The notes under the pieces: model-generated
What the model was told of the DNA's origin: nothing
Seen by the model: only the letters and a program-made list of their open reading frames with translations
The model's database searches: none
Made by a program: the position numbers and the translations under genes
Assembly (NCBI GenBank): GCA_051530055.1
Contig: JBMGUZ010000044.1
Span: 1 to 23,023 of the forward strand
Source of the DNA: Neoechinorhynchus agilis
Lineage: Eukaryota; Animalia; Acanthocephala
Reading direction: 5' to 3'
DNA: 23,023 bases
Part shown: positions 1 to 23,023 of the stretch, piece by piece
Layout: every line of letters begins with the position of its first letter
Numbering within the stretch: position 1 is the first letter of the stretch

Positions 1-29
1 TTTAAAATTCACTTCATCTCCGATTTATT

Positions 30-930
30 TAAGAAACAAAGGATATACCCCTGCAGTCCTCCCCCTTTGTCGAGCAGCATTTCTTGGGATCATTGTTGAA
101 TGCGCCGTTTGCCAGATTTGAGGTGCTGAGCCACCATTCATTATGATTCACGTCCCGCACGCATCATTTTCGCCGCAGCGATCGCTTCCTTCACGGAAAT
201 CGGTCCAGTGAAGTATGCCTCAGTGCTTGGGACGATTGTGCCTTTTGGAAGCGCCTCATCATCCGACGAGGAGGTCGGTGAATATACGCCAAAAGCATAG
301 AGATTTCTCGACCGATGCTTTATGCTGACACGAAGGATTCGGTCAGTTATAATATTGCATAGTGCTGAGTGTCGGAGACGGGGTGATAAACAAACGCCTA
401 CACCTCCATTTCCTCGACTGTCCGCAGATAGGTAAGATAATGACCAGCCTCCTCCTGATTTACGTCTCTGTCTGATTGCCCTCTTATGCGCAATTCTTGT
501 AAAAACACAAGATCCATTCTGGCGTCCCTTGCCAATTTGGACAGGGTTCACCTACGCCATTGCGCTCGCAGACTCCTACTATTCAAGGATCTGATTCGTA
601 GTAATCTTCTGTTTGAAATAGCTGGGTCAAAGGGCTCACGGCTGTCAGCGCCACCTGAACAGTCCGTACCCACCACGGTGATGAGCTTCGACTGACGCTT
701 TCGTTGCCTCCAGCGACAGTTTCGCCCATTTCGACGCTCAAGTCGTCGGCGAGAGCTACGACGCCCTCGCTTTTTCCCGTTGCACTGGTGGATTTTGTTG
801 CTCCCGTTCGCTGTCGCATCACCAATGGAGCGGCACACCGACCCCCGCGTTGACAGGCTACTATCAGTAGCTGTCTGGCCGCCGGAGCTGCTTCTTTTAC
901 GTGACCGACAAGAATCAGTAACATCAAGTC
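30..930 (-). mobile_element. Degenerate RTE-like LINE fragment: APE endonuclease joined by internal deletion to RT N-terminal remnants
   Basis: Minus-strand translation across frames gives LRIRSLNSRSL, then DLVFLQELR (after the stop of the 548..838 ORF), then GNGGVGVCL...RILRVSIK...VYSPTSSSDDE (APE motifs). This runs straight into PISVKEAIAAAKMMRAGR (RT lead-in), and DCRGIS occurs at about 41-58. The extent beyond 620 (putative 5' region) is uncertain. Confidence 0.75.
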
Positions 931-1080
931 CGATTATCGTGAAAGAGGCTCGTAGAGTTCTCGGCGAACATCCTAAGCTTAAAAATGTCGATATGTGAGA
1001 TACCGGGGAATGTGATTAGCCGTCTATTACTAACAAACTGATGATGAACCCGACGAGCTTCGAAACGTCTTTAATAAATA
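930..1080 (+). mobile_element. 3' end of a Penelope-like element (GIY-YIG C-terminal tail plus 3' UTR)
   Basis: PIIVKEARRVLGEHPKLKNVD* (930-998) fits the PLE terminal pattern KEA..I....P.LN. It is followed by a CTGATGA...CGAAACGTC motif and AATAAA at 1073-1078. Confidence 0.6.
1035..1072 (+). ncRNA. Candidate minimal type I hammerhead ribozyme (PLE-associated), probably decayed
   Basis: CTGATGA (1038-1044), extra T, stem II GAACC/GCTTC with one C-C mismatch around loop CGACGA, GAAAC (1062-1066), GTC cleavage triplet (1067-1069). Stem I is only AAA/TTT. Confidence 0.5.
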
Positions 1081-1084
1081 CTCA

Positions 1085-1520
1085 TTTACCGGGTGTAGAC
1101 TCCTAACTATAGTTAGGCAAATTAATTGCTTCGATGAAACCCCGCGTGCTCTTTCCCTTTACGGGAGGAATTGAATTCTGGTCAGCATTACACTGGCCTT
1201 GTAGAGCTCGTTTCCAACTGAACAAGGATAAAGGTAGGATCAAATCACTCCTTCCATACTCTTCTCAATGGTATCGCGTTGTCTCCAAGAAAAAATTCGT
1301 ACCTTCGCAGCAAGCAGCTATATCGTGGATTAAAACCTCGGGCCTCAACAACGTGGTCAAAACTCTTTGTGACTTTCATTCTGAAGAATGCTTACCAGCA
1401 TTATAAACAGTTTCCTTGCCTGTCAAACCAAGACGCCATGATCTTTAAGCCTCTGATATTGTTCAATGGTGGAGATCAAGGGATAAGATTTTCGATAACG
1501 GCTCATCAATATGTTTGAAA
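1085..1520 (+). pseudogene. Highly degenerate non-LTR RT N-terminal region (possibly R2/NeSL-like)
   Basis: Scattered motifs across frames: LPGVD, WPCRARFQLNKDKG, ITPSILFSMVSRCLQEKI and LGPQQRG. These resemble RT domains 0-2, but there are many stops and frameshifts. Confidence 0.3.
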
Positions 1521-1579
1521 GCCACGAATGTACTCGACAAGGTCAACGTACCCGAGAAGACCAACGCTGCCGAGCTCAT

Positions 1580-2980
1580 ACGCGTCTCTATTGGTGTGTG
1601 CCCGGTTTGCGATAAGTCTTTAAATTAACATATTTTAGGGGTTTGTTTGCCCATGGTCCCCGGGATCTCCGCTGTGGCGGGTCTGGTTCTCCACCACAAT
1701 CCCTGGGACCTCTCAGATCACAACTGACTCTATTTAGATATCTGATATGGTGCGGGTTCATCTCAGGAACGTCCTGAAACGGATCTCAAACTGCGCACTA
1801 CATCAGGTCGCCATAACATTTACGGGATTCCTTAACAATTGCCTCCAAAATAGCTGTGCGCCATCATGGGCACGGCTCTTCGCATTCCCGCGCTCAGTTC
1901 TTTGAACCAGTTATGATTCTGAAGTGTCTTTGACTCCTTCGAAAAGATATTTATCAATGCGAGGTTCGTAAGGGACCCACGAAGAAAGGGCTTCGTAGCG
2001 GTTTTGAGGGATTTTCAGAACGCCTTTAACTCTATCAATAGAGAATGCATGTTCTGTACACTTTGGGACCACGTACCAGAAGCCATCCAGTATTTTCTCA
2101 ATGCTCACGGGACCGTGACTCCTTTGCATTTCGAAGACCACCTCATTTGGTCCGAAAGAGGAGAGCAGCATAAGGATCCTCTCGATCCAATCGCATTCTC
2201 CCCAACAGTAAATCCAATAGCGCACTCTCTCCATTCCAGCTTCAGCGCTTGGTATTTGGATGCGGCTACGCTCGGAGGTGATCCCTCCATTGTACTGTGC
2301 GATTTGGAGACGCTGATTAGGGAGACCTCGAGAATGGACATAGAGCTAAGACTCGAGAGCAACTCAGCCTCTTGGGTAGTTGCGTATTTGATTATGTCAA
2401 TCTAAAAATATCACCGAAGTCGGGCGCTAGTAGACCTTGCCTTGCCAGCCTTTCTTGGATCGTATGAGCGAAGTCAACCAATGGCGAAGAAAATTCTGAG
2501 GGAAAAGTTTTGTCTTGACCAAGAATTTGTGGTGGCAGTTGAGGAATGGTGCCAGCATTCAGGCGCTAACCATGTTCCCGTGAATGGCGTCAGACAGTTG
2601 ATCTGGGAAATACCTTTCGCCGCGATATCTCAAAGCTCACTACTTTCTGGTTTTCGCGATGGGGTCGTCCGAGCTCGATTGTCGGCAATTTCGACACGAA
2701 AATCGGGGCGTGGTTGGAGGCTGTTCCTCTGGCATCCTTGGGAACTCTTCTCACTGATGAGGTAACGAGGATCGCAGTTTCCTTAAGACTTGGTCTCCCG
2801 ATAAGCACGCACCATCGCTGTCGATGTGAGTCTTTGGTTGATGCTTTCGGGCGACACGGTTTCGTTTGCCAAAAGTCAGGATGAAGGTTCTCACGTCATT
2901 CTGAGATCAACAGCGTAATTTCTCCGGCGTCGAGAACGGCGAACTAACCCAACATCTTGGAACCCACCAATCTTTGTCGA
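1580..2980 (+). mobile_element. CRE-clade (RLE-type) non-LTR retrotransposon, family A, internally deleted and 3' truncated
   Basis: N-terminal zinc finger CPVC..(frameshift)..HGPRDLRCGGS at 1599-1680, then VLKRISN and WARLFAF. RT motifs DFQNAFNSI, GEQHKDPLDP and WYLDAATLGG in 2004..2405. C-terminal LPAFLGS, ARLSA..SGAWLEAVP..LRLG..HRCRC..HGFVC..RFSRHSEIN..LEPTNLCR, ending before the RLE catalytic motif. Confidence 0.9.
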
Positions 2981-3509
2981 CATCTCTTTCTAGATTTTCA
3001 TTTGCAAGACATTTGTAAAATTCTGCTTTTTAAAATTTACTAAAGTCATGTTGCCTTGCAATTCACTGATTATTGATAATCTCATACGAGAATTTGTTAA
3101 ATTGGAGGGTCTCTGTTTCTTTAGATGTGAAAAAGTGACCAAGTTATCATTGGTGGCCTTGGAGATAATATCATTTATTTCAGTTAATTTTATACAGATT
3201 AGATTTTATTTGATGGCTTGAAATTAATGATAGTCTTGTCATAGAAAACCACTTTAGTCTTTAGATCGAACTGTCCAAATTCAAATAAAATAAGATCGTG
3301 TCCCATGGTTTTCTGATCTAGAATTTTAGCCCTCACTCTCACTGTTGATCGACCAAGCGGGTTAATGCATCTTGAAGGTACTGAGCAGCGAAACCAACTG
3401 AAAAGGAAGTAGCATTCTTTAGGTAAAGCATTACGAAACTGTTCACAAATACGTCCATCTTCCCAAAGTAGACGACTCGAATCTGTTCTTGTGCGCACTG
3501 AACACATTT
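2981..3509 (-). mobile_element. Penelope-like element 3' fragment (GIY-YIG endonuclease and 3' UTR), copy 1
   Basis: TKCVQC...VVYFGKMD (YIG in copies 2 and 3), then after a frameshift VRVRAKILDQ...LILFE...IINFKPSNKI, fitting the PLE GIY-YIG layout. Near-identical to 9636-10165 and 15139-15670. Confidence 0.7.
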
Positions 3510-3513
3510 GGTC

Positions 3514-3879
3514 TCAGATAACACGATTGAAATCAGCGCATTAGATGTGCTTAAAATGTTTTTGTATTTCGTAACAACTTTCGAGCACCACAGATTTAAT
3601 TCATGTGTCTTTTATCAACTTCAATCCTTAAACTAAGTGTCAAAATTTAACAAGTAACATCAAACCGTAATTGCAGGTTAATTCAGCGTCAAAAGTAGAT
3701 CTAGAAAAGTTAATTTTATCTCAAATTTATTGACGTTTTAATATCAATAATCAAGGTAGTTCTTCTCAAAATGTAACAACAAATAACTTAAGAACCATGA
3801 TAGCTATCGCAAATCCGAAAACAGATTTGGAATCAGCGTGTTAAGATGTACTAAATGAGCTGATTCCGTTCACTACAGC
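3514..3879. repeat. 366-bp direct repeat, copy A (period 454 bp)
   Basis: Aligns by eye with 3968-4333 (about 90%). Contains the inverted pair GGAATCAGC (3829-3837) / GCTGATTCC (3859-3867). Confidence 0.95.
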
Positions 3880-3967
3880 TGTAATATTCGCATCGGAAAT
3901 CGCATTGTCATATTTTGTCAATATTCACAAGGGTGAAAGATCACTAAATTTGCAAGAATCATTAAAA

Positions 3968-4333
3968 TCAGATAACACCATTGAAATCAGCGCATTACAT
4001 ATGCTCAAAATGTTTTTGTATTTCGTAACAACTTTCGAGCACCACAGATTTAATTCAGGTGTCTTTTATCAACTTCAATCCTTAAACTAAGTGTCAAAAT
4101 TTAACAAGTAACATCAAACCGTAATTGTACGTGGATTCAGCGTCAAAAGTAGATCTAGAAAAGTTAATTTGATCTTAAATTGATTGATGTTTTAATATCA
4201 ATAATCAAGGTAGTTGGTCTCAAAATGTAACAACAAATAACTCAAGAACCATGACAGCTATCGCAAATCCGAATACAGATTTGGAATCAGCGCGTTAAGA
4301 TGTACTAAGTTAGCTGATTCCGTACACTACAGC
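3968..4333. repeat. 366-bp direct repeat, copy B
   Basis: Starts TCAGATAAC and ends CACTACAGC, exactly 454 bp downstream of copy A; 88-bp unique spacer between the copies. Confidence 0.95.
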
Positions 4334-4339
4334 AACGAC

Positions 4340-5210
4340 TGAACGTTGGTATACATTTATATTGACAATCAGTTAAAAACTCGCGTTAACTATGCTGTCC
4401 AGCTTTATTTATTGATCTGGATAACTCGCGCATTTGTTGAACTCCTTAGCCCATGAATCAATACGATTCAAAAGTTGTATTTTGATTTAAGGAATGCATC
4501 GACACAGAACAACTCATAATTTTGGATAGATTTTACTTGAAACATAAACTTAAAGAAGAATTGCTGGCACTGATTCCAACACAAAATTTAACAAACGGCA
4601 ACGATATACATAAAAGACACTGAAGGAATTTTTATTAAGCAATGATAACTTCATGAGAAAGTTCTTATCGGTCAATAATGGTTGGACGGAGAAAAGGCCA
4701 GATTGTGTTCCTGGTAGCCGATAACGATTTTCCGAGCTTATCAATGTATTATTCACCAGCAAACTTTGTGTTAAAAACTTAAAGACGATAAGCTGCAAAA
4801 TGTTATGTCTATTGTTGTTAAAATTTTAAACTTATTCATGCAAATCTTTTAAATCACAAACAGTTTTAAGACATTGCTACAAGAATACGATAGCAATTAT
4901 AGTGATTTTGTTCTGCGTGCCAAAGTTCACAAGCTGAGGAAAGAGAAAGTACTGACAAAACTATTGGATCTAATTGAAGAACTCAAAATATTTCTTAACG
5001 TGAAATCCAAGGAGCTGTTGAAATATCTTTAAGCGCCAAAGTTTATTCTTTTGGTGGAGTTTTGAAACCATTAGAAAAGTTTAAATTGGATTTTTCCACA
5101 AATATCAAAATGCTATAAAAAGATATTGACAATGTTCGGAAGCAGCTACGATTTTTAAACTGGATTTTTTTTAGAAAATGACTAACATCAAGTTGAAAAA
5201 GCGAATGTTT
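4340..5210 (+). mobile_element. Degenerate hAT transposase fragment (Buster/SPIN, GTF2IRD2/FAM200-like)
   Basis: Across frameshifts: IDNQLK, SLAHES, DTEQLII..RF, EELLALIP..TNGNDI, YQCIIHQQTLC, NVMSIVVKILN, LNHKQF, YSDFVLRAKV...KVLTKLLDLIEELKIFL. This is the canonical motif order of this hAT subfamily. No TIRs were seen. Confidence 0.85.
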
Positions 5211-5289
5211 TTGACTGACGAACTGATCTTAGTTGTTTCTATACGATTGTGCGCTGAACCGTCACACGGCACATTAACTAGTTTATTTT

Positions 5290-5500
5290 TATCCCCGCCT
5301 TAACACGCCTTTTCTGGAGTTTTGGACGCCCGATTCGGTGCCACAAGTGCTCACCTCCGCCTTTGTGGCGAATTGCATTGTGCATCGTAATCCGTTGATC
5401 CTCACTTCAATTTCCATTTTCTTCTTCTTTGATCGATTTGGTTGATTCACCTTTTCCATGTCGAACATATCGCCCTCGCTTTCTTCTCCTTTCCCCTCCT
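5290..5500 (-). mobile_element. Ty3/Gypsy aspartic protease relic
   Basis: MEIEVRINGLRCTMQFATKAEVS (degenerate DTGA motif) then frameshifted LWHRIGRPKL, paralleling INGIQITMEYDTGASVS..YWRRIGQPTL at 18263..18838. Confidence 0.6.
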
Positions 5501-5967
5501 CGAGGATATGTAAAAGTGGGCTCTGCTGTTTTTACAGATAAATAATCCGATAATACTTACTATTGATCAGTGATGAAGCGGGCATATCGACTATCAGAAG
5601 CGAGAAGTTGAGAAGTCTCGCGCTTGATTCTTAGCCTTATTGCACTGGATCCCTCTTAAAATATTTCTAAAGACAGCAGAGAAACACTGAGAGATTTGAT
5701 ATTAATCCAACATTTAGTCTTGCTCTTCTGCCTTGATCAACGCTTACGGAAATTCTTATAAAATGTATCAGAAAAAGGACGATGTGTGTGTTAATTTTGT
5801 TGTAATGTATGTATGAGGCTTGTTTAAAGTAAAATTAAAAAGCAATAAAATTTTTAAAATGCGCAAATCGTAACAAAAGCGACTTAGAAATGTTGTTTGC
5901 TGATGTCGTTCAAGACATAAGAAACACTCACACAAAAAGACCATCGAGTTATCTTAAAAGATTTTAG

Positions 5968-6668
5968 CTACATTTCTCCTCGAGAAGGATCCTTCGATCG
6001 CTTCGTCTGGTGAATCAGTACCTGGAATGGAATCGCGAATTAAAGTAGGATTTTCGCTAGGAACCGAAGCAATCGAGATGAGAAGCTCAACTGGCGATTC
6101 TAAATCTTTGGCAAAAAACTAGAGTTCGGCGTCTCCAAGTGCAGCATTGATAAATTCTCCGTCGTACGATTTCGGCCCAAATCCATGCGGAAATAACTGG
6201 TGCAATCAAAATTATCAATCAAGGTGGAATAAAAGTTACAAGGGATATGAAGCACAAACATTGCCATCTCAGGCGAGCAAAGCAGAGGTACCGTCTCAGA
6301 AAAACACAAAGAATATAGTCAAAGGCGTGAGCATTACGGGGATTCCTGCTCAGCCGAAGACTGAAGGAATAGAGCATAAATCGATACTCAAAGGCGCCGA
6401 TGTGAAACCAAAGGTTATATTTGACGACCACCGAACGACGAATTCAAGTTTGGATATCGAGTCAATTAAAACGACCTCGCTAGAGCTTACAGAAATAACA
6501 ACTGCCGAATCTTTAAGAACGACCGATGTACCAATCGAGAAAATGGAAATTACGACTGAAGCTTCTAAGACGCCAATAGCCTTGGAACCTTGCCTTGTTG
6601 CTCAAAATGGTTCAGCATCGCGGAACTGGCATTGGTGCCTCTCCTTAGAGCTTATTTGCGTTCTTTAG
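5968..6668 (+). CDS. Putative terminal exon of a Ser/Thr-rich, possibly GPI-anchored or membrane protein; contains one in-frame TAG (6120-6122), possible pseudogene
   Basis: TTTTAG acceptor ends at 5967. The frame is open 5968-6668 apart from the single TAG. Encodes a Thr/Glu-rich stalk and the C-terminus NGSASRNWHWCLSLELICVL. Confidence 0.4.
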
Positions 6669-7394
6669 TTCTTCTTTCAAATTTGTTTGGTTGGCAAACA
6701 TTCGTGAGGGTAATTCTGTTAGCTTTCATATTCATCTCGTTTCTTCACCATGGAGCTTAATGATTCAGCTTTCGTCGTGTAGATACAAAAATCTAGGCCT
6801 TTGAACGGAGCTCCTTTTATGGGATTTAATAAAACTCCTTCACAATTTCCACCATAAACAAACATAACGATAAAAAAACCGGAAGCAATAAATTATTTGT
6901 CTGGTTCAAAAGATTTCACCATTAATTTTGGATCGTTAAACGGACGAAGAATATTGCACTGTTGTTCTATTTTATTTGCTGGTGTAAATGGGAAGAAAAA
7001 GTCCATAAAACCCGAAACGTCGAATTTGGCATAGCGGTCCGTATTTACCCTTTAAACTTATTCGGCATTCAAAGAATAAAACATCGATTATCGCTTTGAA
7101 ATTAGCCAAAAGCAATGCGCCTGAATGTTACGTAAAGAACATAATTATTTTAAGGTTTGAACTGACAAAAAAATTAAAAACCAAAACGTAAACGCTTATT
7201 TCTTGGTTATTAGAATCTAAAAACGATTCCGAAGTTCTTCAAAAGCGCATACGACGACTAACAATAGGTTTTTAAAAAATAAAAAATGGATAATGCGTCC
7301 AAAATTCATATTTTTGAGAATAAAGCAAGCGCTGAAAGTTTGAAAAGTTCACTAACAGTTAGTTTTCGGCAACGATGTAAAGTCCGACAACGAC

Positions 7395-8520
7395 AAACGT
7401 AGCAGCAATAGTTCTGGACGATTTTAAAATACTCGTAGAAAAAACCAAAGAACTGGGGTTGCAACTCAATTTCGCAAAGTGCCAAATTCTGCTGCTAAAC
7501 ATGAAGGGAAAAAACGAGCCAATTATATTGGATGAGTTTTCATCGGTTGCACTAGGAATAGAAACCATTAATCTTAGTAAGCTTCGTCTATTGGGATCTT
7601 GCGTGATGAAGGAGAATCTTCCAAAGGATATTGAAATGACCGCTTCAGAGCTAAAGCTGATATGCAAGAGAACATCGGATTTGAAGAGCCATGAAGCAAT
7701 CTTTTTGGTAAAGAACTGCCTCTTCGTGCCTAAGCTCCTGCACAAACTAAGGACTGTTCCTGCCTTCGACAACACGGACGACCTCGATAAATTGGACTGC
7801 CTATTGCGCGGTGAGCTGGAGAAAACGCTTAACATCGCCTCTGACGATACATCATGGAGACAAGCTACATTACGACATTAAGTGGGGGTTCCGGACTACG
7901 ACAGGCTAAAGATGTCACTTTACCGGCTTTCCTTGCCTCCATTTGTGCTAGTCTTAAGTACTCAACTATTATTTTTCCTGAGGTCAACGCGGAGCATTTC
8001 GATCGAGCCTTTGTGAAATTGGACAACATTAAGCTGGCAAACACAGATACCTCGAGAAAGCAACAAACAGCAAGCGTTGGATTCTCCACTCGTTCATCGG
8101 GTTCAATCTCAATTACAAGACCAGGTGGATGAAGTGGCTAGGATCCCTCTCGCTGCTTGTTCGACCAAAGAATCTGGAGCCTGGCTTGATGCTCTACCAT
8201 CCTCAAATTTGGGCACTTTGCTGGATGATGAGACCTTCCGTATTGCTTACTGTCTCAGATTCGGAATGGACATTTGCGTCGCTCATAAATGTCGATGTGG
8301 TGTCACAGTGGACAGCAACGGACTCCCATGTAAACTGTCCCCAGGACGTTTTCCCCGCCATGCTGAAATCAATGCTATCATAAGTCGAGCGCTGAGATCG
8401 ATTCATGTGCCCTGCATCCTGGAGCCAAAAAATCTCTGCCGCCCAGACGGGAAACGCGGATTAATTCTCACTCGTAGCTGGTCTAGAATCGTAAGCGGCG
8501 CGAAGTCGCAAAATAAGGTT
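7395..8520 (+). mobile_element. CRE-clade non-LTR retrotransposon, family B, 5' truncated and frameshifted
   Basis: LGLQLNFAKCQI, PKLLHKLRT, WRQATL, SGLRQAKDVTLPAFLAS, SGAWLDALPSSNLG, HKCRCG, GRFPRHAEIN, LEPKNLCRPDGKR-GL. The sequence is clearly diverged from family A. Confidence 0.9.
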
Positions 8521-8523
8521 ACT

Positions 8524-8850
8524 GGCTTTTGCCGTGAAATATATTGGCAGCGAAGTAAATATGGCAAATTCCTCCGAACCCGAAATAACTGCTCATATAC
8601 AAAGAGGGTGGCTCAATTGGAGGAAGATGTCTAGTGTACTATGCAACAAAAAGATCTCACCAAAACTGAAAGGGCGGGTGTTCGAGACCGTGGTGCGGCC
8701 AGCCATGTTATATAGCGCAGAAACTTGGACGACCAAGCAAAACGACCTCAGAAGATTAGAAACGCACGAGACGAGGATGGTGAGATGGGCAGCAGGGTGC
8801 ACTCTCAAGGATAAGCAAAGAAATGTGGACATCAGGGAGCTGTTCGGCAC
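8524..8850 (+). mobile_element. RTE-clade LINE fragment (post-RT region)
   Basis: KYIGS..EITAHIQRGWLNWRKMSSVLCNKKISPKLKGRVFETVVRPAMLYSAETW..RLETHETRMVRW..RNVDIR is the typical RTE C-terminal domain. Confidence 0.9.
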
Positions 8851-8899
8851 TTTCCGCTGTTCAGAGTTGATCGTCCAATCTACGAACGGGCACTAATTG

Positions 8900-9204
8900 C
8901 TCGACCACGAATGCCACGGTTTTTACCCCATAAATTTGTTCAGACGGTTTTGTCTGAAATTATCACTAATTTTAATTCGAATCAGAAGTCAATGAAGATT
9001 TTAATTTCCTTCGATATCTCTAAGGCTTTTGATAACATTGATATCGCTTTTATAATAAAGATCCTTCGTTGTTTTCACTTCGCTTATAACCTAGTTGCAC
9101 GAGTGAACAGCACTATGAAGTCTAAGCAATTTTTTATCAAGATAACACATCTGACAAGATTTATCATCAAACTGAAGGAGTTCCACAAGGGTCCCCGCTC
9201 TCGC
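8900..9204 (+). mobile_element. APE-type LINE RT core fragment from a third family
   Basis: SFDISKAFDNID, followed after a frameshift by GVPQGSPLS (about 9175-9203); breaks directly into CRE family A sequence. Confidence 0.8.
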
Positions 9205-9635
9205 TGCCAGCATGGAGGCGCTAACTATGTTCCCGGGAATGGCGTCAGACAGTTGATCTGGGAAAGACCTCTCGCCGCGAGATCTCACAGCTCACTACTT
9301 TCTGGTTTTCGCGATGGGGTCGTCCGAGCTCGATTGTCGGCAATTTCGACACGAAAATCGGGGCGTGGTTGGAGGCTGTTCCTCTGGCATCCTTGGGAAC
9401 TCTTCTCACTGATGAGGTAACGAGGATCGCAGTTTCCTTAAGACTTGGTCTCCCGATGAGCACGCACCATCGCTGTCGATGTGAGTCTTTGGTTGATGAT
9501 TTTGGGCGACACGGTTTCGTTTGCCAAAAGTCAGGAGGAATGTTCTCACGCCATTCTGAGATCAATAGCGTAATTTCTCCGGCGTCGAGAACGGCGAACT
9601 AACCCAACATCTTGGAACCCACCAATCTTTGTCGA
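9205..9635 (+). mobile_element. CRE family A 3' fragment, copy 2
   Basis: Near-identical to 2550-2980 and ends at the same CTTTGTCGA|CATCTC junction. Confidence 0.9.
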
Positions 9636-10447
9636 CATCTCTTTCTAGATTTTCATTTGCAAGATATTTGTAAAATTCTGCTTTTTAAAATTTACTTAAG
9701 GTCATGTTTCCTTGCAATTCACTGATTATTGATAACCTCATACGAAAATTTGTTAATTTGGAGGGTCTCTGTTTCCTTAGACATGAAAAGGTGACCAAGT
9801 TATCATTGGCTTCCTTCGAGATAATATTATTCATTTGAGTTAATTTTATACAGATTAGATTTTATTTGATGGTTTGAAATTAATGATAGTCTTGTCATAG
9901 AAAACCACTTTAGTCTTTAGATCGAACTGTCCAAATTCAAATAAAATAAGATCGTGTCCCATGGATTTCTGATCTAGAATTTGAGCCCTCACTCTCACTG
10001 TCGATCGACCAAGCGGGTTAATGCATCTTGAAGGTACTGAGCAGCGAAACCAACTGAAAAGGAAGTGACATTCTTTAGGTAAAGCATTACGAAACTGTTC
10101 ACAAATACGTCCATCTTCCCAATGTAGACGACTCGAATCTGTTCTTGTGCGCACTGAACACATTTAGTCTAATAGTTGGCATTACTCCTCGTGCAAAGTT
10201 GCATTTTTGGCGTCAATCGTCCTTGGACATTGCTTGCCGGATGCTTTTTCGGAGGGCTCCTGTGAACTGATCGAATTTATAGACCTGTCTCTTTTTGAGC
10301 CTTCTGATGTCGCTCTTGGGTTTTTTCTCTAACGAATGGGATCCTGAGGACTGCTAAGGCATCACTATTCATTTCCCTCTTTCTCGAACTTCCACCAGCT
10401 GATTCTGTTGGTCGTTGAAACTTCTCGATTTCCCGATCCTCATAACC
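9636..10447 (-). mobile_element. Penelope-like element 3' fragment, copy 2
   Basis: GY..REIEKF..LRIPFVREK (linker), CTRSNANY*TKCVQC..VVYIG (GIY-YIG), ILDQ..FKPSNKI. Carries a 38-bp deletion relative to copy 3. Confidence 0.75.
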
Positions 10448-10701
10448 ATCGATACCATGCAAATAAATGCAAAGATTATTAAGAACTGTAATATTTCTCA
10501 ATACCAAATCGATCAAGGAATGTCATTATTTCTGTGCGTGAACAATATTTATAACGTGCTTTTTAGTATTGCGGAAGGAAAAATGTTGTCATTAAGACAT
10601 GTCAATTGCTGTTTTTTTATCAAGAGATAGAATCTACAACCTATTGATTTTTATTGATACTTTTATTAATTGGAAGGGAAACTTTCTTTTTGATAGTTAC
10701 T

Positions 10702-11013
10702 TTACTCTTGAATTTGACATTCATCTTTTGGCAATTTAATCTCAATAAGCTTATCCATTTCCTCCTTAGATGTTGATTTGTTCATAGGTGTAATTATATT
10801 TCGATACTTCATTTCTACCCTGAGCTTGGGAGAATCTACACGGATATCGTCTTTTGGATTCATACTATGACGTTCACAAGATAGCTTTTCATTTAATATT
10901 TTATAGCAATTCTCTCGATTGCTTTTGTATCTCCCATTAAGATGCAGTGGTCCGAAATGCACACTCAGAGTATTAATACTATTAATTTTTTGGCACAATA
11001 AACATTTTAGCAT
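10702..11013 (-). CDS. 103-aa ORF with a single C2H2-like zinc finger (C-x2-C-x11-H-x4-H); probably a terminal exon or short gene
   Basis: CLLC..HFGPLH near the N-terminus. Two minus-strand AATAAA (10662-10667, 10650-10655) lie 35-50 nt after the stop. The upstream frame is open for about 50 more codons apart from one TGA. Confidence 0.4.
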   Translation of the reverse strand: MLKCLLCQKINSINTLSVHFGPLHLNGRYKSNRENCYKILNEKLSCERHSMNPKDDIRVDSPKLRVEMKYRNIITPMNKSTSKEEMDKLIEIKLPKDECQIQE

Positions 11014-11165
11014 ATTGGTGAAACTATCATCGTCGTCTTTAGCGCTTCTTTTCTTACTATTTCATTCATTATTTAAGTTGGAATTATAAGATTGAGGCCT
11101 TTGGGCTTGTTGGAATTGTTTTCGATTCCGCAAGTTTAAAATTAGCGTCCATATTTGCATTTCAG

Positions 11166-11349
11166 CTGCGGGGGGGGGCTGAATTCAAATCTTTTTCTTC
11201 GTTCAATAACGACAAAACGGTTTCAATAAAATTAAATTCTTCAAAAGAGAAGAGATATTTGATAACGGTTTCGAGACAATTTTCGTCCTCGTTGCATCCT
11301 TTCAAAAATCTAATGAAATCCTAGCAAGAAATTTTTCTATTAAATCGAG
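11166..11349 (+). other. Exon-like segment bounded by TTTCAG and GTAAGA, with a G10 run and one in-frame TAG
   Basis: Strong splice-site look-alikes at both ends; the best frame reads AEFKSFSSF..KRYLITVSRQF..KS*QEIF. No recognisable domain. Confidence 0.2.
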
Positions 11350-12063
11350 GTAAGAAATTTCGGACAAATTTACATCATGAGATCTCAAATTGAATCCGTA
11401 TTTTTGGAAGTAAAATTTGATGAAATGGGTTAATCGATCAATAGATAGCGAGGTATTAGCACAAACGTTTTTCCCTCCACATATTTCGGAACATCACGTG
11501 TATGGTCTCCTGAATGAAAAGTAGCCAATCAGCATGCTCTAATTACCTGTCTTTGTAAAAAAACATCGAATTTTAATGCTAAAGTAGCTGTAAGGTATTA
11601 ACAACAACTAAGTCGCTTGTTCCGAAACGAATTTTCACGCCTCATTAGTTGTGTGTCATCAATTTTACGGTTCAATTGACAGATAAAAATCGACTTCTTT
11701 AACACGTATCGGTGTTTCAACCGTAGACTATCAATACGTTAGTGATATCCGTTGTTCTGTCTTGATAAGTGTCGAAAGCGATACAGTAAAGAATTTTCGA
11801 ATCAGAATGTTGCAATTCAGTGGGGTTTTAGCGATGTGAAATGTCATAAAATTTGCAGAAATTGCATTAGTTTTAATTTGGAATGATTTGAAAATCACCT
11901 GCCATTCGAAGCGCTGCGTCAGGTTTATAGAAACATTTTGCTGTTAAGTAACTGAACTTTTTGGTAGATCATTAGAAAACCTGATAAAGATTGTAAAGCC
12001 TCCAAAATCTCGACTAACCGTAGTTTCCTAATTTTAGACAGTTCAGAGCTACAGATTTGAAGT

Positions 12064-12909
12064 ATGACGACAAGACAACCATTCGGGATAAGGGCACCAC
12101 CAATCGAGGAAAGCGCACAATTCCTGCGGAACCACATCTCTGGTCAGCCCAATAGTTTCAGTCATCCAGATCCACCAACGTTCAACATTATTCACCAAGG
12201 TCACCAAATATATAATCCCTTCGATGATGATATTTACCTCGATCGAGAAGTCGAAAAATTTTTGGAAAACGCAGATAATACTATAAATAATTGTGCACCT
12301 CCGCCCGGCTTTGATGATTTCACTTTTATTTTCAATGAGTCACCACCAAGCATAGATGACTTCAGTAATAATCATTCATCGATTGGAAATGAAGAATATT
12401 GCTTACCTCCACCAGGTTTTGAAAATTGCTCATTTTCTTATTACGATTACGAGCCCGAAAACGAAGGATACTTCTCAACTCCACCAGGTTTCGAGAACGT
12501 GACTTTTGATTATTACGATTCACGATCAGGAATGGACGAATATTGCTCACCTCTTCTCTATTTTGAGAATCCGGCCTTTAATCACGGGTGGAATGGAAAC
12601 GAAGATTACTACGAATCGTTTCTCGATTTTCAGGAATCAACCGTTATATTTAATGAGTCGTCGTTGGAATTCGAAAAATACAGCGAGTTTTTTACTTTAT
12701 TTAGTGAAGTAGAGCCAAAAGAACCTCAAGGTCGTTATGTAAGCCCAGCGACGTGCAAGATAATAGATTTGCAAGACAGTAGCACGCAAACGGAGCCGAA
12801 TATCGTATCGAAACCTTGGAATGGATTGACAACAATAAAGAATATTATTGATGCCGTCTACCAAGTGGCCGTTGCGGCATTCAACTACTTCAGAAGGATA
12901 TTTTTCTGA
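12064..12909 (+). CDS. Intact single-exon 281-aa acidic, low-complexity orphan protein with PPGF repeats, NPF and TQT motifs
   Basis: ATG-to-TGA ORF of 846 nt in AT-rich flanks, with internal peptide repeats and AATAAA 27 nt after the stop. No TE motifs were recognised. Confidence 0.75.
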   Translation: MTTRQPFGIRAPPIEESAQFLRNHISGQPNSFSHPDPPTFNIIHQGHQIYNPFDDDIYLDREVEKFLENADNTINNCAPPPGFDDFTFIFNESPPSIDDFSNNHSSIGNEEYCLPPPGFENCSFSYYDYEPENEGYFSTPPGFENVTFDYYDSRSGMDEYCSPLLYFENPAFNHGWNGNEDYYESFLDFQESTVIFNESSLEFEKYSEFFTLFSEVEPKEPQGRYVSPATCKIIDLQDSSTQTEPNIVSKPWNGLTTIKNIIDAVYQVAVAAFNYFRRIFF

Positions 12910-12935
12910 CCGTTCAAAGTTTAGTATCGATTATT

Positions 12936-12941
12936 AATAAA
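12936..12941 (+). promoter_or_regulatory. Polyadenylation signal for the 281-aa ORF
   Basis: AATAAA followed by the GT/T-rich tract TGTGTTATT..TTTTGT. Confidence 0.55.
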
Positions 12942-13234
12942 ATGTGTTATTATTATATAGTTTTGTAACTGTTCGTGAAATTAAAAATGTTTCATATTCG
13001 AACAAGGCCTTGGCTCATTAGCACTTGTACAATCATACAAATATTTGGGAGCACTTGATTTTTATATCGTACTATTTCTTTATTTGTGGTAGCCAATCCT
13101 CCAATGTTCTAAATTTGATTTAGTGAGAGCGTTGGTAAGCGTGTACACGAAGTTGCAAATGATAAGAGTAGAAGAGAAATAGGATGAGGTTCCGTAGAAG
13201 CGATTCTTAAAAGAGAGAATTTGCACTGCAAAAA

Positions 13235-13496
13235 GATCATTAAATCACTTTAAGTATTGCCATTAAATTCGGATACGAAGATGCTCGAAGCCTCCATTCA
13301 ACACTTTAGGGCATCGAATTCGAATTTTGATGGTAGCAATAATATTTTCCTGAGCTTTTTATTGCTTATCCAACCTTTCATTCTTCGAACAAGAAGTCTC
13401 CATCGTTTTTTAATAAAATGCTGTCCAAAGATCGTAGAAACAGATTTTCAAGCTTTCGTGTTTTGCTGTGAAATATTCTAATATGTCTAAAAAAGC
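13235..13496. repeat. About 260-bp dispersed direct repeat, copy 1
   Basis: Aligns with 16862-17120 (roughly 85-90% by eye). Confidence 0.9.
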
Positions 13497-14110
13497 GGTC
13501 TTGTAGTTATTTTCCTTGAAAGACGACCATTGGATTGAAATGACCTGAAGAATATTGTTAATGCTTTTTATTGCCTCGAAAAAGCATGGGCGTTGTATAC
13601 TAAGTAGAGTTTGCGGTGGAAACTCTTGACTCGATTTCAATGAAGTTAATTTTTGAATACACGATTTATTTTAACGACTTTTATATTTATCTCACTTTGG
13701 TTTTTAGAAAAGATTCAAATATACTTGTATTGGAAGGTAAAAATTAATTATAATTTTAGTCTTTTAAGCTCTGTTGGATTCATCGCAACTTTCAAGGTAA
13801 GGTGTTTATTGACGAGTTCATAGATAGCGAAGAGCGCAAGAAGTTTTTCTCCGTGAGTTAAGGTAAGGCTCACTTTTCAAAGAACATCAAAAGAGTATCG
13901 ATTTTCGCTAACGAACTCTCACTGCGAAAAACAGCTTTCTAACTTTCACTTCTATCTCGAAACAATTTACAGTAAGTTGCGGCCTCAGGCCAAAGCCCAA
14001 TGACGAGTACAGTGTCCGTTCGGACGCTTCAGAGGGCAACGAAAAAAATTAAAGAAAATTTTTGTATCCATCGATGAAGATTTCTGTTTGTTTCAATTCC
14101 ACAATTCGGG

Positions 14111-14356
14111 ATGAAAATGGACATTGAAGATGTCAATGTGACCGCGAAGCATCGACATCCTGAAGGAAATGAATTCACATTTCCAAAAACCAATTCTAGC
14201 ATTTACGCAAAAGGTTTTATAACTTTAGCTTTTCGCCAGAAAGATTACATTAACGTTTCATTTGACTTTGTTTCTTCAACTGTTAAAAAAATACATTATC
14301 TTAACCGGTCGAACACTTTCGAGTGTACCAATGAACAAAAATTTATGCCAATATGA
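14111..14356 (+). CDS. Possible terminal exon of a glycoprotein (weak LAMP-like lumenal domain resemblance)
   Basis: 81 codons with four N-x-S/T sequons (NVT, NSS, NVS, NRS) and a TFECTNEQ motif; AATAAA about 10 nt after the stop. Confidence 0.25.
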   Translation: MKMDIEDVNVTAKHRHPEGNEFTFPKTNSSIYAKGFITLAFRQKDYINVSFDFVSSTVKKIHYLNRSNTFECTNEQKFMPI

Positions 14357-14782
14357 TCGCATTATTAATAAAACGCGTTATGTTCCCTCTACAAATCGAA
14401 ACCAAATCAATAACAAATCATTAATTTTGTATTTTTTCATGTCGACCAGAAAATAATGTTAAAACAATGAATTAAACTCGTTAAGACGACTAAGTGACGG
14501 AATCAATGGATATGGACGAAGACATGGGTGGATTTTCATTCATGGAGTGAGCCATGAACACCTCGGGAACATACAACGAAAACCTCAACATCGTGCGAAT
14601 TCAAGGGATTCACAGTACCTCGATACCAAGTTAAAAAATGACCATTTTGGATCTCAATAACGACGAACCCCGTTCAACACAGGGAATCCCTTAACAAGGC
14701 TTACGCAGCGCCGTAGCTCAAATCACTCAAAGACGATTACAATCATATTAAGTCAATTTCGCTTAATGGTTTAGTTTTGAAA

Positions 14783-15138
14783 ATATCTCACAGCTCTCTA
14801 CTTTCAGGTTTTCGCGATGGGGTCGTCCAAGCTCGATTGTCGGCAATTTCGACACGAAAATCGGGGCGTGGTTGGAGGCTGTTCCTCTGGCATCCTTGGG
14901 AACTCTTCTCGCTGATGAGGTAACGAGGATCGCAGTTTCCTTAAGACTTGGTCTCCCGGTAAGCACGCACCATCGCTGTCGATGTGGGTCTTTGGTTGAT
15001 GCTTTCGGGCGACACGGTTTCGTTTGCCAAAAGTCAGGAGGAAGGTTCTCACGCCATTCTGAGATCAATAGCGTAATTTCTTGGGCGTTGAGAACGGCGA
15101 ACTTCCCCAACATCTTGGAACCCACCCATCTTTGTCGA
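14783..15138 (+). mobile_element. CRE family A 3' fragment, copy 3
   Basis: Near-identical to 2625-2980 with the same junction. It retains ancestral-looking codons (GGA and TTC where copy 1 has TGA and TAA). Confidence 0.9.
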
Positions 15139-16030
15139 CATCTCTTTCTAGGTTTTCATTTGCAAGACATTTGTAAAATTCTGCTTTTTAAAATTTACTT
15201 AAGGTCATGATGCCTTGCGATTCACTGATTATTGATAATCTCATAAGAGAATTTGTTAATATGGAGGGTCTCTGTGTCCTTAGATGTGAAAAGGTGACCA
15301 AGTTATCATTGGCGGCCTTGGAGATAATATTATTCATTTCAGTTAATTTTATACAGATTAGATTTTATTTGATTGTTTGAAATAAATGATAGTCTTGTCA
15401 TAGAAAACCACTTTAGTCCTTAGATCGAACTGTCCAAATTCAAATAAAATAAGATCGTGTCCCATGGATTTCTGATCTAGAATTTGAGCCCCTCACTCTC
15501 ACTGTTCATCGACCAAGCGGGTTAATGCATCTTGAAGGTACTGAGCAGCGAAACCAACTGAAAAGGAAGTGGCATTCTTTAGGTAAAGCATTACGAAACT
15601 GTTCACAAATACGTCCATCTTCCCAATGTAGACGACTCGAATCTGTTCTTGTGCGCACTGAACACATTTAGTCTAATAGTTGGCATTACTCCTCGTGCAA
15701 AGTGGCATTTTTGGCGTCAATCGTCCTTGGACATTGCTTGCCGGATGCTTTTTGAGTTGTCCGTATTCCTTGTTAGAATACGGAGTAATACCGGAGGGCT
15801 CCTGTGAGCTGATCGAATCTCAAAACCTGTCTCTTTTTGAGCCTCCTGATGCCACTCTTGGATTTTGCTCTAACGAACGGGATCCTGAGGACCGTTAAGG
15901 CATCACTATTCATTTCCCTCTTTCTCGAACTTCCACCAGCTGATTCTGTTGGTCGTTGAAACTTCTCAATTTCCCGATACCCATAACCGTTTTGAGCGAT
16001 CAGTCGGTTTATTCCCTGAGCAAAGATGCA
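15139..16030 (-). mobile_element. Penelope-like element 3' fragment, copy 3 (longest)
   Basis: RLIAQNGYGYREIEKF..VLRIPFV..GFEIRSAHRSPPVLLRILT..CTRSNANY*TKCVQC..YIG. Shares sequence with copy 2 up to 15988; the 5' limit is uncertain. Confidence 0.75.
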
Positions 16031-16861
16031 ATATGGATTTATATTTATCTGCAATTCTGCTTCATATAAGATCCAATGAAGGCAAGCATTCTTCAAATCA
16101 AACGTCAGATTTGGAAATTCTATTTTGTCGAATTAAATTGGTTGCGTAAAACTATTTTCTAATCGATTAAAGTAAAACAAGATTGTAAAACAACGATTTA
16201 TTGATCTCTAAGAGTGTAGTTATTCAAAACAAGTGCTTATGATAAATACCATGGAAAATTGAAAACATTTTAAAAAGTAAATTAATTCATCTGTTGATTT
16301 GAGTTTCTTTTTAAACAGCCGTGATCAAAATCAGTGCCAAATATAAAATAAAATATCTATGTGTAGCCCTTTTCGCGACTGATAATTTTCCTTGGGCGCG
16401 CAGCCCACCGATATAAACCGTAAAAAGGCCCAACATAGAAACTGAATAAAAGTTACCGGCTGACCAAACTTCAAAAAAAAATAATTGCAATATCTTTGAT
16501 AAGGGGACACAAGATTTTCCATCGGTTCTACAAAAATTTAATTTTTGAATTACTTGACCTTCCGGCACGTTTTGTTATGCAGAGGTAACGCCGTTCTCAA
16601 AGCACGACAAAGCTGTAAATTAGAATTACTTTGTTCTACATCTTAATTTATCATTTGATACCTTTTAATCATTTGCAACTATAATTGTGATCGTATAATT
16701 TTTACAGTCTTTTAAAGTTACACAAACAATATTGTAATATTTCAAATATTTTATACCATAGTCAACCTAAAAAACGTCGAATAAAAACTATTTACATTTT
16801 GTAAGAAAAATGTTTCATATAAATTATTTTTTAAAGATGACCGGATCGTTTGGTAATTCTT

Positions 16862-17120
16862 GATCATTAAATCACTTAAAGTATTGCCAATAAATTCGGA
16901 TACGACGATGCTCGAAACCTCCATTCAACACTTTAGGGCATCGAATTCGAATTTTGATGGTAGCAATAATATTTTCCTGAGCTTTCTATTGCTCATCCAT
17001 CATTTCATTCTTCGAATAAGAAGTCTTTATCGTTTTTAATAAAATGCTGTCCAACGATCGTAGAAACAGCCTTTCAAGCTTTGGTGTTCCGTTGTGAAAT
17101 ATTCTAATATGTCTAAAAGC
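16862..17120. repeat. About 260-bp dispersed direct repeat, copy 2; abuts and truncates the Gypsy integrase
   Basis: Aligns with 13235-13496. The stop codon of the 17113..17730 ORF lies inside this repeat. Confidence 0.9.
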
Positions 17121-17830
17121 TTATAGTCGATCGTAAATTCGGACGTATACGATCAAATACGGTCTTCAACCGCCGTCCAAGTAATGTCTCAGCTGGTGCT
17201 TTTTGGCTAGTTTTGTGTGGTGTATTCCGGTAAGTTAAAAGAAATTGGTGAATTGAGAGCATATTTTTGTACCAGTCGTTTTTGATGTGTACTCGTCTCT
17301 TGAAGGTTCTGATGAATCTCTCTACCAAACCGTTGGTTTGAGGATGGTAGGGAGATGAACGGATATGCCTTATCCGATTTGTTGAACAAAGCTGTTTAAA
17401 TTGCGCGGACTGAAAGGGTGGGCCATTGTCAGATATGATTTCGGCTGGGACACCGAATCGTGCAAAAACGGATCTTAATTTGTCGATGGTTTCAAATGCA
17501 GATGTTGAGTGTATTGGAAAAATCTCCGGCCAGTGGCTATACGTGTCTATAAGCACTAGAAACGATTGTCCATTGATTGATCCCGCAAAATCCAAATGGA
17601 TTTGGGTCCACGGTTCCTCTGGCACATCCCATTGGTACATCGGAGTTTCTGCTGCATCTGCTCTCCTGCTCTGCCAGTTCACGCACGCAACTTGTGCTCG
17701 ATGTCCTCTCGTATGGATGGCCACCAACAATAATACCTTTCTAGGTCTTTCATTGTTGTTATCCCGGGGTGTCCAGTATGTAAGACATCAAGTGCTTTAT
17801 TCCTCAATGCCTGGGCGATTATAAGGCGTT
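17121..17830 (-). pseudogene. pol: Gypsy integrase (H2C2 zinc finger and DDE core)
   Basis: LHTGHPGITTMK..WWPSI, PWTQIHLDFAG..LVLIDTYSHWPE, ISDNGPPF, PYHPQTNGLVERFIRTFK, YRNTPH..PAETLLGRRL. Confidence 0.95.
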
Positions 17831-17921
17831 GCAACCATAGGATGACTCCGTCCTCTACTGAAAGCTCTTGTCTGCGAGACGAATATTTATGTAGTTCCGG
17901 AGGGGCCAACCACTCACTAAG

Positions 17922-18838
17922 TTGAAAAACTGCCGGAGCTGAGCTGATTCCAAATGGCAGTCGTTTGTATCGGAAAAATCCTCGATGGGTCGAGATTGTC
18001 AAGTATTTCCTAGAGTCCGCGTTGGCAGGTAGTTGTAGATAAGCATCTTTCAAATCGAGCCTTGAATACTACTCACCTCCCGCTATTTGGTTGACGATCT
18101 CTTCCCATGTAGGAATGGCGTAGTTATCGATTGTTAGATGTGGATTAATTGTTACTCTAAAGTCTCCGCATATCCTGATATCACCACTGGTTTCCTTGCA
18201 ATCACAATCGGCGCAGCCCAATCGATAGAGTCTTTACGTAGATCCACTTTCTCCAGCACATCTCATTCTAACTGCCTTATCAACTCGTTTTCTACTTTGT
18301 TCTTCAATGTCAGTGGAATTCTTCGACTTGCACATCTTCTCGGTGTGGCATTGGGTTCTATTGCTAGTGATATTTCGGTATTATTGACAGGAGTATTCGA
18401 TTCATCGAAAATCGACTTATTCTTCAATAGTAGCTGATCGATTGAGGTAACGACCGAATCGATATCTGATTCTGTTTGCTGGCTATCAAGCCTGTGGCAT
18501 ACGACATCAGGCCAAGGAACTTCGAAAACGTCTATCCAAGGACGCCCAAATAGACTATACTTCCCGTTTCGTACCACCATGACTTCTAACTGCTTTTGTC
18601 TTTCTCCCAAACTCGCATTGATATTGCATTTTCCCAGGGTTACTAACCGTTTGCCACCATACGCCTTGAGGGGTTTGGCAGCATTCAAAGTTGGCTGGCC
18701 TATTCTACGCCAATATGTCATAGTCAACACCGATACACTGGCACCAGTATCATACTCCATCGTTATTTGTATCCCATTTATTTGGACATCTATTCTTGGA
18801 ATCTGATTCTCCACTATCGTTGTGTGGTTTGCATCCAT
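17922..18838 (-). pseudogene. pol: Gypsy protease and N-terminal RT
   Basis: MEYDTGASVS, LFGRPW, WAAPIV, KDAYLQL..STHRGFFRYKRLPFGISSAPAVFQ. No YxDD follows because of the deletion junction at about 17921. Confidence 0.95.
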
Positions 18839-18859
18839 TATCTTATTTAGTTCTTCAAT

Positions 18860-19930
18860 TTGATCTACTGGGTACCTTGATCGGCAACACGATCTGAAAT
18901 GACCCGTCCTTTAGCGTTTGAAACAACTCTTGTTCTTTGCTGGACACTGATATTTCGTGCTCTATTCCACATCTTTTACAGCGTTGTTTAGGTCTTTTCT
19001 CCCTCTGATCACGTGTATTATGCCGTTTTCGAATCATGTCAATTTCAAAAAACTTTCCGTCTTGCATATATTTTGCTGTGTACGAATCATTCGGAAGTTC
19101 TTGACCTACATACTGCTTCCTCCACGACGTATTCTTTATCATTTCAAACGTTTCACAAATCTTCATCACGCCGCTCAAAGAAGGTGCTGCCATTTGCAAA
19201 ATTTTGTTCCTCACCTCATCGTGTGGCGTTCCAATCGCTATCTGGTCTCTGATCTGGTCTTCGATCGCATCTTTTTCCGAATTGATGGATTTATTGAAAA
19301 ATTGACACAATCCAGCTTCTTCTCGTAGGTCTACAATCCATGATGCATAAGATTGACCATTTTTCATTTCGTATTGACTAAATGCGAAACGCGCAGCGAC
19401 GATATGGATTGGGCGTGAGTGATGGGTATCCAGCAATTCTATTAATTCATGGTAATCATAATGGTTGACATCTTTTCCCGTATTTAGACTTGACAGTAGT
19501 TGGTATGCCGAGGGCCCAATCCATGATAGGAACATGTTTCTCATCATTAGTCGATCGGTGACATTTTGAGCAGCAAAGTGGAACCCGATTTGTTGTTTGT
19601 AGCTTCGCCGACTTTCTTTTTCCTCAAGAAAGCGCCGGAATCCCGTTGCTCGCACATTATCCTTCCTGGCAGTCGTGTTCGAATTGGCTAGAGACTCATT
19701 TATTTCACCATATTTTACAATATTCAGTTCTATTCACTTACATGATATAAATTACATTATCATTAAGTAGAGTGGACAAGTTGCTTAAATTGGTTAGGAT
19801 ACTGCTTACTTTAGATTGACTATATTCTTACAGCGTATACTCAAGCTTAAGGCGTAGCTCAAACTTGCTTACGTCCGGAAGCAACTGTTCTAATAATTGT
19901 TGCTGTTATTGGAGAATTGTTCTTAATAAA
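18860..19930 (-). pseudogene. gag: Gypsy gag with two zinc knuckles, interrupted near its N-terminus
   Basis: ILQ*QQQLLEQLL just after the PBS; HIVAARFAF..W..DLREEA..C.F..IRDQI. CKRCGIEH, then frameshifted CPAKNKSCFKR..GHFRSCC. Confidence 0.85.
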
Positions 19931-19935
19931 CCACT

Positions 19936-19945
19936 CTCGTCGCCA
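19936..19945 (-). promoter_or_regulatory. Primer-binding site, tRNA-Ser(GCU)
   Basis: Minus-strand TGGCGACGAG two bases after an LTR-type ACA end. It is complementary to the 3' end ...CUCGUCGCCA of metazoan tRNA-Ser(GCU), recalled from known sequences. Confidence 0.75.
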
Positions 19946-19947
19946 GT

Positions 19948-20030
19948 TGTGGTAGCCATACAACAACAACTTGTTTATTATTCGAAGTCCGTCTTCCAAC
20001 TAGCACACGCTATCTATATGTGTGTGGTCC
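19948..20030 (-). repeat. 3' part (R/U5) of the Gypsy 5' LTR; outer limit unresolved
   Basis: Ends in CCACA next to the PBS and contains minus-strand AATAAA. There is no second LTR in the window to align against. Confidence 0.55.
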
Positions 20031-21458
20031 GAATCGATATTCAAAGAGTATAAAGGGCAAAATATTTAATTGGCTGGAAACTGTATTCATCGGAAATGAT
20101 AGTAAAATCCTCATCGGTAAGCTCCGGCGCAACCTGTGTTCGTTATTCAGATCGGCCACAGCCGCTGATCTACAGAACATATTGGCTTGCTTTGACGCAA
20201 ACTTCCTTGGTATAAAAGATTTTGTGATGAGATGACTAGAAGAGGCGTCAATTAATATTTTATTGAAAACTTCTCAGGAGACCTTCGAAGATGATGACCG
20301 AGTTTTTGATATGAGATAGATGAAGAGATTAATATATGTTCCGTTTAAATTGATTTTATCCTTGATCTTTATACCATTATATGAGAAACAGATCATGGGT
20401 AAAACTTTCTTTAGGAAAAATCCGTCTAAATAGTAAGTATAATTATGAAAGGATGGGAATTTTGGTAGGTGTAGTAAATGGTTGTTAAAAAGTCCCAAGA
20501 TATTTGCTATTAAAGTCTGCAATAATTATATCCGTGTCCCAAAAAGGGGGTTTTCATCTGGGTTTTAATAAAAAAGAGACCTTGCGTGGGTTAATGTAAG
20601 CGAATAGGAGAAGTTGGCAAAGTTTGGAGTTTTTGTTTGAAAGAGTAATTTAGCCTCACGATTTTTGCTTAGAACGGATTGTAACCCTCTTGAGAAATCC
20701 AAGCGGTTTCCATTGGGTGATGAACTAAAATTTAAGAGCAAGGAATCATATTTACTGTTATTGACTAGTAAACATGACCCAGTCTCTTGAAAAAATAAAT
20801 GATCAGGATTTGAGAATGCGAAAAAGGGCAAAAGGAGTCTGGGGAGCGATTGGGACGAAATGCATTGTAAGTGACAAATGAAAAATCTAGATTACTATTG
20901 GTTGGGAAATTATTCATTTTTATGAAGGTTTGCCCTTTTTTTATCAAAAGAGGAGTGTGGGGAGAGATGCCATTTTGACGAGGCTGGATCAGAGCCTTCT
21001 TGAGTGGTTACGCTAAGAATATCAATTGCATCTTTTGGGACTATGCTTTCGTTAAAAGGGAGTCCACATTTTTATGCGGCAGAGAGCTTAGTGAGTTGTT
21101 ATTTACAATGTCAAGTGCTGCCTTATCCCAGGCTATATTCGGGGGAATGAATGTTGCTTTAATCATAGGAGATGAAGGGATGTTTGAGACTTCCTTACTT
21201 GTAGAGAAGGAATCCTTTATTATTCGAAAGTTAGAAAGTGAATTTACAAATAGATTGTGGTTGTTTGGAAGGACATATTCGAACGTAAGCGGGTGATTAG
21301 GAGTAATTACAGAAGCACGGACGAGAAGGGCGGTGAACAGCCTGTTATTCCCGGTGGTACTCCCGGAATTATGAAAGGATCGATATTGCTTACCTGCTCA
21401 ATAACCGGAAGTTTAACACACTCACGCTCACGAGATTGAGCTTCATCATAATGACGAT
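20030..21458 (-). mobile_element. Degenerate APE-type LINE, 5' part of the ORF
   Basis: FSFVTYN, PDHLFFQET, DIIIADFNS and FPSF...YLDGFF are APE motifs in order across frameshifts. Long, mostly open frames lie upstream (20950-21450) and downstream. Confidence 0.6.
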
Positions 21459-23023
21459 CCCCCGGTATGGACCAGTCACCAGCGAAGTAAGTGGTGATAT
21501 TCAATGGTCAGTTGAGCAAGAGGAAAATGGTCGCATCTCTTTCATGGATCGGGCAAAAAGAGGCACATTCGAAAGGTTGATGTACCATAAACCTAACTTA
21601 CATTGGAGACCCCCAGTATGGACCAGTCATCAGCGAAGTAGTGATATTCAATGGTCAGTTGAGCAAGAGGAAAATGGTCACATCTCTTTCATGGATCGGG
21701 CAAAAAGAGGCACATTCGAAACGTTGATGTACCATAAACCTAACTTACCTTGGAGACCCCCAGTATGGACCAGTCATTAGCGAAGTAGTGATATTCAATG
21801 GTCAGTTGAGCAAGAGGAAAATGGTCGCATCTCTTTCATGGATCGGGCAAAAAGAGGCACATTCGAAACGTTGATGTACCATAAACCTAACTTACATTGG
21901 AGACCCCCGGTATGGACCAGTCACCAGCGAAGTAAGTGGTGATATTCAATGGTCAGTTGAGCAAGAGGAAAATGGTCACATCTCTTTCATGGATCGGGCA
22001 AAAAGAGGCACATTCGAAAGGTTGATGTACCATAAACCTAACTCACCTTGGAGACCCCCAGTATAGACCAGTCATTAGCGAAGTAGTGATATTCAATGGT
22101 CAGTTGAGCAAGAGGAAAATGGTCACATCTCTTTCATGGATCGGGCAAAAAGAGGCACATTCGAAAGGTTGATGTACCATAAACCTAACTCACCTTGAAG
22201 ACCCCTGGTATGGACCAATCACCAGCGAAGTAAGTGGTGATATTCAATGGTCAGTTGAGCAAGAGGAAAATGGTCGCATCTCTTTCATGGATCGGGCAAA
22301 AAGAGGCACATTCGAAACGTTGATGTACCATAAACCTAACTTACATTGGAGACCCCTGGTATGGACCAATCACCAGCGAAGTAAGTGGTGATATTCAATG
22401 GTCAGTTGAGCAAGAGGAAAATGGTCGCATCTCTTTCATGGATCGGGCAAAAAGAGGCACATTCGAAACGTTGATGTACCATAAACCTAACTTACATTGG
22501 AGACCCCCGGTATGGACCAGTCACCAGCGAAGTAAGTGGTGATATTCAATGGTCAGTTGAGCAAGAGGAAAATGGTCACATCTCTTTCATGGATCGGGCA
22601 AAAAGAGGCACATTCGAAAGGTTGATGTACCATAAACCTAACTTACATTGGAGACCCCAGTATGGACCAGTCATCAGCGAAGTAGTGATATTCAATGGTC
22701 AGTTGAGCAAGAGGAAAATGGTCACATCTCTTTCATGGATCGGGCAAAAAGAGGCACATTCGAAACGTTGATGTACCATAAACCTAACTTACCTTGGAGA
22801 CCCCCAGTATGGACCAGTCATTAGCGAAGTAGTGATATTCAATGGTCAGTTGAGCAAGAGGAAAATGGTCGCATCTCTTTCATGGATCGGGCAAAAAGAG
22901 GAACATTCGAAACGTTGATGTACCATAAACCTAACTTACATTGGAGACCCCCGGTATGGACCAGTCACCAGCGAAGTAAGTGGTGATATTCAATGGTCAG
23001 TTGAGCAAGAGGAAAATGGTCAC
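21459..23023. repeat. Satellite array, 147/151-bp monomers, at least 10.5 copies, runs off the window end
   Basis: The GTATGGACCA anchor (GTATAG variant at 22061) occurs at 21465, 21616, 21763, 21910, 22061, 22208, 22359, 22510, 22660, 22807 and 22954. Unit lengths are 151,147,147,151,147,151,151,150,147,147. Confidence 0.99.

Follow-up and report, generated by a model that had tools for sequence, protein, structure and literature searches.

The window analysed here is the complete contig JBMGUZ010000044.1, an unplaced contig of 23,023 bp from the Neoechinorhynchus agilis assembly GCA_051530055.1. Tandem Repeats Finder (TRF) revealed a single strong array in it, located at positions 21459-23023, with a period of 151, 10.5 copies and 94% matches. 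A sequence-only reading of this DNA had described tandem monomers with a characteristic translation at this position, and both TRF and the splitting of the array into monomers confirmed them. Considering these two results and the profile match obtained for each monomer, the feature is described here as a tandem array of 10.5 monomers derived from the reverse transcriptase (RT) of a Penelope-like element (PLE), with the ancestral RT sense strand on the + strand. The array runs off the contig end, that is, into an assembly break, and the 10.5 copies are its visible part. On the other side, a sensitive monomer profile (nhmmer) pushed the left edge to about 21447, with 21447-21489 aligning with monomer positions 104-144. 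The left junction and the first partial monomer thus occupy 21447-21495 (+ strand), which corresponds to roughly the final 37-49 bp of a unit of the 151-bp type.

Monomers were delimited by cutting at the conserved word GATATTCAATGG. The ten complete monomers are arranged head-to-tail and measure, in order, 147, 147, 151, 147, 151, 151, 151, 146, 147 and 151 bp, followed by a 39-bp stub that ends at the last base of the window. Their translation is DIQWSVEQEENG[R/H]ISFMDRAKRGTFE[T/R]LMYHKPN[L/S][H/P]WRPPVWTSHQ. The A type is exemplified by the 147-bp monomer at 21496-21642 (+ strand), the only copy of this length without an in-frame stop (DIQWSVEQEENGRISFMDRAKRGTFERLMYHKPNLHWRPPVWTSHQRSS), and the B type by the 151-bp monomer at 21790-21940 (+ strand), which carries four extra bases at the seam (GAAGTAAGTGGT versus GAAGTAGT) that shift the ancestral frame. 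The proposal of a unit of exactly 49 codons and of nucleosome length fits a minority of the copies and is numerology, since a length of 147 bp is found in only four of the ten complete monomers, three of these four contain in-frame stops, most copies measure 151 or 146 bp, and the frame is not conserved.

Concerning the organization above the monomer level, the window array presents a higher-order repeat of seven monomers (1045 bp). Its first copy spans 21496-22540 (+ strand; 147, 147, 151, 147, 151, 151 and 151 bp), and its second copy, at 22541-23023 (+ strand), is partial (146, 147 and 151 bp plus the 39-bp stub) and is cut by the contig end. Monomers located seven positions apart are 98.6-100% identical, versus a mean of 94-95% at other shifts, and 22541-23023 shares 99.4% identity with 21496-21979. 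TRF also proposed a 298-bp dimer register, which was rejected because it does not improve on the monomer period (94% in both cases); the real register is that of seven monomers. A higher-order pattern of this kind is the usual signature of unequal exchange.

The relationship of the monomer to PLEs was analyzed with a profile HMM. A consensus PLE probe retrieved 921 matches, most of which are RT fragments from animals with Pfam RVT_1 and/or PF26215, and the profile was made from 119 of these 921 proteins, which are real PLE-type RT fragments. The PLE architecture was verified for the source loci of two of the 119. At locus L003, from the starfish Asterias, an ORF in which Pfam recognises GIY-YIG (25.9 bits, above the cutoff) comes after the matching RT ORF, and the other locus (L004) showed the same order more weakly. 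The presence of GIY-YIG beside the RT at both loci indicates that the profile represents PLEs and not another RT class.

In six-frame translations, every monomer of the window was matched by this profile at profile positions 81-119, with one match reaching position 135, while the only other match in the 46 kb of six-frame translation of the window, outside the array, scored -2.5 bits. The window consensus monomer alone scored 18.6 bits (P about 6e-8, profile positions 82-119), and 9.4 bits was the highest score among 20,000 residue shuffles. Compared with individual PLE fragments, the monomer shows 40-43% identity over 37-47 aa. The matched RT segment lies downstream of YVDD and has the pattern ..I.FT.E.E..G.LPFLD....G....VYRKP........SH. 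Hence, a significant similarity between the monomer and PLEs exists, and the earlier suggestion that the monomer comes from the PLE RT coding region just downstream of YVDD is supported, both by the profile matches of each monomer and by the continuity observed at a second locus of the same genome.

Searches that start from single sequences gave a different kind of result. Pfam returned only chance-level matches for the monomer and its dimer, in a model set that did not contain PF26215, the model listed for PLE fragments. A word-index search of 5.8 billion proteins with the monomer dimer retrieved no PLE, and the same kind of search with the RT remnant described below, stitched together, retrieved no close PLE protein and at most one protein of the same genome (P0121). 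When one monomer was compared exhaustively with 1.84 billion representative proteins by phmmer, no PLE was matched either. The only genuine match in this comparison was P0121, annotated as a 'hypothetical protein' of N. agilis, and this match pointed to the second array. Three further phmmer matches were discarded: P0122 and P0124 are unrelated repetitive proteins, and P0123, encoded on another contig (L006), is spurious, as it has no PLE-profile or nucleotide similarity. This contig (ENA assembly ERZ25072730) consists, at 36-7716, almost entirely of one 174-bp satellite in 44 copies, whose ORFs weakly matched the monomer in phmmer. A metagenome scan with a conserved 21-mer gave a single match (L005), which is a chance match in an AT-rich ORF; by eye, this ORF resembles a bacterial aminoacyl-tRNA synthetase gene.

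The second array is located on chromosome CM121341.1 of the same assembly, at about 2.45 Mb of 19.4 Mb. In the locus extracted around it (L002), it occupies positions 9184-12022 (2.8 kb) and is composed of 19.5 copies of 146 bp, 17 of the 19 full copies being identical. Its consensus shares 92.5% identity with that of the window array. The L002 monomer scores 21.5 bits against the PLE profile, versus 18.6 bits for the window monomer, and is somewhat nearer to the PLE consensus, with FLD and ETS where the window version has FMD and ETL. This fits its place beside an RT remnant. Directly upstream of the first L002 monomer, the sequence reads ...SFEFNHK*YDQCDGVATGSPLAPVLADLYMRKWEDKF...RRRYVDHAFIITNQNIDHNRLKEDLNEV, interrupted by stops and frameshifts, and the flank at 8978-9150 encodes ...YDQCDGVATGSPLAPVLADLYM...RRRYVDHAFII.... 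This flank therefore carries the PLE-type RT motifs B (GSPLAP) and C (RYVD) in the right order and spacing before the array. Against the PLE profile, this flank on its own reaches 32.5 bits, and together with the first monomer it forms one uninterrupted, colinear domain covering profile positions 10-119, with 60 bits and an E value of 1e-20. Pfam RVT_1 also matches the flank (E 0.004).

The L002 flank is the parental PLE in decayed form. The sequence-only reading had proposed to look for a parental PLE in the genome; a decayed remnant lies beside the L002 array, and no intact or close copy was recovered by the two word-index searches and the exhaustive phmmer search. The catalytic-core flank with motifs B and C is present at L002 only and absent from the window. 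In the six-frame translations of L002, the PLE profile found no match outside the RT remnant and the array, and the right flank of the L002 array contains no PLE, GIY-YIG or hammerhead sequence. The remnant is truncated, and tblastn with two GIY-YIG ORFs found no such domain at either the window or L002; the 3' rest of the RT ORF is missing at L002, and likewise the C-terminal endonuclease domain, if the parent had one. The sequence upstream of the left junction of the window array is unrelated to PLEs and also to the flank of the L002 array, as a blastn comparison of the flanks at both loci showed no similarity. As PLE sequence is missing both to the right of the L002 array and to the left of the window array, we infer, rather than read directly, that the repeat was born at this locus.

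The duplication seam was mapped by comparing the parental flank at the second locus with the internal junctions of the array. It had been placed between WTSHQ and DIQW, which is close, but the actual seam lies just 5' of GAAGTAG, 9 nt upstream of GATATT. The seam ...CAGC|GAAGTAGTGATATTC is common to both arrays, which indicates their descent from one duplication event and argues for a single origin. The copied unit begins a few codons beyond the 'LN' located after RYVDD and ends two codons beyond the 'SH' located after VYRKP. By its position, this unit would correspond to RT motifs 6/7 and the start of the thumb.

Regarding these data, the interpretation that we consider best supported, with a probability of roughly 88%, is that the array is non-coding tandem-repeat DNA whose unit is a fossil of a PLE RT ORF segment. 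Several other explanations have to be weighed against it. The resemblance to PLE RT could be coincidental and the repeat of unrelated origin, as the missing Pfam match for the monomer and the failure of single-sequence searches of billions of proteins to find a PLE might suggest. Nevertheless, the score statistics of the profile and the shuffle control speak against chance, and the colinear RT motifs that adjoin the array at L002 rule out a coincidental resemblance, so this explanation is effectively refuted and retains a very small probability; the homology of the monomers to PLE-type RT is shown. It is even less probable that the array codes for a genuine protein made of 49-residue repeats. 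In the window array, the longest open frame, at 21436-21780 (+ strand), has a TTG start and encodes 114 aa, and a 141-aa 'hypothetical protein', KAL7674202.1 (ACOME3_000481), is annotated on the L002 array (10001-10496). However, in-frame stops occur in five of the ten window monomers, and the 146-bp and 151-bp units break the reading frame, so that most monomers have either stops or frame-breaking lengths. In L002, the consensus monomer contains an in-frame TAA and the 146-bp period rotates the frame in each unit. Substitutions between the two array consensuses are 0 synonymous and 10 non-synonymous, where about 19% synonymous would be expected by chance, and the 12 distinct variants within the window array comprise 3 synonymous and 9 non-synonymous changes, with three nonsense. 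The stops, the frame-breaking lengths and the non-synonymous excess imply that there is no protein-coding constraint on the repeat. The 114-aa frame is a relic and not a gene, and the gene look-up for its product gave no record. KAL7674202.1 is the PLE-derived repeat translated in rotating frames, in a model that stays open only by means of a predicted intron and two deletion-bearing monomers, and it is almost certainly not a real gene.

Two further explanations accept the PLE origin and concern mobility. The repeat could be an internal tandem block of a non-autonomous PLE derivative that is moved as a unit, in trans, by a PLE RT, in which case the arrays would be separate insertions. This agrees with the PLE RT sequence attached to the left of the L002 array, with the short and dispersed character of the known arrays (2.8 kb, and 1.6 kb or more), and with the 5' truncation and the complex tandem structures typical of PLE insertions, some families having internal tandem repeats (PMC8557442). 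Against it, no PLE sequence lies to the left of the window array, which also begins at another phase of the monomer, the right flank of L002 lacks PLE, GIY-YIG and hammerhead sequences, and the two loci share no flanks; mobility as a unit is therefore considered unlikely. The array could also be a non-LTR retrozyme, that is, hammerhead-bearing tandem repeats that come from PLE pseudo-LTRs (pLTRs) and spread via circular RNA, given that retrozymes are tandem and PLE-related (bioRxiv 10.64898/2026.07.22.740005; PMC4209133) and that CUGAUGA is found on the minus strand of some monomers. The box is, however, missing from the 151-bp variants, and no hammerhead family was detected in Rfam scans of the window array (E up to 10) or of the L002 array and its flanks (E up to 1), while the scan of the window at the Rfam gathering threshold was empty. 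On both strands, the folding of the monomer RNA is no better than that of shuffled sequences (z 0.1-0.6), so that neither the Rfam scans nor the folding gave an RNA structure signal or a hammerhead ribozyme in the repeat, and the homology is to the RT ORF and not to the pLTR. A retrozyme is accordingly among the least probable explanations, with a chance similar to that of a real protein.

Returning to the fossil of a PLE RT segment, the following history could account for the observations. A segment of a dead PLE insertion would have been duplicated once, by slippage or illegitimate recombination. Unequal exchange would then have enlarged the array, probably at the chromosomal site where the RT remnant persists or close to it. 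DNA of the array may later have been seeded at one or more further sites, the window contig included. There, the array would have reached its 7.5% divergence from the L002 array, gained the 151-bp variant and been homogenised in blocks of 1045 bp. A more speculative possibility for the first duplication is that the PLE RT, which is related to telomerase, could have repeatedly copied a short stretch of its own mRNA during integration.

As for the function of the repeat, most likely there is none, and it behaves like a repeat that evolves neutrally and is maintained by recombination-driven turnover. It could be thought that it is a major satellite of N. agilis, perhaps marking pericentromeric or heterochromatic domains or feeding small-RNA silencing of a still-active parent PLE, and this would explain the assembly break at the end of the window contig. 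This option is regarded as improbable. Two array loci were found in N. agilis, the window array of 1.6 kb or more and the 2.8-kb array of L002. The latter is flanked by the fibrillarin and Rad1 genes, with a 5S rDNA cluster 5 kb away, and this location does not look centromeric.

Satellites derived from transposable elements come mostly from LTRs, TIRs and UTRs (PMC9659126), and the sequence-only reading had considered an origin from an internal RT segment unusual. This was overstated, since both ORF-derived satellites (PMC9659126) and Penelope-related satellites (PMC11955569, PMC11846391) have already been reported. Among the former are chicken HinfI, from CR1 ORF2, Phodopus PROsat and seal Pvc20, from LINE-1 ORF2, rye E3900, from gag, and Chenopodium CficCl-61-40, from a CACTA transposase (PMC9659126). 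As in the N. agilis repeat, the tandem unit of these satellites is recognisably a piece of transposon coding sequence without coding constraint. The N. agilis repeat differs from them in its PLE donor, in its short 147-bp unit that lies wholly inside the RT domain, and in having a locus that keeps a remnant of the parental ORF beside the first monomer; the table of ORF-derived satellites in that work has no PLE entry (PMC9659126). The Penelope-related satellites are HviSat02-2707 of the catfish Harttia (PMC11955569) and the superfamily SF1 of the flea beetle Omophoita octoguttata (PMC11846391). Compared by description, they are also tandem families similar to PLEs. However, these reports rest on repeat-library similarity, with monomers that are long (2.7 kb) or partly matching, and the matching part of the PLE is not given in their main text, whereas in N. 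agilis the exact RT segment and the duplication seam were mapped.

Non-LTR retrozymes and the hammerhead-bearing PLE pseudo-LTR repeats (PMC4209133; bioRxiv 10.64898/2026.07.22.740005) are tandem, PLE-derived and non-coding, like the N. agilis repeat, but they come from the pLTR, contain hammerhead ribozymes and spread as RNA, whereas the source of the N. agilis repeat is the RT ORF, and neither a ribozyme nor a signal of RNA structure is present in it. The same pathway as the one proposed here, with a short tandem duplication inside a transposon copy followed by independent arrays elsewhere, has been described for satellites that come from tandem repeats of LTR retrotransposons, such as PisTR-A, from the 3'UTR of Ogre elements, and the Lathyrus satellites (PMC7004042). 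Those satellites arose from hypervariable non-coding regions of active elements, in contrast to a coding segment of a catalytic domain in an element that is dead at the locus seen here.

The N. agilis repeat is therefore a clear example, though one with precedents, of a repeat that arose from the coding sequence of a transposon. One genome shows the start of a repeat family, with the donor segment, the exact seam, a locus that retains the ORF remnant, and a secondary array, that of the window, which already has length variants and a higher-order repeat. It places PLEs, at the resolution of a mapped segment, among the few transposons with coding regions that have given rise to tandem repeats, and it does so in Acanthocephala, a phylum with barely described repeats. 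In Pomphorhynchus laevis, the only surveyed acanthocephalan, PLEs make up 8.9% of the genome (PMC8557442), and the N. agilis genome paper makes no mention of satellites or Penelope. The understanding of how satellites originate is not changed by this repeat. On the practical side, the analysis flags at least one annotated 'hypothetical protein' (KAL7674202.1) as a translation artefact.

Other features were observed around the second array. At 193-3812 of L002 (about 2.451-2.455 Mb of the chromosome), just upstream of the fibrillarin gene, there is a 5S rRNA cluster of 14 copies, 12 of them in an array with a 266-bp period, and a 151-aa 'gene' called across this cluster looks like an annotation artefact. 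A 375-bp tandem repeat in 3 copies is located at 5097-6199, between the fibrillarin gene and the PLE remnant, and a (TAT)n run of about 95 units is found at 20053-20335, near the end of the locus.

Concerning the rest of the window, the claim that other fragments of the PLE family occur in it four times could not be sustained. None was detected outside the array with the PLE profile or with tblastn using two PLEs, including their GIY-YIG parts, and motif regexes and Pfam on the RT-like ORFs and on the left flank gave the same result. The window does contain RT-like ORFs at 1930-2405, 7359-7881 and 8077-8634, as well as a dispersed repeat of 1.1-1.3 kb present in three direct copies that are 92-98% identical (2627-3813, 9282-10450 and 14785-15990). 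The ORF of this repeat ends with a CCHC-like motif followed by RH...N...EP. From the pattern CCHC...RH...EP...RPD, the dispersed repeat and the RT-like ORFs resemble a LINE carrying a restriction-like endonuclease and not a PLE, a motif-based reading that neither Pfam nor PDB sequences confirmed.

A decayed LTR-retrotransposon interior occupies 17113-19655 on the minus strand. Its order is a gag-like ORF, an aspartyl protease, a short RT fragment fused to an integrase zinc-binding domain, and the rve integrase core, and most of its RT appears to have been deleted. At 12064-12909 there is a 281-aa ORF, which is a gene in the public annotation and presents repeated PPPGF(D/E)N/D..F motifs, with no Pfam match. 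The stretch at 20000-21500, just to the left of the array, has a strong positive GC skew (+0.25) and no recognisable coding or repeat content. Finally, two pairs of direct repeats were identified: a 300-bp pair at 3514-3813 and 3968-4267, with a spacing of 454 bp and 94% identity, and a pair of roughly 260 bp at 13235-13492 and 16862-17118, with a spacing of 3.6 kb and 92% identity, whose right copy lies directly against the integrase end of the decayed LTR element.
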